DNA of 63,572 bases, filler included, from Octopus bimaculoides (taxonomy: Eukaryota): the NCBI RefSeq assembly GCF_001194135.2. It is 7 parts of 5 records of this genome, joined end to end, with 100 filler letters (N's around TTAATTAATTAA, not from the genome) between each part and the next. Parts side by side here need not be neighbours in the genome. Positions count along the whole stretch, not along the records: positions 53,606 to 58,621 come from NC_068981.1; 6 more parts are not named here. The stretch is one strand, 5' to 3'. Shown in pieces: positions 1-63,572 of the stretch. The notes under the pieces are model-generated. The model was not told the DNA's origin. It did not search any database and saw only the letters and a program-made list of their open reading frames with translations. How positions within the stretch are numbered: position 1 is the stretch's first letter; each line of letters starts with the position of its first letter. A program made the translations under genes and the position numbers.

Positions 1-19
1 TATATATATATATATATAT

Positions 20-93
<74 letters not shown>

Positions 94-180
94 CCATATA
101 TGTATCTGTGTGTGTACATGTGCGTACTTGCGTATGTGTGTGCGTGTGTGTGTGTGTGTGTGTGCGCGCGCGCGTGTGCA
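1..180. repeat. (TA)n/(CA)n/(TG)n microsatellites
   Basis: Direct inspection. Confidence 0.95.
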
Positions 181-325
181 GGTGTACGCTTCTCCTTAAA
201 GCATGCACATACTGACCTATTGACCAACATAAGTGTCCATCCTACTTTCTGAAGCATCAGAGCCTTGCTACGTTATATCTTTGGCACGTGCAATTCTTGT
301 TCTTTTTTCTCTCGTCCTTTCCTGT

Positions 326-369
<44 letters not shown>

Positions 370-2271
370 TCTTTTCATTTCTTTTCATTTCTTTTCATAG
401 TCGTCTTACTCTCGCTGTAAGTTTGTTGTGTTCCATCCCCGTCTTCCCTTCTCTTAATCACCATATCTCTCTCAGTCAGTCGCTCCCCCATCTCACTCTG
501 ATGCTCTATGTTTCATGTCTTACCAGCTCAGTTTACGACGTGTATCAGTGTATGTGGCATTAATGTCTTGTCGAGCGTGTGATTGCGCTTGGGCGTATTT
601 GTGCATGTGCATGTATATATGTGTGTGCGAGTGTGTGCGCGTGTGCGTTCGCATGTGCGTGCGCGTGAGTATGAATGTGTGTCTTTGTCTGTATGTATAT
701 GTGTGTATATCTGTATTTATTGCTAAACCTCCAGGTCTAACTTGATAGATGATCAAAGAACATTTAACCTGCGCCTAATTTCTCTTACCAGCCATTGTTT
801 ATTTTCGCAGACAACTTCATTCAATATCCTTTATTAAAAATCAACGGTAATATTATGATATGATTGAGATTTAGCTGTAATTTCTAGTACGTGGTTGACC
901 ACACACAGGCTCACTGAACACTTGGCATTAAAATCATGCATTTGTGTGTGTATCTTCGGAGTATAGTGTAAGTTAATTCATATAGACATGTACGCAATAT
1001 GTCACTGATCCTGCATTTGTGTGCATAGATTTTTCTGTATATTCTTTTATCCTTTTGTTTCAGTCGTTTGACTGCAGCCATGCTGGAGCAGCGCCTTATG
1101 AGATCTAGCTGTAATTTCTACTACATATATATATATAATTAGAAAAAATTTTGCCAATCTGTACAAGCGGAAAACTCATGAACAGAGAGGGAATTCTGTA
1201 GGAAAGAAGGAAGGAAGGAAGGAAAGAAGGAAAGAAGGGAGGAAAGAACTAGTAAGTAGTGTGTGAATGTGTGTGTGTGTGTGTGTGTGTGTNNNNNNNN
1301 NNNNNNNNNNNNNNNNNNNNNNNNNNNNNNNNNNNNNNNNNNNNNNNNNNNNNNNNNNNNNNNNNNNNNNNNNNNNNNNNNNNNNNNNNNNNNNNNNNNN
1401 NNNNNNNNNNNNNNNNNNNNNNNNNNNNNNNNNNNNNNNNNNNNNNNNNNNNNNNNNNNNNNNNNNNNNNNNNNNNNNNNNNNNNNNNNNNNNNNNNNNN
1501 NNNNNNNNNNNNNNNNNNNNNNNNNNNNNNNNNNNNNNNNNNNNNNNNNNNNNNNNNNNNNNNNNNNNNNNNNNNNNNNNNNNNNNNNNNNNNNNNNNNN
1601 NNNNNNNNNNNNNNNNNNNNNNNNNNNNNNNNNNNNNNNNNNNNNNNNNNNNNNNNNNNNNNNNNNNNNNNNNNNNNNNNNNNNNNNNNNNNNNNNNNNN
1701 NNNNNNNNNNNNNNNNNNNNNNNNNNNNNNNNNNNNNNNNNNNNNNNNNNNNNNNNNNNNNNNNNNNNNNNNNNNNNNNNNNNNNNNNNNNNNNNNNNNN
1801 NNNNNNNNNNNNNNNNNNNNNNNNNNNNNNNNNNNNNNNNNNNNNNNNNNNNNNNNNNNNNNNNNNNNNNNNNNNNNNNNNNNNNNNNNNNNNNNNNNNN
1901 NNNNNNNNNNNNNNNNNNNNNNNNNNNNNNNNNNNNNNNNNNNNNNNNNNNNNNNNNNNNNNNNNNNNNNNNNNNNNNNNNNNNNNNNNNNNNNNNNNNC
2001 TCTCTCTCCCTATCTCTCTCTCTCTCCCTCTCTCTCTCCCCCCCTCTCTCTCTCTCTCCCTATCTCTATCTCCCTCTCCCCCCAACGACCTCCCCTCTCT
2101 CTCTCTTTCTCTCTCTCTTCTTTCTGCCTATTCTAATGGGCCTGTATTGGCTTCTTGCACCTTGGAGCTTGTTGGTCTCGTGCAACACAGTCAGGTATTC
2201 TCAAGTCACTCGTCTCTTCTCTCATTACCCTCGTCGCATCCAAGCCTCAGGCCCGGCACTACATACTAGTC

Positions 2272-2345
2272 CCTTCCTTGCTTCCTTCCTTCCTTCCTTC
2301 CTTCCTTCCTTCCTTCCTTCCTTCCTTCCTTCCTTCCTTCCTTCC
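2272..2345. repeat. (CCTT)n
   Basis: Direct inspection. Confidence 0.95.
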
Positions 2346-2936
2346 CGTCTTCTTTCTTTCCTTCCGTCTTATGCTCTTTCTATTCATGAGATTTCCGCTG
2401 GTACTGACTTACAATATTTCGTCAGGAACATTAATAGCCTCAATCAGCTCAGTCTTTCTGTAAAGGCCAGGGATGCCTCCCTCCAGATCCAGGAAGTAAT
2501 GAAAGTATTATGGTATATGTTATCAGGTAAAAGTATATGTTTTGTTACCGATTATGTATATTCTTAGGAAGTTAACCACATGAGTAATTCGAGGCAGTTG
2601 TTTTTGCGTAAAAAAAGTATCACATGTGTACTTTCCGAGTAGTTTTATACGCAGTTCTCTTTGCGACTGTAGGTTACAAAGGGATTTTGTCTTCTGATGC
2701 CACATGCACACACCTATCTATGTGTGTGTGCGTATGAATGTGTGTGTGTGTATGTGTGTGCATGTATATATAGATAGCAAAGGAATAAACGATTATCTTA
2801 TGAACTTCATTACCTTAGAGCTGTTTCTGTTATAAGATGCATTGGACATATAACTGAGTACTTGAGTAACGTTATAGCTTCATCAGAGCACTGAATATGG
2901 AATGTTATTTATTTAGGAAAAGAACTATATTTATAC

Positions 2937-2967
<31 letters not shown>

Positions 2968-4149
2968 NNNNNNNNNNNNNNNNNNNNNNNNNNNNNNNNN
3001 NNNNNNNNNNNNNNNNNNNNNNNNNNNNNNNNNNNNNNNNNNNNNNNNNNNNNNNNNNNNNNNNNNNNNNNNNNNNNNNNNNNNNNNNNNNNNNNNNNNN
3101 NNNNNNNNNNNNNNNNNNNNNNNNNNNNNNNNNNNNNNNNNNNNNNNNNNNNNNNNNNNNNNNNNNNNNNNNNNNNNNNNNNNNNNNNNNNNNNNNNNNN
3201 NNNNNNNNNNNNNNNNNNNNNNNNNNNNNNNNNNNNNNNNNNNNNNNNNNNNNNNNNNNNNNNNNNNNNNNNNNNNNNNNNNNNNNNNATAGGAAAATTC
3301 ATTGGTAATGCTTTTTCCCCAATCTCTAATATAGGATTTCTGTCTGTCTGTCTGTCTGTCTGTATGTGTGTAGACAAATTTACATGCCAAACCTTTCTAA
3401 CAGTAATACTTATGTATACAAGTATATTTATTATTTGAGTAATTTCGGTTATTGATGGCTTAACACGATGGAAACAGCCTTTGAGAGAATTTTAGCGATC
3501 CTAAATATCTCATGGCTTATTTCTGCTTCAGCTTTATTCTATCGATAACTGTTTATCAACTCTAAATCGACGGCTTAACTGACTGAAACTTCGAAAACAC
3601 CGTCAATAAAATTCTTGCGAAAGAATAATAAATTTGTACAGTAAAAAAAAGTATTAAACAATCTATCAGTTTAATGAAAAATCGGTTTTATTATAACATA
3701 AAAACACACACACACACACATACATATGTATATACATAAATACATACATACATATATGTAGATATATCGTGCACAAACACACATACACCAACAGAGGACG
3801 TGTTTTTCAGGCCTGTGATATTTTGGAATATGAAACACACGGGGCAATTTGCATGCATGGTAATATATTTATGTGTACATACATATCTTGAGAGCACAAC
3901 ATAAAATTACAAAGTTAGGTGCATATCTAATCTATGGAGATAGATAGCTTGTGATCCTGTTTCCCAACGTCTATGGCAGTGTTTTATAAGTCTTGCGCAA
4001 TAATCTAAGTTTCCAGTCGTCAGATGTCAATTAACATGATGAAATGAAGCAATATCAAAGACATTTTCCCCCTGCGGTTAACAAGAACAACAACAGCAAC
4101 AACAATCGCAACTTCAACTTATAACCGAACAAGAACAACATTATCAACA

Positions 4150-4357
4150 CAAGGAAGGAGAAGAAGAAGAAGAAGAAGAAGAAGACGAAGAAGAAGAGAA
4201 AAAGAAGAAGAAGAAGAAGAAGAAGAAGAAGAAGAAAATGAAGAAGAAAAAGAAGAAGAGAAAGAAGAAGGAAAAAAGAAGGAAAAAAGAAAAAGAAGAA
4301 GAAGAAGAAAAAGAAAAGAAGAAGAAGAACAATAACAACAATAATGGAAGCTGTAGT

Positions 4358-4403
<46 letters not shown>

Positions 4404-4691
4404 GACTCATAACAATTATTTCAGCGAGAATAATAATAACAGGAAGAGAAACAACCGTAAGAACTGCAATAGCAACATGAATAAGAGGAATAACAACAAA
4501 GACAACGTCTATCGACGTTAACGTCAATGACAAGAACAATAATTCCTAATAACAACAACCACTAACGACCACAGAACCAAAATGATGCTATCAGTCTCAA
4601 TGAAAGTGTTAATTAAGACAACGATAAAAACCGAATCATGACTGTAACATTATCACCCACCTCGTCGCCTTCTGTGTTACCACTGCAAACG

Positions 4692-4748
<57 letters not shown>

Positions 4749-5111
4749 TCACCACCACCACCACCACCACCACCACCACCACCACNNNNNNNNNNNNNNN
4801 NNNNNNNNNNNNNNNNNNNNNNNNNNNNNNNNNNNNNNNNNNNNNNNNNNNNNNNNNNNNNNNNNNNNNNNNNNNNNNNNNNNNNNNNNNNNNNNNNNNN
4901 NNNNNNNNNNNNNNNNNNNNNNNNNNNNNNNNNNNNNNNNNNNNNNNNNNNNNNNNNNNNNNNNNCCGACACCACCATCATCATCATCTTCCATGTTTTT
5001 CTTCAGAATAATATGATCATCATCGTCAATATAACTCTCACTCATCATCATCATCATCATCATCATCACCACCATCACAATCATCAAGGAGAACAACAAT
5101 AAGAGCAGCGT

Positions 5112-5175
<64 letters not shown>
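4150..5175. repeat. Compound trinucleotide region: (AAG)n, (AAC)n, (CAT)n, (CAC)n, (CTA)n
   Basis: Direct inspection; explains the homopolymeric-amino-acid ORFs. Confidence 0.95.
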
Positions 5176-6890
5176 ATAACGTGTGCATCATTACGTAGAA
5201 AGTAAAAGCGACATTGAATATCGGTCTCCCCCGTCATATTTCGCTGTAGGTTAGAAACTGGGAAACAATCCATATGGTGGTAGTTAGTTCATTCCAGACG
5301 TCGTCTCTACCGCAACAAGATGAAAAGCCTTTCGAGCTTTCTAGCTTCCGGCCAAAATCTTTGCCGTAATGTGATGTGGTTCGGAGGGCGAGCTATACGA
5401 AAAAAGATGATTGGGTAGTATGTCGCTCGACTAGAACTCTTAGTTTGTCCGCCATGCTAACTACAAAACAAAGCTGACAGAAAATATATACTTGAAGATT
5501 TTCGAAAACGGGTTGTGCGGTGGAGACACTATTTCTTTTCATTCTGTTTTAAGAATAATATTTTCAATTCTGCAGAATGATGCAATCATGTAACTTGGTT
5601 CAGTATATTACTGGTTGCTTCTAGCTTCTCTAAAACGCTACTTCAAATTTTATGAAATTCGTTCATTCTGTATATGTCTTCTATTCAGCTAACTTAACTC
5701 AATCTTACTTGCACAAACCCCTCATAAGTAAGAGAATATATATATATATATATATANNNNNNNNNNNNNNNNNNNNNNNNNNNNNNNNNNNNNNNNNNNN
5801 NNNNNNNNNNNNNNNNNNNNNNNNNNNNNNNNNNNNNNNNNNNNNNNNNNNNNNNNNNNNNNNNNNNNNNNNNNNNNNNNNNNNNNNNNNNNNNNNNNNN
5901 NNNNNNNNNNNNNNNNNNNNNNNNNNNNNNNNNNNNNNNNNNNNNNNNNNNNNNNNNNNNNNNNNNNNNNNNNNNNNNNNNNNNNNNNNNNNNNNNNNNN
6001 NNNNNNNNNNNNNNNNNNNNNNNNNNNNNNNNNNNNNNNNNNNNNNNNNNNNNNNNNNNNNNNNNNNNNNNNNNNNNNNNNNNNNNNNNNNNNNNNNNNN
6101 NNNNNNNNNNNNNNNNNNNNNNNNNNNNNNNNNNNNNNNNNNNNNNNNNNNNNNNNNNNNNNNNNNNNNNNNNNNNNNNNNNNNNNNNNNNNNNNNNNNN
6201 NNNNNNNNNNNNNNNNNNNNNNNNNNNNNNNNNNNNNNNNNNNNNNNNNTATATATACATACATGCATACAAACCTACATCCATCCATCCATCCAACCAT
6301 CCATCCATCCATCCATCCATACATACATACATACATACATACATACATACATACATACATACATGCATACTTACATACGTGCAGACTAGCTCTACTACCC
6401 AGTTGACTCTCGCACCTCTGCGTGTGTTCTATGGTTCTACGTATACATTCTAACACGGAGATTTCCATGGAATTCTTTTCACTGTATTGGTAAAATAAGA
6501 CAAAAAAAAAATTCTTCCTCTAATTTTTGCGTCTCTTGCTTCTTTTTCCTCATTTTACATACTGGACTAATAAATATACGGGTCAATTCATTTAGAGTTT
6601 TTCTGCTTCCACTCTATGTGAAATCTGTTTAATCTATCTATGTATAAATGCGTCTACAAGCATAAGTGCATGTACATATATATATATCTATGTACATATC
6701 TTTGTATTTTCGTCCTTGGTCATATATTGATGCACTGATGGTATTTATACATGTTTTAGATATTTTCATCAGTTTTCTACTAATCCTTTTGTTATTTCTG
6801 CACTTCAGTCCGCATTTGGCAAACTTTCTGTAATTTCTGATACTGGTTACTGGTTGAATGAGAATTTAGAGTTAAGTTGTTGCTCAAAAT

Positions 6891-7164
6891 CAGGGATTCT
6901 CAACCAATATTTTAAAAATTTATGGACTCATCTGATTACTATTCTATTCTTTCAAAATTTTTATTTTGTTTTATGCACATTAGCTTTAGTCGGTTGAACT
7001 ATGTAAAGTGTTGTAGTTTCTTGCAATACACACCAATGCTTACATCTAAAGCAAAATTTTTTAAATAATATTGTGGATCCTCAATTTACTATTTCGTTGC
7101 TTGAATCTTCAAAACTCTTATATGGATCCTCAAGGAAAATTTAGACCTCGTTTGAGAACCACAG
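6891..7164. mobile_element. hAT (Charlie-like) MITE
   Basis: Imperfect TIRs CAGGGATTCTCAAC / TTTGAGAACCACAG; perfect 8-bp TSD CTCAAAAT. Confidence 0.8.
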
Positions 7165-7311
7165 CTCAAAATGAGCTTCACAAATGTGTTTATATGCCTG
7201 GTACCGTATTTATCATTAATTGTACTGTACATTCTTATACACATGCATTCCATTTCACGAACTAATTTTAAACAATTGGAATTAGTAGTTGATGACATTA
7301 TTATAGTGAGG

Positions 7312-7527
7312 CAGAAGGTGGTGACATTGCATAATCATTAGCACACCGAACAAAATGATTAGCGGTGTTTCTTCCGGCTTTACCCTCTAAGTTCGAATTC
7401 TGCCAAGATTGATCTCACTTTTATCATTTCGGGGTCGTTAAAATAAATACTAGTTGAGTACTGGGGTCGATGTAATCGACTATATCTCTATCCCAAAATT
7501 TCAGGTCTTGTGCCTATTGTAGAAATG
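7312..7527 (+). mobile_element. SINE family B (tRNA-derived head; ctttcatcctttcggggtcgataaa..aagtaccag core)
   Basis: B-box-like aagttcgaattctgcc; homologous to 14195, 16178, 54215 and 58140. Confidence 0.7.
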
Positions 7528-7568
7528 TCAAATCAAGTCTCCTTATGCTTGAACTTCAGTGACTTTAA

Positions 7569-7784
7569 CCCTTTAGCATTCAGATTATTCTGTCAAATAT
7601 AATGCTGATTTATTTAAATTGGTTTTAATTAATCATACATTATCTCGTAGCTTTGAAATTTCAGTGATGTGGGTGTATATTTTTAGATTGACATTGCTAG
7701 GTGTGAGAGGCCGGATCTGACCAGCTTGTATATGTAATACAAAGAATATTTGCGCCTGATATGGCATGTTTAAATGCTTAAGGG
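7569..7784. mobile_element. piggyBac-like MITE
   Basis: TTAA on both sides; TIR CCCTTTAGCATT vs reverse complement of AATGCTTAAGGG (11/12). Confidence 0.8.
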
Positions 7785-8149
7785 TTAAACCACCTTGAAA
7801 ATAATCTGGAGGAGACCTCTTTACAACAGAATGACAGCAGTTGGTGAATATCCCTAAGTGATGTGAATTATTGAGGACTTTACCTCAAATAGGAATGTAT
7901 CGTGATTATGGATGGCTACCTGACCGATTTGTTTGAACTACTACTCCTTCCTGAAGAAAGTAGCATGCTGTCCACCACTTCATCATTTTTAATAGCTTAA
8001 TGGAGTTAATCATGAGAGTACTGAAAATCTTAGATAAACATCGATGTCTTTTCAATAAACATTCTGATGACAAAATTCTAATATCCACGTTCTTTCATAA
8101 ATTGAAAACCATCCCCTAAACAGTTAGAGGAAGCATGTGAAATAGCAAT

Positions 8150-8370
8150 AGCTTAGGGATACAAATAAACGGTAAAAAAGGAGCAAGTCCTGACACTGAG
8201 CAAAAGATGATTACATTTGAATGGTTGTGAAGTAGAACGCGACACAGAATTTGTTTTTCGGCAGTTTAGAAGCGAATACACATGAAGATGTGAAAAGTCT
8301 GGTCGCATTTGGAATCTACAACGTTTGGAAGAAACTAAGAATCTGAAAGAGGTTAGCAAAATTTATTTTA
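8150..8370 (+). mobile_element. Possible degenerate RTE-clade RT fragment
   Basis: LHLNGCEVERDTEF...GRIWNLQRL loosely resembles the RTE L.G..LE.V..F.YLG...AW..L block. Confidence 0.3.
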
Positions 8371-8377
8371 TGGAATC

Positions 8378-8701
8378 ATGATGATGATGAAGCTGATGAT
8401 GATGATGATGATGATGATGACGACGACGACGATGACGACGATGATGATGATGATAATGATGATGATGACGATGTGGTTGTGGTAATGGTGATCGAGATGG
8501 GAGTAGTGGTGGTTGTAGTGATGGTAGTGGTGGCAGTAGTGGTAATGGTATTAGTGGCGAGAGTGCAAAAGGGGGAAGGGGTCGGTGGTGATGGTGATAG
8601 TGTTTATCATGATCATGATGATTGTGATGATGACGACGGCAACAAAGATGTCAATCATTATCATGACTAATCTCTACAACCCCAACCACAAGTCGCTGCT
8701 G

Positions 8702-8740
<39 letters not shown>
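8378..8740. repeat. (GAT)n/(GAC)n/(GGT)n/(CAT)n compound repeat
   Basis: Direct inspection. Confidence 0.9.
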
Positions 8741-8741
<1 letters not shown>

Positions 8742-10049
8742 TTTTTTCTTCCATATATCACCTTTTCTTCTTACTTTTTTCTTTCCCTTTATCATCCTTT
8801 CTTTTATCCTTATTATCATAGACGGTGCAGTCGTATAGCAGAGCAGTTGTTTTGCTATATTAATTGTTGAATTGTTTCCATTTCTTGTCGTTGTTGGTGA
8901 TTTTCTTCTTCTCAGCTGAATCTTTTCATTAAAACCACCACAAAGCAAAACCCCCGCCAAGCCGGCTTGATTCGTTTCACTTGACAATTATCTTGACACC
9001 TACGTTTCTTAATTTGCCATTTACTCTTGCATTTTATATTAATAAACTTAAATACATGCACACGCACACACACACACACACCCACACACACACACACACA
9101 CGCACACACACACACACACACACGCGCATACACAATACACACACATGTATATGTATATGTATATGTATATGCGTGTATGTGTGTTTGTGTATTTGTGTGT
9201 ATGTGTAGAAACACTAGCAGTAACACCACCATCATTATTATTATTATGATTATTATTAATATTATTATTCGCCGCGGAATACGTAAGACGTTCTTTGGAA
9301 CACGCTTCGTAAGTTATGTTTTAAACTGCGTTTTTCACCCTGTCTTTACAAATATATGTTATTTATTTTTGTTACAATCTGACAATAAGAACACCAGGAA
9401 CCTTTGGGCAGGTGATCAGTTGTTGTTTCTGCCCCGTAAAGGGCAGTATTTATTCATCCGATTATCTATTGCACTCAGAAAACGCCCCATCTTGTGTAAA
9501 AAACACGAACACACAAGATGGCGCCATCATCACCACTACCATCGGCATCAGCGACCATCATTGGGAGCGTTGAGAGGGAAAGCCGTTCCTCCCACCAGCC
9601 CTCGCACAGAAGATCTCCCCCCCCCCTACATCCCGCGTCATATCACTTACTCCAAGCGACAGCAACAACAACAACAGCCTAAGCAATGTGAGAGCTCGTG
9701 AAGAATGTGAAATCAGTAGCAACGACAGTAGGAATGTGAAGACAGAAAAGAAAGNNNNNNNNNNNNNNNNNNNNNNNNNNNNNNNNNNNNNNNNNNNNNN
9801 NNNNNNNNNNNNNNNNNNNNNNNNNNNNNNNNNNNNNNNNNNNNNNNNNNNNNNNNNNNNNNNNNNNNNNNNNNNNNNNNNNNNNNNNNNNNNNNNNNNN
9901 NNNNNNNNNNNNNNNNNNNNNNNNNNNNNNNNNNNNNNNNNNNNNNNNNNNNNNNNNNNNNNNNNNNNNNNNNNNNNNNNNNNNNNNNNNNNNNNNNNNN
10001 NNNNNNNNNNNNNNNNNNNNNNNNNNNNNNNNNAAAAAAAAAAAACATA

Positions 10050-13000
10050 AAAAGGGAGCGGGTTAAAGCAGCGGTTCTTGTACTCACTGAATTGTTTTAA
10101 ATGAAGAGGAAAAAGCTATTTACTTTAAATGTGTCTCGCTAGAGCAGGAGAGCAGAAACAACATCTACCATGTCAAGTGGAGGTGGTTCTGTAGGACATT
10201 TTAGAAGACGTGGACCATTTACAAAGAATCAGACAGTATGTCAGCATCGAAGTCCTCTTCAGAAGTGAGGAACTCGCATGTAAACATACAGTAAGGCCCC
10301 CATGGAGTGAGGAGTGGGTCCTGTTCCAAACCTACCTCTCAAAAAGAACTGCCAGAATAAAAAATACCAGGCACACGTGATCTGACACACGTGATCTGAC
10401 ACACGTGATCTGGCTCCCATTTTCGACGATTTTGAGATCTACGCATCTCTTAGTCGGCCTGGAATGGGAGGCGGAGTGGAAGTGCTGTTTAGGAAAGGGC
10501 TAGATCTCGAAGTACAGACTATTTTCCTCGATCCAGAAGGTAATTTGGTGGTCCTGGATATGAGTAGCAGCGAAGGTGGTGCTTTCAGACTAGTCGCTGT
10601 GTACGCTCCAACCGGGGCGGGGCAGCCATATTTCTTCAGACGATTAGTGGGCAATTGGAACGCCATGCTGGATGCACGCCTGGATAGGATGGGGCTAGCC
10701 GATAGGAGAGTGGGGTGAAAAAAGCCTCAAAAGCTTGCTCAGTTGTTTCCAATTGGCTGACAAGTACCGACTGGATTTCCTGAATGCACCAATGTGGACA
10801 TTGGCGAACAAACCGGGTCATCCAGATCGTATTTAGATAGGGTATTCTGTAGGTCAGTAGATAGAAATAACATGGATTGTCCACAGTTCAAAATCATCGG
10901 CTACACAGACCACAAATTTGTGATCTGCACGGTCGACCTGGATAGGATCCATAGCCAGGACCCCGGGTACTGGAAGCTGAACGCAGCTTTCCCACCGCGT
11001 CGAGCATTCAGAAACTGGATAAGCGAGTTAGTCCATCGGAAGTTGGCGGGCGCAATCAACAACAGCCGTTGGTGGATAGCCCTAAAAAGGGTTATTAGAG
11101 TAGAGACAATAGGATTTAGTAAGGAAATAACCTTAGAGGGTAGAGGGAGAGCTAGTTAGAAAGCTAGAAGAGGAGCTTAGGAGAAGCATCACGACTGACA
11201 TGCCAAGCACGAAGGTTCCGTGTCAGAGCTAGGGCGCGTGTTCTAAGACATGAAGGGACGAGAGCCGTTCGATGGGACCGGATGACAGAGGTGCAACGTG
11301 GCAGCAAAGCCACAGTTCGGTCCGGGACGAGCGTATGCTACACGAGTCCAAGCAGATGTGTACGGAATTTTAGCAGCATTTCGCTGAATTGTTTGGGGTG
11401 CGCGGGGTGTCAAGGATGGAGGTGGATTTCACCTCCTATCTCGATGGCATGCCGCGCCTTTCGGCCAGGGATACGGAGTTCTGCGAAATGCTGATAACAG
11501 CCGAAGACATACAGGACGCGATGATGAGCTGCACAAGGAAGAAGTCTCCCGTGCTGGAGATTCTGCCCTTCGATCTTTATATCCATATGCCAGACTTGTT
11601 TGGCGATCTTTTGGCGGATGTCTACCACAACTGGCAGCAGAAAGGGAGAATGCCCAGTGCTATGAACCGTGGTGTGGTGTTGCTGCTGAGAAAGGACCTG
11701 AACAAGGGGAATCAAATAGATAATTCTTAGGCCCATAACTCTGCTAAACGCAGATTATAAAATTTTGGCCAAGGTCTTAACCAATAGGTTGGCGCTTGTC
11801 GTTAAGCTTGTCGGTTACGCGCAAACATGCACTATTCCGAACAGATCTATCCATGACAACCTCCAGCTCACGCACTACATCATAGAGAGGGTAGGGAAGG
11901 AACCTGACATGGATGGGGTTCTAATCAATTTGGATCAATCAAAAGCTTTCGACAGGGTCAACCATCAATACTTGGAGTCAGTCCTCGTAGCGGCCAATTT
12001 TGGTCCCGTTTTCAGAGGCTGGATCGTGGTAAACGGCTATCTATCGGAATCGTTTAGCATCGCCCACTCGGTCCCTCAAGAATTCCCACTCTCTCCTCTT
12101 TTATATGTGCTGGCTCTCAAGCCATTACTGAGGAAGTTGGATATTTCGAGGGGAAATCAGCGTGATTTAGGATGCGGAAAGGTTCGTGTCGGCTTACGCG
12201 GACGACATCACCGTAATAGTGTCAGATAGCTCGGAAATCGAGGTGATCGGTTCTACCATAAGGGAGGAGGAAGCGGTGACAGGAGCAAAAATTAATCAGG
12301 AAAAGTCTGTGGGCCTACAGCTCGGCACCTGGAGAAGCAGGTCCATGCCAACCGACAACGTTGTAGGGCGCTGGACAGAAGGACCGGTTAAATTTCTCGG
12401 GGTCTGATGTGGACCGGATGTCCAGGTGGTGAAGAAATAGGGGGAAATGACGAGCAGGGTAGCCAGTCTCACCCAGAAATGAATAGAGAGGAAGTTGTTC
12501 TGGAAAGGTCGGGCGGAGGTGGCGAATGCGTACATCGCTTCTGTCATTTATTACCGCCTGACCGTCGTTCTTTGCCCTGCTACATGGCTGACCAAGCTGG
12601 AGCGCTTGCTTTTCTGCTTTCTGTGGGGAGCTCTGCCGATTCGAGACAAGCTCTACAGACACGGAAGTACTGTTAGACGGACCTGTCCAAGGTATGCGCA
12701 AGGCTAAATTTCTCGGGGTCTGGTGTGGTCCGGATCTCCAGGTGGTCAAGAACTAGGGGGAAATGACGAGCAGGGTAGCCAGTCTCACCCAGAAATGAAG
12801 TACTGTCAGACGACCTGTCCAAGGTGTGCGCAGAGCTACGAAACCTCCCTGCACGCACTCGTCTAGTATTCGTGCATTATTGACCTGTGGAGATTTGTCG
12901 AACAGCTATTACCCCCTGAAGGACGGATCCGGTTATCAGCCGAGCGCAACGTGCAGATTGCCCCGCCGCCTTCTTTTCGTCTGGAAGGAAAGGCAGCTTT

Positions 13001-13465
13001 CCTCTGTCTGGTGGTTATAGCGAAAGAGGTAGTGTGGTGGACGAGACTGAAAGGCTTGAAGATAGATACTTTCCTCGTGGACTTTTTCAAGTTCTACTTG
13101 AAAAAGGAAGTAAAGGTAGAGAGGGAAGTTCTGCACCCCACACCTAGTAAATTTGTTGAAAGTTGGATGTATGTTGCGAGGATGGCCTGTGTGAATGGGC
13201 CTACTCTAAAGTTTCATTTGTAAGCCGGAGTTGAGGAGGAGAGGCGCCTGCCGAGATGCACTGGGCGGTCGGGATTACCAGGTTGTGTGGGGTTCTGCAG
13301 GTATCCTTGTTAGGAACTCCCCTCTTTTGGAAAATTTTTATTGTTAAATTGTTTGGCTATTTGTTTTTTCTTTGTTACTTATTGTATACGCGGAGTTGTT
13401 CAACACCCCACTTGTCCCTTGTATTGTATTGTCCCTATTTGTTTGGTGGCCAATAAAAGAAAGAA
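10050..13465 (+). mobile_element. Degenerate, internally deleted L1/Tx1-clade non-LTR retrotransposon
   Basis: APE endonuclease motifs (GGGVEVLFRK, LVAVYAP, VGNWNA, SYLDRVF, YTDHKFV, GYWKLN); RT motifs (RPITLLNADYKILAKVL, LDQSKAFDRV, PLSPLLYVL, SAYADDITV, GAKINQEKS); C-terminal zinc-finger-like remnant (LPIRDKLYRHG..CPR); AATAAA at 13452 followed by (TTA)n. Many frameshifts and stops. Confidence 0.92.
10100..10382 (+). pseudogene. Probable ORF1 remnant of the L1/Tx1-like element
   Basis: Reads DILEDVDHLQRIRQYVSIEVLFRSEELACKHTVRPPWSEEWVLFQTYLSKRTARIK directly upstream of the truncated ORF2. ORF1 identity is inferred from position. Confidence 0.45.
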
Positions 13466-13479
13466 TTATTATTACTACC

Positions 13480-13534
<55 letters not shown>

Positions 13535-14194
13535 GTAGTAGTAGTAGTAGTAGTAGTAGCAGCAGTAATAGTAGTATGCCTGCTGATTTCGTTTTTTCTT
13601 TTTGTTTTGTTCAATGCTTGTTGCGCGATCACATTTGGCAGAAGGAGGTGCAAGAAGATTGATGTGAGTTAATTTATAAATATGAAACATTGATTGTTTT
13701 TTTTTCAATTGTAAGGTTGGATTCGTATCAGTGGTGGCAGTGAGGATTGTTGTCTGTGATATAATAGTAAGTGTTGGTGATATTGTTTAGACGGAGGACA
13801 ACTGCGATTAATTAAAACTATAAGCAAACTCAGTCCATCCATGACCATCCCACCAGTTAAGGAAACATAATGCATCCCGAACGACATTACCCAATGTGTC
13901 TTTTTTTAAGACGATAGGCTGTAGTTTGAAGGAGACTGGCTGCAATCTCTATTACGTTGAACGATCAGATGGAGGCGTCTCTTCTATTTGTCTGGTTAGT
14001 AGTCTGCAATCAGAGTAGTGGTTTGTAGAATGTGATTATTCTAATATGAACTAGATAGATATAGTGATGATAATGATGTAGATAACTACAACGATGATGA
14101 TGTCAGTCATGTTGATGATGTTCACAACGGTAATGTCGTCAATAAAGCCTAAGAACCCGATTGCAACAGCATCTTGTTAACATTATTTCTCCCA

Positions 14195-14432
14195 TTCAAG
14201 TGAGATAAATATTGGTTTCAAAATTTTGGCACAAGGCCAGTAATTTCGGGGAAAGGGGGAAAGTCGATTACATCGACCCCAGTGTTCAACAGGTACTTAT
14301 TTTATCGACTACGAAAGGATGAAAGGCAAAGTCTACTCCGGCGGCCATTTGAATTAAGAAATGTCGGAAGAAATTCGCAAGGCAATTTATCCCAGCGCCA
14401 TAACGATTCTGCCAGCTCGTCGCTTTCAGCTG
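14195..14432 (-). mobile_element. SINE family B
   Basis: Reverse complement of the head ggcgagctggcagaatcgtta and the core. Confidence 0.8.
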
Positions 14433-15579
14433 AGATAAATATTAAGAACACGTCAAGTCAAGAATAGCTGCAACATCAGTAACCTCATTAGCTCCAAAAA
14501 CTGTGCTGGAATGCACACTCCCAAAAAATATTTGCAAAAGAACAGTAACTGGCATTCTCAGACTGAGTCAAGCTTGCCTACCATGCTACTGCAAGCAACA
14601 GAATCTAGGATTGTAAATGGCAAAGAAATTGTTTGCTAAGTAGTTGTAGTGGGTAGTTTACGTGTAAGGATATATTGTCGGTTTGGAAAAGGCTGTGTTT
14701 TGGTGGGTTTAGGATGTAAGGACAGTATATTATCACTTCGAAAACCAAAGTGTGAATTGACATCTTTACTACTGACAGTGTTTATGAATGTTAAAGAGCT
14801 GCAGCTGGGGACAGGGAGTAATTTTGGGGATTACTTTTTGAGTATAAGGGTGATATATACTTATTAAATTGGTATGCTTTATGTTTGTTTTTCAGAAAGT
14901 TTATTAACATTTCTTGTCTATTGTCGTTCTTTGTTAGTCTGCGGATGTTATTTGTAGTATCAATGTATTGACTGAAAGTCTTTTTTCTCATATATGTTGT
15001 AGGGCCATTCCGCTGTAAAATGGTCTGAACTGAGTTGAGCACAACTTTTGGTGGTAATTGATCAGTGTTGCAGTTATAAAAACGTTATCTAAGTTATTCC
15101 TACATGAATATCACAGTTGCAATAATAATAGCTTTCAGTACCGTAAACGTGTTTCCAATACTGTTAGTGTTGCATCGCAGAATTCCCTGAGGACTATGTT
15201 ATAGATTATAGAATATAGATTACAAATGAATTCTAATTATTATTTGGTAGTTTTTCTATGTATTTTGAAAACTTTGTGTTGCACTTTTGTAAGGATTTTA
15301 AGGTTCTTTGTGTGTTTTCGTTTTTGTTATTCTCTGATACCATTCACATGTCCTGACAAGGAAATTTCTATGCCTGGAATTCATGGTTTGACCAGCATTC
15401 TAGATGCAAGTACAATTTTCTGTTATAGAATATTCAATATTAATTTATCCCAGTAAAAAAAAAAAAAAAGGATAAAGTAATGATGAAAATAATAGTCCAT
15501 AAAATGCAGTAGAGTACTACCCTTTTAGTACAGCAAGTAATTCAGGATGATTTAGTTAACATTTTTGGCGCCTCACGTG

Positions 15580-15890
15580 ATTACGTAGAGACTCCCTCTC
15601 TGGTCCAAGCAGTGAATCTTCTTTAATCGGACAGAGAAAACATTTTTCCTTTGTCTGGTGGCTATAACGAAAGAAGTCGGGTGGTGTATAAGGCTGCCAG
15701 GTATGAGCGAAGAGAGTTTCCTTTTTGGAGTGTCCTCATCGACTTTTCAAGTTTTACTTAAAATGAAAAGTGATGGTGGAGAAGGAGGATGCAGTCCTCG
15801 AGGGACTTTTTGAAAGTGGGGTGAAAGTGGTGAAAATGGCAAGAGTGCGTGGCACCGTTCTAAGTGAAAACCTGTAAGTCAGAGAACAAA
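15580..15890 (+). mobile_element. 3' ORF2 fragment of a related L1/Tx1-like element
   Basis: Nucleotide similarity to 12985-13225 (ttcctttgtctggtggctataacgaaagaag vs ttcctctgtctggtggttatagcgaaagag; gacttttcaagtt). Confidence 0.6.
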
Positions 15891-16177
15891 ATTTAGAGAC
15901 AGCACTTACCCTTAGTGCTTAAGATCTTAGGTTTTCGGATAAATCGATTAGCCTAGAAGTCCTATAACATGAGGGTTGCGTCATCATCGCTTTTCTTATG
16001 CTGTGTACTGTGTATACTAGCATTAATTACATTTTGTTAATTCTGTATGCTAAGTACATATATATTTTAAATCATTCCGTTCTATGTAAATCTTTACATG
16101 TTACGACTGCCGTTGTATTGTTCCTTCATCGGCGACAAATAAAAGAAACCACTTTTGTTATGATCATCATTATTATT

Positions 16178-16476
16178 AAGCGAGCTGGCAGAAACGTTAG
16201 CACGCCGGGCGAAATGCTCAGTGGTATTTNNNNNNNNNNTTGTCCCCTCTGTGTGTAGCCCCTTGTGGGCAGTAAAGAAATAAAGAAACGTTAGCACGCG
16301 GGACGAAATGCTTAGCAGTATTTCGTATGTCTTCACATTCTGAGTTCAAATTCCGCCAAGGGTGACCTTTCATTCTTTTGGGGTCGATAAATTAAGTACC
16401 AGTGAAACACTGGGGTCGATGTAATCGATTAGACCCCTCCCCCCAAATTTCAGGCCTTGTGCTTTTAGTAGAAAGG

Positions 16477-16480
<4 letters not shown>
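16178..16480 (+). mobile_element. Two tandem SINE family B copies with different 3' tails
   Basis: First copy is gap-interrupted and ends ccccttgtgggcagtaaagaaat; second ends caggccttgtgcttttagtagaaagg(att)n. Confidence 0.8.
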
Positions 16481-16537
<57 letters not shown>

Positions 16538-17176
16538 CGTCAATAGTGTTACTAGTAATAGTCGTCATGGTAGTGGCGGTAATTGGTGGCGGAGGTGATG
16601 GCGATTGCATCAGTAATGACAGCATTGCTGTGCTGCTACTGCTGCTGCTGCTGCTGACAATTATGATGATGAGGAGGAGGAAGAAGAAGAAGACGTGGAG
16701 AAGGACGACGTCGATGAGAATGATGTTCATGATGATGAAGGATAAAGATATAGACGAAACGGATATTGAAAATGTATTGGTAGTCATTCAATTAACTATC
16801 CAATTATGATTTCTTTACACAGACTGTCTGTCTCTCTGCCAGCCTACTTCTTTCTCAATCACTCTCTCTCCTTCACTCACTTTTCTCTCTTTATCCCCCC
16901 ACCCATACTTTATTTTCTCTCCGTATCTACCTTTGCGTCTGTCTCGTTAGCCTTGTTATTAAATTGTAACAACGTTAATGATATATACAGATGCACGCAC
17001 GGTGAAAAGCTTGCTCAAGCATGCTTCTCACTGATGCATTCAGCATAATGACCAGGATCGAAGAGGAAAATGAAGTTTGAACGTTTTTCTTGGACATTTA
17101 TTAAACGTTTAATATACCCGGTGCTGACAACACCTAAAAACACACGCACGCGCGCACACACACACATATACAAAGA

Positions 17177-17224
<48 letters not shown>

Positions 17225-17602
17225 AATTTATATATACATACATATATACATACACACACAAAACATATATACAAAGAGCTGCACATATATGCATATACAC
17301 ATACATGCATATATATGCGTTATGTCTACATGTATATAATTATAAATGTGTGTATATGTATCTCTCTATACACACAAAGACACTCAAACAAACACACGCG
17401 CAAACACACATGCACACACACACATTCATGAGTATACGACGAGTTTCCGCAGATTTTCTATCCACCAAGTTTCATTCACAAATTATTGGATAATAAGTAG
17501 TTTTGGTACACAACTGTCTATCATTCTATGCAGTAGGATCAAAATGGCATTAGTATGTATTAGCAAACGGAGGTTGTATGTTCTGAGACTTATAGTCATG
17601 CA

Positions 17603-17680
<78 letters not shown>

Positions 17681-17681
<1 letters not shown>

Positions 17682-18112
17682 TTACTTGTTTCAGTAATTA
17701 GACTGGAGTAATGCTGCAGAACTGCCATGAAGAAATTTCAGGTGAATGACTTGGCCCCAATACTTATTCATCTTTAACTCTAGTACTTATTCTATCGATA
17801 TCTTTGGCGAACTGCTAAGTTACGGGGACGTAAACACAACATCACAGGTTGTCAAGCGATTGTAGGGGACAGACACAGACACAAAGACATAAAGACACGC
17901 ACACACACACACACACATACATGCGCACACTCACCTCCCCACACACAAATATTTGATGGGCTTCTTTCAGTTTCCAGTTACCAAATGCACTCACAAGGCT
18001 TTGGACGAGCTTAAGTTATTGCAGAAGACACCTGCCCAAGGTACCACGCAGTGGGACTAAATCTGAAAAAAAAACAAACATGTGGATGGGAAGCAAGCTT
18101 CTTAACACACAC
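17681..18112 (-). mobile_element. SINE family A
   Basis: Reverse-complement homology to 24707-25087. Confidence 0.8.
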
Positions 18113-21100
18113 TCACTCCTGCCCTTATATAAAATACTTTTAATATGAGAAAACGGAACGTGCGGGCTTTAATATTAATGGCTATGACTTTTTAGCGCAT
18201 CATTTTCGGTTGGTAATTGCTGAATGTTACGTATGTAATATACACATTAATATGATCCAACAATTATTGCATACATGTGCGTCTTCAGGTGATTAGGGTA
18301 CAAAGCACTGCTAGATCATCTTTGATTTCTTTGTTTTATACCTGTACGAAATTGTTATCTTTAGCACTCTATTGACAAAGAAGAACGCAGAAATGAAAAT
18401 ATGTACAAACGAGAAAAATACCAAAAGAAAATTGATTAGACTGAAAAAATAAAAAAATAAAAACCCGTATTCACTCCGTTCTTAACCAGAAGCTTGTCTC
18501 GACTTTTAGGAAAATAAATGAACCTTCCAAGATAATGATATAAAATGATAAACTTTAACAATTACTTGTCCCTGTGTCTGTTACTGGTTCAGGTCAAAGT
18601 AAAACATATGGTCACTTCTTTAACACAGCAGCGGACCACATCCTGTCAATTTTGGCTATATACTATAAATTGTCGCTTGTTTTATCCCAGTTGCTTTACA
18701 AGTCATTAAGAGAGACTAATAAACTAACAAAAGTTACCTTCACGATCCTTTACACAGACATATGCACTTATTCAACACTGATGTACCTAGATCATATATC
18801 TATGCAAATATCTATCTAAGCATACTCCCATATTTCTCACTTTCATTAATATGTATCTTTACACGCTACTTTACTTAGAAACTTCCAACTCTGCTCATAT
18901 ATTGAAACTTTCTTATATTTATATCTATTCATTTTGAATTTTGAGCTTATACTCAAAAGAGAAATATAATGCTATGGGGTAACCTCGTTACGCTTGTTCT
19001 TCCCGACCTAGTTGGTTCTATATATTGTGATGTGTCAATTCACGTATAATGATGCCACTACGGAAATACATACAATATTCATTCTATACCGTAGGACTTC
19101 CAAATACAAATATATATCAGTACTTTATGGTAAATACATCTATAAACAGTTGTTTTACTTTTAACCTAATAATTTTACACACATGCACATTATTATGAAA
19201 TTACATAATTTAGATAGACAACAATATAATGATACTAATAATGGTAATAAAACACCTCATTAATTCGATGCAACAATGCTTTTAGTGAACAGACACACAG
19301 ACACACAGACGCTCACACACACACATGCACACACGCACACTCACACACGCACTCTTTCTCCGACTCTCTCAGAAACATACATACATGCATGCATGTGTGT
19401 GTGTGTGTGTGTAAAAGAAGAAAAAGAAAATGGAGATTTAGAAGTTAATAATTATTTATTATTAACATCAAATTAATCATCACCCCTTACAGCTGTTTCA
19501 ATTAATACTCATATGTGTATACGCACACACACACTCATAAATATATACGCACACCCACACACACTCACACATATACGTGCGTGTGCGTGTGAGTGTGTGT
19601 GTGTGTGTATGTATTTATATACACATGAAACTTTTAAAACAGCTGTATAGGATTAAAAAAAAAAAAATTGGCTGTTATTTCCAGCAGTTCCAACAACCGC
19701 ATCAAGAGACACCCATTTTATCAACTTCTCTCAAGCGTTTTCATCTTAACTTAACCGGGTGAAATATGAATACAAATACCTGCTGATTGTTATTCATAAT
19801 CAATGAGCGATACTTCGGAAAACAAAAACAAGGGTTTGGTATCGGTTATAGTATTTAATTTCTAAACAAAAGGCAAGACGACTGATTTCGATTATTTTCC
19901 ATTTGAAAGTCACCAGCAAAGACAAATTAATAAATAAACGCAGATTTTTCACCTGTTGTCACACAGTATGTCCAAAAGGATGAGGTGTCGCCTTAGTTTT
20001 TGTACTTAATACGAATACCCACAGAGAGCTTTAATATTAAAGAGGAATTAAAAATCTTATTAATAAATGAAACCTGCGAATTTTAGGATCATGTCACTTT
20101 TATTTATTGAATAATGCGCACAAATATACACATGCATAAAGACACTCATATACGTGTGAGTTTGCCTGTCGATATATGTGTGTACGCATCTGGTCGCGCA
20201 TGAGATCTACTAGAAAGATGTAATACATTACACCCTATTGCATCGTCGAGTAGTCAGAGACTAAACTGGCACACCCACCAGGTTAACCNNNNNNNNNNNN
20301 NNNNNNNNNNNNNNNNNNNNNNNNNNNNNNNNNNNNNNNNNNNNNNNNNNNNNNNNNNNNNNNNNNNNNNNNNNNNNNNNNNNNNNNNNNNNNNNNNNNN
20401 NNNNNNNNNNNNNNNNNNNNNNNNNNNNNNNNNNNNNNNNNNNNNNNNNNNNNNNNNNNNNNNNNNNNNNNNNNNNNNNNNNNNNNNNNNNNNNNNNNNN
20501 NNNNNNNNNNNNNNNNNNNNNNNNNNNNNNNNNNNNNNNNNNNNNNNNNNNNNNNNNNNNNNNNNNNNNNNNNNNNNNNNNNNNNNNNNNNNNNNNNNNN
20601 NNNNNNNNNNNNNNNNNNNNNNNNNNNNNNNNNNNNNNNNNNNNNNNNNNNNNNNNNNNNNNNNNNNNNNNNNNNNNNNNNNNNNNNNNNNNNNNNNNNN
20701 NNNNNNNNNNNNNNNNNNNNNNNNNNNNNNNNNNNNNNNNNNNNNNNNNNNNNNNNNNNNNNNNNNNNNNNNNNNNNNNNNNNNNNNNNNNNTATTGCAT
20801 CGTCGAGTAGTCAGAGACTAAACTGGCACACCCACCAGGTTAACCCAGTAAGGAGAATCGCTCGATATCCAGCACAACAGAAACAACACCTGGCAAACGG
20901 ACTGGTTATTAACTATTTAACAATAGCTTGGGGGCTTGCAGATTCCAAGTCGGTGTCTGGTGCTTTTAAGATCACTAGGTATGAGGCACCTCTAAATTTT
21001 CTCTAAGAGAAAATTATTCACACCAGGTATTTTGCATCACTTTGCTTTTGGATCGTGCCAATACAGTTAGAGAAGCACTATGAGATGCTGTGCAAGTATT

Positions 21101-24100
21101 AGCGGATCTAAATTTCTCTGCACGGCTATAGCAGAATTTTAAGTGTTACCATGGATAACTGATAATTAGAAGCACATGGTGACCAACCAGTATGTACGCA
21201 ATCTACGTTAAACAATATATATANNNNNNNNNNNNNNNNNNNNNNNNNNNNNNNNNNNNNNNNNNNNNNNNNNNNNNNNNNNNNNNNNNNNNNNNNNNNN
21301 NNNNNNNNNNNNNNNNNNNNNNNNNNNNNNNNNNNNNNNNNNNNNNNNNNNNNNNNNNNNNNNNNNNNNNNNNNNNNNNNNNNNNNNNNNNNNNNNNNNN
21401 NNNNNNNNNNNNNNNNNNNNNNNNNNNNNNNNNNNNNNNNNNNNNNNNNNNNNNNNNNNNNNNNNNNNNNNNNNNNNNNNNNNNNNNNNNNNNNNNNNNN
21501 NNNNNNNNNNNNNNNNNNNNNNNAGCACATGGTGACCAACCAGTATGTACGCAATCTACGTTAAACAATATATATATCTTACTTGTCGAAAATAGCGATG
21601 AAATTCAAATTTTGCGTGGATATCTCCAGCATTTCATGAGAAGTGCTCACCCAGGAACCGGAAAGATCTAGGAAAAGATGACCTAAAAGTTGCCTGCCTT
21701 TTTCTGTTAGACCAGTTTAACGCATCTGCTGTGGCAAAAAAAAAAAGTCATAGATATAAAAGTATTTGATATTGCGACGGCTGTAGCTAGAAAACAAGTG
21801 TAAATGTGAGCCTGAAAGATATAATGTAAATAATGCAGTAGTTTCAATGATTGAACTGGAAGACGATGTTCAGCTTGATGAAACTAGAAATGGAAATCGA
21901 AAGAGGAAAGCAGAGAAACCGGTGATAGCTTTTCAGTCAGTTCTGAAAACTTAATAAATAAGAAGAGAATCCTATTCCTCTAAACGGACGATTAGTAACT
22001 GCGTATGCATATCGGATATATTCCTTTGCTTTGTGTCTATGTTGCTATCCTTTCTATTTTCACAGAGTTGCATTTATAAATATACTCAAGTCAGAAAAAA
22101 TGATTTTACTAGGGGACTTCGATACTAGGCTCAAAACGGGTTGGCAGGCGTAGAGTTTTGTTGGACATGATTAGTACGGGAAAATTGAGTAGATATGGAT
22201 TAATGCTTCTAAAATATGATCATACCACAAAGCTCAGTCCAAAGTATAAAGCTTGAGAATTTACTGTGCAATCACGATCTATCATATTTGTAATATTGTA
22301 TTTGTTGACATTAAAGATACTGGTATATTAAATGCACCCCTATTTCAGTAGTCCATATTTAGGAAGAAGTGAAAATCAGGGAGAAAATTAGGTTATGGGA
22401 AGCTTAAATTCGCATACTGTACGCAGGGTTACTTCATGAGAGGTCTTTTGGGAGAAAAACTACCTCTTATACACAATTAAATACGTTAAGTAGTGGACGG
22501 ATTATTGCTTTGTTTGTGGAAAATCGTGGATGATAATACTTGCGCGAGAAATAAGTGGGACTATTAAGATCTTTCGTGTTTGAATGCTCATTTGATGAAA
22601 ATGATATTGAGGTCAAGATTCTTTTGTAAGCAAAGCGCATTGCTCATAGTATATTGCTGTGTAGTAGTTTATCGGTTGATCAAGGGAGTAATGACTATGA
22701 AATTTTAACTGCAGTGATCACTCAGGCTGATGGAGACACATGTTAAAGAGGTCTTGTGCGTAACATCAAAGCTGCCGGTGAAGGTAATAACTGCAAGTAA
22801 GTACTATCATTTAACGGGGGAAGCTTATTAGTCCAAAAGTTCGGCATCGGTTCGTTTGTTCTCCGATAATCCCCCTATTCAATTCACTAGCAGCATTCCA
22901 CTGGATTGAGCACATTTCTGAACTGCCAAACAGGGAATCTGCGCAGCGAGGTATGTATATGTTGGTACAGGAAGAATGCTTACCATTAGACAAAAGTCTA
23001 TGGTCACTTCCAAGAAAATTTAACCTCACGAGATGAAGCTACGGAGGAAATATATAAATTAAGTTTGGTAAGTCGACTGATAAAGATGAGACCTGCGCTT
23101 TAGTGGAAATGGTATCATACAGAAGTTTCATGAACTCACTTGTGCAAGCTGGAGCAACGGTGCTCTCCGCAAAATGTGCAAAGGTGCAATTATGATATCA
23201 GAAGAAAATGTAAATGTGGAAGTTAAAGAATAACTTTACCGTTAGACCTGAAAATTCTGGTATATATTCAGTTACCAGTTCTCGTACAGGAAGAATTGAT
23301 GTAATTTTTCACAGCAACACAGAAACAGGAGGTTATGCTAACAAAAATAACAAGTCTACCAATGTAAAAAAATAACTCTTCAGTCTTGGTTTTCCAGATC
23401 ATTTTGTATCGATAATTAAATCATATTCTGATGTCTGTAGGAACATGTAAAACCCATTCCAGTAGAATAGTGTGTCAAACACAATGACATCTCGCCCCAA
23501 GGCTGTTGTATTTTGTTGTTCCTCTCACTAACATTTTTACTACCGGTCACACACACACACACATACACACACACACACACATACACACACACACACACAC
23601 ACACATGTATTCACAAATATTTTTTCTGTATAATATCAGTTGAAATTGGACTACTTTCATATATTATACGAGATGCGGGTATAGTGTTCTACGTGTTTTT
23701 TATATCCTGGCACAACGATCACTTTCACCTCAGTTGGTATTGATAAAGTTCTGAGATCGAAACCTACCAGTTGGTAAATTGTAACTGTGTATACTTTTTA
23801 AGAACCTCGCATAGCAATCATTATCTCAGATTTAAACGCGGCTTCGCTGGTAACGAAAGTAGGTAGTCGAAATTTGTGGAAGGGCGCGTTATGTTCTTTT
23901 CCTATAATTGAGAGGATCCGCTTTCTCAGAGACGCTTCGCCTCAGATCTTGATTCAGGCTTACCTTAATGGTACCACTGTGTACAGTTGTATCAACCAAT
24001 TGTATTAGAATTCAATTGAATAATTAGGTTTGTTGATCGATCTTCTGTTACACTCAACATGAAAACCAACAAAAAATTCATTTACTTGCTATTTAACAGA

Positions 24101-24706
24101 AACAGGAAAAGAGAGATAGAGAGGGGAAGGTAAAGGATAGATAGGGAAAACGATATGGTGAATATGTAAAAGAGAGTAAGGAATAGTAGGCACGAAGACA
24201 AAAATCGGGGCAAATTATATATTCCTAATGAAACAGGTTTCAATAAGTGTAAGTGTTGCATAATTGATATCATAATATACGAAATATGTTATATTAATTT
24301 TAAGCAATTTATCTTAAGTTGACATTGACTACTAAGAATCACGCAGATACACATGAACACACACGCTTTCCCATATGCACACGGACATACAAAGACAGAC
24401 ACGAACGTCTTCGCTGTCACTCCTCCTCTCCTTTACACACACGCACACACACACGCATCTGTGCACACACACACACACAAACACGCGCACAAGCACAAAC
24501 ATGCACACACATACCCCCCCCCCACACACATTCGCAAAAGCACGTTAGCACACAACATGTATGTGTGTATGTAAAGAAATCAGCAAGATTTTCTGTAAAA
24601 AAGTGGGTGACCTCTTCTGTATGTCTATATAAATATAAGGTGTGTGTGTGTTTGTGTGTGTGTGAATTACTTATATATGTACGTATGGGTGTGTGTATAT
24701 ATATAT

Positions 24707-25082
24707 TGTGTGGTAAGTAGCTTGCTTACCAACCACATGGGTCCGGGTTCAGTCTCACTGTGTGGCATCTTGGCAAGTGTCTTCTACTATAGCCTCGGGC
24801 CGACCAAAGCCTTGTGAGTGGATTTGGTAGACGGAAACTGAAAGAAGCCCGTCGTATATATGTATGTATATATATGTGTGTGTGTGTATGTTTGTGTGTC
24901 TGCATTGCTCGACAACCGATACCGGTGTGTTTATGTCCCCGTAACTTAGTGGTTCGGCAAAAGAGACCGATAGAATAAGTACTAGGCTTACAAAGAATAA
25001 ATCCCGGGGTCGATTTGCACGACTAAAGGCGGTGCTCCAGCATGGCCGCAGTCAAATGACTGAAGCAAGTAAAAGTGTAAAA

Positions 25083-25087
<5 letters not shown>
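24707..25087 (+). mobile_element. Full-length SINE, family A (tRNA-derived head, CORE-like block, internal TA/TG microsatellite)
   Basis: Head tgtgtggtaagtagcttgc...gggttcagtc, ttggcaagtgtc block, tail ...gctccagcatggccgcagtc..tgactgaa.caagtaaaag; more than 12 homologous copies in the window. Confidence 0.9.
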
Positions 25088-25153
<66 letters not shown>

Positions 25154-25454
25154 CACACACACACACACACATATATACACTCTCTATGCTCGAGGGTACA
25201 CTTGTGTAAGATGTTCAGGTAGATGCACGTAAATCAGCATGCAAATTAATTTATGAAACCACTGCATTTTCAGTGCCGGGTTTCTCTTGTTTACAGTTTC
25301 CGTCAATTCCATTTCACTCACACGGAAGGGGAAAATCTGCGGTTAGACATAGTGAAATGTGGCTAAGATGCAGCACAGTGGCATAGATCGTGGGTGCTTT
25401 TGTTTCCAAAAGAATGAAATTCTTAAACATTCTTTCATTTATACAAACAAACAA

Positions 25455-25487
<33 letters not shown>

Positions 25488-26499
25488 CATACACACTTCT
25501 CTTGATTGGCAACCCCGCAAAAATTCGTTACATATAAAAAGGTCAAGAAATCTAACTTCAAACCTCTTTTTGTTAAATCCGATAACGGAAGAAAGCGCTA
25601 AAAAGTGTAAATAAAATGTAAATAACAGAATATATATAATGATCCAACATTCTAACTACCTTATTATTTTAATTATACAACGTCTATACAAAACTTCAAA
25701 AACGCCTTCTCTCCCCCCCTCTCTCTCTATATATTTGTATGTATATATATATAATATTCTATAATTATATACGTAATTATAATCAAGGGTCAGCTAAGTG
25801 CCTCACCACGTACTGAATTAGAAATAGACGCTAATGTCTTTTCAACTACCATAAGAATCTCCCAGATACTACCAAACTTTTATATGTAGGTAAAAAGAAA
25901 AATTATGAATCTATAACGACTTAGGTTAACCACATATTTGCCTATTTTTCTCCTCAGTTTGGTACTCCGGGTTATAAATTTGCGAGTGTTAGGATTAAAT
26001 ATGTACGCGATCAAGCGTCATCGCATAACCAATATACAAACGCATGCCCCAAAATATACAGCTGAATGTGATACATATTTATATCTTATACCCACGTGTG
26101 TGTTAAGACCTATCCCGCAGAAAAACTGCAGTTTCGATCATGGAGTAAATTATAATATTAATAATATAGTGTAAAATTAATTAATTAATTAATTAATTAA
26201 TTGAAAATTAACAATTATTAATTTTACCAAGTAGTCAGTACGTTAAGATACCACCGAGTTCGACTTTGTGTATTGTCCATTCACGGTCAAGAAAATAAAG
26301 CACCTGCCAAGTGTAGGTGTCAAGGGCATTGAGTAATCCCTACCTTCAAATTTACTACTCTTGTTCCATACACGTATGTATGTCATGCATTTCGTACGAT
26401 AAGAGTTCATCCCCATTGTCTCTATCAATACGCACTAACTCTAGATCCACTACTGCAGAAATTCGAAGCTAGAGGGACATTCCACGAGAGCTATAATGC

Positions 26500-26740
26500 T
26501 GAAGGCCCGTGTTCACATGTTTGGATAGCATCCCAGTAATATTGTCGGACACCAAAGTGATTGAGGTGATTGGCACTGTTCTAATGGGACGCATGGCAGT
26601 GATGGGGGAAAATTTAACTAAGGGCTCTCAGGTCGATCCTGGCCAGGCAGATTTACGGGGGATATTGCTGGCTAGAGATAAATTTTGCTAGCATGGAGCT
26701 GCCGCCAAAGGCACCTGCCTGAGGTGGACACTGACTAGTA
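26500..26740 (+). mobile_element. Deleted L1/Tx1-like RT fragment
   Basis: VILSDTKVIEVIGT resembles VIVSDSSEIEVIGS, and gctagagataaattttgctagcatgga resembles the LPIRDKLYRHG segment of the 10-13 kb element. Confidence 0.5.
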
Positions 26741-27539
26741 GAGAGAATGCTAAATGCACATCTTGCTCGACCGCACATTCCCCTCAAATTTGCTGGCCTC
26801 GTGCCTAAATAAAAGTACCCCCCACCTACACACATACGCACACACACACACAAGAAAAGTGAGATAAAAATGTCCTGGCAGATACCAATATAACAGTAAT
26901 AAAAAAAATGGTTATGAATATTCAACAATCATATATCAGTAAATGTAATTAGAATACATATCTTAGTTAAATCTTCGTGTATGACACGTAAAGTTCCTGA
27001 CTTTGGTTAAAAGAAAATACAGGAGGATCAGTTAATTATGATTTTATCCAACATACTCCTCTGTTAAATTCACACACTTATATTGGCCGAGTTAATCTTT
27101 TGCTATTCTGAGTTTCATCTGTGTGTTACAACTTGCACGAAGAACCTTTGCACCATTAAGTGAAACTGAGAGCAGCATGGGAATGACTTGACCAAATTAA
27201 AATGGATAACCAGTCTCTGCTATGGTACTGAGTATTTTTTCTCGACAGTTAACATTACAGGGATATATACAAACATATCTATCTATCTATACCTACCTAA
27301 CTAGCTACCCACCCACCTACCTACCTACCTACCTACCTACCTACCTACCTACCTACCTACCTACCTACCTTCTTTCCTACATATATACATACATACATAC
27401 ATGATGGCTGACCCCTCGTTATCGAGTATGGCCATTGCACGAAGCTTAACTTAACGGTGCTGAGATCGAATGTGACTTTTTAGCCCAGCCAAAGATCTAC
27501 AATGTATTGCACAGAGTTGGCACCCAAAACCTCTACTGG

Positions 27540-27770
27540 CAATGGGAATTGCCAATACCCTATGTAAGATACTGTCTATGTAATCTCAAATTTTAAAACA
27601 AACTCAAAATGTTCTTACGTTTTCCTAAATATTCTCTAGAGCAATACTATGTGCAAGACCAAATATATGACACCCTAGGCATAACACCAACTTGAACTTC
27701 TAACTTGTTATCTCTTGAGGTCTCTGGGTCAGACTTGGAATCCACTTGTACAAATACAAAGCAAAAGTAA
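27540..27770 (+). mobile_element. 3' end of an RLE-type non-LTR retrotransposon (copy 1)
   Basis: Similar along its length to 28660-28890 (MGTAHILRKILSM-like end plus 3' UTR ...gaggtctctgggt.agacttgga..cacttgtacaaatac); ends in (TAA)n. Confidence 0.75.
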
Positions 27771-27778
27771 TAATAATG

Positions 27779-27848
<70 letters not shown>

Positions 27849-27850
27849 TG

Positions 27851-27905
<55 letters not shown>

Positions 27906-27999
27906 TTTAATTTATTTGCCACAAGGGCGAAGGATGAGGGAAGACAATACAAAGGCAGACATAAAGTGTGGAGGTTTACATGGAATGATAAAAAAAGAA

Positions 28000-28073
<74 letters not shown>

Positions 28074-28074
<1 letters not shown>

Positions 28075-28890
28075 GATCAATGCCTACCTACAAAGAACTA
28101 CCAGGCCAACATATTAAAGAACGGCAGCTCCCCATTATGTCGTATATGCCAACAACAAAATGAGACCATCGATCNNNNNNNNNNNNNNNNNNNNNNNNNN
28201 NNNNNNNNNNNNNNNNNNNNNNNNNNNNNNNNNNNNNNNNNNNNNNNNNNNNNNNNNNNNNNNNNNNNNNNNNNNNNNNNNNNNNNNNNNNNNNNNNNNN
28301 NNNNNNNNNNNNNNNNNNNNNNNNNNNNNNNNNNNNNNNNNNNNNNNNNNNNNNNNNNNNNNNNNNNNNNNNNNNNNNNNNNNNNNNNNNNNNNNNNNNN
28401 NNNNNNNNNNNNNNNNNNNNNNNNNNNNNNNNNNNNNNNNNNNNNNNNNNNNNNNNNNNNNNNNNNNNNNNNNNNNNNNNNNNNNNNNNNNNNNNNNNNN
28501 NNNNNNNNNNNNNNNNNNNNAAAATGTGGAATCTGAAGACGAAAACAATACCTATTGTCATAGGTGCCCTGGGAATGACAGCGATACGGGCTGATTACTA
28601 CCTAGCTCAGATACCAGGAAACCCCAAAATGGCTGAAGTTCAAAAGATAGTGCTCATGGGAACTGCCCATATCCTACGTAAAATACTGTCTATGTGATCT
28701 CAAATTTTAAAGCAAACACATGATTTTCTTATGGTTTCTTAAACATTCACTTGAACAAAACTGTACAAATCCAAATATATGGTACCCTAGGCATAACACC
28801 TACATGAACTTCTAACGTGTTGTCTCTTGAGGTCTCTGGGTGAGACTTGGATCCAACTTGTACAAATACAAAACAAAAGTCAAACATAAA
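28074..28890 (+). mobile_element. 5'-truncated RLE-type (R4/Dong/HERO-like) LINE, gap-interrupted (copy 2)
   Basis: DQCLPTKNYQANILKNGSSPLCRICQQQNETID (CCHC knuckle) and KMWNLKTKTIPIVIGALG...VQKIVLMGTAHILRKILSM*; flanked by (TAA)n on both sides. Confidence 0.85.
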
Positions 28891-28924
28891 ATAATAATAA
28901 AATAATAATAGTAATAATAATAAT

Positions 28925-29525
28925 GTGACCCACTTGGTAAATGGATGAGAGGACCTTGCACAAAAAGTATACAAGCGCCGCCACGATAAAGTGTGTGTGT
29001 ATCTTCATTGGCTCTTATGCCGTAAATCCCAATATGAAGTAACAGAGAACTGGTATGAGTATGTGCCAAGTAAAGTTATGCAGGAGGATGGAAAAGTAAT
29101 GATACTCTGTGTCTATGATTTTCAGATGGATCATGTAATCGAACACTGTCGGCCGGATATTATCATATTGAATAAGAGAGACAAATATTGTCAGATCATT
29201 GATGTAGCCATACCAAATGACATGAATGTCGTGAGTAAAGAGGTTGAAAACATCACTAAGTACTCCGAACTGAAAGTGGAAATGGCAAGATTGTAAGGAA
29301 CGCGGTACCAGTGGTGATCGGAGCGTTGGGCTCAATCCCATTGAAACTTCAAGACTTCTTAAGGCAACAGGAAATCCCATGCAAGATTGATGTCTTGCAA
29401 AAAGCAGCCTTATTGGGCACAGCGCACATCTTAAGGAAAGTATTATTTGTCTGAGGTCCTTGTTGTGACTTGACAGATGACTAAAGACACCGGTGCACTT
29501 TTACCTACACTGTGTTATGATGGAA
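28925..29525 (+). mobile_element. 5'-truncated RLE-type LINE, second subfamily
   Basis: VTHLVNG*EDLAQKVYKRRHDKV...HCRPDIII...IIDVAIPND..K...KYSEL...VPVVIGALG...LQKAALLGTAHILRKVL: PD-(D/E)xK restriction-like endonuclease with RHD motif. Confidence 0.9.
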
Positions 29526-29558
29526 TAATGATAATAATAATAATAATAATAATAATAA

Positions 29559-29770
29559 ACGGGAGCGATGCAGAAGTAGATACAGAGAATGCTGACGAGA
29601 CTGCACTTAATGAGAGTAACCCGGAGAAGTATAATGTCTCAAGCCCTGAGTATAGAGAAGGACTAAATAATGAACACAAAGGAATGATCGAAGACATTAC
29701 TAGTATCACTGAAGAAATCCTCGATAGGGAAAGAAATCGATTGAGAAGAGTAGATAGAAATTTGCTCCGC
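29559..29770 (+). mobile_element. Possible N-terminal fragment of an RLE-type LINE
   Basis: Open acidic frame ending EEILDRERNRLRRVDRNLL, starting directly after a (TAA)n array. The assignment rests on context only. Confidence 0.35.
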
Positions 29771-29979
29771 GGACTCGCAATCATTCCCTGGTATTAATGT
29801 GGGCGGTCCCACTCGCGACACGTCATATAGCTACACGCGCACGCTGTCCTTCCGGTGTTTTGTCCTGCGAAACCAAAGCCGAGTCTAAGGCGCACAGGCG
29901 AGTCGAAGCCGGTACCGTTTTTTACCGTGGCCGGTGCCATCGCGCCTTGAGAGGAATGCCATCGCCTATTTGCAAGCCC

Positions 29980-30079
29980 NNNNNNNNNNNNNNNNNNNNN
30001 NNNNNNNNNNNNNNNNNNNNNNNTTAATTAATTAANNNNNNNNNNNNNNNNNNNNNNNNNNNNNNNNNNNNNNNNNNNN
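29980..30079. other. Artificial scaffold-joining spacer (44N-TTAATTAATTAA-44N); also at 38279-38378, 48457-48556, 53506-53605, 58622-58721 and 61145-61244
   Basis: Identical 100-nt layout six times; TTAATTAATTAA gives stops in all six frames. Confidence 0.95.
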
Positions 30080-30359
30080 GTGTGTGTGTGTGTGTGTGCG
30101 TGCGTGTATGTTCATATCTATCTATCTATATATGTATGTATGTACGTACACGCAGAAACAAGCACAGAAAATGCACTTCCGTCAGAAGCTTGGGACATGC
30201 TTGGGCACCGCCAGTGTTACATCCTTTTCAATGGCCATTCTTATGCGACTGGTGTTTGGTGAATGCGAAAGTTCGACATTGCGTTTTGCGTTTGTTTGCC
30301 TTAATATAAGTTCATCTGGGACCTTAGAAGCTTGAGTTCTTGTTCTTGAAAACATCTAC

Positions 30360-30830
30360 CCCTACTCTATGTAGATCCTTCAGTTATTTTGGCTAGGTAA
30401 GAAATAGCCGTGAGCCCTTGGGTTCCAAGTTATGGCCCTCACTTTAGTTGTTATATTTGAGCTCTTTGGAAAAGTGAATCTACGTCCTGTTCGGGGACTG
30501 GTATCACTGTATATCTCTCACATCTTCGTTCCAGAGTGTAGAGTGGTAGCTGTTTCAGCCTCTCCCAGGAGCTCAGCTGTTTAATTGATGCAATCTTCCC
30601 GGTGCTGCACCGCTGAACTGCATCAAGTTCCGCTATTAATTTGACACTGTGGGTGACCATTTTTGAAAGCAGTAGTCCAGAAGGCTGAGAACGAATGTCG
30701 TATATAGAACCAGCATGGTTTCCTAATCCGTTGTTCTGAAAGAAACTTAGAATTCGTAAGGGCCATTCGCCTGACATTCAGGTGGAACAAGGTGCTGTTG
30801 CTTATATCAATCCCCATATCATCCATTTGA
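30360..30830 (-). mobile_element. CR1-clade LINE 3' RT fragment
   Basis: ELDAVQRCSTGKIASIKQLSSWERLKQLPLYTLERRCERY matches the CR1 C-terminal motif LE.VQRRAT..I......SY.ERL..L.L..LERRR. Confidence 0.8.
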
Positions 30831-30996
30831 CACTAGGATTGCTGTCGCTTTAGGTCCAAAATATCGTTGTTGTGACATATTTGTGTGAAGACAAGTTAAC
30901 GTGTTTGTGAAAAGTATGACTTTGTAGACGGGAAAGTTGTGTTAGAGATAAAAAAATGAAGGCATCAGCTCTTTCAACAGCTTGTGGAATAAGACT

Positions 30997-31160
30997 TTCT
31001 TCTTCTTCTTCTTCTTCTTCTTCTTCTTCTTCTTCTTCTTCTTCTTCTTCTTCTTCTTCTTTTTATTCTTCTTTTTCTTCTTTTTCTTTTTCTTCTTTTT
31101 CTTCTTCTTCTCATCCTCTTCCTCCTCCTTCTTTTTCTCCACTTCCTCCTCCTCCTTCTT

Positions 31161-31246
<86 letters not shown>

Positions 31247-31270
31247 CCTTATTATTATTATTATTTACCA
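30997..31270. repeat. (TTC)n/(TCC)n followed by (TTA)n
   Basis: Direct inspection. Confidence 0.95.
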
Positions 31271-31445
31271 CTATCATCACTATGACCGTCTATAATATAC
31301 ATCACTAACTTTTCACATATACCATTTTATAATGTTTTATACACATATGTAATGTTTTACGGAATTAGAAATTAGGAATAAGAGTTATATACCTACAAGC
31401 ATACATACATACATAGATACATACATACATACATACATGCATACA

Positions 31446-31478
<33 letters not shown>

Positions 31479-31632
31479 TCACACCTACCTACGTAGATTT
31501 TTTGCCTATCTATGTGTATTTATATACATGTGGCTACAAGCGTCATATGTTGATGTAATTACTGGGTATGCACTCATGTATACGCATAAACAATTTTCTT
31601 AATTACATCTACATGTTTGTGTGTATATATAC

Positions 31633-31706
<74 letters not shown>

Positions 31707-31797
31707 ATATATATATATATATGCATGCCCGTGTACATGTATATAATATATATATAAATGCATATATATACACCCATATATATATACATATATATAC

Positions 31798-31902
<105 letters not shown>

Positions 31903-34612
31903 GTGTGTTTATGTATACACCAAATAATTATGGTCAGAAGAAGTCGACAGATTATAAAGAGAATACCAAAAACCTCATTGCTAAGAATAGTATGTATATT
32001 CTCCTCTCAACATTCTAGCATGCGTGGGATCTAAAAACGTGATTTTGTCATTAAATTAATGCTTAGCAAATGTTGTAATCTTAAATCTTCAGTTTTATTT
32101 TAATGGTACATTTGCTAAGCTAAACGAGGATTATGTACAAAATTGTAATAAGAATGCTACGTACTGCCCTTTTTCTGGTAGGCTGTATTCTTTACCACTG
32201 AGATATGAGACCACTTTGCTCGGTTATATGAAATAAAAGGCTTTTAGATTTCTCTATGACGAAGATTTCTATCACAAGTATGGTACCCAGATTAATGTTT
32301 CTTCACAGTGAATCCGACTGGTATATTTTAAGTAAAAATATGATGCATACAGGCTATTCGTAGAATTGTCCAAGACCGTTACAAATCGGATTGCAGTAAG
32401 TTCTATTTCAAACACATACGTCATTGATAACTTTAACCGCTTTTCTTTCGTATTTTGAAGCAGTTTTAAATATTCATAATTTCTCAAATATCACTACATC
32501 TAAGTGTTCAGTTTGTTAATGTATATTATACTATGACAATATTATCTACATCTACAGGTGGCTCAAGCAGAAATATAAACCTGTCTGATGATGTCTGCTT
32601 TCTTGACTGAAAAAGGATAACGATTACTTTTCATTGATTACTGGTTTTGAGTGGAATTTTTCCGGTATATAGTTATTTCTGTTTATCATTGTAAACGCTA
32701 GACATTTAAACATTAAAACTAACTTATCTACTATCTCGGTTTCCAGTAAAGACAGTTTCAACTTCCCCTTGAGCAAAACTTGTATGCATCATTGCAGATA
32801 AAGAAAGAAAACCACTGCTTTATTTTTCTTAGAAGGTCACGTACGCCTAAGGATGTCTTGAAGGTAATTAGTTATTGATATTAAGAACACCTATGGGTCA
32901 GTTATCGATTGTAGCAATACCAAAGATAGTTTTAAAAATTTCGGCGCTGACATCAATTCGTTAAATTTCTAACATCAGGTTAGAGATATTACTAATAGCA
33001 ATTATAAAAATAGAAGAGGGATGTACTAAGTAATGAGCAGATTTAATTTCGCTTAAAATAGTGTTTGTTGTTACTCATGACAAATGTATATGTAATTTCA
33101 TTTTACAAATCATGCTTAATCAAACTTTAAAATTACGATTTAAGAGTATATCATAAGCGAAAAGATTAGTGTATATGCATTTCTGTGTATATGTGTACTG
33201 ATACTTGTGTACATTGTGGAATGTAATGAAGAGAAAATTCTGTACATCTGGTAACAAAAAGTGTTGCTTGATTGCATAAGTTTTTCTAATAACAATGCTG
33301 TTTCATTGAATTCCTCTTCAGTGTACGTCTTCGCATGGATGCTGTCAGAAAAAAAAAATTAGAAGCACATATCGAGGACAATGTATCGAGGATACAGTAT
33401 TAAATATGATCACTGAACGAGAAAGACACACGAAAATGCATGTGTATTGATATATATCTGTATGCATGCGCATGCGAGTGCGTGTACGTATATAGATGTA
33501 AATATATATATATATATATATACATATACTGATTAATGTATATGTCTATGTATATATATTATATGTATTTATAAATGTCCATATATGTGTGTTGTTTATG
33601 CGTATGTATGAATGTATGCATATATGTATGTATGTATGTATGTATGTATATATGCATATAAGTATATATTTATTCTTTTATTCTTTTATGTGTTTCAGTT
33701 AGGTGGTTGTGGTCATGCTGGAGCACCTCCATGAAAAACAACTCGTCCCTGTATGTATATGTATATATGTATGTATATAATTGATGCATTCGGAAGCGTA
33801 TTTTCAGACATAAGAGTAGAATATAAAGTATACCTGGTGGAACCAGTACAAGTTACTAACCGCCAAAGTAATATGTAATGGAATATGTTAGACAAACGCA
33901 AACAGGTGTCTTTTTCATTTTCAAAAACAAAAAAAAAAAAACTTTCTATGAATAGAAAAAGGAAGAATCCCAACTGTGATCGAAACCGGTCAGGCCAATC
34001 TCCTTTTCCTGTCGAAGAGAACAGAGAAAAGTACCTGGTTATGTGTGTGTGTGTGTGTGCGTATGTGTGTGTGCGTTTGTGTGTGTGTGGGTGTGTAAGT
34101 GGGTACAACGTTATTTAGTTTCAGAGATGTAGAGCACAGCCACTAAGTTTGGTGTACGACATTCAGTAAGGAGAATGCTTCCGACACCGTACATCTATCT
34201 GACGGTGTGGACGTCTACGAATCTTTACGTTTTACGGAGTGGGATCAACCGGTTATCAAATGTTTACAATTTCAACTAAACGCATTCGCTCCACCTTCTT
34301 CCTGTCATATGTATATGTGGGTGTGTGGTTGCATGTGTGTGCGTGTGAGTGCGTATCTGAGTNNNNNNNNNNNNNNNNNNNNNNNNNNNNNNNNNNNNNN
34401 NNNNNNNNNNNNNNNNNNNNNNNNNNNNNNNNNNNNNNNNNNNNNNNNNNNNNNNNNNNNNNNNNNNNNNNNNNNNNNNNNNNNNNNNNNNNNNNNNNNN
34501 NNNNNNNNNNNNNNNNNNNNNNNNTATATATCACGCCTTCACACACTCACGCACGCTTATACGCAAATATATACTTCTACACACATTTGCACACAAGTAC
34601 ATACTCACACAT

Positions 34613-34644
<32 letters not shown>

Positions 34645-35479
34645 ACACACGCACACACACGCACACACGTACACACGTACACACGTACACATGCACACAC
34701 ATGCGCATACACACGCACGTACATATATCTCCACACACACACACATTCCCACTCAGTCATACGCACACATGCAAACACATATACATATTCACCTACACGC
34801 TCACACTCTTCTCACCTCCTTCCACTGAATCAAACTCCCGCTACTAACCTGCCCGTTGACTCACACCTTCAAACGCACATCACTCACACAAACACAAACA
34901 TCCACGCACAGATACTACCACAAACAGACACACACACACTGACCATCTTCTCACTCTCCTGTACAAAAAAAAAAAAAANNNNNNNNNNNNNNNNNNNNNN
35001 NNNNNNNNNNNNNNNNNNNNNNNNNNNNNNNNNNNNNNNNNNNNNNNNNNNNNNNNNNNNNNNNNNNNNNNNNNNNNNNNNNNNNNNNNNNNNNNNNNNN
35101 NNNNNNNNNNNNNNNNNNNNNNNNNNNNNNNNNNNNNNNNNNNNNNNNNNNNNNNNNNNNNNNNNNNNNNNNNNNNNNNNNNNNNNNNNNNNNNNNNNNN
35201 NNNNNNNNNNNNNNNNNNNNNNNNNNNNNNNNNNNNNNNNNNNNNNNNNNNNNNNNNNNNNNNNNNNNNNNNNNNNNNNNNNNNNNNNNNNNNNNNNNNN
35301 NNNNNNNNNNNNNNNNNNNNNNNNNNNNNNNNNNNNNNNNNNNNNNNNNNNNNNNNNNNNNNNNNNNNNNNNNNNNNNNNNNNNNNNNATATATATATAT
35401 ATATATATATACGTATATTCTTTTATTCTTTTACTGGCGGGTTTAAGTCAGAGGCTGAGGCCATGCTGAAGCACCGTTT

Positions 35480-36335
35480 TTCAGTGTTTTGGTGTCTCCT
35501 TTCGGTATTGTTTTTGATTAAGAAGCGAGTTGGACACGAAGCTGCTCTTCTTTGTGCCTCCTGCCGGGATGTGGGCTCATCTGGGATTCAGATTTGTCCA
35601 GGTGCTTTTGAATGTTTCCACATCTAGACCTTGCAGATCTCTTAGGTTCCTTGGCAAGTTTTTAAACAGTTGTGGCCCCCTGAAACCAAAGCTAGTGCAA
35701 TATTGGGTCCTTATCTGAGATGAAGACGATGTTATCTTTGATATTATGCAGTGCTGTCTAGTTCGGTGGTTGGTACAGCTTTTAATTCTTTATCTTTATA
35801 AATCCACTATTCGCTCCTGGATTGAGTACTCTTTTCACATGTGGGCAGATGCTGCTGTGGATTTTTCTAACTCTATTGAGCCGGATTCAGCGCCATATTT
35901 GTAATGCTACTAGTCCTGATCTATTTTCTAAATTGGATTCACTCTCTCATCGTTGTCGTGTGACTTCCTTGTCTCTTTTCTATAAGTATTTTCATGGACA
36001 TCGTTCAACTGAGCTCCCTTCTCTGGTTCCTCCTTTAAGAACTTATCAGCGATCAACTAGACTTACATCCAGTTCTCATCAAAATACTGTGCAAACTCCT
36101 AATTGTCGTTAAGCATTTTACAGGATCAGTTTTATTCCTAGCACATCGGAACGTTGGAATTCCTTCCACAGTCTTGTTTTCCGCTTCAATATGACCTCCA
36201 GTCCTTTAAGTCTAATGTACATCGTCACTTATTGATTTCTGTCTAGCGTCCACTTTATTCTAGTAGCTCTTACGTGTTCAGTGGTCTAAGGACCTCATAA
36301 GGAGCGAATGCTTTTTTTTTAAATAAAAAAAAAGG
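35480..36335 (+). mobile_element. CR1/L2/Jockey-group LINE 3' fragment with A-rich tail
   Basis: YKSTIRSWIEY..HMW and RIQRHICNATSPDLFSKLDSLSHRCRVTSLSLFYKYFHG; ends aaataaaaaaaaa. Confidence 0.8.
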
Positions 36336-36650
36336 AACGTGATCAGTCTCCATCTGACAATGCATTCCATGACCTTGCTAACATCTAAAGTCAGAGAGAT
36401 AGGCCTGTAATTTTTAGCATCTTCTCTGCATCTCCATTTATGGACAGGGCATATGATACCCCCTTTTAACAGTTTGAGAAGTTTTCCACGTGAAAGGAAA
36501 CTCTGAAAAGGTAGTGGTTTTGTGAGAGCTTTCTGGCATGTTTTTAGAAGAACAGATGGAAACTCAACCGTTGCTAAGTTTGAGTTCACCTCATCAGTGG
36601 TCGATATTACCTCTTCCTCTCTTATGTCGGTGTAATCATCACCCAATATA
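36336..36650 (-). mobile_element. CR1-clade RT N-terminal fragment
   Basis: ICPVHKWRCREDAKNYRPISLTLDVSKVMECIV (NYRPISLT motif). Confidence 0.85.
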
Positions 36651-37259
36651 TAATTCGCTTCTTATAGTAACATTCAGGTAGTTAACTGAACTTCGATTTT
36701 TGCAACGTATGCCCAATATTTATATATACGTATATTTTCTTATTCTGTTTTAATATATTTTACATATTTTTAAACATAATCTAATCTATTTAATAATTTT
36801 ATGTTCTTTATTTCTGCTATATGTTCATACTTTACTAACATTAATTCAATTAACACTATTATATAAATATTTTAACTTTTGTAGGATTTTTCATAAACTA
36901 AATTCAAATTAATAGTATCGTCTTGATTATTTCTATTACATTCTCTGCTCTTGTGACTTTTCCCATTCTGTCTTTAGTCTTTCAATATTCCATCTGACCT
37001 ACAGTAGACTTAACATATTTTACATCTATATGACACCTAAACTATATATAAATTTTATAAACTGTAAGCATATGCCTCAGATCATCACAAATCTCAAAAT
37101 ATATTAATAGGTTTCAATTACATAACAAGCGATTAAATATTCTTTGCACATTCCTAAATTTAGAAATTATTGACGATTTAATTTTTGATATTATCTAGCA
37201 CTGTTACTGCCAGCCTAAATTTTCTCATCATATTTAAGCCTGTATCCAATGTATATGAG

Positions 37260-37838
37260 GGATCTAGTTTAAAACGGGGGCACCAGTATTTTCTTAACGA
37301 AACACTTTGAAACTTGGGACACTGGTAGAATGTGTCATATAAAACATCTTTTACTCTTAGTCTTTTTAACAAAAAAACGTACATCGCAAGTTATTCCATG
37401 TTAAAGTTGTCGTATTTCTGTAATTTGAACCAATCACTGACGTCTATTCAGCTGAATAGAGTTACTGCTGGGCGGTCATAAAAATGTTATTCCCTGTGAC
37501 ATATTTCAACCGGTNNNNNNNNNNTTAGAGTTAGTTTTAGGGTTAGGGTTAGGGTTAGGGCTAGGGTTAACAGTCTAGTTAGGGTTAGGGTTAGGGTTAG
37601 GGGATTAATACAATATACACCGTTACAGCGCTAACTGTTTTCAACTGAATAGACGTCAGTGATTAGTAGAAATTATCGAAATAAGACAATTTTTTACATG
37701 AAATAAATTCGAATACAAAAATTTTTTCTGTTCTATAACACAAAATAGGTAAGTATACGAAGTTTGAAAGTCTTTCGGTACCAAAAACACTACATAAAAC
37801 ATTAATGAAAACTGGTGCCCCCGTTTTAAACTAGATCC
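37260..37838. mobile_element. Fold-back MITE with internal (TTAGGG)n
   Basis: Perfect 28-bp TIR GGATCTAGTTTAAAACGGGGGCACCAGT; inner inverted repeat 37432-37456/37640-37664 (24/25); perfect 8-bp TSD TATATGAG. Confidence 0.9.
37537..37602 (+). repeat. Interstitial telomere-like (TTAGGG)n tract
   Basis: Two runs of four TTAGGG separated by CTAGGG and a 12-nt spacer. Confidence 0.9.
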
Positions 37839-38044
37839 TATATGAGTTCAATCTTCATTGAAATATAGAATTTAACGGTCTTGTTTACAAGAATTGCTCC
37901 ACCCAAATTGAAACTCCCGCTTCCCATTTTCTCGCGCGTTTATGATTCTCTCCAGTATGTCATGCAAATAAATACTGCTCTGGCTCTGACCCTACTACTT
38001 CCGTTCCAACTAAAATGTATGTAAATGCATATACGCACAGATAG

Positions 38045-38075
<31 letters not shown>

Positions 38076-38101
38076 GATACAAACATACATACATACATAC
38101 A

Positions 38102-38132
<31 letters not shown>

Positions 38133-38378
38133 GTGATATATGTGTGCATTGTGTGTGTGTCTGTGTGTGTCTGTGTGTGTCTGTGTGTGTCTGTGTGTGA
38201 GAGAGAGTGGGGTATACGGAGAGCTAGTGAGGATGTGAGTTTTTTCTTTCTTCATCCAAATCAGTTGACAATATATAGNNNNNNNNNNNNNNNNNNNNNN
38301 NNNNNNNNNNNNNNNNNNNNNNTTAATTAATTAANNNNNNNNNNNNNNNNNNNNNNNNNNNNNNNNNNNNNNNNNNNN

Positions 38379-38612
38379 TGTGTGTGTGTGTGTTTGTATG
38401 TCTGTGTTTGTCCCCCCAACATCGCTTGACAACCGATACTGGTGTGTTTACGTCCCCGTAACCTAGCGGTTCGGCAAAAGAGACCGATAGAATATGTACT
38501 AGGCTTACAAAAGAATAAGTCCTGGGATCGATTTACTTGACTAAAAGGCGGTGCTCCAGCATGGCCGCAGTTAAATGACTGAAACAAGTAAAAGAGTAAA
38601 AGAGAGTAAAAT
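38379..38612 (+). mobile_element. SINE family A, 3' half
   Basis: Homology to 24890-25087. Confidence 0.8.
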
Positions 38613-39039
38613 AGTTGTGGCAAACTGCAAAATCCATGGCAACCAGTTGTGTTCTAAAATATGTTGGCAAAACCTAAGACAAATAGTTTATTCACGGCAT
38701 CAAATTTATTCCATTGCCTCGAGTATAAGCTATGATCGCAATGTATGTTTATAATGTTGTCTATACGCATAAATCACTCTGACTTCATTCTCTTTTACTC
38801 TTTAATTGTGTGTGTAAATATTCTGCAGACAACAAGTCACTCGAAGTATCCACGTGCTGTATATTTACGTCAGCCAGCATCTGGCCGTCTGATGAAGTGT
38901 AGAGGACATGTAAACTCCAAGTAGCGGCGTTAAAGAATATAAGCAGAATACATTTGATAATTATTACTCTACAAATGATAATGTTATCTTTTTCTTTCGT
39001 TCATGTTCATGTACGGGCTCAGCTATGCAGGAGCAGGTA

Positions 39040-39488
39040 TGGCTGTGCGGTTAAGAAGGTAGCCCTGCAACTACGTGGTTTCGGTTTCAACCCCACTACA
39101 CATCACCTTGGGCAAAGTATCTTCTTCAATAACCCTGGTCGACCAATGCCGTGTGAGTGAAACTATGGTCCGAGAATGCACGTTCTTATAGATTACAACT
39201 TGTTGTTGACTCCTTGTTCTGCTGTATCTGGTTCTTCCAATAGATTTGTTGAGTTCGAACTCTGGAGAGCGTATGTATATATATATGTTTTATTCCTTTA
39301 CTTGCTTCAGTCATTTTTGATTGTGGCCATACTGGAGCACCGCCTTTTTAGTCGAAGGAATCGACTTCTGGACTTATTATTTGTAAACTTGGTACTTATT
39401 CTATCGGTCTCTTTTGCCGAACCGCTAGTTTACGGGGAAGTAAACACACCAACATCTGTTGTCAAGCAATGGTGTGGGGACAATCACA
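39040..39488. mobile_element. SINE family A: degenerate + head (39040-39270) and - strand 3' half (39285-39488)
   Basis: Homology to 24707-25087 in both orientations. Confidence 0.65.
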
Positions 39489-39498
39489 NNNNNNNNNN

Positions 39499-39550
<52 letters not shown>

Positions 39551-40040
39551 TATATACCCTTTTGATGTAGATGGGCGCATGTATGTATATGATATATATA
39601 CATACACGTACGCGTACGCACAAACACACGCACACCAATATGTTTGCCTGCCGGTCTGCCTGTCTGTCTGTCTGTATGTATTCTTCTTTATTCTTTTATT
39701 CCTTCAATGGTCTCAGTCGTAGGACTGCATCCATGCTGGAGCACTGGCTCTATTTATGTACGAGCGACACAGAATGAAAGAACCAATCACAGGAGTACAC
39801 GTACATGCTTACACATAAAGGTACATGTACATAGACATATACACACAGACACACAAACACACAGACTCAGAGGCACGCACACAGACAAAAGCAACAAGCG
39901 GTGCTGGAGAAGCCGGATTAAGAAACTGACAGAACGAGAAACACCGAGAAATGACGAGAAAGAGGAAAAGGTTAAGGTAAAGCGCACGGGGAGAAGGGAG
40001 AGTGAATAATTAAATAGTGGGGTAAACGAGGATAGTGTGG

Positions 40041-40071
<31 letters not shown>

Positions 40072-40921
40072 NNNNNNNNNNNNNNNNNNNNNNNNNNNNN
40101 NNNNNNNNNNNNNNNNNNNNNNNNNNNNNNNNNNNNNNNNNNNNNNNNNNNNNNNNNNNNNNNNNNNNNNNNNNNNNNNNNNNNNNNNNNNNNNNNNNNN
40201 NNNNNNNNNNNNNNNNNNNNNNNNNNNNNNNNNNNNNNNNNNNNNNNNNNNNNNNNNNNNNNNNNNNNNNNNNNNNNNNNNNNNNNNNNNNNNNNNNNNN
40301 NNNNNNNNNNNNNNNNNNNNNNNNNNNNNNNNNNNNNNNNNNNNNNNNNNNNNNNNNNNNNNNNNNNNNNNNNNNNNNNNNNNNNNNNNNNNNNNNNNNN
40401 NNNNNNNNNNNNNNNNNNNNNNNNNNNNNNNNNNNNNNNNNNNNNNNNNNNNNNNNNNNNNNNNNNNNNNNNNNNNNNNNNNNNNNNNNNNNNNNNNNNN
40501 NNNNNNNNNNNNNNNNNNNNNNNNNNNNNNNNNNNNNNNNNNNNNNNNNNNNNNNNNNNNNNNNNNNNNNNNNNNNNNNNNNNNNNNNNNNNNNNNNNNN
40601 NNNNNNNNNNNNNNNNNNNNNNNNNNNNNNNNNNNNNNNNNNNNNNNNNNNNNNNNNNNNNNNNNNNNNNNNNNNNNNNNNNNNNNNNNNNNNNNNNNNN
40701 NNNNNNNNNNNNNNNNNNNNNNNNNNNNNNNNNNNNNNNNNNNNNNNNNNNNNNNNNNNNNNNNNNNNNNNNNNNNNNNNNNNNNNNNNNNNNNNNNNNN
40801 NNNNNNNNNNNNNNNNNNNNNNNNNNNNNNNNNNNNNNNNNNNNNNNNNNNNNNNNNNNNNNNNNNNNNNNNNNTTTAGGTATATATATATATATATACC
40901 TAAATACATACATACATACAG

Positions 40922-40952
<31 letters not shown>

Positions 40953-41599
40953 CACCAACACATATTAAGTTCCTCCTGTGTGGTTATTTGACTGGTTTTT
41001 CAGCCTCCTGGCTAAGCTCAAGTTAGTGTCAAGCATATAGACATGTGTATACAATCCCATAACTATACGCATATGTATACATGCACACATACATACATAC
41101 ATACATACATACACTCTGCTTTTTTTTTTCCTTCAATGTCTACGTAGCTGTTTAATTTCTTTTTACAAGATAGCAATTAACGTACGATTTTTCAATGAAA
41201 CATGCCTGCTATTTCCAGCAATTTGACCGTCCTGATAAAGGGCTTCCCCTCACCGACACGCTAACTGCTATGAAGAACGCTGCATTTCATCATCTGTTTC
41301 TTCATAGTACCTACCATAGACGCTAACGAGAATGATGTCTTTTTTGTTGTTGTTGTTGGATGTTGCTGTTGTTGTTATCTGTATCACTGGAGATGGTTGT
41401 TAACTCGTATGACACAGTTTATCGCGTAGATCTGTATGTTAAACATGGCGCTTAACCAGACCGTTGAAGATTGCCAACAAACGTCTTGTATTTGTATGTG
41501 TACATAGAAATACGTACGAGCACATACTTACATGCATACATACAAACATACATACACACACGCACGAACACACACACACACACACACACGCACACATAT

Positions 41600-41636
<37 letters not shown>

Positions 41637-42149
41637 NNNNNNNNNNNNNNNNNNNNNNNNNNNNNNNNNNNNNNNNNNNNNNNNNNNNNNNNNNNNNNNN
41701 NNNNNNNNNNNNNNNNNNNNNNNNNNNNNNNNNNNNNNNNNNNNNNNNNNNNNNNNNNNNNNNNNNNNNNNNNNNNNNNNNNNNNNNNNNNNNNNNNNNN
41801 NNNNNNNNNNNNNNNNNNNNNNNNNNNNNNNNNNNNNNNNNNNNNNNNNNNNNNNNNNNNNNNNNNNNNNNNNNNNNNNNNNNNNNNNNNNNNNNNNNNN
41901 NNNNNNNNNNNNNNNNNNNNNNNNNNNNNNNNNNNNNNNNNNNNNNNNNNNNNNNNNNNNNNNNNNNNNNNNNNNNNNNNNNNNNNNNNNNNNNNNNNNN
42001 NNNNNNNNNNNNNNNNNNNNNNNNNNNNNNNNNNNNNNNNNNNNNNNNNNNNNNNNNNNNNNNNNNNNNNNNNNNNNNNNNNNNNNNNNNNNNNNNNNNN
42101 NNNNNNNNNNNNNNNNNNNNNNNNNNNNNNNNNNNNNNNNNNNNNNNNN

Positions 42150-42184
<35 letters not shown>

Positions 42185-42486
42185 ACACATAGGGAATTTG
42201 TTGAATCAAAAATAAACGAGAGTAGAAAATCGGAATACTATAACTAAAGAAGTGAATTAGCGAAAGTTAATATGTATGCACACACCCACATATATATGTA
42301 TATATACACACATACGATCATATTCACAGACGCACGCACACTCACGCACACGTACAAACACACACACATATATTTGTATTAATATGAATAAATGAATATA
42401 TTTGTATTCATATATGTATGTATATATACAAATATATATAAAAATATACTTACATATGTATATATGTGCATATATGTATATGTATA

Positions 42487-43136
42487 TACTAACTGACGTA
42501 CCCGGTAATTCCCGGGAAAGCGGGGCTTATCCCTTGGTTCCGTTCTCATAACTGTTTCGTTAATCCAGTAATAACAATAAAGATTATGTACCCTTAAAAC
42601 GGTTTTTGTGCATTTATTGAGAATACCGAACTGTCTTACACAGGATCTTGCTTTTAGGAATCCCCAATAAGTCATGAATACCCAAATTGTGAAGTCAGTT
42701 ATGTAAGAACATGAAATTAATTGCCTGATAGTAAGAATTCAAATAACGTAGCCCCGAAAAGGGCTTTAATACGTTCCCAGAGTATATAGAACTTAGGAAG
42801 AAATACTAATAAGATATGTATACTAGAATCGTGAAGTATGTTATGTAATAACAGGCAATTCAAAGTAAATAACTCTGAAAAGGGTTTTTGTGCGTTCGCA
42901 GAGAATGTTACCCTCAGCGGCGCTAGTGTTGGTATATTTGTGAATAAGTCGCTAACCGAAGTAAGTGGATCTATTGTTTAGGAAAATACTATATACTTGT
43001 TTAAGTGATGAACTGGATAAATTGCGAAAATAACTCAACTAGTTCAAATACTAAGAAATAAGCATACTCAGTTTGATTTATACGAAATAATTTACGAACA
43101 TGAATGGGTTATTTCCCTCGGCTGTATATAAGGATC
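42487..43136 (+). mobile_element. Possible non-autonomous Helitron-like element
   Basis: Starts actaactgacgtacccggtaattcccggg (short GC hairpin resembling actagc..tacccggcgttgcccggg Helitron-N termini); internal gcggcgctag; ends tgtatataaggat; no TIR or TSD seen. Confidence 0.4.
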
Positions 43137-43139
43137 CCT

Positions 43140-43345
43140 CTCATATGTATGTATGCATGTTTGTATGTATGTACGTATGTATGTATACATGCATGTATGT
43201 ATATATGTATATATGTATGCATGCATGCATGCATGCATGCATGCATGTATATATGCACGTATGTATGTATATATGTATATATGTATGTATGCATGTATGT
43301 ATGCATGTATGTATGTACGCATGTATGTATGTATGTATGTATGCG
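43140..43345. repeat. (ATGT)n/(ATGC)n tetranucleotide mosaic
   Basis: Direct inspection. Confidence 0.9.
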
Positions 43346-43359
43346 TGTATCTTTGTTAA

Positions 43360-43545
43360 TGACAACCGGTGTTGGTTTATTTACATTTCTGTAACCTAAC
43401 GCTTGGGCAAAAGACACCGATGGAATAAGTACTCGACTTATTTAAATGAAAAAAAAAATGTACAGGAACTGAATTGTTAAACTAAAACGCTTCACAGTGG
43501 TACCCCAGCATGGCCGCAGTCCAATGGCTGAAATAAGTAAAAGAT
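43360..43545 (+). mobile_element. SINE family A, 3' half
   Basis: ccagcatggccgcagtccaatggctgaaataagtaaaaga tail. Confidence 0.65.
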
Positions 43546-44177
43546 ACAAAACAAAATATGTATTCGGTGGTGTTGTTCTATATTCACTCTGTCGAAATGA
43601 ATGTATACCTATGATCGATAGACTGTTCAGACACGGCTTATCTGTGGCCATACAACACATGAAAAAGGAGTCGTTGAGATAGCTTGTATATGGTTGCTCA
43701 GTCGGCTAGAAATAGCAACCTAATCTCTCTTAAATCACATCCTACTGGGTTTTTTGTTTGTTTGTTTTTTTCTTTTTTTCAATGAGTGATACATGAGATG
43801 GCGAAGTCCTAGATACATCATGTCTAAAAAAATTGCAGCTCTATTAAGTGGGGGGACCATGAGATAAATCAATCCAACGATCCAGGCGTTTAACGTGTAG
43901 GAGGAGAAACAGTAACAACAGCAACAGTAACAAGAACAACAAATACTACTACTACTACTACTACTACACTACGGACAGACACGCCTTAGAGCGAACTTGA
44001 GTCTAAATAACAACTACAACATTTAGATTAAAGTTTAATGTTTCTTAACACCGCTGTGAGCTGTGGATTGAGAGAATCGGCAGAGCAACGGGGTGAGTGC
44101 TTCGCAATGTATAGTTACGGCCGCAAAGTTCTGAGTTCAAGCCTTTGAAATCGATGAAGTAAAGTACCAGGTATATA

Positions 44178-44375
44178 TGAGGGTTGCTGGAAAGTTCTCC
44201 ACGCTGGGTAAAAGAAAGTAGAAGAGGATCAGTTAATTATGATTCCATTCAACGTATTCCTCTCTCAGATTCACACACTTATTGCAGCAGTCCTTTAAAA
44301 GAACTAGGAAGCTTGAGCCTCCAACCAGGCCTTACGTGATGCTCTTAAAGCCAGGAACGTTTCAGCACTCCCTCG
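44178..44375. mobile_element. Tc1/mariner MITE inserted in a SINE
   Basis: TA-flanked imperfect TIRs TGAGGGTTGCTGGAAAGTTCT / GGAACGTTTCAGCACTCCCTCG. A related internal fragment lies at 26985-27090. Confidence 0.7.
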
Positions 44376-44544
44376 TACTTGGGGTCGATACAATTAACTA
44401 TACCTTCCCGAGAAAGTTTAACGCTTTGTGGTGGTTGTCCGAATGAAAATAAAAATCGTTATTTCTAAATTACAACTGAACCGTATGGATTGGCAGAAAC
44501 GTATAGATTGAGTGTGAAGGAGAAAAGTGATGACAAGGTTGTAC

Positions 44545-44705
44545 AGTTTCCTATTTCTTTACTGCCCACAAGGGGCTGAACATAGAGGGAACAAACAAGG
44601 GATCAAGTCGATTATATCGACCCCAGTGCGTAACTGGTACTTAATTTATCAACCCCGAAAGGATGAAAGGCAAAGTCGACCTCGGCGGAATTTGAACTCA
44701 GAACG
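44545..44705 (-). mobile_element. SINE family B
   Basis: Core and tail-type-1 homology. Confidence 0.8.
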
Positions 44706-44837
44706 ACCAAATTCACTCACGAGACATTTGTCAGTCCATGGCTATAGAAGAGACTTGTCCAAGGGGCCACGCAGATTAAACCCAAACCCACGTGGTTGCC
44801 AAGGAAGCGTCTTAATCTCACAGCTATGCTTACACTA

Positions 44838-45230
44838 TTATTCTTTTATTCTTTTACTTGTTCCAGTCATTTGACCGCGGCCATACTGGAGCGCCGCTTT
44901 GAAGGGTTTTAGTGGAACAAATCGACCCTAGGACTTATTTTTTTAAGCGTAGTACTTAATCAATCTAGCTCTTTTACCGAACCACTAAGTTGCAGAGACG
45001 TAAACACACCAACACCAGTTGTCAAGCAGTATTGGGGGACAAACACACACACACACACACACACATATGTACGACAGCCTTCTTCCGTTTCCGTCTACCA
45101 AATCCATTCACAAGGTTTTGGTCAGCCCGAGGCTATATTAGAAAGCACTTCCCCAAAGTGCCACAGAGTGGGACTGAACCCAAAACCATGTGATCATGAA
45201 GCAAGCTTCTAACCACACAGCCACGTTTGC
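44838..45230 (-). mobile_element. SINE family A
   Basis: Full-length reverse-complement homology. Confidence 0.85.
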
Positions 45231-45732
45231 GTCTGTTGTGTTAAATGTAATTTCAAAAGTAATTATATATTTGAAATTTGTCTATAAACTTATAACTGTC
45301 TTAGTTTTCTAAATAACCTTGGCAATTCCACAGGTCCTGATAATGTAGATTATTGGAATAACAGTATGTTGGTGTGTGGAATATCAGAACAGAATTACAG
45401 AATTTTTTTCTTGTTTTTAGCAATTAAAGACTCATTGAAGAAAGAAAAAAAATATAAAGTAAAAAAAATAATCATAAAAAACGGTTAAAAAAGAATATAT
45501 AAAAATATCATATATACACATAAAAGTAAGTACACAGATGCACAAAGATATACAAATATATACATATATATATATATACACACATAGACACATAGATATA
45601 TGTGCATATGTTTACACACACACACGAATACACATTTACACACATACACAAGTGCACACACAGTCCCTCCCATACGCGCATATACACGTTAACACGCACA
45701 CACACACACACACACGCACGCACACGTATATG

Positions 45733-45778
<46 letters not shown>

Positions 45779-46344
45779 TACACATTCAAACACACATACA
45801 CATACACACACACAAATATATCCACATTCAGACAGCGAAAGAAAGCCATCCAGGTTCTGATTAGAATGCAGCGTAGCCCCTTTAATATCAAACATCTGTT
45901 CGACTGCCCCTCCTTTCTCCGACAGCGTCTAACGATAGGAGCAGGGCCAAATGACCCTAGATATGTCAATATTTTCTGTCAGACACTCACTAAGGAGGAG
46001 AAACAGATAGCTTAAGGAGGTACGGGCAGGGGTGGTGTAGGGCCTTGTTGCTCTATGTTAAGTGGTACTGCTGTCTGTCTTTCGTGGAGTATAATACAAA
46101 TGCGTATATATCTACACACATGCGCATGCAAACGCGTACAACCACACACACACACACGCACGCGCGCACACACACATATTTATTCTCACTCTCTCGATAT
46201 ATACATATACACATATATCATAGATATACGCACACATCTATATATGTGTGTGTGTGTGTATGAGTGTGTATGTATGTTTGCATATATACATACATACATG
46301 CATGCATCTACTGATATATATATACATTCATTCATGTATATAAA

Positions 46345-46404
<60 letters not shown>

Positions 46405-47297
46405 TATACATATATATATATATACATATATATATACATATATATATATATACACATATTTATATATATGAATTCATATGTTTATATAATATACATATGT
46501 GCATATGTACGTATATGAATGCACATACATACATACATACATACATACACACGCATACACACACATATATGTCTGCATACATTTCTTCTGACAACATTCT
46601 TTCTCTCAATTCGCGCGCGCGTACGTGTGTATATACTTAGTGCTTCTATCCAGTCAGTTGGACAGCCTGTCATAGAACGAAAGAAACAGACCAGTTAAGA
46701 CAGAGTGCTGCCACAGGGTTGCCCAGTTCTGCTAGAAATAGTTGCTATGTCCTATTCGTACCTCACCCGACCTATACTCTGTGGATAAAGAGTTGATTCT
46801 TTCCAAGATATTCATACTACGTCTGAACAAATCAAACAAAAAGTAACATGCAGCAGTCGCCATTAGAACGCCTTGCTCCTTAATCCCAGATTAGCCCTGG
46901 TATTGTTAGGTCAAAGCTAACATGATGGGTGGGTAAACTAGCTGCAACAACAGCAATAACAAGCCAACCAAAGCACTTACTTCTCCAGAGAACCAACCCA
47001 GTCAGCGAGATAGAGGAAACCCATTCGCTCAGCGCCACAGCATATTTCTCTCTCAATCTCTCTGTTTCTTTCTTTCTTCCTCTCTGTCTTTCTCTCTGTC
47101 TTTCTCTCTGTCTTTCTCTCTCTTCGTCTATCTATCTCTCTCTTTTCCTCTCTCTCTCTTTCTCTTCCTCTCTGTCTGCCTATCTCTCTCGTGCTTTACC
47201 CAAAACTTATACCAACTGCCCTTTCTGTCTCTTTTAACTTTGTTTTATGCCTTCTGTCCCTCACTTTTAGTTCCTCTTCCACGGATTTTCTCTAAAT

Positions 47298-47848
47298 CAG
47301 TATTTCTCAACCTGGGTCCATATGGCCCCTGAGAGTCAATATAAAATTTTTGGGGCTCCACGCACCAAAATAGTAAATTAGAAATCCACAATGGTATTTT
47401 AATGGCCCCTGAAAAACGTTTGCTTTAGATGTATGTATTGGTATGTATTGCAAAAAACAGCTGAGTTTCTTTCTCTAACATTTTACATCGTTCAACCTAA
47501 ACAAGTTAATGTGTGAAAAACAAAATAGGAATTAGGAAAGAAGTTTCTATAAAACTAGTTTTTAAACATCAAATGGCTACAGTGATCCACCAGAGTAAAA
47601 TAGTAATCAAAGGGGTCCAGAGATAAAAACAAAATTGTTGAGAACCCCTGCTTTAGATGTATGTATTGGTGTGTATTGCAAAAAACAGCTGAGTTTCTTT
47701 CTCTAACATTTTACATCGTTCAACCTACACAAGTTAATGTGTGAAAGACAAAATAGGAATTTTGAAAGAAGTTTCTATAAAACTAGTTTGTAAACATCGA
47801 ATGGTTATGGGGTCCACCAAAATAAAATTGTAATCAATGAGGTCCAAA
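47298..47848. mobile_element. hAT MITE (47298-47650, family of 6891-7164) plus partial tandem copy (47651-47848)
   Basis: Ends CAGTATTTCTCAAC / GTTGAGAACCCCTG; about 200 bp of internal sequence is repeated immediately downstream. Confidence 0.75.
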
Positions 47849-47859
47849 CACCTGCTGTA

Positions 47860-48150
47860 AATGATTCTCAGGTATCTTGCTCTCTTTCTCTCTGGGTGTT
47901 CCAATCCAAGTTTTGTCTTGCCTTGCCAAGCCAGCCTTCCTCTTATCATATTCTAAGCCTATAACCTATCTATCTTCACCTAACATCTTGTTAGTTGTTG
48001 GCTGATGGGTTCCCGTTTGGCTTTAGCCCAAAGTTCTTTGTTAATCACAGTTTCTGAATAATTAAAACTCGAGACGTTTCGAAGTCTCTCTCAGCAAATA
48101 ATTGAAGTTTTCTGGTGATATCTGCATTTACTCGCCATCACTTGGTACCA
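47860..48150 (-). mobile_element. Possible degenerate RTE-clade 3' fragment
   Basis: GKARQNLDWNTQRER resembles the RTE motif RQAL.WNPQGKR. Confidence 0.35.
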
Positions 48151-48408
48151 GAGATCGAGGCAGAGATCGATTTACTATTGAAAATTACATCCATCCAGTT
48201 CCTCCGCCCATTTATTGAAAATTCTGTGTTCAATGCATGATCATAGATCTTTGAATCAAGCCTGATCTAAGTTCGACAACAAGCACATGCCCAGCGAAGT
48301 GAAGGATCTACTCGCTTCGTAAAATGATGTTAAATTTACTTTAATTTATATACCTTGTGTTATGCTATGCTGATGATTTCTTATAGGAATGAAATAGTGC
48401 TCTCTCTC

Positions 48409-48456
<48 letters not shown>

Positions 48457-48589
48457 NNNNNNNNNNNNNNNNNNNNNNNNNNNNNNNNNNNNNNNNNNNN
48501 TTAATTAATTAANNNNNNNNNNNNNNNNNNNNNNNNNNNNNNNNNNNNNNNNNNNNATATATATATATATACATATACAAAACATATTT

Positions 48590-48745
48590 TTACAGAGTCT
48601 CCATCTACAAGGTTCACTCACAAGATATTGGTTGGCTCAGTGTTATAGTAGAAGACACTTGACCAAGGTGTGGCACATAGTGGAAACTGAACCCAAAATC
48701 ATGCGGCTGTAAAGCAAGTTACTTAACCACACGGCCGTGCCTGCA
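48590..48745 (-). mobile_element. SINE family A, head half
   Basis: gaagacacttgaccaaggtg...gcaagttacttaaccacacggcc. Confidence 0.7.
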
Positions 48746-49264
48746 CTTATTCCTAAAGCATCATTTTAAGTTTGCCCAACAATGATCTTCAAACTGGAAA
48801 CTCTCTATGACAAAGATAGAACCAATGAAAAAGACAGCATGTGCGTGTGTGTGTGTGTGTGTGTGTGTATACACTCTATATACACATATAATACGTGTGT
48901 GACTGGCATCTAGAAATATCACCATTTCTTGTGGGGTTTCATCTGTTGTCATGTGTTATTATTATAGCTGCAAGCACGTTGTCTCTTGTCAATTAACAAG
49001 AAATGTCAGTCGTTATTTACCATGTCTCAATTGTATTGGTTTAGCAGCAATCGTTTGTGTTCTCGGCATTCAAGCCTTGCTGTGTGATTAAGAATCTTGC
49101 TTTGCAATCGCTTGCCTCCCAGTAGGATTCCGCTGTGGGACACCTTGGCAGCTGTCTTGTGCCGTGGTGATGGATTACCCAATACCTTGAGAGTGAAACT
49201 TTGCATTTGATAACCTTACAAGAAAGGATTGACATGTGAGAAATTGACTTAAAATGCTAATGAC

Positions 49265-49462
49265 TACTCTTTTACTTGCTTCAGTCATTTGACTGTGGCC
49301 ATGCTGGAGCACCGCTTTTAGTCGAGAAAATCAAGCCCAGGACTTATTCTTTGTAAGCCTAGTACTTATTCTATCGGTCTCTTTTTGACGTAAACACACC
49401 AGCATCGGTTTTCAAGCAATGGTGGGGGGACAAATACAGACACACAAATATATACTCACACA

Positions 49463-49496
<34 letters not shown>

Positions 49497-49655
49497 ACGG
49501 GCTTCTTTCAGTTTCCGTCTACCAACTCCACTCACAAGGCTTTGGTCGGCCCGAGGCTATAGTTGAAGACACTTGCCCAAGATGCCATGCAGTGGGACTG
49601 AACCCGGAACCATGTGGTTCGTAAGCAAGCTACTTACCACACAGCCACTCCTACG
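49265..49655 (-). mobile_element. SINE family A
   Basis: Full-length, low-divergence reverse-complement copy. Confidence 0.9.
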
Positions 49656-49684
49656 CCTATATACATATATATATATATATATTG

Positions 49685-49770
<86 letters not shown>

Positions 49771-50409
49771 TAAATAGAGAGATAGCTAGATGCAAAAAAG
49801 AATAGAGAGCTACATCATTTCAGTTGATAATTCATAACATACAAATTGGCAACATATGTTTCTGATAAGCTGGTGTTGCATAATACTTTAATGTGATGAT
49901 CTTGCATGTTCATTGATCCACATAAGACCAACTATAGTATTACATAGATCTATAAAATAAACACCAGCATGTCACTCTCAAACCACACCCACACTCCCTA
50001 TTCCTTTGTGTTGTGCTTGTATATATATATATAGGGCTTGGCTGCTCTGCATTGACAAGGGGCAACACCCTGAAACTAGTCTGCAGATGCCAAACCAGCA
50101 GGGGGACACTGCTGACCTCCCCTGTTCGAAGGTTATAAAGGACACAGGTTTCGTGTGTCACATAGCTAGCTAGAGGCGATGGCTTCTTGGAGCTAATTCA
50201 CGGCAGCTTTCGTCCTAATTTTGGGACTGCCATGNNNNNNNNNNCAGGTTTCGTGTGTCACATAGCTAGCTAGAGGCGATGGCTTCTTGGAGCTAATTCA
50301 CGGCAGCTTTCGTCCTAATTTTGGGACTGCCATGTTGGCTTGGCGATAACTATTAATTTCCAGTACCGCTGCCGTAGTCTCCTTTAGAGAGACTTAGAAA
50401 TATTAATAA

Positions 50410-50443
<34 letters not shown>

Positions 50444-50641
50444 ACGTTATAATAGTTATTATGGTAGCTAACTATTTTTGTAGTGGTAGTTGCAGCTGTG
50501 GAGACTAGAATAGTAGTAGGAGCTCCAGTAGTTACTAGTTAATATAGTAGTTATTCTGACCTTTTAATACCAATGATCAACTTCTAATTGTTAATTGTTG
50601 CTCCATTTCTTTTTCTTATCTATATAAATATATATATATGA

Positions 50642-51945
50642 TAGGCTTCTTTCAGTTCCCATCTACCAAATCCACTCACAAGGCTTTAGTTGGCCCAAGT
50701 TTACAGCAGAAGACACTTGCCCAAGGTGTCATGCCATGGTACTGAACCTAGGTCCATGTGGTTAGAAAGCAAACTTCTTATTACACTGCCATATCTATTT
50801 ATATATATATATATATATATGTATATACATACATACATACATACATACATACATACATACATACATACATACAAACATACACAAACACATGTACATATAT
50901 ATATTATATATACATCTCTTTAATTCTTTGAAACCTTACAATTAAGGAGAAGTTGACTATTAATGAAGAAATAAAACTCTGCCGTCGAGGATTTATAAAG
51001 AAACAGCCATAAATGTTTGTTAAATATATGAACTGATAGAATGGGATGATCACAAGTAGAATGGCTTTAATCATAAGTTTGTTTACTGATGACTAACCTG
51101 ACATAATCAGCAACAACCATCACCACTACCACCGCTACCACCATCCATTTATATATAGTTTACTGTTCCATTTAGATAGGATTTTTTTTAAAAATGTATT
51201 CCATTCAGTGAGTGATAAATATCACTTAATGTACACAGTATTTAAAACAAGAGTTACGGTTAGTTTCTTGCCATGGAGACACTGAGATTAGGCAGATTTG
51301 TATAACATGACTTGTGTCTCCAAACAATCTTCTGGCTTAGAACACATGAGATGTGGCTGTGTGGTAAGAAGCTTGCTTCCCAGCCACATGGTTCCGGGTT
51401 CAGAGGCAAGTGTCTTCTACTATAGCCTCGGGCTGACCAAAGCCTTGTGAGTGGATTTGGTAGATGGGAACTGAAAGAAGCCTATTGTGTATGTGTTATG
51501 TGTGTGTGTGTGCGCATGCTGGAACATTGCCTTTAGTCAAGCAAATCGCCCCCCCCCCACTCCCAGTCTAATTGTTGTAGGAAGAATTTATGGTAAGAAT
51601 TTTTGGTAGGAGTGGCTGTCTTTTGTGTGTCTCCCTTCACACGTGCATAGAAGAATGGTCAGTAGAAAGGTGTTTAACTGGTAGTTTGAAGTATGTGCTT
51701 GTATGTGTGTGTGTGTGTGTGTATATATATGTGTGCATGTGTGTTTTGTGTGCAGTGTGTGCCTGTGTGTGTGTGTGTATATATATATGTACTTCAGGCT
51801 TCTTTCAGTTTCTGTCTACCAAAGCCACTCACAGGGCTTTAGTCAGCCTGGGGCTATAGTTGAAGATGCTTGCTCAAAGCGTGCCTTGCAGTGGGACTGA
51901 ACTTGGAACCATGCTGCTGGGAAGCAAACGTCTTATTACAGAACT
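50642..51945. mobile_element. Three SINE family A head halves (50642-50790 -, 51352-51490 +, 51795-51945 -)
   Basis: Each homologous to 24707-24855. Confidence 0.75.
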
Positions 51946-52290
51946 ATGCCTATGCGTTGAGACCACCTCAATACATCATTAGAATGAGATAAACATTTAT
52001 CAGTTGATTTTAATTATCAAATAGAACAGGAACTCCATTTATCTAATTTATGATGCAACAGTGACAAGTGGACATTTTATAAACGAGGACATTAATAAGT
52101 GAATGAGATTAGTGTTTGTCCTTTATGCTCAACACAAGCGCAAATTGTAATCGACAGATGATGATGATAACGACCACGACAAAGATAACTTACATAATGG
52201 CAGGGATACTAATGATGATTACGATTATCTTATCTTTTACTTGTTTAAATCATTGCACTGAAGTGAAGCTGCATGGCTTAGTGGTTCGGG

Positions 52291-53157
52291 CAGTGTTTCT
52301 CAACTGGGGTTCCGCAAACGGTTCCTAGCAGTTCCACGAAAAAGAGCAAGATGAGCTATTGCTAATTTCAATATATATATATAAGTTTATATACACATAC
52401 ATATGTGAACTACGATGAAAAAAATATGAGAAAGATATGGTATATAATTTTTTTTTTTGTGTAGGAATTCCTTGAGACATGTAATTTATTTTTAAGGGTT
52501 GCCGTTGCCAATACCGCCTGACTGGCCTTCGTGCGGGTGATACGTAAAAGCACCCACTACACTCTCGGAGTGGTTGGCGTTAGGAAGGGCATCCAGCTGT
52601 AGAAACTCTGCCAAATTAGATTGGAGCCTGGTGCAGCCATCCGGTTTCACCAGTCCTCAGTCAAATCGTCCAACCCATGCTAGCATGGAAAGCGGACGTT
52701 AAACGATGATGATGATGATGATGATGATATATATATACACTCTCTGAGTGGTTGGCGTTAGGAAGGGCATCCAGCTGTAGAAACTCTGCCAAATCAGACT
52801 GGAGCCTGGTGTTGCCATCCGGTTTCACCAGTCCTCAGTCAAATCGTCCAACCCATGCTAGCATGGAAAGCGGACGTTAAACNNNNNNNNNNNNNNNNNN
52901 NNNNNNNNNNNNNNNNNNNNNNNNNNNNNNNNNNNNNNNNNNNNGAGTGGTTGGCGTTAGGAAGGGCATCCAGCTGTAGAAACTCTGCCAAATCAGACTG
53001 GAGCCTGGTGTTGCCATCCGGTTTCACCAGTCCTCAGTCAAATCGTCCAACCCATGCTGGCATGGAAAGCGGACGTTAAACGATGATGATGATAATGATG
53101 ATGATGATAATGATGATGATGATGGTTACACAAGGGTAGAAAGGTTGAGAAACACTG
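52291..53157. mobile_element. hAT MITE interrupted by RTE-related SINEs and itself inserted in a tRNA-SINE head
   Basis: Perfect 14-bp TIR CAGTGTTTCTCAAC; TSD GGTTCGGG/GGTTAGGG. The flanks rejoin into TGGCTTAGTGGTTAGGG...GAGTTCAATTCC (A and B boxes). Confidence 0.85.
52500..53125 (+). mobile_element. Three tandem RTE-related non-autonomous retroelements (family C) with (GAT)n tails
   Basis: gagtggttggcgttaggaagggcatccagctgtagaaac...cccatgctagcatggaaagcggacgttaaac(gat)n repeated three times, one junction at a gap. Confidence 0.85.
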
Positions 53158-53605
53158 GGTTAGGGTATTCGGCTCATGATTGTAAGGTCATGAGTTCAAT
53201 TCCCAGAGAAGTGGTTTAAAGTTAGATTCTTGGCCCTTTTATATATAAAAAAACTTTGTGAGTTTTGCCAAGCAAGGGAGAAGAGAGAAGAAAGAATTTT
53301 TTTGAGAAGGAGGAGGAGGTAAAGAGGCATAACTTTTATATTGATATGGTCAGACTTGTTTGTTTAATACTTAGTGGCCTTTTAGGGTGTGGAAGGAAAA
53401 AGAATTTTTGTATTTGAATTGGTCAAGATTTTAATTGAAAAAAACCAGATGTTGTTCTTGACTTTCTTCAGTAAAAATTATAATTGCATTTCCAGGTCTT
53501 GTTTCNNNNNNNNNNNNNNNNNNNNNNNNNNNNNNNNNNNNNNNNNNNNTTAATTAATTAANNNNNNNNNNNNNNNNNNNNNNNNNNNNNNNNNNNNNNN
53601 NNNNN

Positions 53606-53750
53606 ATTCCCATAACTTAGCAGTTCAGCAAAAGAGACGGATAAAATAAGTACTAGGCTTACAAAAAATAAGTCCTGGGGTCAATTTACTCGACTAAAGA
53701 CGGTGCTCCAGCATGGCCGCAGTCAAATGACTGAAACAAGTAAAAGAATA
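53606..53750 (+). mobile_element. SINE family A, 3' part
   Basis: cataacttagcagttcagcaaaagagac...tgactgaaacaagtaaaagaata. Confidence 0.8.
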
Positions 53751-53904
53751 TGGATAGATAGATATGTTAATGGCTAATTAATCTTTCATGATATTATTAT
53801 TCACAGGTATAATTGCATCATTCATAATGAGATTATTTCTTAAAAGACTCTTTCAAATTTATGCTAACGATATTTATTGTTTTTTAATTTCTCCTCATTT
53901 ATCT

Positions 53905-54095
53905 AAAATGAGGCTCCCATGCTGGTGGCACGCAATAAGCACCATTCATGCATGGGTTGTTTTGTCAGTGCCTCCTGACTGGCTCCTTGTGCTGCTGGCA
54001 CGTAAAAAGCACCATCTGAGCGTGCTCGATGCCAGCCCCCGTCCCCTCCCAACCCAGTTGGCTCCTGTGCTGGTGGCACATAAAAAGCTGTGAAT
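53905..54095 (+). repeat. Family C 5' tandem units (about 65-75 bp, x3)
   Basis: ggctcc..gtgc..gtggcacgtaaaaagcacc repeated. Confidence 0.7.
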
Positions 54096-54214
54096 GATGT
54101 CATTGGAACCATAGGAAAAAGGCAATTCTGTGTTGTTATCTACCATCAGCGACAGATGCTGAGTTGTCATTGATAACCACTAGGAACTTGTTCTTACATC
54201 CAAACAGCAAATAG

Positions 54215-54455
54215 GGTAGCAAGCTGGCAGAACCGTCAGCACGTCAGGCAAAATGCTCAGCAGCATTTCACTTGTCTTTACATTTTGAGATCAAATTCCA
54301 CCAAGGTCTACTTTATCTTTCATCCTTTCTTTCGGGGTCAATAAAATAAGTACCAATTATTGACCCCCGCCTCCGGTGGGGTGGGGGGTTCAATGAAATC
54401 GACTTACCCCTCCCCTTAAATTACTGGCCTTGTGCTGAAATCTGAAACTGATATT
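54215..54455 (+). mobile_element. SINE family B
   Basis: gcaagctggcagaaccgtcagcacg head and core. Confidence 0.8.
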
Positions 54456-54612
54456 GAAACAGCTTTGTTGTTCTTGAAATATCTTTGATCTTTTGAAGAA
54501 AAATAAAACCTTCCACACAAAATGTTTAATATTTGTAAATTTTCAATGTTAAGTATATAAATTGAAGAAAATTAACTTAATGCTTCTAAATGCTGTTGAC
54601 ATGCATGTTTAG

Positions 54613-54657
54613 CATGTTCATACACGTATTCTAAATCATGCAAATATCTTTGATACG
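54613..54657 (+). CDS. Candidate upstream 45-nt exon (HVHTRILNHANIFDT)
   Basis: tttag| acceptor, ACG|GTAATT donor, phase 0->0, compatible with the 54790 exon. An alternative mini-exon at 54671-54709 (KSNPPSRQCVKKW) is equally possible. Confidence 0.25.
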
Positions 54658-54789
54658 GTAATTGTCTCAGAAAAGCAATCCTCCCTCTAGACAATGTGTG
54701 AAAAAGTGGGTAATTTTCTTTTCTGTGTTTTTTTAAGAAATTTTACTTAAATCTAGATATGAGTTTGTTTTTTTTTTCTTTATTTCCAG

Positions 54790-54863
54790 AGAATGTATTT
54801 GAGTTTGACCTTGGCAATATTGAAGCATTCCCAGACGCGGCACCATCTATTGTCCCATGTGTT
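54790..54863 (+). CDS. Internal coding exon of an unidentified host gene (RMYLSLTLAILKHSQTRHHLLSHV + TT)
   Basis: Strong U2 acceptor (long T tract, tttccag|) and 3' boundary at a perfect U12 donor ATATCCTTT (54864). The 74-nt phase 0->2 frame is open and joins the next exon in frame. Confidence 0.7.
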
Positions 54864-55084
54864 ATATCCTTTGTTTTTCATTTATATGTAATCATTGTCA
54901 ATTTAACCACCAAAACTGGATATCTTCCATAGAATTTCTTGAATGTTAGAATATTACTGTTCTGTATTTTAGAGATGAAGAATTCTGTACAGTATTTACA
55001 TTGGATGGATATGTGTCCTCATCTTTGTTGTTACCACGTTTCGGCTGACTATTAGGTTTACAAGCCCTGAAATTCACTCTATAA

Positions 55085-55330
55085 TTGCCACGGTTAAGAG
55101 TGTGGGCTACTAACTCCAAGATTCCAATTTCAATTCCAAGCAGTACCTTGAATAAATAATAATAATAATAATAATAATAACATCAGCAAAAAAAACCTTA
55201 GGAATGAGAACCCAGGGCTGGGTTCAAAATTCTTACCAGGACACCTGATGAAGGCTGGAGAGTAAATCAACTGAAATGTTGTGGTAACAACAAACAAGAT
55301 GAGGACACATATCCGTCCAATGTAAATAAT
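55085..55330 (+). mobile_element. Composite element: tRNA-like head + (TAA)n + Penelope-like pseudo-LTR with hammerhead motif
   Basis: Degenerate B-box-like ATTTCAATTCC (55127-55137), (TAA)n about 55152-55179, CTGATGA core 55245-55251, GAAA 55273-55276; inverted partial copy of the 3' part at 54990-55048. Confidence 0.55.
55239..55285 (+). ncRNA. Degenerate minimal type I hammerhead ribozyme (Penelope-associated type)
   Basis: Stem I GACAC/GTGGT, CUGAUGA, stem II GGCTG/CAACT, GAAA-U-GUU with no stem III loop. The inverted copy at 55036-55048 preserves the unmutated CAGCC-GAAAC-GT. Confidence 0.55.
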
Positions 55331-55816
55331 GTGAATAACATAATAATGTTAGAAAATTATTTTTGATACAGATCTATTATGATATATATTATTATCTGCA
55401 TCTCCACTGCATCTCCAGAATTGCTGTATCTTAGATATGGATTAGTAAAGTCCATACAGACACACATGGACACATACACATGGACACACACATACAGACA
55501 CACAGAGACACAGACAGACACACACACACACACACATAGACAGACACACCCACACACATGGACACACACACGGACACACACATACAGACACACAGAGACA
55601 GAGACAGACACACACATACAGAAACACACACACACACACACATATAGAGACACTCACATACAGACAGATACACACACACACAGACACACACATATGGACA
55701 GACACACATGGACAGACACACATGGACACATACACATGGACACACATACACATATTTTATTCTAAATATGCATTGCTCCTAACTTATTCTGCATTGGTTT
55801 CCTTAATTGTTGTTAC

Positions 55817-55919
55817 GTTTGACAAGATTAAATTTCCCGTCTTTCTTCACATTAAACCCCCGGACGATAAAGGACTTATTGAAATTGTGCCTACTGTTTG
55901 GTGGCCAAAAGTTAAAGAG
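55817..55919 (+). CDS. Internal coding exon (G + FDKIKFPVFLHIKPPDDKGLIEIVPTVWWPKVKE)
   Basis: 103 nt, open frame, protein-like composition, ends at strong donor GAG|GTAAGG in phase 0. Confidence 0.75.
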
Positions 55920-55980
55920 GTAAGGCATTTACAATAGTTATTCTTCTTCCCTCCCTCTCCATTGTGGCAACTCTTGAAGT

Positions 55981-56623
55981 TAGTGGTTCTCAACCAAGGT
56001 TCCTATGGCCAGTGGGGGGTCAGTATAAGATTTTGCTGTAAAATTTATCTGCAGTAAATCATTTATACTTCTACAATATACAAAATCATCATCATCATCA
56101 TCGTTTAATGTCCACTTTCCATGCTGGCATGGGTTGGACAGTTTCACTGGGGTCTGGGAAGCTGGGAGGCTGCACTAGGCTCCAGTCTGATCTGGCAATA
56201 TCTCTACAGCTGGATGCCCTTCTTAACACCAACCACTCTGAGAGTGTAGTGGGTGTCTTTTACATGCCTCTGGCACAGGCGCCAGTCAGGAGGTACTGAC
56301 ATCGGTCACGTTCGGATGGTATTTATACATTTGCTGGTGGCATGTAAAAAGCACCATTCAAGCATGATCATTGCCAGCGTCGCGTTACTGGCACGTGAAA
56401 ATCAACATTCGAACATGGTCGTTGCTAGTAGAAACTGTAGAAACTTTGCCAGATCAGATTGAGCCTGGTCCAGCCTTCTGGTTCACAAGTCCTCAGTCAA
56501 ACCGTCCAACCCATACCAGCATGGAAAGCAGACGTAAAATGATGATGATGATAAAAATATTACTCTGGTGTCCGGTGGAGCAAAATAGGCATGCAATAGG
56601 CTAGGAATGGTTGACAACCACTG
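55981..56623. mobile_element. hAT MITE containing two head-to-head RTE-related SINEs
   Basis: Ends TAGTGGTTCTCAACC / GGTTGACAACCACTG; TSD not conserved. Confidence 0.6.
56092..56552. mobile_element. Two family C elements in head-to-head inverted orientation
   Basis: (CAT)n at the left end, (GAT)n at the right end; arms 56095-56215 and 56430-56552 are complementary. Confidence 0.8.
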
Positions 56624-56834
56624 TTCTAGAACTATTCTTCTTTCCATCATGTCCCTACAGATAATTTTATCCACAGGACTTAAAATATGAACATCTGCTG
56701 CTAACATAGCCTGTATGTGGCCTCTGAATCTGCTAGAAATGGCAACCAAATTTTCTCAAAATCACAACCTACTATCTTAAAGGAATACACATTGAATAAT
56801 TGCGGTGACAGATATCTTTTATATCTTTTTCTCA

Positions 56835-57172
56835 ACTTTTTAGACTATGGCCATGCTGGGGCACTACCTTGAAACATTTTTAGTCAGATGAATCGGCCCC
56901 AGTACTTTTTTCTTTAAGCCTGTACTTATTCTATTGGCCTTTTTTGCCAAATTGCTAAATAATGGAGATGTAAACACACTAAGACCAGTTGTCAAGCAAT
57001 GGTAGGGGACAAACACACACACACATAGATAGATATACATGCACAACAGGTTTCTTTCAATTTCCGTTTAGCAAATCCACTCACAAGGCTTTTGTGAGCC
57101 CAGGGTTACAGTAGAAGATACTTGCCCTAGGTGCCACGCAGTGGGACTGAACCCGGAACCATGTGGTTGGGA
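56835..57172 (-). mobile_element. SINE family A
   Basis: Near full-length reverse-complement homology. Confidence 0.8.
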
Positions 57173-57428
57173 AAGTCATGAATCAAATTAATAGTTTTAC
57201 GACTCTGAACCAAACACCTTAACCATTAAGCTGTGTCTTCAGCAAGTAACTTAGCACCAACTTCACTATTGAAATGACCAGAGTTGGTGATGGACTATTT
57301 TGAACTAAAGCCATGTAAAGTGGACAGTAACCAGGCAAACTTATTTCCATTAATTTAAAACTGCCCCCACCCCATGGTTTGTTGTCTTTTTGTCTCATGA
57401 ACAGATTGTTTTTGGTTCCATTTTCCAG

Positions 57429-57522
57429 GAAGGTACAGCATTACAGCCACAGACTCACAAGGAAGAAGAAGACAAACAAGCTTATCTTGCTTCATGTGAA
57501 CAACTGAAAAATAAAATTGAAG
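57429..57522 (+). CDS. Internal coding exon (EGTALQPQTHKEEEDKQAYLASCEQLKNKIE + G)
   Basis: Acceptor ttccattttccag| and donor GAAG|GTAATT. Only the phase-0 frame is open, matching the previous exon's phase. Confidence 0.75.
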
Positions 57523-57556
57523 GTAATTGTCTTACTTGACTGACGTTTTATCTCAT

Positions 57557-57579
<23 letters not shown>

Positions 57580-57599
<20 letters not shown>

Positions 57600-57995
57600 T
57601 TTTAGCGTCTATTTTCCATGTTGGCATGGGTTGGATGGTTTGACTAGGGACTGGCAAGCCAGGAAGCCGCATCAGGCTCCAATCTGATCTGGCAATGTTT
57701 CTACAGCTGGATGCCCTTCCTAACGCCAACCACTCCAAGAGTTTAGTGGGTGCTTTTTACGTGCCACTGGCACTGGCATCGGCCATGTTCAGATGATGCT
57801 TTTTACATGCCACCAGCATGGGAGCCAGTCAGGCAGCACTGGCATCGACCACGTTCGGATGGTGCTTTTTACGTACCACTGGCACAAGAGCCAGTCGGGG
57901 CGGGAGGGTGGTGCTGGCATCGACCGCATTCGGATGCTGCTTTTTACGTGCCACCAGCACAGAAAGCCAGTCAGGCGACACTGGCAATGACCCAT
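57580..57995 (-). mobile_element. Family C element with an array of 3-4 5' tandem units
   Basis: (CAT)n tail on the + strand; repeated ggtgctttttacgtgccac..gcac..gagccagtcagg units. Confidence 0.85.
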
Positions 57996-58009
57996 CACAC
58001 CCTAAAAGA

Positions 58010-58370
58010 TTGAAAGGCAAAATTGACCTCAGCAGTATTTGATTTCAGCCAATAAATAGCCAGAAGAAATACCATTAAGCACTTCATCTTCAATATGCTG
58101 ACATCTCTGCCAGCTCACCATCTTAAAAAAAAAATAATAGTAATAATACAATTCCTTTCTACTATAGGCACAAGGTCTGAAATTTTAGGGGAGGGGGCTA
58201 GTCGATAACATTGATCCCCAGTGCATAACTGGTGCTTATTTCATCAACCCCAAAAGGTTGAAAGTAAAGTCGACCTCAGTGGAATTTGAACTCAAAACAT
58301 AAAGTCGAACAAAATCCTGCTAAGCATTTTGCCCGGCATGCTAACAATTCTGCCAGCTCGCCACCTTAAT
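58010..58370 (-). mobile_element. SINE family B (partial 58010-58115 and full 58140-58370)
   Basis: Reverse-complement homology. Confidence 0.75.
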
Positions 58371-58571
58371 AAGAAGAAGAAGAATAATAAGTGATTTTAA
58401 ATTATCAAACGCAGGATAATGCTAATAATATAGCCTGAACAGGATAAACTACCCCTATTTTGCAGAAAAAAGTGTAGGTGACCAGACATGGTCAGTGTAA
58501 GCGGTTGTTTGAGCCAGATGTGGTCAGTTTAAATGCTAAAGGAACCACATTTTCCTTTTTCTCATTTTTAG

Positions 58572-58603
58572 AATATTATCCCAGTTTCCATATTTTAAGC
58601 TGA
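58572..58603 (+). CDS. Probable last coding exon (G+AA=E, YYPSFHILS*)
   Basis: Long polypyrimidine tract ttttcctttttctcatttttag|; phase 1 matches the upstream exon; TGA at 58601-58603. Sequence downstream is cut off by a spacer. Confidence 0.45.
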
Positions 58604-58837
58604 AATATTTTATGTCTTTTGNNNNNNNNNNNNNNNNNNNNNNNNNNNNNNNNNNNNNNNNNNNNTTAATTAATTAANNNNNNNNNNNNNNNNNNNNNNN
58701 NNNNNNNNNNNNNNNNNNNNNCCCGAACGTGTGAAATGCAATGTATATAACATTAGTGTATATATATACTATTAATTTTTCTATCAGTAATTAAAACAGC
58801 ACAAAGTGAGTTGGTCCTTTTCAAAGCCAATGTCAGC

Positions 58838-58891
<54 letters not shown>

Positions 58892-59749
58892 CGACGCAAC
58901 ACTACAGCAACTACAATAATATCATCAAAAAGATAGGAAGCAACTACAACCTGACATCCAATCTATACCTCTCATATCCTGTGGTTAGAGAACAAATCCA
59001 AGCTAGCGACAAAAACAAAATCGATAAAATCACTTGCCGTGGCTACCGAAGTAAGGACAAAAAGAATGATCTTGGTTTTCTTACGCTGAATCTTCACCGA
59101 AGACATTACAAGTGAGCAATGGACTCTCCGAGAAGTCTTTCGGCATGATAGAAAGAGTAGTTACATATCTTTCAAACAGCACTTAACATCACAGAGAAAA
59201 GCAAAGATCAGATAGTGTGATTCTGTATGTAGCTGTCCATGTGAACAGTGCAGGTAATTGGTGCCACCTCTGCCTTTCATACGCAGGTGTAACCTTTCGC
59301 TTGAGGGAGGCTTGCAGCAAATTACACAGGGTAATCACATTAGAGCTGGTGTTGCATCAGGGGTAACCCTTTACCTGAAAATCTCAAATAAACACAAACA
59401 CGGAGAAAACTGTAAAATATCATTATCATTCTTTGCAATAATAATAACAATTCCAAATCCAAATCACGGCATGAACGGAAAACCTCCCCTGGATGTCCAA
59501 GACACCAGATCTACTGCATTCGACAGAGTGGCACTCAGAGGGCAATGAAGTGGAAGACCAGACTCCACCCTGTCGTAGTCCTTTTAATAACAGGAAACAA
59601 GAGCAAACAAGACCCGCTACAGTGTGCTTTTAATGCAAAAGGATTCAACAAAAATGGACTTAACAACAACGGACAGGTACTGAGTAGCAAGAAAGTGGTA
59701 TGAATGCAAGCCAGAGGATATGACAAAAAATAATAATTACAGAATACTA

Positions 59750-60042
59750 TGGGGTCTATTCATAAAGAGTTGCCATACTACTGAGCCAGAACACTAGAGA
59801 GGATTGTAGAGAAGATGAAAGAATCGTAAGAGTGTAAGATGATAGATTTTGCAATACTAAATATTGGTAGAACTGATATCAAAGAGAGTGAGTAAACAGT
59901 GATATCAGAAACTAATCAGAGATCTGAAGAAATTGTGAAAGACCATTGATAGTAGTTCCTGTGATTATTGATGCTCTTGTTTCGACATCCAATCTGTTTT
60001 CTAAGAAAGCGAAGGTTACTAGAATGAAGCCATGCATTCTAG
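59750..60042 (+). mobile_element. Highly degenerate RLE-type LINE C-terminal fragment
   Basis: Frameshifted ...DFAILNIGRTDIK... and IVVPVIIDALVS, resembling the D-AIP...VVPVIIGALG block at 29200-29330. Confidence 0.45.
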
Positions 60043-60485
60043 ANNNNNNNNNNNNNNNNNNNNNNNNNNNNNNNNNNNNNNNNNNNNNNNNNNNNNNNNN
60101 NNNNNNNNNNNNNNNNNNNNNNNNNNNNNNNNNNNNNNNNNNNNNNNNNNNNNNNNNNNNNNNNNNNNNNNNNNNNNNNNNNNNNNNNNNNNNNNNNNNN
60201 NNNNNNNNNNNNNNNNNNNNNNNNNNNNNNNNNNNNNNNNNNNNNNNNNNNNNNNNNNNNNNNNNNNNNNNNNNNNNNNNNNNNNNNNNNNNNNNNNNNN
60301 NNNNNNNNNNNNNNNNNNNNNNNNNNNNNNNNNNNNNNNNNNNNNNNNNNNNNNNNNNNNNNNNNNNNNNNNNNNNNNNNNNNNNNNNNNNNNNNNNNNN
60401 NNNNNNNNNNNNNNNNNNNNNNNNNNNNNNNNNNNNNNNNNNNNNNNNNNNNNNNNNNNNNNNNNNNNNNNNNNNNNNNNNNNNN

Positions 60486-61075
60486 GTAGAGGTACTCAAT
60501 AATGAAGAGGAATGGATGAAGGAAGGTGGCGAGGTATTTTTATATTTAGCCATGAAAAATATTAGATTAATGTATTTTAGAGTTGTACAGATTTTCTGGT
60601 TGCATGGAGAGACTAACTCTGAGTTTCGTTTCCTAATTTGGTTCTTAAGATGTAAGAACGTGCTACAATTCTTTGGCAAAAAGTTCGCAGGGTTCGTTGT
60701 CACCTTTGTACGGTAGTGCGTGTGACAAATGTTGTTTTCAATTAAAGGTTAATCGACTATTTCTTTAATTTAATGTCCATATATGTTTGGATAGTGAGGT
60801 ATCATTTTTATGTGCATTGTAGAGGTACTCAATAATGAAGAGGAATGGATGAAGGAAGGTGGCGAGGTATTTTTATATTTAGCCATCAAAAGTATTAGTT
60901 TAATGTGTTTTAGAGTTAAGAACGTGCTACAATTCTTTGGCAAAAAGTTCGCAGGGTTTGTTGTCACCTTTGTACGGTTGTGCGTGTGACAAATGTTTTT
61001 TCAATTAAAGGTTAATCGACTATTTCTTTAATTTAATGTCCATATATGTTTGGATAGTGAGGTATAATTTTTCAT
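60486..61075 (+). repeat. Tandem duplication (period 333 bp) of a probable L1/Tx1 3' fragment
   Basis: 60486-60818 is repeated at 60819-61075 with a few substitutions and a deletion of about 70 bp. EGGEVFLYLAMK resembles EGKAAFLCLVVIAK of the 13 kb element. Confidence 0.75.
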
Positions 61076-61244
61076 GTCTGTGTCGGGAAAAGTGTATGTA
61101 TGTGTGTGTGTGTGTGTGTATGCGCGAGTGCACATGTGTGTTTCNNNNNNNNNNNNNNNNNNNNNNNNNNNNNNNNNNNNNNNNNNNNTTAATTAATTAA
61201 NNNNNNNNNNNNNNNNNNNNNNNNNNNNNNNNNNNNNNNNNNNN

Positions 61245-61281
<37 letters not shown>

Positions 61282-61849
61282 TTTGTTACTCGTTGCAATA
61301 AAAGGTATATGACAATCATACAGCAACATTATTAGCTAGCAGTTTCCAATTAACTGAATGGAATTCTTATGTAAACGCTTCAGAATGTATGCAATATAGA
61401 ATATTTTATCAATAGAATTAAGAAAATTGTTTTCATACGATGTCTATCTAAAATACAATGAAATCATATTCAATTTTAATTCACTTCCGAGATTTCAATT
61501 TCTCACATTTTCTTTTGTTTATTTCTTTTTACATTTATCTATTGGTGAGATTGTTTTTATAATAAATTTTATCTTTAAAAATTCTAGACAAACATACAAT
61601 TATTTCTTTTTTAGTATGACTATATGGCAAAGAAGATCTTGTACATTAATGTGCATACACTACGCTTATGATTCTTCATACTATTTGTGACATCTCTTAT
61701 TATTCTGGATTCTATTAATGTTTTGAACTTTATTTTCCCTTCTCAACCATTTATCATTGCCTACTAAACATTTTCCATTACCACCCTCCACCTCTCTGAA
61801 CATATTTATCTTTACATTTCTGGACAATCTTATAAAATTTTGATCCTTA

Positions 61850-63200
61850 AGTTTTATATTTTTTACAGCATTTACTTCCTAACTCGTCCTTCAAAAGCTG
61901 TCGCTATTTCTTCTCTTCGCCTAATTCCTTTCTCATGTGCATGCATATTCGCATCTGCGTTAATCTGTCCTTCTATCAATCCTTTCCTTTGCCTTACATT
62001 CTTAATTATCTCCTACCTAACCTGACCTGATTCTTACAACCTCCTCTGAATTGATATTATTATGAACATTGAACACACTTCTTTCATCATACAGATCCAA
62101 CACTAGTGACACCATCTGTGACTGATTTACCTTCAATCTCTCTATATCATCCTTTTACATCATTTATTTTTGTTCAAAACCTAGGCAACTACATGTCTAT
62201 TAATTTTACCACATAGGTGACAAAACTTATCTATACTGTACACTAGAATACATCTATAGTATTTTGGTCAGTATTGTATCACGATGAATGAAAATTACAC
62301 GCCTTTCCGTTTCCTTGTCCAAAATATTAAGTATGTAGATTGTATCTTCACCCTCGCGAAAATCCATCCCGTCACCCACCATATGTTCAATTTAAGCGAT
62401 ACAATCAACCTTTTCACTTTTCTGCTTCATGTATGCTGAAATAAGACTAAATTCTTCACTTGTGCACTTCACAGTGGAATATATAATTGCATGAGCATTT
62501 AAGGGGACTCTTTCCTCGTCTGTCCCAAGACAGGAGTGACAAAGACTAAATATTCTTGTCAAATTCCTCTCTAGCTGGGTGCGGTACCTGTTTTAATTCG
62601 CCAATCTTTGCCTCTAATGCAGCTTCACATCAGCGTTCTCGCAGCTTCATATGTCTGTTTCTCTTCTATAGAGACCTATTCAGTTATTCTTAGTAGAGCT
62701 CTTGGTGAGACGGTTGTTGAAGCCGCTTTGTAACTGTTATTGGTATTGGTGGATACAGTAGCTGTGATAGTGGTAACTCTCTCGTGTTGCTCGTGTTGGG
62801 TGCAGTTAGGTTTATTCTGCTAGTTCCGGAGTCAATACTATCTGTGATTGAAATCGATGTATTGTTGCTTTTACTGTTGTTATGATAGTATTTGTGTTGT
62901 AAATCTTGTTATTGTTGATGATGCTGTCACTGTTGCTGAATTGATTTTGTTTTGCCTTTTGCTGCTGCTATTACCATTGTACTAGTAATTTTAGTGGTGA
63001 TGTGTTTTGCGTTACTAATGATTATGTCTGCCTTTTATGAGCTATGAACTAGAAGATGAAAGGTGTCTTCCGTTAATATGGATTCTCAGTTTCAATTTCC
63101 TCTAACTCTCTCAGTTCAACTTCTCACATCATTCTCTTCGTCACACGAGGCCATGATGGAAAATACTAATTTCAAAATAAATTGTAAAAACTTTTTGAAA
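61850..63200 (-). mobile_element. Highly degenerate CR1-like ORF1/endonuclease region
   Basis: Purine-rich minus strand with broken APE-like fragments; no intact frame. Confidence 0.3.
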
Positions 63201-63267
63201 TTAAATGTAAATTGAAACAACCCATCCTCCTTGTTCAGGAAAACTTCCTCAACACGATGTAAATGCT

Positions 63268-63572
63268 GTTGTTGTTGGCACTCCGTCGCTTACCACATCG
63301 AGGGTTCCAGTTGATCCGATCAACGGAACAGCCTGCTCGTGAAATTAACGTGCAAGTGGCTGAGCACTCCACAGACACGTGTACCCTTAACGTAGTTCTC
63401 GAGGGATATTCAGCGTGACACAGTGTGACATGGCTGGCCCTTTGAATTACAGACACAACAGAAACAGGAAGTAAGAGTGAGAGAAAGTTGTGTTGAAAGA
63501 GTACAGCAGGGTTCGCCACCATCCCCTGCCGGAGCCTCGTGGAGCTTTAGGTGTTTTCACTCGATAAACACT
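63268..63572 (-). mobile_element. SINE family D, truncated by the window end
   Basis: Non-coding conserved-looking block ending in an (AAC)n tail on the - strand; recognised as an abundant octopus repeat from memory, not verified by search. Confidence 0.55.

What the first reader, a model, noticed from the sequence alone, without database searches (positions are those of the whole stretch)
54864..55816. U12-type AT-AC minor intron in an unidentified gene
Seen: perfect ATATCCTTT donor, TTCCTTAAT branch site and AC acceptor 10 nt after the branch A; the exons join in frame in phase 2. Established: AT-AC introns are a rare subclass spliced by U11/U12 snRNPs, are often position-conserved, and are missed by GT-AG-only annotation. 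A second AC at 55822-55823 would also give an in-frame join from a different frame of the upstream exon (ENVFEFDLGNIEAFPDAAPSIVPCV|KIKFP), so the 3' site is ambiguous.
Basis: partly seen in the sequence, partly recalled or inferred. Interest (0 to 1): 0.7.

Follow-up and report, generated by a model that had tools for sequence, protein, structure and literature searches.

The report
Conserved AT-AC minor intron in octopus RNF123
The finding is a genuine U12-type (AT-AC) minor intron; it lies in the octopus gene for the ubiquitin ligase RNF123/KPC1, is conserved at the same codon from molluscs to birds, and is already in public gene models and minor-intron catalogues, so it is real but ordinary.

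Summary
ATATCCTTT is at 54864-54872, TTCCTTAAT at 55799-55807 and AC at 55815-55816. Each motif occurs once in the window (0.09 and 0.14 expected by chance).

Three exons lie in the piece: 54790-54863, 55817-55919 and 57429-57522. Spliced, they give a 90-residue peptide found verbatim in two Octopus bimaculoides RefSeq proteins, RNF123 XP_052830081.1 and RNF123-like XP_014788284.1. The "unidentified gene" is therefore RNF123/KPC1 (SPRY + TPR_RNF123 + RING).

That frame is open only by chance.

A U12-type intron sits at the same codon and phase in:
- Argonauta, Lottia and one unidentified animal (AT-AC);
- Lingula and a bird (U12-type GT-AG).

Mouse and human RNF123 are listed as minor-intron genes in MIDB. 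Of 137 orthologues, 127 are ungapped across the junction ([VI]LFD).

Some annotations mishandle this intron. The O. vulgaris model drops VLFDK by using a weak GT-AG pair. The Lottia model skips both flanking exons.

Verdict: a real, ancient minor intron that is already known and annotated. Interest is low.

The parts
54790..54863 (+). RNF123 exon, 74 nt, phase 0 start and phase 2 end; encodes RMYLSLTLAILKHSQTRHHLLSHV + first two bases of Leu
   Evidence: Preceded by ttctttatttccag. The translation matches O. bimaculoides XP_052830081.1 exactly.
54864..54872 (+). U12-type 5' splice site ATATCCTTT (AT subtype)
   Evidence: Only match to RTATCCTTT in the window, 0.09 expected. The same motif is at the same codon in Argonauta, Lottia and L004; it is GTATCCTTT in Lingula and the bird.
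54864..55816 (+). AT-AC U12-type intron, 953 nt
   Evidence: The termini and join reproduce the annotated protein. There is no Rfam or tRNA hit inside.
55799..55807 (+). U12 branch-point sequence TTCCTTAAT
   Evidence: Only match to TTCCTTAAY in the window, 0.14 expected. It lies 10 nt from the 3' end. The same 10-11 nt spacing is seen in all seven orthologous introns, from six species.
55815..55816 (+). AC 3' terminus of the intron
55817..55919 (+). RNF123 exon, 103 nt; third base of Leu + FDKIKFPVFLHIKPPDDKGLIEIVPTVWWPKVKE
   Evidence: tblastn gives 97% identity to O. sinensis RNF123; HMMER hits are. It ends at GAG|gtaagg.
55920..57428 (+). Ordinary U2-type GT-AG intron (gtaagg ... ttccattttccag), 1509 nt, filled with SINE-like repeats
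57429..57522 (+). RNF123 exon, 94 nt; EGTALQPQTHKEEEDKQAYLASCEQLKNKIE + one base; followed by gtaatt
54859..54860 (+). GT inside the Val codon. With AG 55825-26 it forms the rival in-frame GT-AG pair, corresponding to the join used by the O. vulgaris model, which deletes VLFDK.
   Evidence: P0037/P0156 read LLSH|IKFP. The donor CAT|GTGTTA lacks -1G, +4A and +5G.
54989..55332 (.). MITE-like element inside the intron: 44-nt terminal inverted repeats, 91% complementary
   Evidence: I7.
55456..55752 (.). Degenerate CA-rich microsatellite inside the intron

Best explanation
Positions 54864-55816 are a 953-nt AT-AC U12-type (minor-spliceosome) intron of the octopus orthologue of RNF123/KPC1, an E3 ubiquitin ligase with SPRY, TPR_RNF123 and C-terminal RING domains.

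Shown here: the consensus signals; the exact exon join (phase 2, inside the Leu codon of the conserved motif VLFD); identity of the spliced product with annotated O. bimaculoides RNF123; and conservation of a U12-type intron at this codon across bilaterians.

Inferred from the established mechanism of minor splicing, not tested here: U11 snRNP pairs with ATATCCTTT. U12 snRNP pairs with TTCCTTAAT and bulges a branch adenosine. The two act together as the U11/U12 di-snRNP. U4atac/U6atac.U5 then catalyses splicing. The 3' site is picked by its short distance (10-11 nt) from the branch point rather than by a polypyrimidine tract, which is why the first AC (55815-16) is used and not the AC at 55822-23.

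The intron is ancestral to at least protostomes plus vertebrates. It has switched between the AT-AC subtype (cephalopods, Lottia) and the GT-AG subtype (Lingula, bird, mouse) while remaining U12-type.
For: - The motifs are at the stated coordinates and unique in the window.
- An exhaustive HMMER search found RNF123 proteins through exons 2-3. The Argonauta hians protein P0001 carries Pfam SPRY, TPR_RNF123 and zf-C3HC4_3 and is named RNF123-like.
- The 90-aa peptide from the three spliced exons is contained verbatim in O. bimaculoides XP_052830081.1 and XP_014788284.1.
- O. sinensis RefSeq, Argonauta, Sepia pharaonis KPC1, and unnamed, uninterrupted mRNA-length contigs from sequencing-run assemblies that cluster with it at 90% identity all read VLFDKIKFP across the junction.
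- Orthologous genomic loci show the same position and phase, with RTATCCTT donors and YYTTAAC branch sites 10-11 nt from the 3' end: Argonauta AT-AC 790 nt, Lottia AT-AC 239 nt, L004 AT-AC 351 nt, Lingula GT-AG 420-426 nt, bird GT-AG 440 nt.
- 127 of 137 long orthologues align without a gap across the junction.
- RNF123/Rnf123 is listed as a minor-intron gene in mouse and human. The mouse 5'ss is CCT|GTATCCTGT and the BPS is TCTTCCTTGACA (PMC6717393 Tables S1-S2).
- Molluscs, including Octopus sinensis, are reported to carry minor introns (PMC10639083).
Against: - No RNA-seq reads of this species were examined directly. Transcript support comes through deposited gene models and through mRNA-length contigs that cluster with a cuttlefish protein.
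- The O. vulgaris models CAI9715753/4 use an in-frame GT-AG pair instead, so a minor U2-spliced isoform cannot be excluded.
- The branch motif ends in T (TTCCTTAAT), not the commonest C. Such variants are present among accepted minor introns.
- I could not confirm by alignment that the listed mouse intron is the one at this codon. This is inferred from its exon-end bases CCT, which match the bird (…GTC CT|GTATCC).
Confidence: 0.93

Rival explanations
1. The intron is removed by the major (U2) spliceosome using GT at 54859-60 and AG at 55825-26, as in the O. vulgaris gene models. This gives ...LLSH|IKFP... without VLFDK. The AT-AC signals would then be irrelevant or used only occasionally.
For: The pair is in frame, and two deposited O. 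vulgaris proteins have exactly this join. A pyrimidine-rich stretch precedes the AG.
Against: - It deletes five residues that are near-invariant in 127 of 137 orthologues.
- The donor CAT|GTGTTA lacks the -1G, +4A and +5G of the U2 consensus.
- The GT and AG are by-products of a Val codon and a Lys codon. The AG is absent in Lottia, Lingula and the bird, where the codon is AAA or the residue differs.
- RefSeq models for O. bimaculoides and O. sinensis, Argonauta and Sepia pharaonis KPC1, and the mRNA-length contigs that cluster with it, keep VLFDK.
- Other pipelines also err at this intron (Lottia skips two exons; Potamilus inserts 22 aa), which points to an annotation artefact.
Confidence: 0.05
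2. AT-AC intron with the second AC (55822-23) as the 3' site, joining the ENVFEFDLGNIEAFPDAAPSIVPCV frame to KIKFP.
For: The join is in frame, and the AC is 17 nt from the branch A, still within the U12 range.
Against: - No protein in 1.84 billion representatives matches the ENVFEF... stretch. All hits start at exon 2 (best stretches from residue 24 or later for every full-length hit).
- The other frame (RMYLSLTLAILKHSQTRHHLLSHVL) is the conserved RNF123 sequence.
Confidence: 0.01
3. Chance co-occurrence of U12-like motifs in non-coding, repeat-rich DNA, with no real exons.
For: The piece is full of SINE-like and simple repeats, and most long ORFs in it are repeat artefacts.
Against: Both motifs are unique and improbable. 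They flank exons that are 100% identical to an annotated protein, and they are conserved in six other species at the same codon.
Confidence: 0.01

Closest known systems
Minor (U12-type) intron of vertebrate RNF123/Rnf123, as catalogued in MIDB (Olthof et al. 2019, PMC6717393)
   Same: Same gene. U12-type 5'ss and branch site. In the bird orthologue examined here it lies at the identical codon and phase (…NVL|FD…). The listed mouse 5'ss CCT|GTATCCTGT has the same exon-end bases.
   Different: The vertebrate intron is the GT-AG subtype; the octopus one is AT-AC. Vertebrate introns are shorter (389-440 nt against 953 nt). MIDB lists a second, weaker-scoring minor intron in the gene, which I could not place.
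RefSeq gene models for O. bimaculoides RNF123 (XP_052830081.1, XP_014788284.1) and O. sinensis RNF123 (XP_029642554.1)
   Same: The window's spliced peptide is contained verbatim in both O. bimaculoides proteins.
   Different: Nothing of substance. This is the same locus or its orthologue. The older UniProt models (A0A0L8FNL7 and others) start at the Met inside the upstream exon and are truncated.
Classical AT-AC U12 introns (for example in NOP2/P120, SCN4A/SCN5A, CDK5; named from general knowledge)
   Same: /ATATCCTT 5'ss, TCCTTAAY branch site close to the 3' end, AC terminus, no polypyrimidine tract, and ordinary U2-type introns on either side.
   Different: Different gene. The branch motif ends in T rather than C.

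Membership tests
U12-type (minor-spliceosome) intron, AT-AC subtype | 5' splice site matching /RTATCCTTT directly at the exon end | tested here: met
   ATATCCTTT at 54864-54872, a 9/9 match, unique in the window with 0.09 expected.
U12-type (minor-spliceosome) intron, AT-AC subtype | Branch-point sequence TTCCTTRAY about 10-20 nt upstream of the 3' splice site, without a separate polypyrimidine tract | tested here: met
   TTCCTTAAT at 55799-55807, with the branch A 10-11 nt from the intron end. It is unique in the window with 0.14 expected.
U12-type (minor-spliceosome) intron, AT-AC subtype | AT...AC terminal dinucleotides | tested here: met
   AT at 54864-65 and AC at 55815-16.
U12-type (minor-spliceosome) intron, AT-AC subtype | The join yields the real mRNA/protein | tested here: met
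   The spliced 90-aa peptide is verbatim in XP_052830081.1 and XP_014788284.1. mRNA-length contigs clustering with Sepia pharaonis KPC1 carry VLFDKIKFP. Reads of this species were not inspected directly.
U12-type (minor-spliceosome) intron, AT-AC subtype | Positional conservation as a U12-type intron in orthologues | tested here: met
   Same codon and phase, with U12 signals, in Argonauta, Lottia, Lingula, L004 and a bird. The 3' ends in L005 and L006 are also U12-like.
U12-type (minor-spliceosome) intron, AT-AC subtype | Excision depends on U11/U12/U4atac/U6atac snRNPs | not testable with these tools
   This needs a splicing assay or minor-snRNA knock-down.
U12-type (minor-spliceosome) intron, AT-AC subtype | Host genome encodes the minor spliceosome | not tested
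   The snRNA genes lie outside this piece. A pan-eukaryotic survey includes Octopus sinensis and reports relative enrichment of minor introns in molluscs (PMC10639083).
RNF123/KPC1 E3 ubiquitin ligase gene | Product belongs to the SPRY + TPR_RNF123 + C-terminal RING family | tested here: met
   Only three internal exons (the TPR_RNF123 region) lie in the piece. They are 100% identical to O. bimaculoides RNF123 aa 422-511. Full-length orthologues carry PF00622, PF25576 and PF13920.

The most novel reading that the evidence does not exclude
The weak GT-AG pair that spans the same interval, starting 5 nt upstream of the minor 5' splice site and ending 10 nt downstream of its 3' splice site (GT 54859-60 / AG 55825-26, the equivalent of the join used in the O. 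vulgaris models), might be a real alternative. Competition between the major and minor spliceosomes at this intron would then yield an RNF123 isoform lacking the conserved VLFDK. That would be a regulated switch rather than an annotation error.
Probability: 0.06. Interest if true: 0.35.

Novelty: already known. Interest (0 to 1): 0.15.

Why it matters
The main value is as a check on annotation. The intron is real. Pipelines that force GT-AG damage RNF123 models at exactly this spot: O. vulgaris loses five conserved residues, Lottia gigantea loses two exons, and unionid mussels gain a spurious insertion.

It is also a clean example of an ancient minor intron that kept its position and phase from molluscs to birds while switching between the AT-AC and GT-AG subtypes.

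It opens no new question. RNF123 is a catalogued minor-intron gene, and the octopus RefSeq models already contain the junction.

Tried and rejected
- My first query used the wrong join (ENVFEF... frame plus the second AC). The word-indexed protein search found nothing, Pfam found nothing and PDB sequences gave nothing.
- The exhaustive HMMER search with the same query succeeded only through exons 2-3. That result showed the ENVFEF frame is not coding.
- Rfam and tRNA scans of the piece were empty, so the intron hosts no known RNA gene.
- ORFs of 70 aa or more on both strands are repeat or microsatellite artefacts.
- Genomic DNA could not be fetched for Potamilus, Monodelphis and O. vulgaris because their genes exceed 100 kb. 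As a result, the O. vulgaris splice signals and a mammalian locus were not inspected. A bird stood in for vertebrates.
- A second U12-like donor (GTATCCTTG) in locus L006 had no matching branch site downstream, and the bird has a plain GTAAGC there. I treated it as chance.
- The species of L004-L006 could not be identified.

Full report
**Observation**

The piece 53606-58621 is AT-rich eukaryotic DNA packed with SINE-like and simple repeats.

- Each motif (RTATCCTTT, TTCCTTAAY) occurs once in the whole window on either strand. Dinucleotide shuffles predict 0.09 and 0.14 occurrences.
- The motifs lie on the same strand, in the right order, and abut exon-like sequence.
- The upstream exon starts behind a strong pyrimidine tract and AG (…ttctttatttccag|AGAATG, exon from 54790).
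- The downstream exon ends at AAAGAG|gtaagg (exon to 55919).
- A third exon, 57429-57522, is bounded by ttccattttccag| and |gtaatt.
- The neighbouring introns are therefore ordinary U2-type, and only this one is AT-AC.

**Which frame and which 3' site**

Two frames of the upstream exon are open, so two in-frame AT-AC joins exist.

I first queried with the wrong join (ENVFEF… plus the second AC). The word-indexed search, Pfam and PDB found nothing. The exhaustive HMMER search over 1.84 billion representatives gave 25 hits, and the full-length ones matched only from exon 2 onward.

Their sequences settled the matter. The Argonauta hians protein reads …PRMYLSLTLAILRHSQTRHHLLSHVLFDKIKFPVFLHIKPPDDKGLIEMVPNVWWPKVKEEG….

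The second-AC alternative is therefore wrong, and the ENVFEF frame is open by chance.

**Gene identity**

- The Argonauta protein is named RNF123-like and carries Pfam SPRY, TPR_RNF123 and zf-C3HC4_3.
- A full-length search returned 642 RNF123 relatives at E ≤ 1e-10; the 120 best listed come from molluscs, nemerteans, brachiopods, a centipede and vertebrates.
- The 90-aa peptide encoded by the window's three spliced exons is contained verbatim in O. bimaculoides RefSeq RNF123 XP_052830081.1 (aa 422-511) and in XP_014788284.1.
- The window is therefore from O. bimaculoides or something indistinguishable from it. Its current annotation already uses this AT-AC junction.
- O. sinensis RefSeq, Argonauta, Sepia pharaonis KPC1, and several unnamed 4-5 kb contigs from sequencing-run assemblies that cluster with it at 90% identity, all read VLFDKIKFP across the junction. 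These contigs carry the whole uninterrupted ORF and so are effectively mRNAs.
- Only the three exons named above lie in the piece.

**Conservation of the intron itself**

I fetched orthologous genomic DNA and located the junction. summarises the result.

| Species / locus | Termini | Length (nt) | 5' splice site | 3' end |
|---|---|---|---|---|
| Octopus (window) | AT-AC | 953 | tt\|ATATCCTTTGTT | TTCCTTAATTGTTGTTAC\|g |
| Argonauta hians | AT-AC | 790 | ATATCCTTC | GCCTTAACTGCTGTTAC\|a |
| Lottia gigantea | AT-AC | 239 | ATATCCTTT | TCCTTAACTGATATTAAC\|a |
| Unidentified animal L004 | AT-AC | 351 | ATATCCTTT | TTCCTTAACCTTAGCCAC\|a |
| Lingula anatina (two copies) | GT-AG | 420-426 | GTATCCTTT | TYCTTAACCAATGTTAG\|a |
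| Bird, Pseudopodoces humilis | GT-AG | 440 | ct\|GTATCCTTTG | GCTTTAACTCCAGTGCAG\|c |

- In every case the intron splits the Leu codon before the conserved FD after its second base. The branch A lies 10-11 nt from the 3' end.
- Two further contigs hold only the 3' end, with TCCTTAAC…AC (L005) and TCCTTGAT…AG (L006).
- Several short predicted "proteins" from such contigs read SLTxxT directly before FDKIKFP. That is simply TCC-TTA-ACN … ACN, the branch site and AC terminus translated.
- At the protein level, 127 of 137 long orthologues align without a gap across the junction, with [VI]LFD nearly invariant.

**Comparison with what is known**

- RNF123/Rnf123 is listed as a minor-intron-containing gene in both mouse and human in MIDB.
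- Two mouse introns are listed: chr9:108069287-108069675 and chr9:108067514-108068121.
- The mouse 5'ss is CCT|GTATCCTGT and the BPS is TCTTCCTTGACA, with scores of 96.5 and 88.6 (PMC6717393 Tables S1-S2).
- The exon-end bases CCT match the bird's …GTC CT|GTATCC. I infer this is the orthologous intron, but I could not align the mouse locus.
- A pan-eukaryotic survey includes Octopus sinensis and reports molluscs and Lingula as relatively rich in minor introns (PMC10639083).
- The intron is therefore an ancient bilaterian U12-type intron that switched subtype (AT-AC versus GT-AG) between lineages. Subtype switching is a well-described behaviour of this intron class (general knowledge).

**Mechanism**

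This part is inferred from the established model and was not tested here.

1. U11 pairs with the 5' splice site and U12 pairs with the branch site, acting together as a di-snRNP.
2. U4atac/U6atac.U5 completes the spliceosome.
3. The 3' site is set by distance from the branch point.

Step 3 explains why the AC 10 nt downstream is used. It is chosen over the AC at 17 nt and the AG at 20 nt.

**Rival reading and annotation errors**

The O. vulgaris models CAI9715753/4 read LLSH|IKFP and lack VLFDK. In window coordinates this corresponds to GT 54859-60 and AG 55825-26, an in-frame GT-AG pair formed by a Val codon and a Lys codon. I consider it an annotation artefact for four reasons:

- The donor CAT|GTGTTA is weak.
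- The five deleted residues are conserved.
- The AG is absent in Lottia, Lingula and the bird.
- All other cephalopod models and mRNA-length contigs keep VLFDK.

A rare U2-spliced isoform cannot be excluded without reads.

Other pipelines fail here too. The Lottia JGI model skips both flanking exons, although both are intact in the genome. Potamilus and Sinanodonta models carry a 22-aa insertion at the junction. Ten of the 137 orthologues show gaps or read-through such as VLYPF…CTFDK.

**Inside the intron**

- A MITE-like element with 44-nt inverted termini lies at 54989-55332.
- An (AAT)n run lies at 55155-55180.
- A roughly 300-nt degenerate CA-rich microsatellite lies at 55456-55752.
- There is no known RNA family or tRNA and no credible ORF on either strand.

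**Verdict**

The gene is RNF123/KPC1. The feature is real, ancient and already known and annotated, so interest is low.

Noticed in passing
window 56085-56280 and 57582-57777 (also 53912-54088, 56332-56429, 57770-57987; inverted partners 56461-56561): Several copies, in both orientations, of a SINE-like repeat that begins after a (TCA)n/(CAT)n run (…catcatc gtttaatgtccactttccatgctggcatgggttgga…) and carries about 66-nt internal sub-repeats. They are 76-86% alike and fill the introns flanking the exons.
   Followed up: partly
window 54989-55332: MITE-like element inside the U12 intron: 44-nt terminal inverted repeats, 91% complementary, 256 nt apart, enclosing an (AAT)n run at 55155-55180.
   Followed up: no
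window 54212-54328 versus 58252-58368: 117-nt inverted repeat pair, 76% complementary and 3.9 kb apart. It brackets all three exons and is probably two copies of another interspersed repeat in opposite orientation.
   Followed up: no
L008 (Lingula anatina LFEI02000188.1) 5619-6582 and 7954-8911: The two exons flanking the minor intron, and the intron itself, are present twice in tandem about 2.3 kb apart, with a few differences (branch site TTCTTAAC versus TCCTTAAC). This is either a real local duplication or uncollapsed haplotypes in the assembly.
   Followed up: no
L007 (Lottia gigantea KB202620.1) 6639-6706 and 6946-7033: The deposited Lottia RNF123 model (LOTGIDRAFT_234381) omits both exons that flank the AT-AC intron, although both are intact in the genome.
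   Followed up: yes
P0002 / P0026 (Potamilus streckersoni, Sinanodonta woodiana proteins): These models have a 22-aa insertion exactly at the junction, ending …KTLTLRI|FDK. TLT looks like a translated CCTTAAC branch site, and the Ile codon would imply an unusual 3' terminus (…AT) if the 10-nt spacing holds. The DNA could not be fetched because the gene exceeds 100 kb.
   Followed up: partly
L006 (GCA_013332895.1 JAAUXW010013864.1) 1210: A second U12-like donor (gag|GTATCCTTG) lies two exons downstream of the conserved minor intron. No matching branch site was found, and the bird has GTAAGC at the same exon end, so this is probably chance.
   Followed up: partly
O. bimaculoides proteins P0040, P0155, P0163 versus O. 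sinensis P0157: Downstream of the window's third exon, the O. bimaculoides models disagree with each other and with O. sinensis (NKIE|GKTSRD, NKIEEKSPQGKT, NKIEGNSEIFYPQGKT versus NKIEEIERLQVEMLKVLLIHDDKKEPQGKT). The next exon is either missing from, or mis-annotated in, that assembly. It lies beyond the piece.
   Followed up: no
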